Below are positions 1-64,000 of a stretch of 64,000 nucleotides of DNA, piece after piece (position 1 is the stretch's first letter; every line of letters starts with the position of its first letter). Location of the stretch: NCBI GenBank assembly GCA_010093815.1, contig ML996568.1. The stretch is one strand, 5' to 3'. The notes below the pieces were generated by a model. The model searched no databases, had not been told where the DNA came from, and saw nothing but the letters and a program-made list of their open reading frames with translations. A program made the translations under genes and the position numbers. This DNA is from Pseudovirgaria hyperparasitica (Eukaryota).

Positions 1-2874
1 CTTGCTTTTCCGATCAAGATGCCCGGGTGCGTTACTATGCGTGCGAAGCTATGTACAACATTGCGAAAGTTGCTAAAGGAGAGATCTTGGTCTATTTCAA
101 TGAGGTGTTTGATGCTTTATGCAAGGTCTGTAGGTCTGCCAGCCAGTCTGGATCTCGCTAACACCCAGAGAAAGCTTGCCGCAGACTCGGAGCTGTCAGT
201 TAAGAACGGCGCAGAGCTTCTTGACCGTCTGATAAAAGATATCGTCTCTGAATCTGCCGCGTCATACGTTTCCATTCTACAAGATCCGGAAGATGTTGGC
301 GACTCCGAATCTGCCTTGGAAAGAAAATCTCTTTCCATAGAAATGCCCACAGCGTTCTCGCTTTCACGCTTCATCCCTTTACTTCAAGAGCGCATAGTGG
401 TCATAAATCCATTCACGAGAACATTCCTTGTCTCTTGGATCACCTTGTTAGACTCTATTCCAGATTTGGAGCTAGTCTCGTACTTGCCTTCGTTTCTGCA
501 GGGCCTCTTAAAATTCTTGAGTGATCCTAATCAAGATGTGCATACGGCGACCCAGGTAGCCCTTGAAAGATTTCTAGCAGAGATCAAGAAAATAGCGCGT
601 ATCAAAAAAGGAATTGCGGAAAGTAAGAGAAGCCAGGGAGAAGAGGGAATGCGACGATCGAATTCAAGCGCGAAGAGCGACAGGAGTGGGCACAGTCGTC
701 ATAGCTTACGAAGTGACGACGATATTGCCCAAGATGGTCATCTCGTTGATGAGGATGTTGATGATGACAGCCACTCTGTGTCTGGTGAATCAGAAACTGC
801 AACTGCAAACGACGAAAGATCAGGAGATGCGGATGGAGACTGGGTACCAGGTCAGGACGTGCAGGTTGACCACCCAAAGATCATCGATATCATGGCAACT
901 TTCCTGAGAGAATCATCTGGTATGATATGTACCGATCTGCTTCTATCTAATCCGGCTAATATCATATAGACGAAGAAATCCAGCTGACCACGCTACGATG
1001 GATCGACAGTTTCTTCGAGATATGTCCCGAGGACATACTGCCATTTGTACCTCGTCTGCTCTCACAAGTATTACCAGCGATGTCAAGCGATGTCGAACAA
1101 GTTCGTGCAGCTGCACATAGGGTCAACTCTTCGTTGATGGGATACATCATGTCTTTGTCTATCGACGGTCATAAAGTGGACGAAAATGTCATTGCACCAC
1201 TCGCGTTGCAGAGAACGGCCACACTGAACAAGGATTTGGATCGAAGAGAGTCGAATAAGGCACCAGAGAAACGAGGAACAAGTGTCGAGCGCGCGACCAC
1301 GGGCAGAAAAACTCCTGCTGATGGTCAACCACCTAGCCCGCCCCAGGAACCCGCTATACCAGCTCATCCTGTCTCAGATCTTGACTACGAAGCAGCAGTC
1401 AACTCGCTCACACTCCAGTTCTTGAACGAGCACGAAGCAACTCGCGTTGCGGCCTTACAGTGGCTGATTATGTTGCATCGTAAAGCCCCGCGCAAGGTAT
1501 GATCTATCAGCCCAACCGTTACTTGACTAATCTTGGAAGATCCTTGCGATTGATGATGGCACATTTCCAGCACTACTCAAGACTCTGTCAGATCCAGCCG
1601 AAGCTGTGGTCACTCGAGATCTGCAGCTCCTATCTCAGATCTCCAAAAACAGCGACGATTCATATTTTACATCGTTCATGGTGAACTTGTTGAAGCTTTT
1701 CTGTACCGATAGAAGGCTTTTGGAAACACGTGGGAACCTCATCATTCGGCAGCTTTGCGTCAGTTTGAGTCCCGAACGGATATATAGGACGCTGGCCGAC
1801 TGCCTGGAGAAAGACGAAGTAAGATGATACTTCGCATATACCTGGCTGCATCACTGACACCTCCTTTCAGGATGTCGAGTTCGCTAGTATTATGGTGCAA
1901 AATCTGAACAATAATTTGATAACTGCCCCGGAGTTAGCAGATCTGCGGAAGCGACTACGAAATCTAGAGACGAAGGTCTGTCTTCATGTGCGTACTCGTA
2001 TTGAAGGAGTCCTTAACGAGACTATAGGATGGCCATACCTTTTTTGTGGCACTTTTTCGGTCGTGGTGCCACAATGCAGTCGCGACATTCTCACTGTGCC
2101 TCCTTGCACAAGCATATGAACAAGCGTACAATTTGCTTCAGATATTGTCAGTACCTCTGATCTGGTGTACCGTTTGCATACGAGCTGATGATCTACAGTG
2201 GAGAGCTCGAGATGACGGTGAACATGCTCATTCAGATTGACAAGCTAGTTCAGCTACTGGAATCACCAGTATTTACATACTTACGATTGCAGCTTCTGGA
2301 ACCCGAGAAGTACCCATATTTGTACAAATGTCTCTATGGCCTCTTGATGCTGCTGCCGCAGTCATCTGCGTTTGCAGCGTTGAAGAACCGCTTAAATAGC
2401 GTCAGCGCCATAGGCTATTTACACATTGCTCCACGAAGGTAAGTTCCTCCCACTCGTCGTTGCATCTCAAGATCATCCCTAACGCCCAGCAGTCAAGCTG
2501 GCTCATCCGCGTCTTCATTTTCGGACAGGCCGAATCGACTGAAAGCTCGCGAAGATGGTGGCATCAAATGGAGCGAGCTTCTCGAGAAATTCAAGGCCGT
2601 GCAGGAGAGAGCAAGAAGAGCCCAGCGTCTGGCTAGTCTCGAGGAAGATGGACTCTCATCGCCACTTGCCATGGCTACCTTGCAAGATCGAATGAATCCT
2701 CCGGAAGTACCACCCAAAGGGAGTCATCTGAGGCCTGGAAGTGCAGCTGCGGTTGCTAGGCCACCGCAGAACGTGCCTGCATCACAGCCAGCAGTACCAG
2801 CACGGAACAAGCCGAACTTTGGGAACCTTGGGAGGCTTGCTGGAGGAGTGGCCGGTAGGCGGCAGAAAAAGTAG
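1..2874 (+). CDS. VAC14: Vac14, PI(3,5)P2 regulatory scaffold (HEAT repeats); 5'-truncated, about 7 introns in window
   Basis: Spliced translation gives [20 protein letters not shown]...[42 protein letters not shown] and the C-terminal Fig4-binding region [26 protein letters not shown]...[18 protein letters not shown]. Canonical introns join the ORF pieces; stop TAG at 2872-2874. Confidence 0.95.
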
Positions 2875-3029
2875 CAGCTATTGGACACGAGATGTGATGT
2901 TTGGCGATGCATTCGGTGGGGCGTTCGGTGACTCCTGGGACAACGTTATGCGATTAAATAGCTTCGAAGGCGAGACAAGGCCCTGAGCCTTCGATATGCA
3001 ATACAAACGACACTTAATAGTATGTCGAA

Positions 3030-3863
3030 TCATTTCTGCTTCCCGTGTCGAAACCTGACCTGCCCATCCTTGGTGTCTGGCGCAGTAGCATTGGGTATCA
3101 ACTTCACCTTCTCAGCAGCACCTTTACTACCTTCTATAATCCACGACTCGGCCACCTCCTTGACCTCTACCTTTGCCTTCTCTGTCGCCTTGGCCTCTCT
3201 CACCCGTCGAATATATCCAGAATAGATAACGACCTCTGCTGCAGCAACAACCCCACTCCCCGTCATACTCAGCCCCAACCTCGTCGGCGCACTCCAATGC
3301 CTCGCCGCCATCCATATAGCCACACTACACGCGATAATAGATATCAGCACATTCGCAATGAGCGCTAGCTGTCTGTTGACGTCAGCGTATGTCGCCTCAT
3401 CCTCCTCTTCTGCATGGTCGATGGCCGTTGTGTGAAACCGCGCATTCGGCGTGACCGGGTAGCGTTGTGAGAACATCTCTGTTTGAGGTGCAGGATTCAG
3501 CATGCGCTCGTACGCGCGTGCCTCTTCCTGCTTGCGCAGGTGCGCCATCAGAGCTTTGTATTCGGACGTAGGTTCAGGTTTAGGCGGCGGAGGGGGCACG
3601 TAGACTTTTGTGCCGCGGAGGAGGTCTTGGAGACGGAAAGGGATGTAGGCGGCGTGCGATGGATCGGACTCGAGGTCGGAGGCATGCTGCTTCAGGAGCT
3701 TTGAGAGGTCTATGAGTTGGCTGTGCGTGATGGGATTGCCGGTGCTGGGCTCTCGGAGTGGTGGTTCAGAGGGACGCTGGAGTTTGGCGAAGGTTTCTGG
3801 AGTGAGGGCTTCGCATTTCTGAAGGGCTGCTACGATCGCAGGTGTCATTGTAAGGTGTACCAT
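3030..3863 (-). CDS. VMA12: ER V-ATPase assembly factor (Vma12/Vph2, TMEM199 family)
   Basis: Intronless 277 aa. Starts MVHLTMTPAI; has LLRGTKVYVPPPPPKPEPTSEYKALMAHLRKQEEARAYERM and two C-terminal TM helices ending AAEVVIYSGY. Confidence 0.85.
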   Translation of the reverse strand: MVHLTMTPAIVAALQKCEALTPETFAKLQRPSEPPLREPSTGNPITHSQLIDLSKLLKQHASDLESDPSHAAYIPFRLQDLLRGTKVYVPPPPPKPEPTSEYKALMAHLRKQEEARAYERMLNPAPQTEMFSQRYPVTPNARFHTTAIDHAEEEDEATYADVNRQLALIANVLISIIACSVAIWMAARHWSAPTRLGLSMTGSGVVAAAEVVIYSGYIRRVREAKATEKAKVEVKEVAESWIIEGSKGAAEKVKLIPNATAPDTKDGQVRFRHGKQK

Positions 3864-4164
3864 CTTAAAGGTTCGTAGAAATGCCTGGAGCTGGAAGATT
3901 TGAAAGTCAGCTACAGCTTGTAGAGACTAAGGTATGAACAAGAGTCGCGTAAGCCGAGTCGTGAAGCTTGCAAGGAGCACTATCCCTGCTAGCGCCGCTT
4001 CGGCTGGCCAAATCTTTGACGCTCACCCATTATCCATGTACGGAGAGCTTGCTCCTCAACGCAAGCATGTTTCACGCCCGCCACCTTTCGCATATCACCA
4101 ATTGAATTTGAAATGTATAGTCTCACGCCTTGAACCCTCGCTTCGCCTTCCAAAGTTCGAGGGA

Positions 4165-5593
4165 ATGTCTAATACATCATCACGAGCCTCCGCGCTCCTC
4201 CACAAAAGATTCGCCGCCCATCGACCACGGTTATTAGCATGTCCACGATGCTCTGATACCGCGCCATACCTCCCTACGTTGTTAATAGCACCATCAAGTA
4301 ATGCTTCAGTACGGCGGAACCAGTCCGGCTGGGCAGCTGCTGTTGCGGCGGCCCAGAATGTGTACAGCCACGCAACAGCTTCGAATGCAGACAATCCTAT
4401 CGGGATCGATCCATTCAGGACAGTGGCAAAAGAGCTGAAGTTCCTTGCGCAGAATGTGAGAGGTCTTCTAGGGTCAGGGCATCCAATGCTGGACACGGTA
4501 TCGAAGTACTACACACAATCTGAAGGGAAATACGTACGGCCAACACTGGTATTGCTGATGTCGCGTGCTACCGCGCTCACGCCGAAGGCCTCAAGGAACG
4601 TTCTGCAGCAGCAGAGCAAGATCGATCAACCTATCACCTCACCATCCATTCTTTCAGACCGGAATCCAGATGCACCGGGCTATAGGCCGCTTACGGCATC
4701 TGACAGCGACGCGAACTATACGTATGCTAGCGCGGGTACTGATATCCTGCCTTCGCAAAGGAGGCTGGCAGAGATTACTGAGCTGATTCATACGGCGTCA
4801 TTGCTTCATGACGATGTAATTGACCACTCCGAGGCGCGACGAGGAGCTCCCTCGGCAAACATTAAGTTTGGCAACAAGATGGCGGTCCTGGCAGGGGACT
4901 TTCTGCTCGGCAGAGCCTCCGTAGCCTTGGCCAGACTGCGCGATCCTGAGGTCACGGAGCTCCTCGCAACTGTTATTGCCAATTTGGTCGAAGGCGAATT
5001 CATGCAGTTGAAGAATACTGCAAAAGATGAGAAGCATCCGGTCTGGACCGAAGACACGATTACTTACTACCTCCAAAAGACGTACCTCAAGTCTGCGAGC
5101 TTAATCAGCAAATCATGCAGAGCGGCAGCACTGCTAGGGCAGAGCGGTCCAGAAGTTGTCGAAGCAGCATATACGTATGGAAAGAATCTAGGACTTGCTT
5201 TCCAGCTGGTGGATGATATGCTCGACTACACCGTCAGTGGTGCAGAGCTCGGGAAACCAGCTGGAGCAGACCTAGAGCTTGGTCTTGCTACGGCACCGTT
5301 GATTTTCGCGTGGAAAGATAATTACCAGCTCGGAGCGTTGGTTGGTAGGAAATTTGGTAAGAGCGGTGATGTGGAAGCAGTGAGTTAGCCCTAAGTTACA
5401 TCAAACAGTACACTGCTAACGCTCATATTAGGCGAGGTCCCTTGTGGCCCAAAGTAGTGGCCTCGAACAAACCAGAGCTCTTGCACAGGAGTACGTCGAC
5501 AAAGCCATTGAAGCAATAGCACCGTTTCCGGACAGTGAAGCAAAGGCCGGTCTTGTAGAGATGTGTGAAAAGGTCATGAAGAGAAGGAAATAG
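4165..5593 (+). CDS. COQ1: Mitochondrial hexaprenyl/polyprenyl diphosphate synthase
   Basis: GKYVRP, ELIHTASLLHDDVID (first DDxxD), KMAVLAGDFLL, KTYLKSASL and AFQLVDDMLD (second DDxxD). One intron about 5380-5431; last exon ends MKRRK* at 5593. Start placed at the ATG at 4165 (Arg/Ser-rich presequence), which is an inference. Confidence 0.93.
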
Positions 5594-6218
5594 ACGGTAG
5601 CATGTAACCATATTTTTGCATTCTATACTCTGCCCTAGTAGACTTTGTCGTGAATCCCGCTCTGTTAGTGACGAGCTGGAGCCGGAATCAGATGTAGCTG
5701 TAAGTAGGTAGGCTGACTGCATGTATATACACAGAATGAGGATACTTCGGGGAAACACTTAGAACGGTCGGTCCGAGATCGACTATGGAGATAGATAACT
5801 CTTGGCACAAGCATTCAGAATCTCGTCTTGTCCCTTCATTCTCCGCTGTAGCTGCCTATCATCGCCTAGTCTGTGTCCGCGTATCGACGGCCTACGCCCG
5901 GCACATGGCAACGTCTTTCGACGACGATTCAACAAATGACCTTCCCATCTCTGGTTGATAGAGCCAATCATTATATTCTCCACTTTTTAGCATAATTAGT
6001 GATAACGACTCGGGAGCTTGAAACTACATCATCATCATCATCATCATAGCCCCACTGTTACCCGGCCGGAGACCTCCCCGCACTCACTCGAGACGCGTTG
6101 AAGCAGACGACAGGACACTAGACCTCAGATTCAGTGGTTCCATCATCCTGGGAATCTCATGCTCTGATTCTGCTCTTGCCCACACGGAATGGTGACTTAA
6201 GACCATGCTGCTGTCACG

Positions 6219-7413
6219 ATGTATGTCCTTTCACTTCTTCGCGGCCATCTACAATATATGTCCCTCAAACATCAGGAAACAATCAGAAGGCTGACAATGG
6301 ATGGCCTCTAGGATTGACGTATCAAGGCGCCTCCGCCGCGCCATCATTCTGAACGACCTCACGCTCGTCCAACGGATCGTACGAAACAATCCACACGCAC
6401 TACAAAACCCCGACTTCGACGAGAAGAGCAACACAAGCCTACATCTGGCAGCCAAAGAGGGCTTCCTAGAGATCGCAGTGAGTCAACACCCACCTTCTCC
6501 CCAGCCTCTCCACGATCTCTTGAATGACCACGAAGACGGACACTGTCCTAACATATCTCCACCAGCGCTTCCTCATCAAAGCCGGCCACGAAAACGCCGG
6601 CATCTCTCGCAACGCAGACTGGGACACACCACTCATGCTCGCCGCCCAAAACCAGCACGTCTCCGTCGGCGAACTCCTCGTCCGCGCCTTCCCCCGCTGC
6701 GTCCCCTGGACAAACAAAGCCGGCATGGACGCCGTACGTTCTCCTCTCTCTCCCATATACAAACTCCCACCCATCCATCCGCAAAAACCCAAATCACTAA
6801 CAACCCAACCCAACAGCTCATGCTCTCCGCCCGCGCCGGCACAACCGCCCTCCTCCCTACCCTCCTCACCTCACCCAGCCCGTCCTCCGTCCACCTCGCC
6901 GATCGCAGCGGCAACACAGCCCTCCACCACGCCTCCGCCGCCGGCGAACTCAAAGCTGTCCGTCTCCTCCTCCAATTCGGCGCCTCGCCCGTCGCCCAGA
7001 ATGCATTCTCATGGACGCCAATCGCATACAGCGCCACCGCGGCCGCGGAGCAGTATTTCAAGACTCTCGTTGCGGAAATTGAGGCGGCGCAGAAGAAAGA
7101 TCAGTTGCTTGCTGGTGGTGGGACAGGTGGAGGAGGTGGTAATGGGGGTGCTCATCATGGCATGAATCGCCGTCCGGGAGGTGGAGGAGGAGTTAGGTTA
7201 GTGACGAGCGAGGATGTACTTGGACGCGCGGTGGATGACGGGAGTATATTGCCGGCGCCGCCGCGCGTAGAGTGGAGTCCTGTCGAGCAGCGGCGGGCTA
7301 TGACGCCGACGACAGGCAGGAGCGAGTGGATTGGAGCGGCTGGGCAGAGGGTCGTCAATAATATGCAGCAGATGCAGAGCGGGTTGAGGGCAAGGGCGCA
7401 CAGTGGAGATTGA
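6219..7413 (+). CDS. AVO2: Ankyrin-repeat protein, Avo2 (TORC2 subunit)-like
   Basis: Spliced product MIDVSRRLRRAIILNDLTLVQRIVRNNP...SNTSLHLAA...DTPLMLAA...GNTALHHASAAG. Introns 6221-6311, 6478-6565 and 6734-6816. The N-terminus resembles yeast Avo2. Confidence 0.75.
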
Positions 7414-7959
7414 AGAGGAGTTTTGAGAGGCGGCGTGGGAAGGAATGGCTCATGCATTTTGTACAAACAGGCGTTTGGTATGTGTATGAATAGTGGGATT
7501 AGTGGGAACTCACGGCACTCCTTGGAGTTGGCGTCATACTGTTCGTCTTGGATATTCCGCTGATTTTGTATTCGAAGTACGGCAGAGCGTAAATCACGTA
7601 TCTAGAGAGATTTGTCGCGATGTCTTCGCTGTGAAGCGACGTACCAAGGTTCTTTGTTCGTTACATCAGGATTGCCATCGCTAAGCACAATATGTGTATA
7701 GTCAGAGAACCCAATGCAGGGTATTCTAGTGGGACGTCAACATCTCATACGAACCAATTAGTCAACCTCTTACGTTATTTGGCGGTCTGCAACAATCAAA
7801 TACCTCTTGCCAGCATGACATACATCTTCATCTCGAAAAACAGCATCATGAAATGTTTGATCTATTGTTTAGATGCGCCATGCAGTTTTTCCCCTTCGTT
7901 GGTTGGTCGGAGATATGGAATCAACAACAAGTGCTACTATCATACATTACGCGTCTTCT

Positions 7960-9696
7960 TTATAACCCCTCGAATTCGCCCGCCGCGTCATCCTCGTCAA
8001 TGTCTCCATCCTGAATCTCCTTTGCGAGCTCGCGTTCCCTCTCCCGGGCTTCCTGGGCGTTCTTCAGCTCAAGACGGTGCTGGTTCATGGGGTACCGCAT
8101 CGCTTTGACACACTCGTCGTGGAGCGAGAGGCATGCGAGGATGCGGTCATGGAAGGCCTCGCCTGGTTCGCGTGTGGCGTATATGTCACCGGCTTGCTTT
8201 GTCTGCATGTATCCCTTCTCATGGTCGATCGAAGCCTCTATGACACCGTCACGTATGGCTTTGGCGACGATATACTCCGCTGATTCTTCACTGTCGAGGC
8301 CAAGACGGATACAGATATCTCGAAGCGAGATTCTGGAATACGACAGGGAAAGCATCCGGATACCTGTCTTGATCACATTCTGACGGAGTCGAAGGATGAG
8401 GGTATATGTTCCGTCGCGGTGGAACGTAGGCGAGTTCTGCTGAACGATTTTGAGGAAGCCTTGCAAATCTCCCACGCGGACAGCCTGGACGAGGTAGAAG
8501 TATGGCTCGAGCCCGCGCTCTAGGCGAGATTGGCTGAAGAGAGCGCGATCAGGGATGTCGCCCATGAGAAGTTCGACGACCACCAGGAGCTTTGTCGACT
8601 GCTGATAAAAGCCAGTCGCCACGGCACTGTTCGGTGACTTGCGCGTCGCACTGACAAGATGATCGTGTGCTTCGGTGTACGAGAGCTGGATAGCTCGGAT
8701 TCGACCGAGGTAGTAGAGGTATCGTGCGACTTGGTTGTTCGTAGCGGCCTCCGGAAATTGAGTCTGAGCCACCAAGAGATCAGCCTGAGTTATGTCTGCC
8801 GTAGAAAGGTAATTCCGGAGTAGCAGCGTCGTGACTGATGCTTGCGTGTCTGAGTCCTTGCGCAATACTGCGCTTCTGAGAGCAGCAAGCAGCGTGCCGC
8901 GAATACTGATAAGTGGCGATTGCTTGGATGGTGGCTTGGGATCTAAGGCTTCGTAGAAGAGAGAGTAGTAGAAGTAGGCTTTGGCAGCCAGGGAGTCTAG
9001 TGTTCTTCTGTTGAGATCGCGGACGCGGCCGACCAAAGCCTTAGAGAACTCTGCCCCGATCTTGTAGTTCTTGCCGTCATATAGAAGCACCTATATTAGG
9101 ATTAGCGACGCCTTTGGCAAATTATGAATTGTCCTATCAAGGCCAGAGGTGTCATACCTGGGCAAGGATCGCAAGGTATACGTCTATCTCTGGCAGCGGT
9201 TCCTTCTTCTCCTGTTTCGTGCTTCCAGTTGAAGTTGATGATATGCGGCGGGCGATCTGCGTGAGCTCATCGCCATCTAGACCAGTAGCTCGGAGAAGGA
9301 CTTGTGCGGTCCCATTGTTTGGAGGGTAGGTTGAGATGATCGATTCGGCGATGATCTCACCGGACAGACGCTTTCGCAGGGAGGATATTGAGCGAAGAGC
9401 TCTAAGGGTATAGCGGGCATCGAACTGTGCTACGGCCCGCTCCAGAAGTGTGAAGTTGAACTTGATGTCTGCAATACATATGTGAGTAGCGCCCGACAGA
9501 TATAAAAGGTACGTAATGCAGAATCGACGAGGGTGACCGCTTGCAAGACACAGCTCACAAGGGCATGAAAGGCGGATAACCATATTTCGAGCGTATGAGA
9601 TATTGTCGTACCTGATACTGTCTTCTCATGAACGTTCTCTTCCTTGGGCTGGCTCTGGGACTCATCCTTGACAACGCCTTCCATAGAGTCCGTCAT
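7960..9696 (-). CDS. RPN3: 26S proteasome lid subunit Rpn3
   Basis: NRRTLDSLAAKAYFYY, NNQVARYLYYLGRIRAIQLSY, PCI domain IRMLSLSYSRISL and EAFHDRILACLSLHDECVKAMRYP. Introns 9469-9611 and about 9092-9157. Confidence 0.96.
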
Positions 9697-9965
9697 CTTG
9701 GTATGTTGGTAAGTGCGAGGTAGAGTGGAGGGTGGGAAGTGTCGAGTGAGTGTGGAAATGGATAGTTGTTGGTGTCGTAGTCGGAGAGCTGCAGATAGCT
9801 CTACGGACTGTCTACCCAGAGTGAGAGCAAGCACGGTCGGTCTTGTTTAGGTAAGCGTTGAGCTTGTGGAGCATACCTTAGTACGCCATCCATTTGATGT
9901 TTACATGTTGATAAAACAGATATAGAATTGATGCAGCAATCTACCTGCATCGAAGAACTTTCATT

Positions 9966-10869
9966 ATGACGGCTCTGGATAATCATCTTCAGCAGATCTC
10001 TTCCTGTGCAGCCGGTATTAGCGACATTGCGTAAGTCTGATTATGCACGCACTGGAAGGTCTCGCGACTAAGTGTACGCGTCCAGCTTTCCCCCGCCCAA
10101 AATATTCACCAACGCACTCCTCCAAACGCACGACATCACGACCCTTATACGCGATACCGAACTGCACGAGCGTGCACTATTCTCTGTCCCACCTCCACCA
10201 CCCACGCCTAAAGCGCAAGACCCGTCCATAAGCTCGAATCGTAGGAACACGGTTTTCAACATCAATGGCGCGACTACAGTTACAGGGGGTGGCGCAAACG
10301 CCGTGAGAGCGCCCAGGAGAAACACTGCTGTTGCTGCTGTGTTGGGCACAGAGCTGGTGGAGAAGATCAGACGTGGTGGCGGTGGTGGCGTTGGCACTGG
10401 GATGGGATACAGAACATTCGATGCCCGAGACAAACACGACATTGATGTGAACGTACTCTTAGAGGGCGCGGAAAGACTCTGCAGTGTGTAGTAAGTGGAT
10501 CAACATGCGCCCGGTGATGGCGTAAGGTCGAACAACGCTGACATGCACAGTCCCATTGCCGGCGCGCAAGAGAAGATTGCAGCCCTGCGCAAACGACATC
10601 TCGAGTTGATCGTGTCTATCGAAGACTATGAGATCAAAGTCGCCGAACAAAACGAACGGTTGAATCGAATGAACCGTCGCCGTGACTTTGACGATGATGA
10701 TGAGGCAGATCAGCATCCCGAGGCGGAACCAGAATCAATACAGGCACCTCTGACCGATGAAGACTATCATAGAGAAGAAGAGGCAATTAAGGAGCTTGAA
10801 CAAAAGAAGCTTGGACTCGAAGAACGTGTTACTTCGATGGGCAAAGACATTACAGGGGTCCTGCGATGA
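9966..10869 (+). CDS. SPC34: DASH/Dam1 complex subunit Spc34
   Basis: Spliced MTALDNHLQQISSCAAGISDIAFPPPKIFTNALLQTHDITTLIRDTELHERALF...DVNVLLEGAERLCSVYPIAGAQEKI with a C-terminal coiled coil. Introns 10031-10085 and 10491-10550. Confidence 0.88.
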
Positions 10870-11339
10870 GGCTATCAAATGGATGGCAACGGATACGGTT
10901 TCGACAACCCAACCTAGGTACAAAGTAAGTTCCGGGCAAACCTTCCGTGTGATTGAAGCTATTCCCTCAGTCGATAACTGAGACGTCGTCGGTCACAAAG
11001 ACTTCCGATAAGCTTTGTTCTCCAGACAAATACTCTCTATAGTATCTAGAAGGTCAAGACCATAAGTATTTTGGACATGCAGGAGCACCATCCAAGAGAT
11101 GAGCAGTACAGAGGTTCAAGGAAGCCATTCTCATATCGCATGCTTCGCCATGTAGGTTTGCCGGAGGGTTTCAACGACGACATCCACATGATGCATGGTT
11201 CCGAATCGATCAGACAGACAACAAAATGCTAGTAGTTAAGGAATGTCGCCCTTAGCTTGAGTACCATGTTTGTAAAGAGTTAAGGTTTCCGACTGCACTA
11301 ATTCATTATTCACGAACGTCTGCGATCAATCAGGCCATT

Positions 11340-11820
11340 TTGAAAATTATATAATATTTTCGACGATCCTACGGGTTGGACGGCTTAGAAGTCCTTTAGT
11401 CTTGCTTTTCGATGGATGGGCAAAGCTCGAGCACAGGTTTCTTTTAAGAAGTACATAAAAGATCCTAAATTAGCCATAAATACTATTAGGGTATGCTTTA
11501 GAGCATTCGTCGACCTAGAAGAAGAGGGCCTTGTTTATGTAGATACACTATCTAACCCTTGATAGTTCTATTAGTATTGACTATACAGTCCAATTAAATT
11601 CTAAGCTAAGACTGACCCAAAAATTACATACAAAAATAAGATCTAAGAATAAATTCAAAATAGGGATGTATAAGTTAGTAAATCCTAAAACATACCGATA
11701 GCATGTTTTTCGTCCGCGCTGAGCGCCTAGACTGTTAACCATAGCTATAGAAGGCGACCGAGCAAAAGTCGGATTTCTATCCATTATGAAATCTTAGCTT
11801 AGCCCGTCCGATGGACTATG
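11340..11820. mobile_element. AT/TpA-rich degenerate repeat relic, probably a RIP-mutated transposon remnant
   Basis: Abrupt AT rise with many TA/TAA/TAG. Bracketed by weak inverted motifs (TACGGGTTGGACGGCTTAG near 11370; CTTAGCCCGTCCGATGGACTA near 11800). No intact ORF. Confidence 0.4.
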
Positions 11821-12282
11821 AATGAGCGTAATCTACCTCCCGGCGGTGAACTTCTTCATTACTAAGCCAACCACGAAGCCCAACCTTTGGACTGTCTTGG
11901 TGACTCCAGTTCGTGACGGAAGAGCAAAGACTGACTGCGTAATGTGGACAAGTAGCAAGATAGATATGTTGTAACCAGCAAGCGTCGATATGATTCCACG
12001 TTTATAATCAAGTCGTACTTGCCATTCAGTAACATTTGGTATACTTCCCCACCTCTAGTCGACTAAGTTTACGTGAATTTACGCCTGTCTCCTTGCAAAT
12101 ACCGGAAAATTTCGCCAGGGAGGAATGTCTGCATTATCAATATCAGTCTAAATTTAGCAGCGTTAGAGGCATCAGTATTGCCAACAAGGTTGCTCCTAGA
12201 TGGCTCCAACTGAGCTCGAGGAGCCTAAAGACTACTGCGATATTCGCACAAGATATAGTACTGATGGACTGACCTGTACTTA

Positions 12283-12362
12283 CAGTACTAGGACATTAGT
12301 TTGAGAACATTAAAGGCACATTTCAGGCGGCGAAGTCTCCCCGGATCAATGTTCCCTCACTG
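12283..12362. mobile_element. MITE-like element copy 1 (Tc1/mariner-type CAGT...ACTG ends, TA flanks)
   Basis: TA|CAGTACTAGGACATTAGT...GATCAATGTTCCCTCACTG|TA. Imperfect terminal inverted repeats; clearly homologous to 17924-18006. Confidence 0.7.
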
Positions 12363-12449
12363 TACAAATGTTAGATTGTGGGCAGACGACTTGTCGCTAT
12401 TCTAGGAATAATGTTCTACCTTAAACCGCCTAGATAGTCATTGGATGTC

Positions 12450-13269
12450 TTAAGCTTCCTCAGGTTTTGGATTGCTGAGGGCGGCGAAGTGACTCTCAAT
12501 CTTTGACAATCCAAAAAAAATCATTCTCTCGCTTCGCGACTCTGCAATCCTCCAATCTCCATCCAATCGTACCACCTTTAAGCCCTAATTCTTGACCCTC
12601 AAAAGCACATGAATCAAAATCTCCAATGACAAAGCGCCCATCCTTGCATAGGATATTACTCGGATTGATATCGCAATGGATTATGCCGAGGCCGTGGAGA
12701 TGCGTGAGGCCGCGTCGGATATCGGTCAAACAAGCTGCCAAGCTGAAACTTCTCTGGCTTTTGCTCTCCTGGAGCAAGTCATGATCGTATCTTTCGAAAC
12801 AGAGACCGGATATCTTGCCATCGTCAACGACGCATCCGTGATATTGTGCGATATTGGGATGTGGAGATCGTCGAAGAATCTCACAGATTTGAGCTTCGTG
12901 TAACATTACGTCGCTCATGCGAGTAGATACCTCTGTATCTCCATAATCAATCAAGTGAGGCCGTTTAACATGATAGTGTAGAGCTGCGTCATCGGGTGCT
13001 CTGGTGAAGTGTGATGGGAAATCCGGCCAGATATTGGAACTGGGAATAGGAACAAGAGTAAGTAGTTGTAGATCGATTTCGGACTTCGCTCTAAAGCGGC
13101 GATCGCTTAGAGCATAAAGGTAGGAAGATTCATGTTTCGCGATAATCTTCGTATGCGAGAACGTGAGATCGCCGTATACAGTTTCGAAAGCTTCGGCATA
13201 TTCGACGACATGGGTGCTCTGGACACGTGAAAATCTGCATATATATATTTAATGTTACAAAAATACCAT
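12450..13269 (-). CDS. Small atypical fungal protein kinase with an apparent 1-nt frameshift in a T8 run near the C-terminus (possible pseudogene or sequencing error)
   Basis: Open frame from 13218: STHVVEYAEAF...IPSSNIWPDFPSHFTRAP...VKRPHLIDY...EAQICEILRRSPHPNIAQYHG...IIHCDINPSNI...IGDFDSC. Putative ATG at 13269 followed by a 48-nt GT-AG intron. Removing one T at 12513-12520 gives ENDFFGLSKIESH...EEA* (stop at 12450). Confidence 0.75.
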
Positions 13270-13490
13270 GTTGGGTGTTTGCAGTAGATATGGGGATGTT
13301 TGTCATGAAGCTTATATAAAGGTATCAAGTTTCTCGCAAACCCTAGGAGACCGCGTCTCTAGCTTGAATGATTAGGTAACAGCATAGATCTATGTGCCAA
13401 GCATATCGGGCGATGTGGCTATGCCAAATCCTTTGCTAGCCATTATAGTATCTCTTCTGGCGACTTGAATTTTCATAGACCTAATTCATT

Positions 13491-14131
13491 TTACGACCTA
13501 CCAGTGCCTGTATACTCCTGAAGCCATTGTTTTTTATCCATGATGGTCCCACTAGACGCCAAGAACGAGGTTATCTTGGTGTTCAATTCTGCCAGCAGTA
13601 TAAGCCTCATCCCACATCTAAATCACAAAGCGGGAGTTCAGTGGAGCTAGACTCACGTTCAAGTGACATTTCTGTCGCTGCCTGGAGGGAGTAGTGATCA
13701 GTATGTTCGTGGACTAAGATTAAGTCTGCGGGCAACCGCGTGCCTACAGCGAGTCAGGAAAACCTGCAGCGATCCAAAGGTCTCTGAAGCTAATAATACC
13801 AGCAGGTATACAATATATTACACCACTTTCCCCCCGAAGCTGTGCTACGAGCTTCTTCTGATAAAAACCCATTGGTCGCATAGAGGCGCCGTTCGGAGCT
13901 ACCGGATGTGTTTAGCTGGGAATGTATAACCGTGAAGTGGGTGGCTGAATCCATACGCTTATAATTGTGTGGATCGAGAGCCTTTGCCTTCACGCGACCA
14001 GAATCAGTGAGGATGTCATAACTGCGCTGTCGCTGTAGGGACCACTCTCGAAGACGAATCGCCAATCCGTAATTGACGCGGAAAAGCTCTTTCGGAACTG
14101 TCCGGAAGACATTTATAAGTGAGGGCGCCAT
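13491..14131 (-). CDS. Tse2-like ADP-ribosyltransferase toxin-domain protein (152 aa, 4 exons)
   Basis: Exons 14131-13957, 13898-13800, 13743-13657 and 13588-13491 splice with canonical GT-AG introns into one frame: MAPSLINVFRTVPKELFRVNYG...KALDPHNYKPPNGASMRPMGFYQ...IYCIPAGTRLPADLILVHEHTDHYSLQAATEMSLEQLNTKITSFL...TGRS*. The LFR / NGASMRP / LILVHEHTDHYSLQ motifs match my recollection of the ADPRTs_Tse2 family. Confidence 0.8.
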
Positions 14132-14708
14132 GGTTTCAGGAGAGATAGAGACAGAATGTTCGCCCTGTATTGTTTGTGCTTGGAAGATTACATTAGAGAG
14201 GGAGGTATGTGCGTGATGTTTCGTGGCTAAGGGATCCCGGATTCAGCGAGGTAGGGCCGATTAACATTAACCCCCCGCCTTCGCGCCGTATGAAACAACT
14301 TGATACCCTGTGGAGCACCACAATATTACCTCGAGAGTGCCCAAATATTACAAGCGGATATGCATTTATTGCTTTTATGCATTGCACGAGTATATGTATA
14401 TACATAGAGATCCAAGCTCTCGTGACGCCCAAAGAGGTTTACCAAGGGGCATCAATTCTCAATGCGCAAAGACCACCAAATCCATCGATTTTCATAACAA
14501 GAAAGATCGTTCACGGCGAAGAATCTGCAAATATTGCGTCACGGCAGACAATAGCCGTTGCCGCTCAATGGATCGCGCAGATCCAGAAGAAAGGTGCCTC
14601 ACAAATGGCGGGTATAAACGAAGTGTAGAAACAAAAACAAGGCATACGTACGTGGATAAGAGTCATAAGAAATCAAGATGTGAGAATCATGAGAGTTGCA
14701 GGAGGCAA

Positions 14709-16661
14709 TCAGTTGCGGAACTGTCCATTGCCCAGGCGTGCGCCGCCATGCCATCCAGCTTGTTGCCTTTGACTGGCGACTGTGAACGCGGGCTGTTGCG
14801 GCGCTGCAGACGCACTTCTGTATCCACCAGCTTGTGATCCGACGGGCGACATGAAGCTGCGCTGTGGCGGAACAGACGATGTTACCCCCCTAGGTGGCCC
14901 GCCTGGCGTCAGCGACCTTGGTGGCGCATCGTTGTGGGAAGTGTCCACACGACTCATCTCGTACGAAGGACCCTTCTGGGTTGTATAGTCGGCCTCGTAA
15001 GGCGACCACTGATCTGCCATCGGTGGAGGTCCTGGTGTTCGACGTCCCATTCCAGTGTTTGATCTAGGTGGACCGTCCATTGGACCAGAAGGGCCGCGGC
15101 CGGGGGCACTGAATGCTGTGTTTGAACGTGGAGGTGGGCGCATACCGCCGTAAGGCCCATTCCGGTTCGAATTTGATGTGACAGGACGTGACATCGGGGA
15201 GTAGGGGCGGTCGGTGCCTACTCTGTTGAAATCATTCATCCGTTCCAGTGGTGGCATCACTGGGATAGGCGATGAGCGTCCCGGCTCGTCGTAGCCCATG
15301 GGGCTCGCATAGCTGAGAAGTGGACCATCGGTATGAGCGCTATAGCTGGAAGATTGAGTCATGGATCGAGCCTGCATTCCTGATCTTTCGAACTCATCTT
15401 CAAACTCTGGCATCCTAGGTTGGCGATCATCTATAGAACCACCTGCAGCGGTATTGCTCCGTGTAGGCGGTAAAGATGAGTATGGCGGTAAGGTTGCCAC
15501 AGAATTGAGTCTTGCTAGCGAGGGTGTTGACATCGTGTCGTCGTCGTCAAATGTCGTGTTGAGCACAGGGAGGGTCGGTTGTTTGCTACATTGTGGTCGG
15601 TCTTCTTTCTTGGCTGCCTTTTGCTCATCCTTGATTCGTTTCGCCTCTGACTTGGCGATAGCCTTTTGTGTCTTGGCGCTGACGATACGCTCCAATCTAG
15701 ACTCAATCTTGCGTCGACAGTAACGCGCCAGGGATCCATCTGTGTTAGGGACGTGATGCCAAAGAAACAGAAGGTACAAAACAAGAGCGATAAATAAGAA
15801 CAGGATTTCAAAGGCCCAGATGACCAATGTGAAAGTCATAGTCGACAAAATGACTGTCTGCTCTTTGTTGGCTTCTGCTAGTGCCTCAATATTGACAAAG
15901 AACTGGGCAAATTTCGATCGGCCGTTTTCAGGTTGATGCTCACCCTCAGGAATGAGGTTGAGTCTCATAACAGACCAAAGAGTCATAGCATTGATAACAA
16001 CACGGGGACCTTCGGCGAATATGACTCGGATGGCGCCTGTCAAGAATCAATCAGTGACTGCCAGTAGGTGCGAAGCAGGAGACTTACCTTTGAACTGGAA
16101 GTACACAAAGAGCGCAATGTAGTTGACCCCCTTCTTACTCTTGGTGAGTTCAGCCAGGACAAGAAAACGTCGGAAGCCTTGACCCTGGTCCGGTCGTATA
16201 CTCTGGACGATGGCAGCAAGCGGGTCCATGTAAGTGTCTACAACACCACCCCTTCGCAAAGCTCTAATAGCTAGAACCCATTCAAAGGCTAAGAGGGCAA
16301 AGGAGAATATAATGGCCCCAGCAAAAATCCATTTTGCGTAAACGAATGGAATGACAGGCCGTACCTGGCTCGACCAACGATCGAATGCAAGAAGATTGAC
16401 TGCGGTGAAAGTGTCTGCGGCATAGACACCGATTGAAATGAGAGTAAGGATCCACAACCATACGTAAGAAAATCCAGCGAGACATGACTTGCTCCTAAAG
16501 TCGGAAAGTGTCTGCAATAGTTAGCACAAACAGCTACCCGAAGATTGTGTTGACGTAGACTGCCTGTTATAGCAAGCTGGACGCGATTGAGGACGTACAA
16601 TATATGCCCACTTCTGGTCCTCACTGACAACCTTCTCCGAGTCTCTACCCATACAACCCAT
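14709..16661 (-). CDS. KCH1: Fungal low-affinity potassium transporter, Kch1/Prm6 family
   Basis: MGCMGRDSEKVVSEDQKWAYI|TLSDFRSKSC...VYAADTFTAVNLLAFDRWSS...FRRFLVLAELTKSKKG...FAEGPRVVINAMTL...SLARYCRRKIESRL, then a long Pro/Ser-rich tail. Two introns. Confidence 0.82.
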
Positions 16662-17145
16662 GTTGGCGATCTTTCTGATTCCGACGACCCAGCGCTGCTT
16701 GCTATAGTTCCGATGATACTTTTTTTTGGATCCTTAATTAGGCAGTACGCTTAGGTGTAATTGTGACAGGCCAGCTGTCTACACCGCATCCGAAATGATA
16801 TGATGGTATAAGTGAGGTCAGACGAAGTTTAGCTGTTAACTGTAGGTGAGCGCGTCAATTTCGCGCGTTGTAGCGACAAGGATGTGTCGCACGTAGTGGT
16901 TACATCCAGTGTATGATAGTTAGTGAGACAGCATGTCGTTCGGGATGGTTGGGAACGTAAGAAGTTCGAAGGGAAATGTTTGGAGCTTGCTTCGAAAGCA
17001 GTGAATCGGTCAACGATGGCAAGCAGCGAGAGTGTTGTGCGCTCTAAGAAGAGGGAGGCGATTCGTGTGATCGGGGGCAGTGTACGCACAGTTATCGAGA
17101 CCCTGCGTATGTGCTGCGTTGTATGAAGGAGTGTATGCGAGAAGA

Positions 17146-17195
17146 GGTATCAGTGAGTGTTTTCGCGATGGGTATCAGTGAGTGTTTTCGCGATG
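17146..17195. repeat. Perfect 25-bp tandem duplication
   Basis: GGTATCAGTGAGTGTTTTCGCGATG repeated twice. Confidence 0.9.
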
Positions 17196-17923
17196 GATGG
17201 TGACGGCGATGGGTATGAAGTGAACTTTGAGCTGTTTGTTTCAATCAATTCATTGTTAAAAGGATCGTGAGGTGCTCGAGACGTCGAGATGCTAAAGTGG
17301 GTGAAGTGTCAGAGTGTAGCGACATGGGAGGTGGAAGTGGCAGAGAGTGGTTGGTTAGGTGGTGTGGTGTTCTTTTCTCTCTTGGGGGTTGGCCGAGGGG
17401 GTGGTCGCATGGCATTGAGGATTGGGGCATCATAGTCGCACTGCCCAGGTGTCGCATTCCAATCTAAAACGTCTTTGGCCGGCCAATCAGTGACCTTGTA
17501 ACAAAACATCAGCTGCACCTCATCCCCGGTCCCGCTAGACCTGTTCCTTAATGCTCCTCCTGGTCCGATAACGCCGCCCGCCTCCCGCTCACCAGCCCAA
17601 GCCTTGCGTGAGGTTGCATCCAAACAGTGGATAATTGTGTCGCAGTAGATAATTGTTTGCTCTCTGTCGTTACATGCATACTGTGTATATTTAGAATGGT
17701 CTCTTATGCTGCTCAAAACTCTGCCGGTGTCATCCAATGACATCCATCCCGTCCGTCTCTTGAAACACTGCGCCGTGTGACCGTCTCCATTGGCCTTCAA
17801 CCCCGCTTAATCTCTCAATGCCTCAAACCACCCCCTGGCTGGCCGCCCCTTTACTGTTCAACGCACTGCGCCCACTAATTACCTATTAACATATGGTTCC
17901 ATTCACGACCACGTCACAATTTA

Positions 17924-18006
17924 CAGTACTAGTAGGACATTAGTCGGGGGACATATCAGGCGCATTTCAGGCAGCCAAGTGTCCCCAGATTATTGTCCCC
18001 TCACTG
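17924..18006. mobile_element. MITE-like element copy 2
   Basis: TA|CAGTACTAGTAGGACATTAGTCGGGGGACA...TGTCCCCAGATTATTGTCCCCTCACTG|TA. About 25-bp imperfect TIR; homologous to 12283-12362. Confidence 0.72.
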
Positions 18007-18221
18007 TAGCGTCGAGACGTTGGATTATGGCTAGCTTATGATTCGCTATTCGTTGTATCTCTAACGTGAATATCGTGTTATGCCTTTATATGTCCACTAT
18101 TGAATCATGTTTGAATACCCATCGCGTCCCTCCGCCACATGTCGTCATGCCCCTTAACACGGATGCCTCCTCCATTTATACAATGAAGGCGATAATGCCA
18201 ATTGTTATACATGCCACACTT

Positions 18222-20396
<2,175 letters not shown>

Positions 20397-21485
20397 GGTG
20401 TGTGTGAGGGGGAGGATGTGGTGGAAATGTCGTCGGAAAGATGTACCAGTGTCCCTTCAAAAGAGCAGGCAAGAGGAGAATGTCTATTGGTGGTGGGGTG
20501 TGCTGGGTGTTGTCCCCTTTGCTGTTGAATGGTCCTAAAGGAAAGGAAGATGAAGGAAAAGAAGAAGTTGGGATTCAAGTCTGGTGGCGGGTCTTTATTT
20601 GTTCAGTCGAAGGTTATAGAAAAGGTGGCTTTCTCGAAGGCGCTAGCGCTAGAGGACACCTTTCAACAACAAACTATGCCAAGACTACTGGTACTTGACA
20701 ATGACCACCGTATTGCATCCACTCTGGCAGCATCCAGCAGCTTCTATTGGTCGCAACAATCCCTTTGCGCATTTTGACTCATTGAATAGGAACGGTAATA
20801 CTACCGGAGAGGTCAAAGGCCACGTTGATACAAGTTTGTCTACCATTACCATCACCGCCCTCGATGTCCGGGTACGGAATCTCTTCCAAGTCTTGCATTC
20901 ACAACGACGTACCTTAGCGGCTGGTGGCTCCAATGCACTCACAAGGTACGAACGCATATGTGGTAGATCTAGCAAAGTATTCAAGTATACAATATAGCCA
21001 TTCACAGCTGATATCACAAGTTCAAGAACTGCAGTTCGCGCGCTCCCAATCCTTGGTGGCCTCTGAAAGTAGGCTTATCTTCTTGGCATGACTTCTCGAT
21101 GAGCGCAGATTAAGCATATGTCCTGTCTTAAGCTATATTAGGAGTTCACAAGAATCCTCTCGACTGTATATACCTTTGACGATGTACTTACCAGGGTACT
21201 CAAGTCGATGTTCCATTATCTCTCCTACAACTAATGTTCAACCTGCTCCTTAGTGAGTGAGATCTGTATAGCGGCCGCCCCCACCGGTTTTGAGGATCAG
21301 CTCCAGGATGGCTGTAAGACGTTGCATTCAACCTCACTGCTGTCCTAAGACAACGGCTGAACCCTACTTGGCCGCTCCTGAAATGTTATGGAGGGCAAAT
21401 GCTTTAATTCGAAGCAAATCTATGTTCGAATGCATTAAAGCGTGTCGCAGCGTTAGCTGATGCCTCCTTGGCGAACTGTACCAAC

Positions 21486-23723
21486 ATGTCCGACGGACAC
21501 AACTTGGTTGACGCTCTGGAGGCCTACCTTGGCCTGTCAGAACCCTCACGCTCCTTGTACCTACAGGATGTACTCAAAAGGGAGGTCGAAGATCAGATTC
21601 GATTTGTCAATGGCAGTCCGACTCCGCTCGAAAAGAGCAAGCGAACTCAGTATATGGCATCCATGCCAAACGCGCATTTCGAAGCTCTCAAGCACGACAT
21701 AGTTTACGAGTTACTCAAGAGAGGAAGGTCCAGTACTTATACCCTACCCGTAGACCTCACCGATTCTGCTGTGACCGCCTCACAGTTGAGAGATCTGCGG
21801 CCGATTGTTCCCAGCTTTATAGATAACATGGGCCACGAGCATTTCCGCACTCTCATTGCAGAATTCGTCTGCGAACTAGATAACCGGTTGGCTACTGTAA
21901 TCGATTCAAGTGATACTGGGGACTCGGATTCCATGTATGCGTCGTCACTGCATTCTGGTGTATCTTCAGTTGTGGAGACGTCGCAGACTGAGCTCACAGA
22001 GGCATCAGGTCTCATGTCCCGTTCACCACTTGAGCCTTATGACGGATGGAGAATACTTCATCCGTCACCTCTGATGGTGGATGTCCGCCCATTAGTGCGG
22101 GAAGATTTGGCTAGATCCAGGTTTTCGCATGTCAGAAGCAGACCGACTTCTATAGTATCCAGACCTCCACCACTTCCTGCAACTATCACGGAAGAAGACG
22201 ACCATGATGACGAATCTGGTTACGATGCAGATGGTGTTGCCAAGTATCGACCAGCAATCAAGCGTTCTTCAAGTCACAGGGAGTTTAGTAAAGTTGGTGC
22301 TGATATGCCAGACGCGAGACCTGCCACACTACGTAGGAGCAGTGCGGAATCCACATTGGACAATGCGCGAGCAGCATCCGAGAATTGGAACGACCAGGGG
22401 ACTGACATATTGAATGCCCCAGCCACTGCCCCGTCGATCTATACGAAGGCACGTAATAGCGTTCGCTCAAGCTGGAGGATGAGCAATTCCTACAACCGTA
22501 GAAGCATCAAGAGAGATAGCAGCGTATCGAGCCACCATAGCTTCTCATCTGCCAAAAGCTTTGCTACTGCGCAAGCTAGTCTACATAGCGCGGAGGCTCA
22601 TAATATGGCATCTTCTACGAAGTCCAGTGAATGGCTTGATTTCCTCCGATCTCTATCCTTGATCCCGGACCAGATGTCTGAGTTAAACTGGTCAGGGAAA
22701 GGGCAACATGTAGAATACGAGCCCTCGGAAGAGAATGATATACCCATTGTCGAGGAGAACCTTCTTGGCCATACAGCGAGTGCTGTTGTTCAGAGTGTAC
22801 GATGTAAACGGATCCGACTTGCTCGTAAGACCATTTCATGCAACCGCAAATTTCGAAGAGAGGAAGCAATCAAAGAAGTTGAACATCTTCAGCGTGTCAA
22901 GCATTGCCACGTGGTTCGAGTTGTAGGCACGTATGTTGTCAAGCAGAATTTATCGATCCTCCTCTATCCTGCTACAGAGTGGAATTTAGAGACCTTTATT
23001 GTGTCTTTGAAATCGGGAGAGGAAGTCGCGCCCCGACGGGACCACCTTGTGGGATTCGTACGTTGTCTTCTGGAGACAATGAATTTTCTGCACGATTCTC
23101 TCATAAAACACATGGACATCAAACCCAAGAACTTGCTTGTCCGAGATATTCGGCGCTCGGTCCTTCGATCGAGAATACCAGCACCGCTTAACCATTATAA
23201 GGTCTACATTGCTGACTTTGGGATCGCTCGCTCGTATCGGTGCTCCGAGGACGCCGAGACCTCGGGCAGGACATCCTTCACGAAACGTTATGCTGCTCCT
23301 GAGGTGGTTGACCAAGCACCTCGTGGCTTCAGTGCCGACATATTTTCCATGGGATGTGTATTTCTGGAAATCATTGCCGCTGTCTTCGATACAGAGCTGG
23401 CTAGTAGTGAGCACAGCGAGGGCTCTTCGGCGCCACACGCTGATGAGCTAGACAAGATCCGTGAGAACAATCCAGACTATGATGATTCATATCAGGCGAA
23501 CGTTACGGAATTAAAAGCCTGGCTTGTTAGACTTGGTTGTCGACCCAAAGATGGTGCCTTTTCTCCAAAGTTCTGCGCCTTGGTCGCCGCCATGATCAAT
23601 TATGAGGCCCATGATAGACCGACGACTGAGGATATTCTGATGTCCAGCTGGTTACCAATTGGCTGTTCAGATTGCCATAGTGACCAGGATCCGTTTGAGT
23701 CAGCGTCTCAATCAAATGAGTAA
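21486..23723 (+). CDS. Ser/Thr protein kinase with a long N-terminal Ser-rich extension
   Basis: Intronless. LARK, EAIKEVEHL, HMDIKPKNLL, ADFG, YAAPE and DIFSMGCVFLE. First ATG at 21486. Confidence 0.88.
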   Translation: MSDGHNLVDALEAYLGLSEPSRSLYLQDVLKREVEDQIRFVNGSPTPLEKSKRTQYMASMPNAHFEALKHDIVYELLKRGRSSTYTLPVDLTDSAVTASQLRDLRPIVPSFIDNMGHEHFRTLIAEFVCELDNRLATVIDSSDTGDSDSMYASSLHSGVSSVVETSQTELTEASGLMSRSPLEPYDGWRILHPSPLMVDVRPLVREDLARSRFSHVRSRPTSIVSRPPPLPATITEEDDHDDESGYDADGVAKYRPAIKRSSSHREFSKVGADMPDARPATLRRSSAESTLDNARAASENWNDQGTDILNAPATAPSIYTKARNSVRSSWRMSNSYNRRSIKRDSSVSSHHSFSSAKSFATAQASLHSAEAHNMASSTKSSEWLDFLRSLSLIPDQMSELNWSGKGQHVEYEPSEENDIPIVEENLLGHTASAVVQSVRCKRIRLARKTISCNRKFRREEAIKEVEHLQRVKHCHVVRVVGTYVVKQNLSILLYPATEWNLETFIVSLKSGEEVAPRRDHLVGFVRCLLETMNFLHDSLIKHMDIKPKNLLVRDIRRSVLRSRIPAPLNHYKVYIADFGIARSYRCSEDAETSGRTSFTKRYAAPEVVDQAPRGFSADIFSMGCVFLEIIAAVFDTELASSEHSEGSSAPHADELDKIRENNPDYDDSYQANVTELKAWLVRLGCRPKDGAFSPKFCALVAAMINYEAHDRPTTEDILMSSWLPIGCSDCHSDQDPFESASQSNE

Positions 23724-24611
23724 TTTGTCATACCTAGGCATTAACAAAAGTGATGACTCGAGGAATTCTTCTACCACTTCAGCACCGCAGCTATGTAGCT
23801 TATGTTGTAAATGCACTTGGAGCAGACGCTGACTCGAAGCATATCTGTGGTACCGAAGTCACGATGAATTGGAGTTCAGGACACATTAGACGCCATTTAT
23901 TCACCCCTTTGTGGCGTGGAGCGTGTACTCTCGTGACGCCCAAGGATTGATCCGAGAAATATCGGGCGAAGAGGTTCTTCTCAGGCACTTCTCATGTCAA
24001 TAAATACTGCGACTTGCTCACTGGCACTACATCCAATAATGTGAGCTGACAGGCTGCATTGGGCAACCTCGATCGTATTGACTAGTAGCACTCAAATACT
24101 GCCTCTGTACACTTGTATACATCTGTAGCTCAACATTTATCCATACTTGAGGCCTCTACAGGTGCCTAGCCACAATTAAGTAATACCGTAACAGGCTACA
24201 CCAATGAGTTTCTCCAGCACCTAGCATGGATCACACAAACACAACCCAGAACTTTACATAATTATCGTACAAAACCCGGTCGACACTGGTTATTGTCTAC
24301 GACGCCGCAGGCATCACCATCATCAAGGCTGGTGCGAGAAGCCACAAAACACAAGCCTCGACACGCCGCCGGATACAATATGGACAGACTATGGATTGCG
24401 CCTCACCCGTGTACCACGACTCAGCACCACGTCCATCGTCTATCCTATACGGCGCCAATCCATGACCCTCACTCATCGCACCGCATCGCATCGTAGCGCA
24501 TCGCATCTCGCGACCTCAACACCATAAAATTCCCCGCCCACAACGCACCCGGCGTCCTGGCACAGCCTTCGAAATTCTCCGACGCACACCCACCCGCACA
24601 CGCACACCACG

Positions 24612-25827
24612 ATGCAGCCGAACCTTCCGCTGCACGCAGCCCCCGGCCCGCGTACCGTCTACGACCCAACAACCACAACCACACCCAGAGCAAGCTTCAC
24701 GACCAAAACCACACCCATAAAACCATCCCGCACGCTCACACCCCCCTACCCACCCAAATTACCATCCCATATCCTCACCCACCACGACCAGACAGGCGGC
24801 AACTTCCAATGCATCCTCGCCCTCACCACTAGCAATAGCAGCAGCAGCAGCACACATCTCCTCGCCATCCTAGCCGCCCACTTCGACCGCGCAATCCACC
24901 TCTCCACCAGCACTAGCACAACAACAACACACCAACCCCCATCGATCCCACGCGGCCGCACAAACAGCGGCCGCGCAATCGAATCATTACATCATCATCA
25001 CCAGCACAACAACACCCCATCATCAACAAGCGCACGCATCCTCGACCTCGGCGCCGAATCAGTCGATCTAATCGTCGTGCACGACGACGGGGATGAATTC
25101 TCTCACACTGACACAGACATAGCCTCAGCACCATGGTGGCGAGCCATAAGCCGCGTCCTGCGCACAAGCGGGACAGTTGCGATATGGCGCGTGGACCGCG
25201 CGTATTGCTATCCGTTGCCGACGACGACGGTGCGGTGCGAGGAGGTGCAGCGGTTGTTGTTCCGGCTGGAGGATCTGAGGAGGGGAGTGTGGGATAGTAG
25301 TAGTGGTAATGATGGTAGCGGTAGTAATGCTAGTGGTGGACACAGGGACAGGGACAGGTACACCGGAATCCCAATGCCATGGCAGTACGCAGGCCTGGAG
25401 ACGCCGTTTGACAAGTACGCGATGCAGCGCATGGTGTGGAACGCGCGGGGTGAGGCGGATGCGTTGGTACGTATTCTGTTCGTTTGTGTATACCGTCCAT
25501 ACATGTATACTGTCCATGCCTGTATGTGCTTGAAAAGGGGGCGGGAATCGCACCATCGACTAAACCTCACACGTACAACAGGGCGAATACTTCGCCGGCA
25601 TCGAATCGAGAAGACTAGATGAGTGGGAGCACTTACTTCGGACAACGATAGCAACAAAGACAACGACGAAGTCTGACAACGACTCCAACACTGCACACGT
25701 GATAGCCTCAACATTCGCACAGCTACGCGACGTGCTCGGCGAAGGCGTGGAGGAGATCAGTATGGTCGGACCGACAGCCCTGGTGACGATGAAAAAGATA
25801 TGGTGGTATACGACTAGGCTGTACTGA
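24612..25827 (+). CDS. Divergent class I SAM-dependent methyltransferase-like protein with low-complexity insertions
   Basis: AESVDLIVV...ISRVLRTSGTVAIW...YTGIPMPW. Intron 25467-25581; last exon GEYFAG...MVGPTALVTMKKIWWYTTRLY*. No clear DxGxGxG motif. Confidence 0.5.
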
Positions 25828-26624
25828 AAGGAAGGAAAACACACTCTCCGTCAATTAATCAATGAATAACTAGTGGGTTTGGTCTGGTCTGGTCACGTGG
25901 GGTGGGCTGGTTATATTTTCATTATCTGGAAGGGAAAAGAAGAGAGTTTTGTCTTTTGGTAGGACTTATTGACGTCGTTATCACTCTTATTAACTTCCGA
26001 AACGACAAGACATTCAGGGGTTCGGACGTCTGCAGAAATGTACATAACTGTCCTAACATTCCTAGTATCTCGAGGTGGTAATCAGGGGGGTCAAGACACA
26101 CGTCCACGGCTCACTCATCTCGCAACATGCGATCACTCCTCAACACGAGTGCACATCGTAGGATGCGCTGATACTTATTATCGCAGTAGGCAATGGTCAT
26201 CCATTTGAATAAATACACGCACACGCACTGGAAAAGCCAACAGCTCGACAATTCTCCCCCTTTCAGTCTCCCACTCCACCGCAGCAAAGTCCCTGGAGAT
26301 CTGATAATAATAATAGTCGTTCTGTATCCCCCCCCCTCCTAGAAGCTCCAAATGGCGCCAATATCCCAGCGCCCGCTAAAATCATGCTGTCAAGAAAGTG
26401 TGCGAGGAAAACGCCCGACTATATCTTCCATGTTCGTCCCTCAGAAGTCCCCAACCAAACCTCCCCCCCTAGTTCCCTTCCTATTTCAGGATCACTCCCG
26501 ACTTGAAGATTTGTTCCGAAGTATGTTCGAAGAAAAGTTGTGTAGATTATATATGGCCCCCATTCTTAGCCAGGCACTGAAAGTATATCTCCTCTTCCAT
26601 GAACCAAGTGACCCCGTGGCTGCT

Positions 26625-29600
26625 TCACGCGTCCGAGAAATCATCCAGATCGTCATCATCGTCCACCACATCCGTGAAATCCAGATCAACAAGCACACCT
26701 CCATCGACCACGACGCCCCCTGCATCGTCATCGATATTCGCAAGTTCTGCGTTCATTTGTACCTGCATCGCCTGAGAGAACGTGACGAATTGCTCGTCGC
26801 TGACCGGTGCGTCATCCTCATCGTCGCCCATCTCGCCGTCTTCACTCACGAAATTATGTAGATGGTTGTCAATGGCAGTGAGCGCGCTATCGGTGGCAGC
26901 AGGCGTATCGTCGTTGAACAAGCCAAAGAAGAATTCGCCAAGCTGGGCAGCTAGCTCATCGGCAGCTTTGGCACCCTCGCGTTCGTGTTCGCGGCGTCTG
27001 CGGTCGGCCTCCTGAGCAGCTAGGCGTGCTTTGCATTCTTCCTGGAGACGGCACTGTTTTTGTATATGTGGTTTCTGGTCACAATGGGGACAGTGATAGT
27101 TCATTGAGCAGTATCCGCAGGGGCAGAGCTGGTTTCCAAGCATGCAATTCTGTGCAACATGTCAGTATGATAATAAGCGTTCTGTGAGCGATTCTACTAA
27201 CCTCACAGACGTATACGCCGCACTCTTTGCATTCTTTCAGAGTCGCCGGGCACCTTGATCTGGAATCGCCAATGGCGCGGGGAGATTGGCAGTAATAGGC
27301 ACCGCATCCTTCCCACTGAACCGGATGTCGTGGATGACCTGGTCGTGGCACCCTCGCGTGTGGTGCATTTGCCCGTTGCGAGGTTGCATGAGATGTACTG
27401 GTCACACGGTGTCGAAGGTCTGACACACTGAGTGATCGAGGACGGGTGAATGGCATGTTGTAGTACGAGATATCGAGGTTGTTGTCTAAAGCTAAGCCAC
27501 GTGACGATATCGACGCAGCCATGTCGGTCGGTGGATGTAGTTCCTGAGATGGGACGCTAGTGTGGGGAGGCGGAGCAGGTCCATTGATATGCATAGCAGT
27601 AGTAGATGGTTCTATCACAGTTGAGGACGTTGCCTGCTGCTCATCTGCGAGGGTGCCCACATATGCAGGAGGATTTCGTTGAAAGGCTGGTATCACAAGC
27701 TCATTTCGGTCGGCTTTGTAGTTCAGCACGAAGTCTCTTTCGGTCTGCAGGTCACGGAAGCCGCACTTTCGAATTTTCAGCGCACGGAAGTCATGTTCTT
27801 TACAGAGCGGCTTCTTGCAACCCCTGCAGGAAACCTTCCACCGGAAACTGCGATAACAGTCTTGACACAGACTCCTCGGGCACGTCGATTCTTGCAGCAT
27901 GAGGGAGTCTTGTGTGAGGAATGAAAGAATGTTCATGTCTTCACCTGACAGCTGCCCGTATAGGCCATTGGCTTTCAGATTTTTGAGCCTTCCTGACGGT
28001 ATCGTCGATGAGAACTCCGGGTCTTTGAATTCCGGACTTCGGGGAAGAGGTGCTGCACGTATTTTGTCTGCACCTCTGCCCCCGATTGAATTCCCAAGGA
28101 ATGTGATGCCACCGCCACCCGAAAATATTGGTTCAAGACAGCACCAGTGCATATTGAGCTTTAAAGGGCTCATGTTAGCCAATATATGGGGGTTAGCTAC
28201 TGCTCCGAAGTTGTTGTTACCTCCATCCTCGGAGTCAGAGTCGCCGTCATCTGGCCGTTCTGTCATCATATTTGGTGAACGTGTCGCTCCGGGTGCCCAC
28301 CAGAAACGGTCATTAGCCGGGGATTCGGAGCGTCGTACGTTCCCCTCAAGACTAATCGAAGCTTGTTGAGCTTGATGTGAATTCGTCAACAGGAACTGCT
28401 GGTTGCCGAAGGCTTCTTCTGTAAAGTGTCGAGTCTTTGCGCGTTTTCGAGGTACCGGACGGTTGAAAGCGCAGCTCGCACAGAGAGTCTTCCTGCATCC
28501 CATGCAGTGCATTCGCACACTACATTGCTCGCACCGCTCAAGGATATCTTCATCACACTGGCTGCATTTGACGCCGTCCACAAAAGTTCTGTGACTCTTT
28601 CTCAGGTGTGCTGGAACGTCCTTCCCCTCACCTAAACTTGATCCATCTTCAGGGCCGAGGGCTTCACCATCATATCCGGTTTCAGCGTCTTCCCAAAGCC
28701 GACCATCTGAGGTTCGTTGAGCAGTGCCGTGTGACGGGCCTATGCGGTTACAGGATCTCCATAGCCTGTCGAATGGGACCCATACTTCAGGTGTGCCAGG
28801 TGCAGCCCTGCCGTTGTGGTAGTCCTTCCTCCTGAAGCATCGTCCAGCCGGGGTCGGACACCAAGCTGTATCTGTCCAAATACCAAGCTCATGACAGATT
28901 TCGATGAGCTGATGTGTTGGCTCAGAGTCGGAATCTTTTCTGGCAAGTGACTGGGGAAGATATGGCCGCCGGCGGTGGTGACGACATCGATAGGCATATA
29001 AAGACTTTAAAGCGAGTTCCCCTTTGACGGCCCACGGGACGCCTTTTTTGCTATAGGGTTCTAGGAACGGGACCAGATGGTATTTGATGGATACGTTTTT
29101 ACATCCACGGACAGAAAGATGCTGTAGCATGGAAATGCGCGGTTGCAGGACCCGCGAAACTAGGGACACTCCAGTCACCGCAGTATTGCACAAATCAAGG
29201 TTTCTCAATCGCGTTCCGAGAGGAACTACTACCTGTATCAGAAGACCGTCCAAGGCATACTGCTTCGATTGTCTGTCTCGTCCATCTGGGGTTTCGTTGC
29301 CAGGCGAGCCCACAACTGGAGCTGGTTGAGGTAGTCGGAACGATAAGGTCTTCCAGGCTAGTGGGTAAGATGCAAGGAATTCTCTAAGATAACGACTGGT
29401 GTGAAATAAGTCGATGATGGACACCGTGGGGAGCTGGCTCAGCAAACTCTCCAGTATTGGTGGGTGTGCGCTGATGACGGCCTCAAAAAGACTTGTTCGT
29501 GGAGCAGTCTCATATGTTTGGATATCCCCTACCAGCATGATTCCACCTCGTCCAGCAGGCCCTTGCCTCATAACTGCTTTCCCTGTGTCTCTTTTTTCAC

Positions 29601-29838
29601 GGCTTCCCTCCACCACCTCGCCATTACGGAACACACCCTCCGCAGCAGTATCCAAGAACAACTCCACGCCGGCAGAGGAAGATACCAAAGGCGAGGCAAT
29701 GCTCATGCTTCGTGAGAAGTGTTTGACTTGCGTTTGCTGTCTTATTCCAGGTTGCGGACTCAGTCCAAGACGATCGGCCAGTTCCAAGCCTTCCAGACAA
29801 TATTCGCGACGCAGTGAGCACGGTGGTCGACACGTCAT
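26625..29838 (-). CDS. Uncharacterised protein with an F-box-like/LRR-like N-terminal half, multiple Cys-rich (zinc-binding) clusters and an acidic tail
   Basis: PPILESLLSQLPTVSIIDLFHTSRYLR (F-box-like), LRNLDLCNT and LQHLSVRGCKNVS (LRR-like), many CxxC pairs. Intron about 27151-27201 joins to NCMLGNQLCPCGYC...DDFSDA*. Start uncertain (29838 or 29706). Confidence 0.7.
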
Positions 29839-30302
29839 GCAGGTGCAATACAGGCGGTGTAGGTGAAGCGGCAGTAGCGAAGCCGACCACTGCTCCTGGG
29901 AGTCGCGGTGAAGAAGTGAGTGAGTCGGAGGAGCGTGCAGCAGAAGACAGCGTGAAAGTGAATGAGAGAGGGTATGAGAGGTCGTGTGCAGTCCGTTCAC
30001 GAAGGTTGGGAGATTGAATCGCGCCCTGCCGCCTGGGAAGGGGCTACGCCAGATCCGGCTACTGGTCTTAGCGCCACCCCAAATATATACACCGGAGGTT
30101 AACTGTACCCATCACCAGCCTGAAATTGGCCCTGGTGTCGGCGACAGCGTCTGTTCTCAGAACAAAATTGGCTGAGACCACAATCTATAAGTCCATTTTT
30201 GGTTTATATACACATCACTTGTACTACTATATGGTACGTAGTCGTGCTTCACATTTACAACAGATACCGGCCATCGTGTACACACTGTGACCCTATCGAC
30301 CG

Positions 30303-32021
30303 CTAACTGGCAGACCTATCATCTCCAACCACATAGCCCCGAGCGACTCCACGTCTCCCTTCTTCAACAGGCGCTCCTTGTCTGTCTATAGCACCTGACT
30401 CGTCATATGCGATTTCGAAGTCACTCCCCAATCCTTGCCACGTCCGTTTCGACCTCAGGAATTCTGCACCTGGAGAAACGACCCCTGCTATCTGCGCTAT
30501 ATCGCCTTTGGCACGCTTTACGACTGAAGAAGACATTTTGGTGCTCGATGTCAAAGCAGCAGCAGAAGAGCGATGACCGTTAGTAGTACGCATTGGACGA
30601 CTATGTGAGACATAGCGACCCGTTCGTAGATCAAATTCCGGTGGTGCTGAATCGCCCTCGGAATCTACATCGTCTGCGTCTCCAATGGTGGCTTGGTCGT
30701 CTTTTGGGGCAGCATTATTCTGCTCCTCACCGATCAGGATGCTCTGAAAGTCGCTGCTCCACTCGCCTGTCCAAACCCTGTCGTTGTCGCTCCTCAAGGC
30801 CAGTTGTAGTTCGAATGGCGTGATTAGCGGCTTCCAGAATTCCTTGCTCTCGATGAGGCTACTTTCCCAACACCCAATCACGACCCATCCACCTATCTCG
30901 CTGAAGTTTGCGACTTTGGCTGCGTTGATCTTGCCTACAACAAAAGTGTAACTTTTCTTCCCAGCAGCTGCGATGCTGTCTCGAACATGATCTACAATAT
31001 GCAGATAGTTCTTCACAGACAGAGTATTGATGAGAATACCAAATATGTCAACAGTGCTCTGACGAGTGATGAGAGCATATCTGCGGCGGAGAGTCATGGC
31101 AGACGAGACCGGCAGAGCATTGACTTCACCTCCATTATTGTGTTCTGTTGGATAGATGTGTATAGCGCCTACACGAGAGGACAGGGTCAGCAGTAACGCG
31201 GTCGGTGGCTCTGAGATATGGAACAATTGGTAGTCTTTCAATTTGTCTGGCAGCTCGCTCACTTCGACGGGAACAGTACGATTTGGAAGTGGCGAGGAGG
31301 GGTTATGCTCAACAGACGTAGCGAAGACGTTACTGTAGCCAGTTTCTTGTAGTCTACTTTTCAGTAACGTTAAATGTTCAGAATAGGGAATATCGGCCAT
31401 AAGCACTATCCTGCTCTCTTTGTCCGGATATGTGTTGATGAATGTTTGTATCACAGCGTCTATGTTCAGCGGTCTCGTGGTAAAGACGTATATGACGGGC
31501 AAGCGCGCACTGGGAGAGAGACAGGAGCGACCGTAATGTACGATGACATCGGCGTCTACGTGTTCAGCGGCGACTTCATCTACACAGCAGGATCCATATG
31601 AGGTATCACCGAGAATGAACAGCTTTTCTTCCTCTTCCATCTTGGGAGGCGAGACATTGACATCCTGCAAGCGCTGCGAAAGTCTTGCAATTTCTTCCCC
31701 ATGAACATCCGTCGGCGGAGGATCGCTTGTACAGGAGCAGGACTGTCGCTTTCTCGTAATATGAAGACCGCGGCTCAGTGCTTCAAAGACTCGTGTAGAA
31801 TCCACCAACATATGATCGGGAAATTGAAGGGCGATGCGTCGCCATCTTCCGGCGCGAATCTCGTTCACTGTACGCTCGACTTCGTACGTGATGGCAAGCT
31901 GCTCATCGGAGAGCCGAGGCAGAGTCGCAAGGTCAATCTTGGGAGCGGCATCCTCGAAGATGTGTGTATCAGGAGTCGACAGTACGGGCGCGACTTGTGT
32001 CGGGGCGAGGGACGACGCCAT
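30303..32021 (-). CDS. DPH2: Diphthamide biosynthesis protein 2
   Basis: IALQFPD, ILGDTSYGSCCVDEVAAEH, HYGRSCLS, VVGKINAAKVANF, ITPFEL, RTWQGLG and EEGRRGVARGY. Confidence 0.94.
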   Translation of the reverse strand: MASSLAPTQVAPVLSTPDTHIFEDAAPKIDLATLPRLSDEQLAITYEVERTVNEIRAGRWRRIALQFPDHMLVDSTRVFEALSRGLHITRKRQSCSCTSDPPPTDVHGEEIARLSQRLQDVNVSPPKMEEEEKLFILGDTSYGSCCVDEVAAEHVDADVIVHYGRSCLSPSARLPVIYVFTTRPLNIDAVIQTFINTYPDKESRIVLMADIPYSEHLTLLKSRLQETGYSNVFATSVEHNPSSPLPNRTVPVEVSELPDKLKDYQLFHISEPPTALLLTLSSRVGAIHIYPTEHNNGGEVNALPVSSAMTLRRRYALITRQSTVDIFGILINTLSVKNYLHIVDHVRDSIAAAGKKSYTFVVGKINAAKVANFSEIGGWVVIGCWESSLIESKEFWKPLITPFELQLALRSDNDRVWTGEWSSDFQSILIGEEQNNAAPKDDQATIGDADDVDSEGDSAPPEFDLRTGRYVSHSRPMRTTNGHRSSAAALTSSTKMSSSVVKRAKGDIAQIAGVVSPGAEFLRSKRTWQGLGSDFEIAYDESGAIDRQGAPVEEGRRGVARGYVVGDDRSAS

Positions 32022-32685
32022 TGTGGATGAGATGGAAATTGGGAAAACATGGAAAGAAATCTTAGGCGGGGTTATGTCAGCGATGTTGGTACACGGCGGG
32101 GGCGGTACCTAAGGCGCTGCTGCAGCCCTGGAGAGGTTTGGGGTTGGGTGCGCCGGGAGGCGCAGAAACGTTTTCTGCGTATTGAAACTTGGCCGCAAGA
32201 ATAGAACTAAAGGCGCTTCAGCGCTCACCAGCCTCACAGCCTCCAACGAATACGCAAACCCTATATACGGCAAATTCACTCCGGATTACCGCCCTAGTTC
32301 TCATCATTCGCCATCCAGATCTCGGGCGGCCCTGAAATCCATGACACCGTCGGCAATAGGGTGTAAAGACGACCACAACTACAACGACTACGACGACGAC
32401 GACGTCGACTACAATTTCATCGGCGCCATGTGAGCGCGAGCGTTACTATAATTACCTACCAATTGTTCGGCCATTAGAACGCCGCCCGGGCCGGCCTGAG
32501 GATCATCACATTATGCTGCGAACGTCATAGCCTGAAACTAAGCTGAGGCCGGGTACAACATTGACATTCCTTTTTCGGCACCGCCCAGCAGCATAAGCCA
32601 GCGCCAGCCTCTGGTGCATATAAGCTTCCATGCCCACTCTGACGTGGCGCGTCCATCTCGCAAGCCCATTCTTATCCATCGCAAC

Positions 32686-34672
32686 ATGAGATTTCCATTG
32701 TCTTTGTTGGGCGCGTCGTTGTTGACCTTGAAGACATCTGGTAAGCTTCCGTGGAGCACGCGACATCCTTGTTCACCCTTGCTAACCACCTCTTGCGCCA
32801 GCAAACCCGGTCGATCATGTCGACGCTGACATAATTTCTCTGCCGAAACGCGCAACACCTCAAGCTCCTAATGGATACACTCCTACTGAGGTCGACTGTC
32901 CTTCAGATCGCCCTACCGTTCGCGTCGCGTCTGGCCTTTCGAATCAAGAGACGGAATGGCTACAGCGGAGACGAAACAACACCGTCCAGCCTCTTCGCGA
33001 CCTGCTTGGACGCCTGACCATCAATGGCTTTGACACAAACAGCTACATAGACAACAACCAAAACAATGCTACAGCTCTGCCAAATATCGCCATTGCCTTC
33101 TCTGGTGGTGGCTACCGCGCGACGCTGAATGGTGCCGGTGTCTTGTCTGCTATGGACAGCAGGACGGACAATTCGACCAGCAGTGGCCATATTGGCGGTC
33201 TTCTTCAGGCCTCTACATATATTGCTGGTCTATCAGGAGGTTCCTGGCTGGTTGGCAGTATCTACGCCAACAACTTTACCTCGGTCCAGAACATTGTCAA
33301 CACCAACCCGACCTTTTCCGGCTCTCTCTGGCAGTTTCAAGATTCAATCCTTCAGGGTCCAGACCAAGGTGGTATTCAGATCCTGAACACAGCAGATTAC
33401 TGGTCCAATCTTCATGACAGCGTAGATGGAAAAGCCAGTGCTGGCTTCAATACGTCCATCACCGACTACTGGGCTCGCGCCTTGTCCTTCCAGCTCGTCA
33501 ATGCCACTGACGGTGGACCGGCTTATACCTGGTCATCGATTGCTGATGACCTAGATTTCCGTGACGCGAACGCGCCTATGCCCATAATTGTGGCAGACGA
33601 GCGTGATCCGGGAGCTAAAATCATCAGCTCAAACACGACCGTCTACGAGTTTAACCCCTGGGAGATGGGTAGCTTCGATCCCACGTTATATGCCTTTGCA
33701 CCCATCAAATATGCCGGATCTAGATTCAATGGTGGCCAGATCGCAGATGGCGCTCGTTGCGTCCGTGGCTTTGACAACGCAGCTTATATCATGGGCACCT
33801 CTTCCTCCCTCTTCAACCAGTTCCTCCTTCAACTCGATGGCACCAGCGCGCCACAATTCATCAAAGATGCACTGAGCTCCATTCTATCCGAAATCGGCAA
33901 TGATGAAAACGATATTGCCGACTGGACCCCCAACCCCTTCTTCGGCTTTAACGAAGGCACCAACCCTAACGCCCAGTCTGAGCGCCTCACTCTCGTCGAT
34001 GGCGGTGAAGATTTCCAAAATATACCTCTGAACCCACTAATTCAGCCCCAGCGCGCAGTCGATGTGATTTTCGCCGTCGACTCCTCTGCAGATACTTCGA
34101 ACTGGCCCAACGGCACCGCCCTTGTTGCCACGTACGAGCGCTCACTCAACGAAACTATCGAAAATGGCACCGCATTCCCTGCCATACCTGACCAAAATAC
34201 CTTTGTCAACCTCGGTCTCAACTCGCGCCCAACATTCTTCGGATGCGACGCAGACAATACCACCGGCGACGCCCCACTCATCGTCTACATCCCCAACTCG
34301 CCCTTCGTCTTCGACTCCAACGTTTCCACCATAACACTCGACTATACGATCGATGCGCGCAACGCCATGATCCAGAACGGATACCTCACCGCCACGCGCG
34401 GCAACTCGACGCAGGACAGCGAGTGGCCGCAGTGTGTCGCCTGTGCGATTATGAGCCGCAGCTGGCACAAGAGCGGCGCCCAGGTACCGGACACGTGTAA
34501 TACCTGCTTCCAAAGGTATTGCTGGGACGGCACGCTCGATCAGCGACCTGTCACGTATAACCCGGACAATGTATTCGCCAAAATTAGTGCCGGACCGCCT
34601 GTAGCCAATCCCCGTTCGAGTATGCTTGCGGGTGCGGTTGCAATCGCTGTTACTGTTTTGACGTTGTTTTGA
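32686..34672 (+). CDS. PLB1: Secreted/GPI-anchored lysophospholipase (phospholipase B)
   Basis: Signal peptide MRFPLSLLGASLL; intron 32741-32801; SGGGYRA, GLSGGSW and LVDGGED motifs; hydrophobic C-terminal GPI signal. Confidence 0.93.
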
Positions 34673-35242
34673 GAGAAAAGCATGGAGAGCATGGTGTCAC
34701 ATGGGCTTTGTTCGGTGTTTTGTTTTCTTTGCATATGGAGCAGAAGCACGTTCGAAGGATGATGTTCTACAAAATTTTGGAATCTGAGTGTGCATGTTCG
34801 GGTCTTGAAAGCTTCGGCGAGTTTCGATGTTAGTTTGAGTCTTTACAGACTAGTGTCCTGTATCTAGCTATGTATATCTATCTATGACTCTCCTGCCAGT
34901 GGCGCAAACTAGAAAGTCATCCCAAACGAGGAATGGTATATAGCTTTAACAATCAATACCACTATCAACACCACTGTCACTTTTTACTGCCATACCGTCT
35001 ATGCGGATGAGGGTGTCCTTACCGCGAGGTGAAACGTAGAAGAAAGGTTATTAAGATCACGTTGGACAACCTCGACAATCGATTGTTAACTAGTATAGTT
35101 AGCCTTACTATCCCGTTCTGTCGTTATTATGTAGGGTTAGATGTGCATTATTCATGGGATCATTGGTAATAGCAGACCGCGTCGTAATCGAGCACAATGC
35201 ATGGTTTAGTCACTTTAATGCCTGTTATAATGAGTGCCTGAT

Positions 35243-35420
35243 CATTGTCCACTGTGTCCATTGTGTCCATTGTCTGTTGTTAGGATGCGTTGGTCATTGG
35301 CAGAATGCATTGTTCATGTCTGTCCGTTCATCGGTATGCATTGTTCATGTCTGTCCGTTTGTCGATATGCATTGTTCATGTACATCGTCCATGCCGATTG
35401 TCCATTGTCAATTCTCGATT
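35243..35420. repeat. Degenerate minisatellite (31-bp unit x3 plus CATTGT-type 9-mers)
   Basis: ATGCATTGTTCATGT... units start at 35305, 35336 and 35367; TCCATTGTG-like repeats flank them. Confidence 0.8.
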
Positions 35421-35835
35421 GTCCGCTAACCATTCCCGATTTTACATTCTCCATTCTCCATATGGGTTATGCATCGTCCATCGTCCATATGCATATGCAC
35501 ATCGCAGTTCCCTCTCCAATCCCGCGCTCTCTCGCTTTACTATCGCTGATCGCTGATGCAAACAAAGTTCCCCCAACGCCAAAGATGGATGAATGGCTGA
35601 ATGAATGCAAAGAACGTGTAAAAAGAAGAATAAGAAGAGGAGCAAGAAGAAGAAAAAGTCCAGATGCACCGACCGCACGTGCGCGCAAAAATAGAATCAA
35701 GCGTTTTCGCTAGGAGGAAGGCGCTCACGACACAAAACGGCAAAGCTATGCATGCATGCACACCAGACCAGGACCCCATTGACGACCATATATACCAAAC
35801 GCGCAACGCCGACGCCGACGCCGCCGCCCCAAGCA

Positions 35836-38800
35836 TCACCTCTTAGCCACAGCGGCGGTCAGATCCCGCTCATAAAACACGATATACGCCTGTTCGTTTT
35901 GCAGCCTCTCGTTGGCCCTCAGGTCCTCTGGCATAAAGTCCGTGACGCGCTCGTCGTTGAACTGGCGCCATACACCCTTAACACTGTCTTTAACACACGC
36001 AATGTAATGCCCGCTACTGATTGTCTGTCCAATATGCCGGATGACTGCATACGCATTGTATATATACGGCCCGTTCATGCTGACGTCAGCCTTTAGCTTC
36101 GCAAGTTGGTTTGCGCCGTCTTGCTGCTGTGCGATAACAGCTTCCTCGGCAGGCGTCGGGGGTGGAAGCATGTATGGCGAAAGGTCGAGACCGGTGAGGG
36201 GAAACTCGATTGGTGTGCGAACTTTTCGCGCTCGCTCGTCGTGACTGGCGCTGAAGCGCTTGAAGTGCAGGATGAGGTATTGCGGCGCGCGAGATAGCGT
36301 GATCTGTTTACTGGCCTCGCGCTCAGTCTTACACTGCGGGCATTTCCACACTTCGTCACCGCTGAGGCGCTCTTCCTTGCAATAGGAGCGCAGGCAGTCA
36401 CGGATGTCGGAGGGGTGATCCCGTGGTATCTCGACGGAGAGCGAGTAGAAGGCTTCGAACGTAGTCGAGGTGTGGGCGCAAGTCGCGCAGCGAAGACGCG
36501 AGGCATGCTGGCCGGCGAAGAAGTCCGAAATGATGGATTTGTCGCGCATTGAGTAGCGCATCCACTCGACTTGTGCGGCATAAAGTTTGGGGAGACGTTC
36601 GCGGTAGGCCTCATCGCGCTCTGTGAGAGCTTTGAGTGGGGGATGGGACCATTGCCGATTCATATCTTCATGGAGGATATCGAGGAGGAATTCGAGGAAT
36701 TCTTTGGCGTCTTGCTGCTGGTCACGGGACCATTCGGCATTGAAGCGGCCGCAAAGTTTCTGCAAGCGTGCGTTAGATTCTAAGCATGAAAGAAAGGGGG
36801 CTACAGAACTGACCCGTAAGCTAGTCGGGCGAAGGGCGCGGACGTCGCCCTGCCAGAGATTCTTTATCAATGTAGCGTAATGTTCCGACATGAGTCCTTT
36901 GGACCCCTTCCAGTTGTCTCGCTCAATCAACCTTTGGTATCGATTGTCAAGGAAAACACCTGTCAAAGGCATAGTTGCGTTCAGACATTGAACCGTCGAA
37001 TTCATGTAGCATGTAACACCAAAATTGACGAGTCCAGTCTTAGGGAGACGATAACGAGGGTTACGACTGGGCGGTATATACGCTGCAAGGTGAGCTGTGC
37101 GGCTCGATCCTGTCTGTTGAGATGATTCCCGTTCATGTACACCACTGTAACTGACTCGAGGTACAGACGGAGCTGGCCTGGATGGTACCGGAGGAATACT
37201 AGGTTGTATGTATGCAGACTCAGAAGCCTGGCGCCGCGGCGGATACACCATTGATTGTTGGTCAAGCGCTGCCGGCTCTGGAAAGCGTCTGAGGAAGTCT
37301 GCGGTGGAACGATATATCTGAGGGTCAGAATCACCTTCATAGTCGGCTTCCTCTTCGGGGATATTCCTGTTTTCCAGTTCCGCTCTTTCAATTCTGGCCT
37401 TTTCAAGCCACTTTTGCTCCTCTTCGGGATCTAGGGTGGTAAAGTCTCTATGGCGCTTCTTCTGCAAATTCATCGAGATATTCCGCTTTGCAGGCATGCG
37501 GCGGATTGGTCGATTGGATTTTTGTTGTTGAGACACGACTGCGGTCGTTCGTGAAGTTGCCAACGCGTTGGTACCTATCAAGTCTGCCCATGCATCGAGT
37601 CCTCCTCTTAGCATAATGGGTGGTCGACTCAGAGGTCGATCAAAGTTGAATTCGGTCAGCGATTCATACAAGTTCTTCAGCACCTCCTCTTCTTCATTCC
37701 GCACTGGTCGATCAAGAAAACTCGTGTCTCTCGTGGCCTGATCATAGAAGACTACCAAGTCGAATTCGTTCCTTTGTTCGAACCAGTACAGTTCATTTTC
37801 AGGGGAGAGGACCAGAGAATCCTGCAATTGCTCGGCGGACATGTTGGGTTTCAAGGTAGTCGGTTCTATGCACATGACTTGTTGCGCAAAGATGTGGCCA
37901 TCGTCAAAGTCTTCACGATTACGAACATCGATCAGTAGCACATTGTACATGCGATTGTAATCGAAGAGCCTCTCGGCATCAATATGGCTTTCATTTGGTA
38001 TACCCAGCGACACGCGGCGGGTATGTCCATTTGTTTTTGGTGCTGCTTGGGCTGGAAAGTACGAGTCTGCCGAGCCATTATTGTTGGGGGCTTGAGCAGA
38101 TGCATTTGACGCCATAGAATTACTACGACCTCCGGTACCTACCATACTTCTGGCGGTACTCCTGGGCGGGTCTATGCTGGCTGGAGTTGCCATGTTTCTC
38201 GCGGGACTGTATGTTGGACTGGGCGCCTTTGGCATTGAAGCCGTAAAATTCGTGATAAGGGGTATCTTTGGGGGGTGAGGAGGCGCGGAGGGAGCGGTTG
38301 GTAGGTCTCGGGGCCCCATAGGCCGGGGCAATACATCGCCTGAAATTTGATATTCAGTTGGCGAAGGCATCTTCACTGATAGATCCCATGAAGTGTTTGT
38401 CGAGATAGTGCCAGTTGCGGGCATGTTGGCTGCTGATTCCGCTTTTGGGGTTGCTCTTAATCTAGCAAAGCGCTCCGCTAGAGCATCAGCATTTGCAGCC
38501 CCGTTTGTGAGTGCCCGACCATGGAGACTTTGAGGTTTCGGGTTCACTGGTGGCCGCGGCTTGAATGCTACATAAGAATCGCCCGGAGTAGAGCGACCTG
38601 CAGCCGAGCCTGGTCGAATGTCGAGTGAGGTTTGCGAAGAGGAGCCTTGCGCTTCATAGCCATTCGATGATGGAGGCATAGAGTACCGGTTGGAAGGGTT
38701 TGATTGAATGTTGGAAGCAGTATGTGGCATTGTGGGCGGGCCGGCATCTCCTGGCCGGGTGCCATTTCGTATGTTATCATTGACGATTATCTCTCTAATC

Positions 38801-39320
38801 TTGGCATATCGCTCCTGGTCGGAACCTATTTTCTGATGATACACATCAGTCCAGTCCACTTCATTCGTAGACAGTGACAGACCTTTGTGAGTTCCCTGTA
38901 CAGTCTGTGAAACCTTCCCCTATCGGCTTGGAGTGTCGGGTATTCCTTGTGTCGTGGTACGAGGTTCAGGATGATTTCAGAAGCGACCAAGAACTCTGTG
39001 TATGCGAAGTCCGGTCGGCGATACGTTTCGAAGATATCAGCCTGCTTTGCAGAGTCGTGTGCTACGGTCAGAAGGTGGCCAAGCTGCTTCAAGTCAGGTC
39101 GAGTGGTCCGACGATAGGACTGTGACTGTACAGGTAAATGCTGCTGCGCTTGCTCAGCCAGAGTCTTATTTGCTTTCGCTTTGAGATCTGCCAAATGTTC
39201 CATTATACGGGGAGGCTTTCCAGCTCCATTTGCTTGCGGGCCGCCATAGCTACTGGGCTGTCCAGGTAGCCCATAGCCATTCATTGCAGACGCCGGAGGC
39301 GGAGGGGCAGCAGTACTCAT
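35836..39320 (-). CDS. DOA4: Ubiquitin-specific protease Doa4/Ubp4 (USP8-like)
   Basis: Rhodanese-like LLIDVRNREDFDDGHI, Cys box GLVNFGVTCYMNS, QQDAKEF and His box SGHYIA...WRQFNDERV...AYIVFYER. Introns 39084-39131, 38833-38882 and about 36761-36814. Confidence 0.92.
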
Positions 39321-40054
39321 GTCAAGCCGCTTACGAGACTGCGGAAGGCAGCATGCTTCGTCCGATTACCAGCGTAGCCAGACTATATCTTCTTCTCTAT
39401 ACGCAAAGAATCGGTGGATATGAGACGATCGAGGATCGAGGCACGGGTGCTGGTGCTGGTGCGATGCTGTGACTTGAACTTGCGCGTAGTTCTAGCGCAG
39501 ATATTGTATAATTCAGAGCTCGTGATGCGGTGTGAGAGAGGTATGGAGGAAGAGAGAGAAGGACAGGTAGAGGAGTAACAAGAGTCGACGGCGAAGTTAA
39601 GAAGGTGGTGAGCGGTAAATGGGGAATACGTATGCTGGCAGAGGATTACGGTGTGTGTTCATGAGACTCTCCCACCACAGTCAGTCCCACTTTGATCTGA
39701 ATTGACAAGGGTGGTTGTTCAACCTACAGTGTGCCAAGACTCGAATGACGACGCCAGCATCCACCAGCCGCGGGCAGGCAGAGATTCAGCCCAGAACCCG
39801 CCTAGTAAACCCCCCCGGTCTTTGCCGCATCCCATCGCCCTGGTTGGTTCTAGTTACCGCCTAATCCAGCTCCTAAGAACAGCTTCACTGTCTTGATACC
39901 CAACAATACACACACACATACGTACATACGTACATACTCACCTGGTCGCATTTCGAGCCTCTTCTTTACTATTGTTCCTGCTATCTGCTTTGTCTGCTCA
40001 GTGCGGTGTACCTACCTCATACCTCTTTCCACCATAGCTCGAACAGCGACGACC

Positions 40055-42688
40055 ATGGCAGGGTGGTTCTCATCGGGCACTTCAGCTCTGGACGAGCAGA
40101 TCGAACGTGCGACCTCTTCAAGCTTGTACGGACTATATGAGTGCTGTCTTCGCCCGGCTGCCGTGTTGCTGACATCTCTACAGAGAAGACATTGCCCTGA
40201 ACCTCGAAATATCCGATGTTATCCGCTCGAAAACAGTGCAGCCTAAAGAAGCCATGCGGGCTTTAAAGAAGCGCATAGGCAACAAGAATCCGAACGTTCA
40301 GTTGGCGGCCTTGAACGTACGCGTCCCATATCCCATCCCACGGTCTTATGTGTGTTGGACTGACCAGTACATAGCTCACAGATACATGCTTCAAGAACGG
40401 CGGAACCCATTTCATGAATGAAGTTGCGTCACGGGAGTTCATCGACAACTTCACATCCTTACTGGAGGGCTACGGAGAAAGTGCCCCGAATCACGCCGTC
40501 AAATCAAAGATATTAGAACTCATACAATCGTGGGCTGTTGCTGCCGAGGGAAGGAACAGTCTCTCATATATCGGAGAGGTCTACAGGACACTCCAAAGGA
40601 GCTACAGCTTTCCGCAAAGAGAGGCTATCGCCAGTAGCATGTTTGACAGCAGTGCACCTCCGGAATGGGCGGATTCGGATGTATGCATGCGATGTAGGAC
40701 ACCGTTTACGTTTACGAATAGGAAACACCACTGCCGGAATTGCGGGAACGTCTTTTGTGGCTCATGTTCCGGGAAGACACTACCTTTACCGCACCTCGGC
40801 ATACTAGAGGCTGTCAGGGTCGACGATGGATGCTATCTCAAGCTCACCGACAAGTCAAAGCCGTCCTCAGTCGCTCGGGGCTTCGAGGCTGTAAAGCCGG
40901 CCCGAACCCTCTACCAAGGTTCGATGGAGCCCAGGAGTGCGCGGGTGGAGGACTCGTTTGATGCAGATCTCAAGAAGGCACTAGAGATGAGTCTGGAAGA
41001 GGCGAAAGGTAGCGCTCCGGGATCAGGTTATGTTCCACAGGCACAACCGAAATCACAGCCCAAGCCAAAGTCCGCCGTACCTAAGCCGGTGGCAAAGGAC
41101 GAAGAGGAGGACGATGACCTCAAAGCGGCTATCGCGGCATCTCTGGCGGACATGGAGGAGCAGAAGAAGCAGCATGCGGCAACTTTCAAGCAGCAGACGT
41201 TATCTTCGAATGGCGTTGCAGCACCTGTAGCTCCGAAGAACGATTACGAGCTGACGCCTGTGGAGGCTGAGAACATCAACTTATTCTCCACGCTTGTCGA
41301 TCGACTACAACATCAGCCCCCGGGAACTATCCTTCGGGAGCCACAGATACAAGAGCTATATGAAAGTATCGGCAAGCTACGTCCTAAGCTCGCAAGAACA
41401 TACGGAGAGTCGATGAGCAAATACGGTCAGTGGAGTGGGATTGATGAGACCAAGCAGATACTAACCGGTAGTAGATACACTCCTTGATATACATGCCAAG
41501 CTCTCTACTGTAGTACGATATTACGATCGGATGCTCGAAGAACGACTCTCGAGTACATACAGCCAGTCTTCCTACGGAATGCCACGGCCGGCTTCGAATA
41601 TGTATCCACAACTCCAGGCGTCGACAGACCACAGCGGTCCGTCGGCAGCTGAGAATTACTATACGGGAAACGCAGCGCCATCAGACCCGTATGCGCGACC
41701 GCAGACAACATACAGCTATGCGCCCGCGCAACAAACGCAGCCGTCGTATGCGCAATACGACCAGCGCGCATCCGCAACTCCAACACAATACAACGCGCCC
41801 CACGATCGACTGCAAAGACAGGCTTCGAATGGGCCGTACCCGAGTCTTGCCGGCTATGCTCCTGGACAGTCACAACTTCCGGCGGCGGCGGCGCAGCAGC
41901 AGCAGCAACAGAAGCCTCCTAGCACATCCTATGAAGCCTCTCCACACATGCAACGTCGCACATCAACATACTCGAACCACTCGCAACAAGCGGCGTCGTT
42001 TAACCCCGCGCAACCACTCCCTTCAGCTCCTGAAGATCCGAACACTTCATATTACTATGGTGACGTCACGCCCACCCAAGCACAAGCCCCTGAGCAGCAG
42101 CAGCAGCAGCAGCAGCACCGACCCCAACAGACGGAGCCTCCGCAACAGACATACCCAATCTCGCCGCCCCAGCCCGCACCACCACAGCTCTACCAGCAGC
42201 CCCAGCAGCCTCAGCAACCACCATCCTACACACAGCAGACGCAACCGACGCAGCAGCCCCAACAACAGCCTCCACAACAAGCGCCACAAGCCGCAAGCCA
42301 GCAGCCCCAATACTGGCAGCAACCGCAGCTGGAACAGCAACATCAGCAACAGCAGCAACCACAACATCAGCCACAACAGCAACATCAACAGCAACATCAA
42401 CAGCAACATCAACAACAGCCCCAGCAAGCACTCCCTCCAACACAGCAATCAGCTCAACCACCACAACATCATCAACATCTCAATCAACACCACCACCAAC
42501 AACAACAACAACAACAACAGCAATGGCAACCCCCAACCCCAGCACAACATCAACATCAACAACCACAACAACATCAGCAACAACAACAACCACAACAGAC
42601 ATACGCCGGCTACGCAGCAGACAGCTTCCCGGAGGCGCCGCGACATCAACCGCAGGCGGTCAAGGAGGAGGCCTTGATTGAGCTGTGA
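40055..42688 (+). CDS. VPS27: ESCRT-0 subunit Vps27/Hrs (VHS-FYVE-UIM-GAT, Q/P-rich tail)
   Basis: VHS (IERATSSSL...KNGG), FYVE (RKHHCRNCG), two UIMs ([20 protein letters not shown]) and a C-terminal clathrin box LIEL. Three introns. Confidence 0.96.
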
Positions 42689-42719
42689 GGCGGGTGGTTG
42701 GTGTCGGTGGGGAGGATAG

Positions 42720-42880
42720 ATGGATGGGAGGATGGAGACGGGGATGGATGGATGGATGGATGGAGACAGGGATGGATGGATGGATGGATGGAATGGTAGG
42801 AGTGGCGTGTAATGAATGGGTTACTTGCAAGGGGGGATGGGAGGTGTTTGGGGGAAGTAGGGTATATATATATATATATG
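42720..42880. repeat. (GGAT)n and (TA)n microsatellites
   Basis: Directly visible runs downstream of the VPS27 stop. Confidence 0.9.
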
Positions 42881-43396
42881 TAGTAGCATTGGGTGGTAGT
42901 AGGTATATCACATCACATCACATTAGACGTATTGTTCCATTCCATTCCATCTATCTATCCATCGTCGTCACGAATTTGAGAGCAAGGACCAAAAGGTGCA
43001 GAACGACAAGGCCACAAAAGTGATAGTAGTGAGTAACACCAGTGTCAAGGCAAGTCAAGTAGTTGTACATGTCACAGAGTCTGTGTATTCATCCGCTGTC
43101 CTATCTGTCCGTCTGTCGCTTACTTGCTTGCTTTGCCTGACTGCTGGTCTGCTTACATACATGCCCGTGTCCATCTGTCTGTCTGTCTGTCTAGTTAACC
43201 GTCTTAACTTGGCGCACAAGCAGTCTTCTCCCTTCCTCTTGCACCACGCACACAGCCGGTCGCTGTTCCCCTTTCAATCCCGCTCCTCTGCACAGTCTAG
43301 TCTTGTCTCTGGCATCATCATGTACGGCCGGGTCCAGGCACACAATCCGCGGCGCGTGGGGGTGCTCTGTCTTCCCGCTCTTCCTCTGTCTTCCTC

Positions 43397-43430
43397 TTCC
43401 ACGTCCACGTCCACGTCCACGTCCACGTCC
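43397..43430. repeat. (TCCACG)n microsatellite
   Basis: About 5.5 perfect hexamer units. Confidence 0.9.
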
Positions 43431-44003
43431 AGATACCGATCCGCAATTCCCCCCACGTCCTATTGTCCCCTTCCTTCCTGCCTTCCTTCAGCAAAGTTCC
43501 CTCCGTTGTAATAATATGTATAGAACGCCGAGATGATGCGGCCCAGTTTCTTTTATAAACGAATGAAGCAAAAAAAGGGGGCCCCAGAAGATGTATATAA
43601 ACAAACAATGCAATAGAGTGTGGCCCCCTTCCCGTAGATCAGAAGGGCTTCAGCTCCAAGACGCCGGTACCGCCGAAAATGATGTGTGTACAATGAGGGC
43701 TGGAACAAAAGTGCCGGCAATGACAGGCATCCCAAAAAAAGTACGTACGTGCAAAGTCTATACGTCGCCTTAGTGATGGTTTGTTTTGTTGCGGCGAATG
43801 TGGGACGGCGACGGAAGTCGAAGTTGGTGGTGTCAATTAAGATCATGTATAGCGGCGAAAAACTTCTAGAGGTGGTGTGTATATGCAATGGGTTGTTGTG
43901 TAGTAAGTTTGCGCAAAAAATCTTGGTTTCGGCCGCTAAACTAGCCGGTGGAGGAGGAGGAGGAGGAGGAGGAGGGTACAAGATGTCGGTGCTCCCCGCG
44001 CGA

Positions 44004-45981
44004 TCAAACGAATTCCGGCCAGTAGTTGTATGGCATGAGGGCAGGCCCCTCCCACTTCTCGCCATATGGATTCGTGCGTGTGCCGGCAAAGAAGCCGTCA
44101 TGTGCGGCTTCGAGGATGGCTATCCACGAAGACGGCTCAGGATGCTTTAGCCACTGTCGTGCAAAAAAAGTGTCAGTCACATGGGGGGTAACATACATAC
44201 ACTTCATGAAAACTTACCTGATTGTGAATGTGATAGGTCCATGCACCTCGAAAGAAGTTCTCGAGCGTCCTGTTGTTGGGAGGAAACTTGTCTTCCTCGA
44301 GCCTGTAATCAGCAACCAAGCCATTCGTCCGAAGCTCGTCCTCCTCGTCGGGCGTGGCGTTGAAGGACTCGGCAGCGTGCTCGCCGCCCGGCTTCTGTTC
44401 CTCGGACGAGGCAGAAACCTCTTCATGACTGCGTTGGGCCAGCTTTGGAATCATGGTGGCATTGCTATGGGCGGGCGTGCGGAGTTTGAGCGCCTGGTTC
44501 TCCGGCAGAGTCAGGTTGAGGCGCTTCAGAGGCTGGCCGTCGTAGCTCTCCCATTCATCCTTTAGCGCGCCAGTCTTGCCCTTGAATGCAGCACCATAGT
44601 CCCTCAGACACGGCACTGTGCAGCGGCCCTCTCTGTCCCAGTTGAACTCGGTCCAGATGGGATCAAAGGCGGCCGTCTCGAGCATGAGAAATTCCTGGTC
44701 ACGCCCATCTTTCCACGCCATGCGTCCGATGACTCTGGGATGGAAGTTCAGGCCCATGCGGACACCGCCACGGACGAGGTAGGACGACAGCGACGAGTTT
44801 GCAGTCAAGGACATGATGGCCGTGTTGTAGTCGCCCGGGTGGGGGTGGGCCGCCCAGCGCTCGGCAAAGGAGTGGTTCGAGGGGAGAACAAGAGGACGCA
44901 TGTCGCGGAGCATGAGCACGTCCATGTCGTAATAGGAGCCGCCATACTGGTGGAGCACGACAAAGCGCATGGCGTCGGAGACAGCGACGGGCAGGAAAGT
45001 CATCTGCTTTTGGGTCAGGACAAGCCATTCCTGGCCGTCGGCGTCACGGACGAGGCCGTCGGCGATGGCGACCTCGCCCTTCGAGTTTGGCTTTCCGGGC
45101 GTCTTGTAGTAGCCACGGCCGTCGGTGTTGTCTTCGGTGCTGGGCAGCGGGATGCGTGTCGGGAATTTCCAGGCCATGAGCGTGATGTCGCCGCGTTCGA
45201 CGAGGGGGAGGAAGCGGGCAAAGAGAGCATCCTTGTTCATCATATCCTCGATGGCGTGGGGATTGCGGTCGGTGTCGAGCCAGATGTAGAGACGGGAGCA
45301 GGCAATGTTTTGGGTGTAGAGATAGCTCTTGATAAAGACCTCGACACGCCAGGTGGCCGCTCCGGTCCAGTAAGTGTGATAGGGGGTGATTGGGCCCGGG
45401 CAGGCACCGAGCGACTCGTTGGAGGGAGGTTTGTACGAGGGGTATTTTGTGAGGGTGTTGTTGTGGCCGTCTGCGTTTACGTATTCTGCCTTTGTCGGAT
45501 TCTGTTGGCCGGCGCGAGCCTCTTTTGCGGGCAGGCGGTAGTACTTGGACTCTTGGTTTGCAAAAAACTGCAGACAGTCAAAGACGTTTCGCATCTTTTC
45601 GATGCCGGCATAGGAACCTCTGCATTCCTCAACCAGCATCTGGAGATCAGCCTCGGTGTCGACGTGGGGACGCGATCCGAGATAGTCATCCTGCAGCTCG
45701 ACAGCGCTGACGGGTCGGTTGAAGACGTTGGCGTGCGGGTTGAGGGTGACCTTTGTGGACGAGCTAGCAAACTTGATCTGGACACCCGTCTTTGTCGTCT
45801 TGACCAACTCGGCAGGGCCCGTCTTGTCCAGCACGGCGGGAATGCCCAGCTTGCCCTTTGTCCGCACGTTTGGATTCCGCACGACCTCTATGACGCCAAA
45901 GATTAGGCTGTAGATGAGAGCGGCAAACAGGAGGTTCCTCAGGAGGGTGCAGAAGGCGCGTAACCGAGTCCGGTCGGGCAT
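44004..45981 (-). CDS. Type II membrane DxD glycosyltransferase (GT32-like)
   Basis: N-terminal TM anchor, YHTYWTG, SDAMRFVVLHQYGGSYYDMDVLMLRDMRPL and YHIHNQW. Intron 44154-44217; stop at 44004. Confidence 0.85.
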
Positions 45982-46435
45982 GGCGGACTTTTCGAGTCCG
46001 GGGAGCAGCGCCCGCGGGAGAAGGAAGAGTCTAGGTTGCCAGCAGTGTTGGATGTGAGGGTGTTGATGTCAGGCTTCTCAGTTGGACTCTTGATCTATTT
46101 TTGTCGCAGATCCGAGGCAGGTGTGGTGTGTGTGGAATTGGGGTCGGAAAAAGGATGTCGTGTAGGCTTCAAGGACAAGGGGGCGGAGAGGGTTGGAGGA
46201 GGAGGTGTCTGTACAGATAGGCCGGATGAGTCGGGTCGAGTCGAGTCGAGTGGTTTGGCAGGCTCTAGACGGCAATTATTGAAGGGTGAATTGCGAGGAG
46301 AGGGCTTTCTCTTGCGACGGCAGAATGGAGGAGGGTGAAGCACACGATCGATTGGGGTTTGGAGGCAGGGATTGCGAGGAGCATAAATAAAAAGAAGATA
46401 TAGTATAGAAAAAGGAGCTAACAGAAGAGAAGCAA

Positions 46436-46437
<2 letters not shown>

Positions 46438-46467
<30 letters not shown>
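46438..46467. repeat. (GA)n microsatellite
   Basis: About 15 GA units in the 5' flank of the glycosyltransferase gene. Confidence 0.95.
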
Positions 46468-46473
<6 letters not shown>

Positions 46474-47740
46474 GGCTAGCAAAGAGAGCGTAGCAGTATA
46501 AGAGTGAGTGAGTGAGAGAGCAGGATGAAGGTAGGTGTTTTTGAGGGAAGAAGAAGGAGAGAAGATGGAGGGATTGACGAGTTGTAAGGTAGGTGAGATG
46601 GAGATGTGGATGGAGATGAACGGGCAGGACAGGGCAGGACAGGGCAGGGCAGAGAGAGAGGATGGAGGGGGCTAGAAGTGGGATTAGGCGAGTGGTGGTG
46701 GGCAACAAGAAAGCGGGCGAGTGGGCGAGTGGACCAGCCCGAACAAGCCAGTGTTGCCGCCTCTTTTGCCCTTTTGCCCTTTTTCTAGGGGGCCGACGAC
46801 GCTGAAGAGGGTGTGTGGGTTGGACAGTTGGACTAATAGTCAGTTGGCCCCGGTGCGTGCTTCAGTTGCTGCTTCAGTGCTGCAGTTCTGGCCCCCGCGC
46901 CGCTAAGCCACACAACGTTAATCCAGGGCTTTTGTTTGAAATTACGCTTCTTCGCTTCTCGCTACCAGCGTCCACTGTGCAATTCAGCCCGTGTGCGGCC
47001 AGCAGTCTGTCACTGTCGCTCGCCAGTTAATTACTACTGACACACTCGCTAATTACACTGTACAGTATCAAGCAGTGCTCTAAACAGTGCCAGTCAGTCT
47101 GCATGGACGTTGTTGGTGGTTAGTCAATGGCATTGTGATGATTGAGCACAAAGAGCTGTGGACGATCGTCCATCGTCCATCGTCCATCAGCCAAGCCGGC
47201 AGGGCGAGTCAGGCAGGAGTCAGGCAGACAGGAGTCAGCATGCATGCGCCAAGTGCCACGTGCAGCTCGGACAATCTGCCTAAACGACTCAGGACTGCTT
47301 TCCCTACTACGTTACTACCTAGCCATTACCGTAATCAATGCTGACTCCTCCCCTCGCCCACTACCTAATAATTACCTACTTCACTCATTTCTACCTACTG
47401 TCACCACTCACCGCTCACCACTCTCACTGATCATTACCCCAGATCGACATCCTCCACTCCTGCCTGCCACACACTACTCAATTGCCTCTCCGCTCTCTCC
47501 TCCACTCACACCCAACACATCACCACCACCACCACCAACCATCCAACACACTGCGCCCCCCTCTTCCATCCTTTAAGCTTCTTCCCATCTTCTGCAACAA
47601 CAACATGACGTACCTTCTTACCCTGCCCTGCCCACTACTACTACCTACTACCCTGCCTGGCACGTCGGCCCGTCTGCCCGTCTCCCTTGATCCCTCCCCT
47701 GCATACATACACACACTGATACACACAATCACCTTCACCA

Positions 47741-47812
47741 CACTCACACATACACTCACACATACACTCACACATACACTCACACATACACTCACACATA
47801 CACTCACACATA
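47741..47812. repeat. 12-bp tandem repeat (CACTCACACATA) x6
   Basis: Directly visible. Confidence 0.93.
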
Positions 47813-47864
47813 CAACACGACACTGCCAGCTTTTATTTCTCAATTCGATCCATAATAGATGCAA

Positions 47865-48820
47865 CTAGTCCTGTCCCGGCGGATGTCCCGGCGGACACGG
47901 CGTGCCCATACTGCACACAACCTTCGGCTCGCCCTCGTTCGTCGACAGCCAGTTCGTCGACTTGTCTTCGCGCGCACAGCACCGCTGCGCAAACATCACC
48001 GGGCCCTCCTGATCCGGCGTGAAGATCTCGTTGCTACACATGCCGCACTCGACATTAGCAATCTACTAATTAATCACAACAAGAAATCCAACAACACTGT
48101 CATGTATCATGCGCATCATCAAGAAAAGTACACTTACAAACTCGCGTGCTCCCAGATGAAACACAGCCGCAGCTCCGGCGAGCCGCCGTTGATGCCCGTC
48201 ACCCCGTAGCCCTGGCACTTTGGCGACCCTTTGTTCGCCTGCTCCTTGGCGATGCATGCGTGTCCGCACTGCGCCAGGCTCCAGTCTTTCTTGCTGCCGA
48301 TCGGCTGCCACGCCTTGAGCTCGAGCTCGTTGCCGTTGTGGTTGGGCGTGCCGGCCACGCCGCATTTGCAGGCCTGCGCTTCTTGTTCTTGTTCTTCCTC
48401 TTTGGGCTTTTCGATGGGTTTGTCTTTTGGCTTGTCTTGTGGCTTGTCCTTTGGCTTCTCTTTAGGCTTGTCCTTGGGCTTCTCTTTTGGCTTCTCCTTG
48501 GGCTTCTCGTCCTTGTCCTCAACCTCCACGTCCACATGCACATCCTTATCCTCATCCACCTGCACATCCACGTGAATCTCCTCGTCCTCATCAACATGCA
48601 CAACCAAATGCACATCCACATCCTTTCCACCCTTCTTCTTCTTCTTCTCCCCTCCCTCATTCACATTCAGAGAACTGCCCGGTATAACTGTATGAAACCC
48701 ACTCGCCGGCCCGGTCACCGTCACCACGCCATCACCATCACCTGTTACACCAGCATAGTCGACTGGAGTGGCGGCAGCAAGTAGTGGAAGTAGGATGTTG
48801 AGAGTAAGTAGAGTCTTCAT
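47865..48820 (-). CDS. Secreted repeat-containing Cys-rich protein (283 aa; effector candidate; PAN/apple-like C-terminal domain possible)
   Basis: Signal peptide MKTLLTLNILLPLLAAA, a V-x-V-x His/acidic block, (KPKE/D)n and a 10-Cys C-terminal domain. Intron 48034-48137 extends the ORF to ...CPPGHPPGQD*. TATATAAATA lies about 100 bp upstream. Confidence 0.75.
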
Positions 48821-49247
48821 GATGAGAATTGATCTTTGTTGGTAGTAAGTTGTAGTAGTAGTAGTTGCACTGGTTTTTATACAAGTTTGATCAAGAGACA
48901 GAGACGACCACTTGGCTTCCTATTTATATATTTTTCTACCACAAGTCTTGACAACTTTTTGAAGAAAAAAAATCCTCCTTTATGTGCGCCTGGTACCGCG
49001 GACGCTGCCGGACTGTCGCGGATGGCCATGTTCTTGGGACCGGTCCATCTGCTGCTCTGAATCTTCTGAGTATTCTGAGTCTGATGGGTATATTCTACTG
49101 TGTGCTGTGCTTGATGTCGCGAGACCGTGGTACTGCTTTTCTTGCTGTCCAGGGTAGGTGGTGTATTTATTGATGGGAAGACTCGGCTGCTTGGTAAGTG
49201 TTTGTGAGTATTTTGACTTGTGAGATTGATGGGATATTTGACTCTTT

Positions 49248-49295
49248 CTGTTCTGTTCTGTGCTGTGCTGTGCTGTTCTGTTCTGTTCTGTTCTG
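49248..49295. repeat. (TGTTC/TGTGC)n pentamer microsatellite
   Basis: Directly visible. Confidence 0.9.
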
Positions 49296-49569
49296 GGCGT
49301 TCATGGGAGTGGCTTGTATTCTCTACATCATGTCCAGACATGCACTGTGGCTGTGCTGTGCTCTCTCAGACGATAGCATATAGCACTACTACTTGTGACT
49401 GCTCGTCGCCTTAGGCTGCTGTTACCTCAGCATATCACACTGTACATCCATCAGTGCATCTTCTGCCTTGACACCAAGCACGCATGAACGTCGTCTAGCA
49501 TCATGTCTTGCAGTTGTTGGTGGAGGCGCGAGACCATGCACAAGTGTGTCTATGTATATTTAGCCAGCC

Positions 49570-49615
49570 TTATGCAGCTTATGCAGCCTATGCAGCTTAT
49601 GCAGCTATGCAGCCT
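49570..49615. repeat. 9-bp tandem repeat (TATGCAGC[T/C]) x4-5
   Basis: Directly visible. Confidence 0.85.
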
Positions 49616-49869
49616 ACCTCGTGCGGCAGGCAGACCGATCGAGTAATTAGTACCCCGTATTTGCCGCTGACACTAGCAGATCCTCCGGTACAATACTGTA
49701 TTCTACTCCCATCCATCCAGACCCTTCTGGCCTAGCGCCTCGTCCACACCCACGGCAAACTTCCCGTCAAGGTTCACTTCATCTCTCCATCAACATTCAA
49801 ACTCTCGTATCGACCGCAGACGGAAAGGCTGCTGACCGGTCAGAAAGTCTCAGCTGCGGTGAGGCCTAA

Positions 49870-51652
49870 ATGGTCTGGTCGAGAGGCGTCTTGACTCTTG
49901 CTTTGGGGCCTTGGACACGGATACCTACGTGCTGCAGCTTCACGCCCGCGAGACGCGTGTGCCCTGCTACTACTACTACTCCACCACCACGACGACGACG
50001 ACGCAACGCGTGGCTTGGGCATGGAGTGAGACTTAGATACTACTCTGATGCTGCGTCACGCAGACAACAGGTCACGGTTGATTGCCGGTCGAATGGATCC
50101 ATCACTCTCGAGTACGTACCTTTTACGCTGTTCCTTTTCTGGTGGTATATCTGATATCTGATGCTGGCCTTGCATGTCATGTTGAGCCACCCCATCATAT
50201 CATACCCTCCTCTGACACCGTCATAGCATCTTTCACCACGCGACCGCGTCACCCCCCCTCACCATCATCTATCTTCCATCAGGCCTCAAAGCAGACCCCC
50301 TGAACGATGACCACGCAGCATCAGCCCTCTCCGAATCCGCTGAAGCTACCGTTATCCGCATCAACTACCGCTCCGGACCGGCTCATCCCTTCCCCACGCC
50401 CATTCATGACGTCCTGACCGGCTACGACTGGGTGCTGGAAAACCTCGTCTCGCCAGATCCGCAGTACATGCGCAAACCCGCCAAGCTGGGCGTATGCGGT
50501 GAACTGTTCGGCGGCACTCTAGCCACCGCCCTGGCCCTGACAGAATGCCGGCTCGGCGGCCATCGGATAGGCGCAGCGGTGCTGGACAGTCCAATCGTGG
50601 ACTGGCTGTTTCCGAACCCCTCCGACCAGGACGTCGATCCCCAGCTCGAGGACCTGGAGTCGCAGAGCCAGGAGGGCGACGACGTCAGGGAGTCTGAGCG
50701 TGCGCTCGACGCCGAGATTGTCGAGTTCACAAAGACCGGCAGGAGGAAGAAGCCGAAGAAGCCAAAGCCCCTGCCGCCTCCTGACTCCTTCATCGCGAAC
50801 GCCTCCTATCCTGCGCTCCCGTCATCCGAACTGCTCTCCCTCCGCACGAGCATCTTCCCCCACGCCTCCTCGCTCTTCGACCGCTTCGCCTCCCCAGCCC
50901 TCTTCTTCCGCTCGCCATCCGCCATCCTCCCCCGTCCCGCCAGTGAAGACCTCCTCGCAAGCCTTTCCCCACCACCTGACTTCTCCCCTGACGACAACAA
51001 CAACAACGACGTCAACCCACCCACAGACGACACCCCATTCGACCCCTCATCCCTCTCCCACCTCTCCGAAAAAGACCTAGCCATCGACCTCACCGCCCTC
51101 GTCCCAACCTCCGACTTTGACCCCCTCTCCTTTACCGACCCGCTCATCTACGACAACCCGGACACCACCCCTCCGCATTTCCCTTCCCCTCCCACACACC
51201 CCCAATACGACCCCCTCTCCCTCTCCCTGCCCCCACCCTCATCCCTCTCCCTCCCCCGCCTCACACGCACATACCACCGCACATACCCCCCCTCCTCCAC
51301 CTCCCTCGCCCTCCCCTTTCTCCGCCTGCACACTACTCCCGCCAGCCCGCTCGCCACTCAACACGCAGAGTTTACAGCGCTTGTCCGACGGGCTGTTGCG
51401 AGGGAGTATGTGCGTAGACATGGCGGTGGGAATGTGGATGTTGGGGTCGGGGATGATAGGGCGGATGCGGAGGAGCTGAGGAGGGTGGGGGTTGCGGAGG
51501 GTGTGGGGAGGGTGGATGTTGTGTGTTGTGAGGGTGGGCTTGGGATGCGGGGTGATGGTGGTGGTGGTGGTGGTGATGGGGATGGTGATGGGGAGTGTGC
51601 GATGGAGGATGTGGGGAGGTGGTTTAGGGGTGTTCTTGGGGTGGATGGGTAG
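49870..51652 (+). CDS. Alpha/beta hydrolase-fold protein (HSL-like, probably mitochondria-targeted, non-canonical nucleophile motif)
   Basis: Intron 50112-50226 gives SNGSITLDIFH...IIYLPSG...INYRSGPAHPFPTPIHDVLTGYDWV...LGVCGELFGGTLATALALTEC...PIVDW...FDRFASPALFFRSP. Confidence 0.8.
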
Positions 51653-51941
51653 GGCTTGTTGTGCATGTGCATGTGCATGGGAATGTATGTATGATGGGAT
51701 GTATGATAGAATGTATATATAAAATCCTGAAGATGGATAGTTTACATGTCCATGTCTATATGAGATCACATAAGATGCACGCACGCATGTATGGCCCACC
51801 AACAGAACAACACAAAACACGCTGAACACAGAACAAAACACACTGAACAATGCAAAAATGCAATACGCAATGCACCCAATCCACACAACACACCACCACC
51901 ACCACAACCACACCCACCACACCCACAACCACCACACCACC

Positions 51942-54455
51942 CTAATAAAACTCCTCCAACCCCAACCCCGCATAATCCCCCCCCTCCCCCCCACGCCCCT
52001 CACACCTAAACCCCCTCTCCCACGTCCTCCTCGGCAAAATCCCCGCCTCCACCCCCCTGCGATAACTCCACTGCACCGCCCTTTCCGTCTCCCAAGTCCA
52101 ATAAAACCAGCCCCAGCCCTTCTCAAAGCTCTCCATCTGAGCCTCTGCAAAATCCCTCAAAAAGGCCTTGTACCCCTCGCTATAAGACCCCGGCTCGGCA
52201 TTCGCCTTTGCACAGCTACAGGTTGGGTTGTTGTGCGTGGGACAGGTAGGGTCCAGCACGGAGGTGGATGCGTTGCCTGTGTTGTATGTGCCTTCCCAGC
52301 GGGTGCCTTGGCCTACGTTGTTGATGAAGGGGGCGCAGTCGGCGTCTGCCTGGCTCCATTCGCCGCAGATGGTGGGGCCGAAGCCGGTTTCGGTGTCGGA
52401 GGAGCGGAGGGTCTGGGCGGACCAGTCTGTGCAGGCGAAGGCGACTTTGTCGGCGTGGGGGAGGGTGATTTGGTCGGTGTTGAAGATGACGTATTGGTGG
52501 ACGTCGAGGAGGAGGTTGGGCGTGTCCGCGAGGCGGCCCTGCCACTTGTCTAGGCCCATGAAGCCGTCGCCGAAGACGACGATTGGGTGGTCGAGGCCGT
52601 TTGCGCGGATGAGGGCGGTGGCGGTCTTGGTCCAGTTGAGGACGGCGTTGGTGTTGAGGTCGACCATGCGGGGTTCGTTGGCGAGGCCGTAGAGGGTGAT
52701 GAGGTTTTTGTAGCGGGGCTGGGCGAAGAAGGTGGAGAGCTGGGCGTGGATGTCGAGGGAGCGCTGGGCGTTGAGGTCGCCGTCTGTGCCGTTCAGCCAG
52801 CCGATTGTGCCCTGGCGGCCGGAGTGGTTCCAGCCGTTTTGGGAGCCGGGCAGGCCGTGGAGGTCGAGGTTGACGCGGAGGCCGGACTGGCGGGCGTATT
52901 CGAGGCCGCGGAGGAGGTAGCGCCAGGAGATGCGGGCGACGTAGGGGTCGTTGTCGTAGATGGTCACGGCCCAGTAGCCGTAGGGGATGCGGACGTGGTC
53001 GAAGCCGGCGGCGCGGATGTCCTCGAAGCTTTTGCGCGTGATGAAGCTGGAGTAGTGCGCTTCGAGCGTCTGGGCGGCTTTTGTTGGGCCGAGTTTGGTG
53101 GTGAGGGTCCATTCGTCGATGACGCCGTCGCGGGTGCTCCATTGCTCGAAGAGGGAGGGTGTGATGAATGGCTCGATGTTGAGCCAGCCGCCGACGTTGA
53201 CTCCCCGGATGGGGAGCTTGCCATAGCCGAATGAATCTTGGAGGTTGGGAACTTTCTCGTTGGCTTGCACATTGTCGTCCCAGGTAGAGTTGAGGCCCAT
53301 GACTGATAGTCCTCCAACGGTCTCTTCCGTGTATGTCACGTTAAAGTCCGTCGTGTCGTACCAAGTGAATGGGTCCAAGAGGCCGCCGCGAGCACTTTCT
53401 GGGATATCACTCTCGGAAATACCATCGAGCTCCGTGTTGGCTGGCTTCCCCGAGGCTGCTCCGGAATCTGCTGTCGATGACGAATCCTTGTTCTTCTTGG
53501 ATACCACCACCGCAACAATGACTATGACCGCAATCAGGACGAGCGATACCCCAATAGCTATCATTATCCATTTCTTCCTCTTCCTCTTGGCTTCCAGATC
53601 CTCGTAGTAGTAGTCGGCGTCACTCTTCCCTCCCGCACCGCCTCTCTTCTCCGGAATCGCATCGTAGTCATCGTCGTGGATATCACCCTCTTCCGCCAGA
53701 GGCCCGCTGACCACTCTGCGTTTCCGTTCTTCTCTCCTTCTCCGCCGCCGTTCTTCCTTTCGGTCGATTTCTGAGTCTGTGTAATCTTTCCGCCCTCGTC
53801 TATGTCCTGCAGTATCATCCTCATCTTCATCCATAGGCCTGACTCGTATCCCCATATCATCAGTATCCCTCCTCCTCGCCCTTTCTGCCCTCCTTTTCTC
53901 GGCCAATATCCGCTCTCGCTCGGCTCTCCTCCTCTCTTCCTTCTCTTTAGCCTCATTTTCTCTCCTCTGAGCATCCTCCTCTTCCATCCGAGCATCCTCC
54001 AGCTTCTGCTCTTTCCTCCTCACATTCTCCACATACCCGCCATCAACGCCATTCTCACCCTTCCCCCACCCGCTTTTGAAGTTTGCCTTGTCCAGCGCCG
54101 CCAGCGACCCCGCCACCAACGGCTTCCCACTCCCTCGGCTACTTTCCCCCGTCCCATATCCATAGCTTGACGAGTCGCGCCGACGCGCTTTGGGTGCTAT
54201 AATGGGGCTCGGGGACTCTTCCTCGCGGGGAAGCAGCTCATTTGTGCTCTCAGTCTTGCGGTGACCATGACGACGACGGTGCCTTCTTTCGGGGTCACGG
54301 TCGGGATCCGTCCGACGGCGACGCTCGCGGTCGCCATCTCGGTCTCTCTCGCGGCGGGACTCGGGATCGCGATCTTTGTCCCGTTCGCGACGCTGTCGTT
54401 CGCGGCGGCGACGTTCGCGGTCTTCGGGGGTGCGTTCTTGGTCGCCGCGAGGCAT
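51942..54455 (-). CDS. exgD: Membrane-anchored GH5 exo-1,3-beta-glucanase (ExgD-like)
   Basis: Charged cytosolic N-terminus, one TM helix, RGVNVGGWLNIEPFITPSLF, DLHGLPGSQNGWNHSG, NEP (acid/base), GEWS (nucleophile) and GWFYWTW. Confidence 0.9.
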   Translation of the reverse strand: MPRGDQERTPEDRERRRRERQRRERDKDRDPESRRERDRDGDRERRRRTDPDRDPERRHRRRHGHRKTESTNELLPREEESPSPIIAPKARRRDSSSYGYGTGESSRGSGKPLVAGSLAALDKANFKSGWGKGENGVDGGYVENVRRKEQKLEDARMEEEDAQRRENEAKEKEERRRAERERILAEKRRAERARRRDTDDMGIRVRPMDEDEDDTAGHRRGRKDYTDSEIDRKEERRRRRREERKRRVVSGPLAEEGDIHDDDYDAIPEKRGGAGGKSDADYYYEDLEAKRKRKKWIMIAIGVSLVLIAVIVIVAVVVSKKNKDSSSTADSGAASGKPANTELDGISESDIPESARGGLLDPFTWYDTTDFNVTYTEETVGGLSVMGLNSTWDDNVQANEKVPNLQDSFGYGKLPIRGVNVGGWLNIEPFITPSLFEQWSTRDGVIDEWTLTTKLGPTKAAQTLEAHYSSFITRKSFEDIRAAGFDHVRIPYGYWAVTIYDNDPYVARISWRYLLRGLEYARQSGLRVNLDLHGLPGSQNGWNHSGRQGTIGWLNGTDGDLNAQRSLDIHAQLSTFFAQPRYKNLITLYGLANEPRMVDLNTNAVLNWTKTATALIRANGLDHPIVVFGDGFMGLDKWQGRLADTPNLLLDVHQYVIFNTDQITLPHADKVAFACTDWSAQTLRSSDTETGFGPTICGEWSQADADCAPFINNVGQGTRWEGTYNTGNASTSVLDPTCPTHNNPTCSCAKANAEPGSYSEGYKAFLRDFAEAQMESFEKGWGWFYWTWETERAVQWSYRRGVEAGILPRRTWERGFRCEGRGGEGGDYAGLGLEEFY

Positions 54456-55329
54456 GGCTTTGAGATGTGGTGGTGCAGCTATACAAGCTCAAGAGGCTCA
54501 GTACGACATGGGTAGGATGGATGGTGTAGAAGGGTAAACAGTAGCTGATAATATATTGACAGAGGTACAATGGCTTGATGTGGTAGAATATACAAGAAAA
54601 ACTGCGCAGGCTTCGGAGCAAACGATCGATGTACAATTGCAAAATCTTATCTGAGATCGCCCGTCCTGGCCCAGATCCAGGGTACCTTATGCACAAGCAG
54701 GTCCGGATTGTTTGGTTGTGGCGGGTGGCCGGACAACCTACCTAAGCCCAAGTGTGGCTGGTTGGCTCGCGTTGAACGTCGTCATGCGCTAAACCCGATC
54801 TTTCGATTACCCTCCTGTCCCTGCAGGTCATCTGTTTCAAAGCAAAAGCTCGCAAATATGATCACAAGCATGAGCAAAGATTCTCACATTCGTCCCGCTT
54901 GACTAACAATTCTAGCTGCCCTCTGAATCGGGTCGGTTGGCCTGGCGGCACATAGTCGCACGCATTCAGTCATAGCTAATCATAAAACGTATGGATATCA
55001 CCCAAATACTCACTAAGCCTCCCCAGCACCGAGGTTCCGCCTCCGCCAGCGGCTGTCCTCGGTGCAGCATCTATGGCGTTTCTCAGAGACTATGAGATGA
55101 GAGGAAATGACAGTTGTACATCCGCGCAACCAGATCATTGCAGGCTTTGCATTATATCCAACCCAATATAATCGCTTGTCCGTATTACGGCGTGATGAGG
55201 AATGTATGCTTAGCGCTGCTCGTTAGATCTTGTATCACTGTATGATAGAAGTATCTAGTGGTCGTTCTCCAAGGAACTAAGGAAGGTTGGCCGAATAGAC
55301 ACATTCGAACGATGGGCACTTGACATTCT

Positions 55330-56584
55330 TTACGAACTCTCTGCTGATACGCCTTCAGCTTTGCCTTTACCCTTGTCGGGGTTGTCTGACTTGGTTTTTG
55401 CTTCGTCGTCAGAAATGTAAAGGTTGTGTTCGTAGATGTAATCCACCACTCGGTCCGGGACAAGGTATCGAATCGACATGTCGCGTTTTCGGAAGAGACG
55501 TATCTTGGTGGAGCTTACATCGTTCTGGATCAGTTGGGGGATTACTCGGATGTTGTCTCTCCATCGTTGCAAGCTTGCAAGGGCGTCGTCAATGTCTGTT
55601 CCGGCTCGTTCGAGAATGAAAGCTCCGTCTATCTTGCATTAGTAAGGATCTGCGCTGCAACGACAGTGAACGGACAGTGTCCCAGGATCCTATCCAGATC
55701 CCTTTCCGCCCAAACCCCTGGTGAGCTCATAGTTTGTATCAAATCTGCCCCCGCAAGCAGGGCAACTTTGACTCTTTTCCTTTCCCCGGTGCTGGTCTCC
55801 ATGCCGCCATCGCCTGATTTTGTCAGCTGAGCTATTTTATTGACAACGCTGCCTTCACGTACGGTTTAATGACTCTTCAAAGTGGTCTAGAACTTGCGCA
55901 GTGGGCTAGCATCGATCAGTCCTGTACCGGCCGGTCTCGAGACAAACTTACGAGGTATTCTTTGTGTAGTGGCTCCCAAGGATCTATTGCTATCCAGTTC
56001 GAGCTGTATTGCACGGCTAGGTTGCACATGTTTATGCGGCTGCACTTCCATTAGCGCAAAAGAGATGCGAGCTGGCTCAAACATACTGCCGAGCACTTGC
56101 TAGTCCTTGTTTCTGCGCCATGATCAACAAGAAGACTCTTGAATACCCCTCTTATCGCGGGTCACGAACCTTGTATGCGTCACCGACAGGGCTGAGAAAG
56201 CCACCTATTACTTCAAACTCGGTCTGAAAGCGGCAGTAATCCGCGGCTTGCTCGGCCATGCGCAGATGAAGATATGTCGGAGGGGAAAAACTGCCTATAT
56301 GGTGACGACAATTAGAGAATGAAACAGGAGTTGGCGCCAATCGCAGGCAGAGATGGCATACCACATGCGACAAGGACTAAAGGTGTCTGTAGGATGTCAG
56401 ATTTAGAGCAATGAAAGAGTCGAAAGACAATCACCTTTGTTGAGTCTTTCAAGACCTTAGACAGGCGGTAGCTAGGAAATTCATAGTCGTCGAGCGATTG
56501 CGCCATTTGAAATTCGTCGTCGGTCTGTATCATGCGGGGTGCCTGGATGTGGTCGTGGGAAAAATACGGCTCGGGGTCGGTCAT
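55330..56584 (-). CDS. NMA1: Nicotinamide/nicotinate mononucleotide adenylyltransferase (7 introns)
   Basis: Spliced TPLVLVACGSFSPPTYLHLRM...SPVGDAYKKQGLASARHRINMC...DPWE...LLAGADLIQTM...NDVSSTKIRLF. All seven introns are GT-AG. Confidence 0.93.
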
Positions 56585-58324
56585 CGCGTCGGAAGGCGTC
56601 TGGGCAGGCCAGGTGCAGATATACAGGCTGCGGAAATGGAGTCTCGTTGAGGGGGGATGAGAAAGCGAAGTGGGTTCTGTTAGGAGGTTTCCAGGTTGAC
56701 AAGTGAAGACAAGGACCGAGAGCTAATATCTGATGACGCTAGGCGGTTGGGCGGCGAATATGGAGTGGAGTCACGGTGGTGGTAATAGTGGGTGGGTGGG
56801 TGAAAGGCATCCATGGACAAAGCTGCCTCGGACCTGACCTCCCTGCGGCGACGGTGATGCTTGTCGTTCAGTGCGACAAAACCGCCCTCGGGCTGCTGTG
56901 ACCAAAGTTGAAGACCGCAATTCTCCTTCATTTTGACGTCTTCTTCCGAAACCAACACTGTCACTTATCACGCGATCAGTTCGGGTAACAGAGCTTTAGT
57001 TGCTGCTGTAAGCATGAGGATGTCCGACCGCCGACCGGAGTGGACCGTCTGGAAATGGAATGGGATATTCTTACACTGCAAGTCATCCATGCGTGCTCTA
57101 CAATTTGCCAACCAATCCAGCCGCAGTTCACGGCCATTTCCGATTTATGCCTTTTTGGTGATAGCTGCTGATTTCACGTGGAGGCTAATCCATATCGACA
57201 CTTGTGTGCCCATTCTAAGCCTTTCATGGTAAGTAGAAGATATTTACCATTGTGGTGCTGAGATATCTCGTCGCCGTATACCTTCTTTTCGACACAGCAT
57301 CATTTCTCCAAGCATAAAAGCGACATACCTGCTCACCAGTACTGCAATAGCCGTTGGCGTTGACGATTGTCGTAGACAGGAATGAGGGCATGGGTTTCCG
57401 TATTTGAAAGATCCCAACAACCACCATCAGCTCGTAGAAATGGAAATATTTCATCTTCCGCAATTCATCTTCGGAGACTTAGGGCCAATGCATCGTCAAT
57501 ATGACTCCATCCGTACCACTCAAGCACATACCCTAACATTATTCTACCTGTCCATTCCCGTATCTTCCAGAGATCACCTTACAGTCTAGTACTGTATATC
57601 TGCTTCTGGTGGCGAAAGCCTCAAACTTTTCGTTGTGAATACGTAGATGTCTATTGTGAAGATGATGTTATCAAGTCAAAATATTCGTTAACACCTTGAT
57701 GTCCACGACGAGTGAAGGAATTGAGAGCATATTACGTGCCACGCAGCCTGGTTGTTTGCTTCAGCATCCGTATCGAGAGCTTTACAGATGCCGTGTGAAA
57801 CACTTGGCCAGAATTGGGTTACTTGACCTAATCATCTTCAATGCTTCCAGTTCCGTAGTTGACTTTTGATACGTGATTATTCAAGGCGCCGCGCTAAGCC
57901 CCACCCATCTGTGTTCCAAGAGCAGCCAGGCCAGCTGTGACCTGTGACTGCATTCCATCAGCATCTTTGCTTCGAAGGAACACTCGTCTTCGAAGAAAAA
58001 CTCATCACCTCTATGCAGCACATCGAACACTGCTTCTAGCACACTTTCCCAGCGTTTACTTACCTCTGTCACCTTATGGCGTAGCTGCGAAAGCCGTGGC
58101 ATGGACGAGCGTCACCCACCACATCCACTGTTTCTCAATCCCACATCCACTACTTGTTCCAGGTATTCCACCCTTTCATCATCTGATATCGCCCTTTCTT
58201 TGCCCAAAGAGCCTGGAATCTGCTGCTGCTCTGACTTAACTGCTTGCTGCAGCACGTTTCCAAGGCCTCTGCTGCGGGCTTTCTTCTGGCTTGCGCGCGC
58301 TCAATTCCAACAAATCAAATTCTC

Positions 58325-61300
58325 ATGTCGTCAAGAGTGACTCGCTCTTCTGCGAGGCTCTCAGCAGGTGCCGCAAACTCGACTCATCCTTCATTCTCCG
58401 CCCCTCCTGCAGCTCCAACTCGATCGCGCAAACGGAAAGCCTCGGGCGGGGAACCCTCCATCGAACAACCTCCGGCTGTTACCGAACCCACACCTCGATC
58501 ACGATCAAAAAGAAAAAAAGTGGACGAACTTGAAGCATCTACAGCCTCTGTTCCTGCTCCAGTCGCTCCAGCTCGACGGACACGGGGAAAGGCCACAGCG
58601 GCAATGTCAGGCGCTGGGTACGGAGTGAGGCTATACGCGGTGATATACTTGCTAACACTTACAGACCTTCGGGTGGACCCTCAGACGACAAAAGCATCGC
58701 AGAGACCCCCTCGACCAGCACAAACAAGCGTCGGAATGGACGCAAAAAGGACTCTACGGGTATGTGTGCGGAGTGTGTATCAGTATCAACTAACGTTCCT
58801 ACAGAGGATGGTCCTTCCACAACCCCAGCACCTTCAAGACGGCGCAGGAAAGCCGTTGCTTTGAAGGAAGACATTCCCGATAGTACAGATAAAGCTACAG
58901 ATAAGCCCAGTGTCGATGCCACAAAAGCAGAGCTCAGTGAGGACGAGAACGACGATGGACCAGGACAGGCATATGATGAGGATGATGAAGATGACGATGA
59001 CGACGACAATCCGTTCAGTGGAGGATACCTCAGTCGTGCTGGTGGTGTTGGAGGTCTGTCTAGCACACTTCGTGCTCTGACAGGTATGATGTCCGGCGTA
59101 TCGTCAAGATTGCGAACAATACTGGAGAACCTCCGAGCAAAAGATGATCCGTCGCTTCAACTCATCGCGTTACAGGACTTGTCAGAATTGCTACTTGTGT
59201 CGAATGAGGACAATCTGGCCGGCCATTTCTCTCCCGACCAATACGTCAAAGAATTGGTCTCATTAATGCAGCCAAATGACTTCGGCGAAGAGAACCCCGA
59301 AATCATGCTACTTGCATGCCGATGTATCGCGAATCTAATGGAAGCCTTACCGTCCGCGACTGCAAACGTCGTTTACAGCGGAGCGGTCCCTATTTTGTGC
59401 CAGAAGTTGCTCGAAATTCACTTCATTGATCTCGCAGAACAAGCCTTGAGTGTATGTCATTGATACACCCTCACTCATCTACATTGACTGACTGATCCGG
59501 TGTAGACCCTTGAGAAGATCTCAGTCGACTTCCCTGCGTCCATTGTGCGTGAAGGAGGTCTCACAGCTTGTCTCACGTATTTAGACTTCTTCGCTACCAG
59601 CACACAGAGAACAGCTGTCACTACTGCGGCGAACTGCTGTCGCAACATACCTGAAGACTCTTTCGGAACAATCAAAGACGTCATGCCGATACTTCTCAAT
59701 GTTTTGAGCAGCAATGACCAGAAGGTTGTCGAGCAAGGTTGCATTTGTGTTTCCCGCGTGGTCGAAAGTTTCAAAATGCAGTACGCCAAGCTGGAGGAAC
59801 TCGTCAGCGCTGATTTGCTCAAAGCCGTCTTACGACTACTGCTTCCGGGAACTACCAACTTGATCGGCCCTACGATCCATACCCAGTTCTTGCGTGTCTT
59901 GTCACATACAGCTAGAGCGAGTCCTCTGCGATCAGTCGAACTGCTTAAGATGAATGTCGTCGACACTTTATATCAAATTCTCGCTGGGGTATCTCCTCCA
60001 TCAGGCACAGAGGATGTCGCCACGAAGATTGATAGTGTAGTCATCATGCAAGCACTTATACACCGCCCCCGAGATCAGATCTATGAAACCTTGAGCGTCA
60101 TATGCGAACTGCTCCCCGAGGAACAGACAAGCAGCATAGCATATTTAGGTGATGTACTGGGTCCTACTTTTTCCTCCGAGCTGAATGCAAGCACCGACAA
60201 TAACAAGAAAACTCTGAACGAGAAACGACTGGAGTTACTCAAAGATTGCCAATTGGAAGTGCGACGATTTGCGATTGTCCTCCTTCCCACCTTGACCGAT
60301 GCTTACTCCAGCACGGTCAATCTCAATGTTCGTCAACAAGTCCTTCGGGCACAGCTGAAGATGCTCTCGAATCTTGATATTGGAATTCTCGAAGATGCCC
60401 TACGTCCCGTTCCGTACGCGTCTTACCTTGCTTCAATTCTGTCCCAGGAGGATCATCCAAGCCTGGTCACAAGTGCTTTACAAGCGGCTGAGCTTCTGTT
60501 GAAACGACTGGAACCAATTTACCGTTACCAATTCCATCGTGAAGGTGTCATTGCCGAAGTGACCAGACTTGCTAACAGACCTATCAAGAGTTTGGACGAG
60601 AAGCCAAAAGGGACAGGCTCTAAGGCCGTGCCTGTTGATATACAAGGTAGCTCTGCTAGCTCCAGCTCCATGGTAGATGATGAGATGGTCGAACAAGCCG
60701 CAATTGATATCGCCGATCCGGAGTTGCCATCAGAAGATGAGGACGACGAAGATCCGGATGACCCTGAAGATCGCGACGACTCTGATTCAGATTCGTCACA
60801 TTCCTCTGATCGCCGCTACGAAAGCAGTCAGAGTCTGCCAAACATTGAAGATATCATAACTCTTCGCGCAAAGAGATTCAATGAAGCTCACGAGCAGAAA
60901 TCAGGACACAACGTTCGAGCCAAGGCATCCAACATATTAGAAGACTTGAAAAGCCTTGCTGTAGAGATCAAAAGTGCCTTTACGGATGGTAAACCGGACG
61001 AGTGCGTTGGCCTTTTTCATCGCATGGCGGATTACTTCGACGGTGATGCACTCGATAGTATCACCAGCTATGAGCTCCTGACTTCGAATATTGTTGATAT
61101 ACTGTTGGAGGTTTTCTCTAATACTACTAATGATTCGGGCTCATCCGCAAGGGCTGCATTCCTGGAAGCTTTCATGGGCTCAACAGTACAAAGCAAGCAA
61201 AAGATAGGTTCCGCCAATTCTCCGTCGACTCCGTTCAGCATTCTTGTCAGTAAGCTTCAGGATCTGCTCAGCCGAGCTGAACATTTCGAAGTTATTACAG

Positions 61301-64000
61301 TGCACCAGAATTCCTTCGATAGTAATCGCAGTAGCCCCGCATCAATGCTCGCGAAACAATTGCGGCTCAAACTCATTGCAGATGATGATTCCGGAATTCC
61401 TCAAGGCTATAGGAACATAATGGTCTCGATCCATGCAATCGCAACTTTCAAAGCCTTGGACGACTACCTACGCCCTCGCATTGTAATTGCGGATCGGCCC
61501 CGAGGCTCTAGGAGTTCAGAGCGGGTTACAAGTGCAATTGCGGCTTATGCTGCTGCCCTTGCAAACTCGCGAGACCCTGATCGACGCAACACCCTTACTG
61601 CGCCAGTTCCGACCACCACAGCAGGTACATCAAGTCGCAGTTCCACGAGGAAAACTTCGAAATCCAAGCCAGCTTCCTCCGCGACTACCACTCCAGCTCA
61701 CGCGACGACTTCGGAAGAACCAGCTCCCGTCCGTCGATCTGCTCGTCGACAGCCTGCTCAATCATCACCTGCGCCGCCTCCACCGGCGCCCCAGCTGGGA
61801 GACTCACAAGACCCACTCGAGTGTGCAGACGAAACCCAGCTAACCGATGAAGATGACGAGATGGAGAGCGCAAGCGCTGCTCTAAACTCCATTGTGGATG
61901 ATCTTGAAGATGATGATAGCACCGAGGATACTACTGACCCCTCTGCTGTAAACGTTGAAGTAGCATCCACGGGCAAAGTGACTGCTCACAAGGATGATGG
62001 TACCAGAGTGGCAACTCCTTCACAAAACACACCTACAGCACGCCCTTCTCCAGCTGACCGCTTGAATGCTCGTGTCAGCGCTCTTTCACGCGCGATGTCA
62101 TCACAGACCCCTCAAAGCCTGCCAACCTCCTCGTCTCGTCCATCTTCATATGCTGCAGCTCTCCAAGCCACGCCGCAGGACTGGCATATCGAGTTCACGG
62201 TGGACGGGCAGCCAATCACCAACGAAACTACCATTTACCGTGCTGTTCACTTTCAACAACTGCAATCGGATGACAATGGACCGCGACCAGTTTGGAGTGC
62301 AATCCATACAATTAAGTTCAAGCGGGTAGAAGGTCCACCACCCGTCGAGTCGACATCACTTCATGCGCACGGCGAGCAAGCCAGAGTTCATGATGGCTTG
62401 CCGGCATCTTTGGCCAAGCACCCGGCAACAGCATCGATTTTACAACTTCTGAGCATTCTCCATGATATGAATTCGAACTTGGACGATGTCCTCGCCGAGG
62501 ATCAAATAGCAAGCAAACTGAAACCTGAACCCGTGTCCCAGTTTGTCAATACCAAATTGACCGCGAAGTTAAATAGGCAATTGGAAGAGCCACTGATTGT
62601 AGCAAGCAATTGCCTGCCATCGTGGAGCGAAGATCTCGCGAGGCTCTATCCATTCTTATTCCCATTTGAGACTCGGCATCTCTTCTTGCAGTCGACTTCC
62701 TTCGGATACTCTAGGTCAATGACGCGATGGCAAAGTGCGCAGACGTCCAATGACTCCCGCTATGATAGACATCGCGATGAACGACCATTCATGGGCAAAA
62801 TGCAAAGGCAGAAGGTGCGGATCTCACGTACTAGAATTCTCGAGTCAGCCATCAAAGTCATGGAATTGTATGGATCTTCTCCAAGCATTCTTGAAGTCGA
62901 GTACTTTGAAGAAGTCGGCACCGGCCTCGGCCCCACTTTGGAATTCTACTCGACAGTCTCCAAGGAGTTCTCCAAGAAGAAGCTCAAGCTGTGGCGGGAG
63001 AATGAATCAAATGAAGATGATGAGTATGCTTTTGGAAAACAAGGGTTGTTTCCTGCACCGATGAGCGAGGAGCAGGCTGCCAGCGAGAATGGGAGGCGAC
63101 TGCTTCACCTTTTCAAGATGCTAGGCAAATTTGTCGCACGATCTATGTTGGACTCACGCATTATCGACGTTTCCTTCAACCCAACATTCTTCCGTGTCGG
63201 AGACGGCGCGACGGCTGTTACCCCATCCCTTGGCGCCGTTAAATCGGTAGATGCTGATCTCGCTCGGTCCCTGAAAATGCTCAAGAAGTTTTCCATGGCA
63301 AAGAAAAAGGTTGATGAGAATGGAACATTGAGCGCTGCTCAGAAGGTCGAAGCGGCTCAAGCTATCACGATTGATGGCGCACGAGTTGAAGACCTCGGTT
63401 TAGACTTTACCTTGCCAGGTTACCCGGAAATTCAGCTGCAGCCAGATGGTGTCAACACGCCTGTGACTATCGACAACGTCGCGAGTTACGTAGATAAAGT
63501 ACTCGATCTTACCTTAGGAAGTGGTGTCAAAGCACAAATCGACGCTTTTGGTGCCGGCTTCTCTCAAGTGTTCCCATACTCATCAGTGAAGGCATTCACT
63601 CCAGATGAGTTGGTCATGCTCTTTGGGAGGGTGGACGAGGATTGGAGCCTGGAAAGTGAGTATACCTGCTAAGCATCTATCCCCAGCTATCTGACAATTA
63701 TGGCAGCATTGATGGATTCTATCAAGGCCGATCATGGTTTCAACCTCGACAGTAAAAGTGTCCGCAACCTCTTGCACGCTATGAGTGAGCTGTCTGCTCC
63801 CGAGAGACGCGACTTCTTGCAATTTGTCACGGGCAGCCCCAAGCTCCCCATAGGAGGTCAGTCCATCCTGATCCTTTCTTCTCACATTCTAACAACTCTT
63901 ACTAGGTTTCAAGAGCCTCACACCAATGTTCACTGTGGTGTGCAAGCCCAGTGAGCCTCCTTTCACATCTGATGACTACTTACCCAGCGTCATGACGTGT
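58325..64000 (+). CDS. UFD4: HECT E3 ubiquitin ligase Ufd4/TRIP12 (3'-truncated by the window)
   Basis: ARM region NPEIMLLACRCIANLMEALP, IDLAEQAL, NTKLTAKLNRQLEEPL, YPFLFPFETR and HECT EVGTGLGPTLEFY...FLQFVTGSPKLP...DDYLPSVMTC. At least 5 introns. Confidence 0.95.

Follow-up and report, generated by a model that had tools for sequence, protein, structure and literature searches.

Does the minus strand of this Pseudovirgaria hyperparasitica DNA carry an intact gene of the Tse2 ADP-ribosyltransferase-like toxin family and, if it does, is the product a toxin used in conflict or an enzyme that works within the fungus itself? The initial annotation of the window (the whole 64-kb stretch of DNA that was analysed) had described a hidden gene of four exons, in which three canonical introns join short pieces into a stop-free protein of 152 aa, and had proposed that it encodes a stand-alone cytosolic toxin domain.

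The gene lies on the minus strand, with its ATG at 14131 and a TAA stop at 13493..13491. Its exons of 175, 99, 87 and 98 nt add up to 459 nt, that is, 152 codons plus the stop (Table 1), and our model has the same coordinates, strand and structure as the one read initially. When left unspliced, the ORF from the 14131 ATG is 113 aa long, which is the 113-aa fragment that had been noted in the ORF track. The spliced 152-aa product contains LFRVN, NGASMRP and LILVHEHTDHYSLQ, and thus all of the motifs (LFR, NGASMRP and LILVHEHTDHYSLQ) on which the initial family call had been made, and exon 4 agrees with the family consensus xLNxKITxFL...WL.

Table 1. Coordinates of the Tse2-family gene and of its two flanking features in the window
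Feature	Coordinates	Strand	Description
Exon 1	13957..14131	-	58 codons + 1 base; ATG at 14131; covered by contigs of X1 and X2
Exon 1, content	13957..14131	-	strand 0; strand 1 with LFRVN (R18); R28; D39
Intron 1	13899..13956	-	58 nt, GT..AG, phase 1; skipped by one contig each of X1 and X2
Exon 2	13800..13898	-	99 nt; P-N-G-A-S-M-R-P motif (N61, S64, R66), then a helix
Intron 2	13744..13799	-	56 nt, GT..AG, CTGAC branch-like site; contigs skip 56 nt
Exon 3	13657..13743	-	87 nt; GTRLPADLILVHEHTDHYSLQ with H103, E104, D107, H108, S110, Q112
Intron 3	13589..13656	-	68 nt, GTGAGT..CAG; contigs skip these 68 nt
Exon 4	13491..13588	-	98 nt including TAA 13493..13491; C-terminal helix LN.KIT.FL ... 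W-L
Kinase-like ORF	12496-13248		downstream of the gene; Pkinase profile 43-147 only
KCH potassium channel gene	14709-16520		upstream of the gene

Splicing was assessed with contigs from two public runs, X1 and X2, which belong to one sample of one study and whose records do not give the kind of library. Over positions 13200-14500 of the window, one contig per run skips 13589-13656, 13743/4-13798/9 and 13899-13956. Read on the plus strand, all of these skips run from CT to AC, and no other difference from the window was found. We read the contigs as assembled cDNA because the skip ends are canonical GT..AG, the runs not being recorded as RNA; the skips match exactly the three junctions that had been predicted. 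There is no in-frame ATG upstream, and the X1 and X2 contigs contain no joint between exon 1 and position 14500, so 14131 was taken as the start. A shorter intron 3 of 39 nt, which uses the first TAG as its acceptor, was rejected: the frame would close three codons later, and 68 nt are absent from the contigs. These contigs lack 13219-13266 as well (48 nt, with GT..AG ends when read on the minus strand) and continue into the downstream kinase-like ORF; they cannot tell one transcript from two.

The gene is not hidden in the databases. Searching with the 113-aa ORF, we found it already deposited as EJ05DRAFT_274469 (P0001), a protein of 146 aa from P. hyperparasitica (Dothideomycetes), which UniRef automatically names 'Tse2 ADP-ribosyltransferase toxin domain-containing protein'. 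All of its residues (146/146) agree with the 152-aa product, apart from which there is a single 6-residue gap. The deposited intron 2 spans 13799..13726 (74 nt) and has the same donor with an acceptor 18 nt further on; as a result, the deposited model loses a conserved G-T-x-L-P motif, which the 56-nt intron restores together with the six residues. Conservation of this motif is 85-100% in the gene's own clade and, for its Pro, 96% among the remaining family members; Pseudomonas Tse2 has the motif too. A profile built from fungal homologues gives 242.8 bits for the 152-aa form versus 218.6 for the deposited form. We rejected the 74-nt intron on three counts, the 56-nt skip of the contigs, the regained motif and the higher profile score, and regard the 152-aa model as the better one. 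The same gap as in EJ05DRAFT_274469 is seen in the Trematosphaeria protein P0005. The acceptor error at intron 2 may affect other automatic gene models too.

Family membership was determined by translating the exons and scoring them one by one against the Pfam profile PF18648 (ADPRTs_Tse2), whose gathering cut-off is 26.6 bits. Exon 1 matched profile positions 1-44 (18.3 bits), exon 2 positions 49-88 (19.6 bits) and exon 3 positions 90-116 (39.7 bits, E 9.6e-10). The three matches are collinear and exon 3 exceeds the cut-off by itself, while exon 4 alone gave no match; the deposited 146-aa protein reached 102.8 bits (E 3.1e-29, profile 1-137). The fungal profile, made from 40 fungal homologues, was then run on the 1525 ORFs of the window. 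The exon ORFs matched it at positions 1-59 (exon 1, 77.8 bits), 59-94 (exon 2, 42.4 bits), 91-121 (exon 3, 55.7 bits) and 118-148 (exon 4, 30.2 bits, E 2.5e-8). Because these four score collinearly and the next best ORF of the window has an E-value of only 2.6, chance is excluded. The PF18648 profile and the fold of a homologue, described below, both agree with the initial assignment to the Tse2 family. We conclude from gene structure and family that the 152-aa gene is, almost certainly, an intact, transcribed and correctly spliced member of this family.

The family is large: when 1.84 billion representatives were searched with a profile, 626 clusters had E <= 0.001, of which 383 had E <= 1e-10 and 60 had E <= 1e-30, clusters being counted at 50% identity. 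Fifty-nine named proteins come from five classes of Pezizomycotina (Dothideo-, Sordario-, Eurotio-, Lecanoro- and Leotiomycetes), and further members were found in Peziza and Drechslerella (Pezizomycetes and Orbiliomycetes), in three basidiomycete genera (Tilletia, Meredithblackwellia and Atractiella) and in the amoebozoan Flabellula baltica. Identity across fungal classes is 50-66%, and P. hyperparasitica itself has a second copy, EJ05DRAFT_446385. In the 50 environmental loci with profile hits, ORF fragments again have boundaries close to where the three introns lie, in 25, 15 and 13 loci respectively. This pattern of conservation suggests strong purifying selection on the family across fungi and as far as Amoebozoa. 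The gene under study is an ordinary member of this large and already catalogued eukaryotic family and adds little by itself.

Bacterial clusters with the family are listed in a protein atlas for Planctomycetota and Pseudomonadota. Two pattern scans of 185,579 species genomes found no close prokaryotic relatives of the eukaryotic forms: the first gave 22 pattern matches and no relative. One nominal match among the 31 pattern matches of the second, in a Gallionellaceae MAG, covers 15 residues in a frame that does not look genic, and was set aside as chance.

To order the family, we built a FastTree phylogeny from 127 full-domain rows. P0001 was excluded, as were four rows that nearly duplicate others in the set or are variant gene models of them. 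The tree splits into 60 and 67 rows at a branch with support 99. The 60-row clade consists of 59 short forms and one partial model, and holds the window gene and all named Leotiomyceta; on the sister side, 35 of the 67 rows have N-terminal extensions. Counted over 132 full-domain proteins, 40 have extensions of at least 18 residues. Of these 40 proteins, 23 start with M and combine three or more K/R with no more than one D/E in their first 40 residues, and 11 have a hydrophobic run. By their composition the extensions look like mitochondrial presequences or, for a few of them, like signal or anchor peptides, which we treat as a lead only. Variable C-terminal tails occur in some family members, and one locus, L012, has three copies of the family within 6.6 kb.

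The fold was predicted for the homologue P0002 from Byssothecium circinans (102/152 residues identical to the window protein, 67%), and not for the window protein itself, using a 40-sequence alignment. The AlphaFold2 model has a pLDDT of 92.1 and a pTM of 0.85. Foldseek against the PDB placed Tse2 first (5ako_C, E 3.5e-3, probability 1.00, TM 0.54/0.58), with no match at E <= 0.001. Tse2 is PA2702, an effector of the H1-T6SS of Pseudomonas aeruginosa, and 5AKO is its crystal structure with the immunity protein Tsi2. In a VIA-align comparison with 48,161 representative chains, the best match was again Tse2 (5ako_D, Z 10.3, rmsd 2.7 A, 111 residues, 21% identity), the sole chain with Z >= 8. Only two chains reach Z >= 5, the runner-up being DUF952 (CC0527, Z 5.7). 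The tail at Z 2.5-4.5 consists mostly of the ART superfamily (Tpt1 at 4.5, MbcT at 3.8, PltA, LT, DarT and scabin, and also pierisin, pertussis S1, TNT, TccC3, ParT and Arr), so that the structural searches, too, place the homologue with Tse2 and the ART folds.

Searches by sequence gave a fainter connection. Neither the single P0002 sequence nor a profile of clade A reached any ART among the solved structures, Tse2 included. A profile of the more diverse sister clade reached 5ako_C at E 0.12, a weak match, in pieces that align at L-[FY]-R on strand 1, F-x-x-P-N, I-P-x-G-T-x-[LI]-P-x-x-L and H-Y-[ST]; the stretches of Tse2 that correspond to the family motifs at this weak score are LTLYRA, PN, IPDGTDIPPDL and HYT. 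Sequence alone thus barely bridges the fungal family to Tse2. Taking profile and fold together, we conclude that the 152-aa protein is one Tse2-family ADP-ribosyltransferase-fold domain and nothing else.

Several residues are nearly invariant in the family. P13, R18, D39, P60-N61-G62, S64, R66-P67, P96, H103-E104, D107-H108, S110 and Q112 each show 85-99% conservation in either half of the tree, with R18, S64 and E104 at 87-99%. All ten of R18, N61, G62, S64, R66, H103, E104, H108, S110 and Q112 are kept by 89 of the 127 full-domain members, the window protein included. In the P0002 model, R18 lies on strand 16-21 and S64 on strand 63-66, E104 ends strand 99-104, and H108 to Q112 are on strand 108-113. 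The order of R18, S64 and E104 presumably resembles that of the Arg, Ser and acidic residue of the R-S-E transferases. The family does not have a [QE]-x-E motif and has H-E-H instead, and for this reason no canonical triad, R-S-E or H-Y-E, can be read with confidence. Clustered in three motifs, ten residues that are polar or small are conserved at this level in both clades, a pattern typical of an active site; judged by this pattern, the protein probably has one.

The 152-aa protein shows no apparent signal peptide or membrane segment, as judged by hydropathy and the homologue model, which agrees with what the initial annotation had said. Kyte-Doolittle means over 19 residues reach a maximum of 1.34, with 0.49 for the first window of residues, and in the P0002 model residues 5-9 are already a strand of the domain. 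The description of the gene as a stand-alone domain also holds, since fused long forms are nearly absent from the family. Of 7999 candidates of 430-2000 aa that were scored, only three proved to be such forms: a PQ-loop fusion, a variant gene model from Tilletia and an unnamed protein. The longest of the 150 best family representatives has 472 aa. None of these three long forms is an NLR fusion, which is weak evidence, and no NACHT/NB-ARC, HET or amyloid signalling motif is associated with the gene in the fused forms or among the window neighbours.

The gene sits among housekeeping genes. Beyond the flanking kinase-like and KCH channel genes, the window contains genes for Rpn3, Hsp70, a polyprenyl synthase, Vma12, an ankyrin protein and a second kinase. 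With these two flanks, no Tsi2-like immunity neighbour lies beside the gene. Relatives of the kinase-like or KCH neighbour were found in none of 54 related environmental loci (302 kb), and we conclude that these neighbours are not partners.

A different neighbour occurs elsewhere. Twenty-two of the 54 environmental loci carry, alongside the catalytic-type gene, a much more divergent gene of the PF18648 type. The two lie within about 0.1-1 kb of each other and are arranged in tandem, head-to-head or tail-to-tail. If the count is limited to the 21 loci that extend 1.5 kb or more to either side, 13 have it, several of these 13 being near-duplicates. ORF pieces of this paralogue score 52.3, 53.2, 38.2 and 40.6 bits against PF18648, all above the cut-off. 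It has lost S64 and R66 (N-G-A-[LV]-F-M-P-N) and most of the H-E-x-x-D-H block, and its N-terminus is basic and acid-poor. No such partner is encoded in the 64-kb window, where the ORFs of the divergent paralogue touch only exon 3 of the gene itself.

What the protein does has to be weighed against what is written about Tse2, the only relative that has been studied. According to passages of a 2025 review (PMC12133291), cells of bacteria, yeast and mammals stop growing when Tse2 is made inside them, and the mechanism of Tse2 is still termed unknown. Elsewhere, in passages of PMC6099711 and PMC10281587, Tse2 is termed an NAD-dependent ADP-ribosyltransferase. Because Tse2 arrests growth inside cells, a cytosolic homologue without a visible immunity gene is hard to reconcile with the same activity. 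In the literature searched, we found no functional study of a eukaryotic or fungal family member, in keeping with the initial remark that fungal members are uncharacterised. A 2026 comparative genomics paper (PMC13448219) mentions 'Tse2-like proteins' in skin fungi and, in the passages concerned, states that functional studies do not exist; a PeerJ paper (PMC7955679), in the part that concerns PF18648, merely lists it among ART families; and the word 'Tse2' does not occur within 300,000 characters of the text of Zhang et al. 2012 (PMC3482391).

The explanation that fits best as a whole, and that we consider reasonably probable, is a spliced gene of the Tse2 fold encoding an intracellular, endogenous enzyme. 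We favour an endogenous enzyme because there is no export signal, the transcripts are spliced, the surroundings are of the housekeeping type and purifying selection appears to extend from fungi to Amoebozoa. It is preferred over a weapon because of the 626 clusters, the wide range of taxa, the 50-66% identity across classes, the recurring intron positions and the housekeeping neighbours. The functional part, that the ART-fold enzyme is intracellular and catalytically competent, acts endogenously and has a conserved target, is held more tentatively, at slightly short of an even chance. The protein would stay inside the fungal cell and be catalytically active. By analogy with its fold, it would most likely use NAD+ to modify a conserved intracellular macromolecule. 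Its role would be endogenous, regulatory or conditional, and kept under purifying selection, rather than that of an exported weapon. Conservation, surroundings, the lack of NLR fusions and the presequence-like sister clade fit such an enzyme at least as well as they fit a weapon. We counted against it the features that the family shares with conflict genes: two copies in the species, the triple at L012, variable C-terminal tails and the degenerate neighbour in 22 of 54 loci.

The leading alternative, unlikely but with real arguments behind it, is the one proposed initially, a cytosolic toxin used in conflict. Such a protein could execute cell death during defence or allorecognition, could be a killer element, or could serve as a weapon that reaches other fungi or bacteria by non-classical delivery, and an unlinked immunity factor or tight regulation would have to restrain it. 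The closest solved structure is Tse2, which, as passages of PMC12133291 have it, is toxic across domains when inside cells, and in some genomes the family has several copies in local clusters. The divergent paralogue without S64 and R66, within about 1 kb in 22 of 54 loci, recalls a pair of toxin and immunity gene, yet the 64-kb window has no partner paralogue. The species name marks the host as a hyperparasite. Against the toxin reading, no signal peptide is apparent. The neighbours in the window are housekeeping genes that recur in none of the 54 related loci, and association with NLR, HET or amyloid motifs was not found among them or in the long forms. The sequence conservation is high for a gene in an arms race, the presequence-like N-termini of the sister clade are what would be expected of organellar enzymes, and the spliced transcript contigs come from an apparently ordinary culture.

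A bolder reading, which we rate as rather improbable, is that eukaryotes domesticated the Tse2 fold as a self-directed, regulated switch, with three arms that have not been described before as a system. The window gene would be the cytosolic catalytic form, the sister clade would be imported into mitochondria, and the degenerate paralogue would serve as an inhibitor or pseudo-enzyme subunit. For the lone catalytic gene here, this reading would call for an unlinked partner that restrains it, or for a conditional effector of growth arrest or death.

It is quite doubtful, in our judgement, that the protein is a relic of the fold, a non-catalytic binding or scaffolding protein that has kept the Tse2 architecture and lost the use of NAD+. 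A canonical ART triad cannot be assigned with certainty, the single-homologue and clade-A profile searches of the solved structures reach no ART, and the enzymology of Tse2 is itself unsettled, as the passages of PMC12133291 compared with those of PMC6099711 and PMC10281587 show. However, the ten polar or small residues in three motifs stay 85-99% conserved across both clades, and the degenerate paralogues found elsewhere show what such a loss looks like, whereas the window gene retains all of these residues. A chance chain of ORFs or a pseudogene, with its short exons as sole support, is already refuted and its probability practically nil: the frame is open over four exons, the canonical introns are confirmed by contigs, the collinear profile scores are far above the background of window ORFs and every conserved residue is intact.

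We return, then, to the intracellular endogenous enzyme as the preferred reading. A conserved, expressed and presumably intracellular eukaryotic family of the Tse2 fold with an intact polar constellation offers tractable material for finding a substrate, and poses the problem of how cells cope with a protein of this kind. Concrete leads are the sister clade with its presequence-like N-termini and, in other fungi, the degenerate paralogue that adjoins the catalytic gene. These two family-level leads and the corrected gene model, with its six regained residues, are the useful by-products of this work.

Among known systems, the cholera-toxin-like R-S-E toxins (LT, pertussis S1, PltA and scabin) give weak fold matches at Z 3.2-3.7. 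The fungal protein carries an Arg on strand 1 (L-[FY]-R), then the Ser of its second motif and, ahead of strand 5, an acidic residue, which is presumably the order found in R-S-E toxins too. It differs from them in having neither the S-T-S nor the [QE]-x-E motif and no parts for secretion or translocation, and in the low Z. DUF952 (CC0527) and the RNA 2'-phosphotransferase Tpt1/KptA are the next-best structures after Tse2 (Z 5.7 and 4.5) and are likewise small, minimal ART-fold proteins that act within the cell. Their Z is too low to separate kin from a common arrangement, their conserved residues differ, and no sequence similarity of the gene to DUF952 or Tpt1/KptA was detected.

Tse2 itself belongs to the same Pfam family, is a single domain of about 150 aa and thus alike in size, and gave the best structural match of the homologue model (Z 10.3 over 111 residues at 21% identity). 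The two share L-[FY]-R on strand 1, P-N, I-P-x-G-T-x-[LI]-P-x-x-L and H-Y-[ST], an alignment that is weak (E 0.12), and 5AKO is out of reach for a search with a single sequence or the clade-A profile. In contrast to Tse2, the fungal gene is eukaryotic, with three spliceosomal introns, and has neither T6SS or Hcp delivery nor a Tsi2-like neighbour; its H-E pair corresponds to Q-D in Tse2, which is followed there by an 8-residue insertion. Nothing essential sets the gene apart from the fungal relatives that carry the Tse2 name, for example CC80DRAFT_401956 of Byssothecium circinans, K469DRAFT_604466 of Zopfia rhizophila and EJ05DRAFT_446385. Some of them carry C-terminal W-rich repeats, which the window gene does without; they are 60-67% identical to it over the full length, of the same length class, and share its motifs and its 60-row clade (support 99).

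Of the 54 loci from environmental fungi (L001-L054), 22 pair a Tse2-like gene of catalytic type with a divergent PF18648 (ADPRTs_Tse2) paralogue no more than about 1 kb away. S64, R66 and most of the H-E..D-H block are missing from this paralogue, and its N-terminus is basic and poor in acidic residues. It may be a pseudo-enzyme partner. The 64-kb window contains no such paralogue. One 6.6-kb environmental locus, L012, carries two catalytic-type genes together with one degenerate paralogue, so local amplification can occur in this family.

Features of the Tse2-like gene, its surroundings and its relatives
Feature	Location	Strand	Remark
Intron 2, deposited 146-aa model	window 13726-13799	-	acceptor 18 nt too far downstream
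Further intron, 48 nt, GT..AG	window 13219-13266	-	skipped by contigs; between Tse2-like stop and kinase-like ORF
Kinase-like ORF	window 12496-13248	-	Pkinase profile positions 43-147 only; start and gene model tentative
Two catalytic-type genes and degenerate paralogue	L012:163-5835
Divergent paralogue, example	L003:5752-6286	+
Divergent paralogue, example	L006:5384-6172	-
Divergent paralogue, example	L012:3546-4452	-
Divergent paralogue, example	L038:1837-2492	-
W-rich C-terminal repeats	P0012, P0005, P0015, P0021, P0041; family alignment A1, columns about 300-400

Because its intron 2 acceptor is displaced, the deposited model (EJ05DRAFT_274469) lacks a conserved G-T-x-L-P motif. An identical gap is seen in the aligned Trematosphaeria homologue P0005, whose gene model may be wrong in the same way.

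Around the Tse2-like gene (window 1-30000) we found ordinary housekeeping genes, encoding Vma12, a polyprenyl synthase, an ankyrin protein, proteasome Rpn3, a KCH channel, Hsp70 and a protein kinase, and no secondary-metabolite, NLR or HET cluster. The same contigs, assembled from two public runs, span both the Tse2-like gene and the downstream kinase-like ORF; in the exon upstream of the 48-nt intron, no ATG is in frame with the kinase ORF.

Family members also vary at their termini. Some carry a W-rich repeat (W-x-W-S..Q..Y-Y-R-x-D..G-N..W) once or twice at the C-terminus, among them the second P. hyperparasitica copy (EJ05DRAFT_446385); the window's protein has no such tail. P0012 gave a weak DUF2510 match (16.6 bits, below cut-off). 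N-terminal extensions of 20-60 residues occur in the clade sister to the short forms (e.g., P0080, P0083, P0087, P0090, P0094, P0117 and P0204), which comprises basidiomycetes, Pezizomycetes, Orbiliomycetes, one amoebozoan and unnamed transcriptome proteins. Judged by composition, 23 of 40 extensions resemble mitochondrial presequences, and a few are more like signal or anchor peptides.
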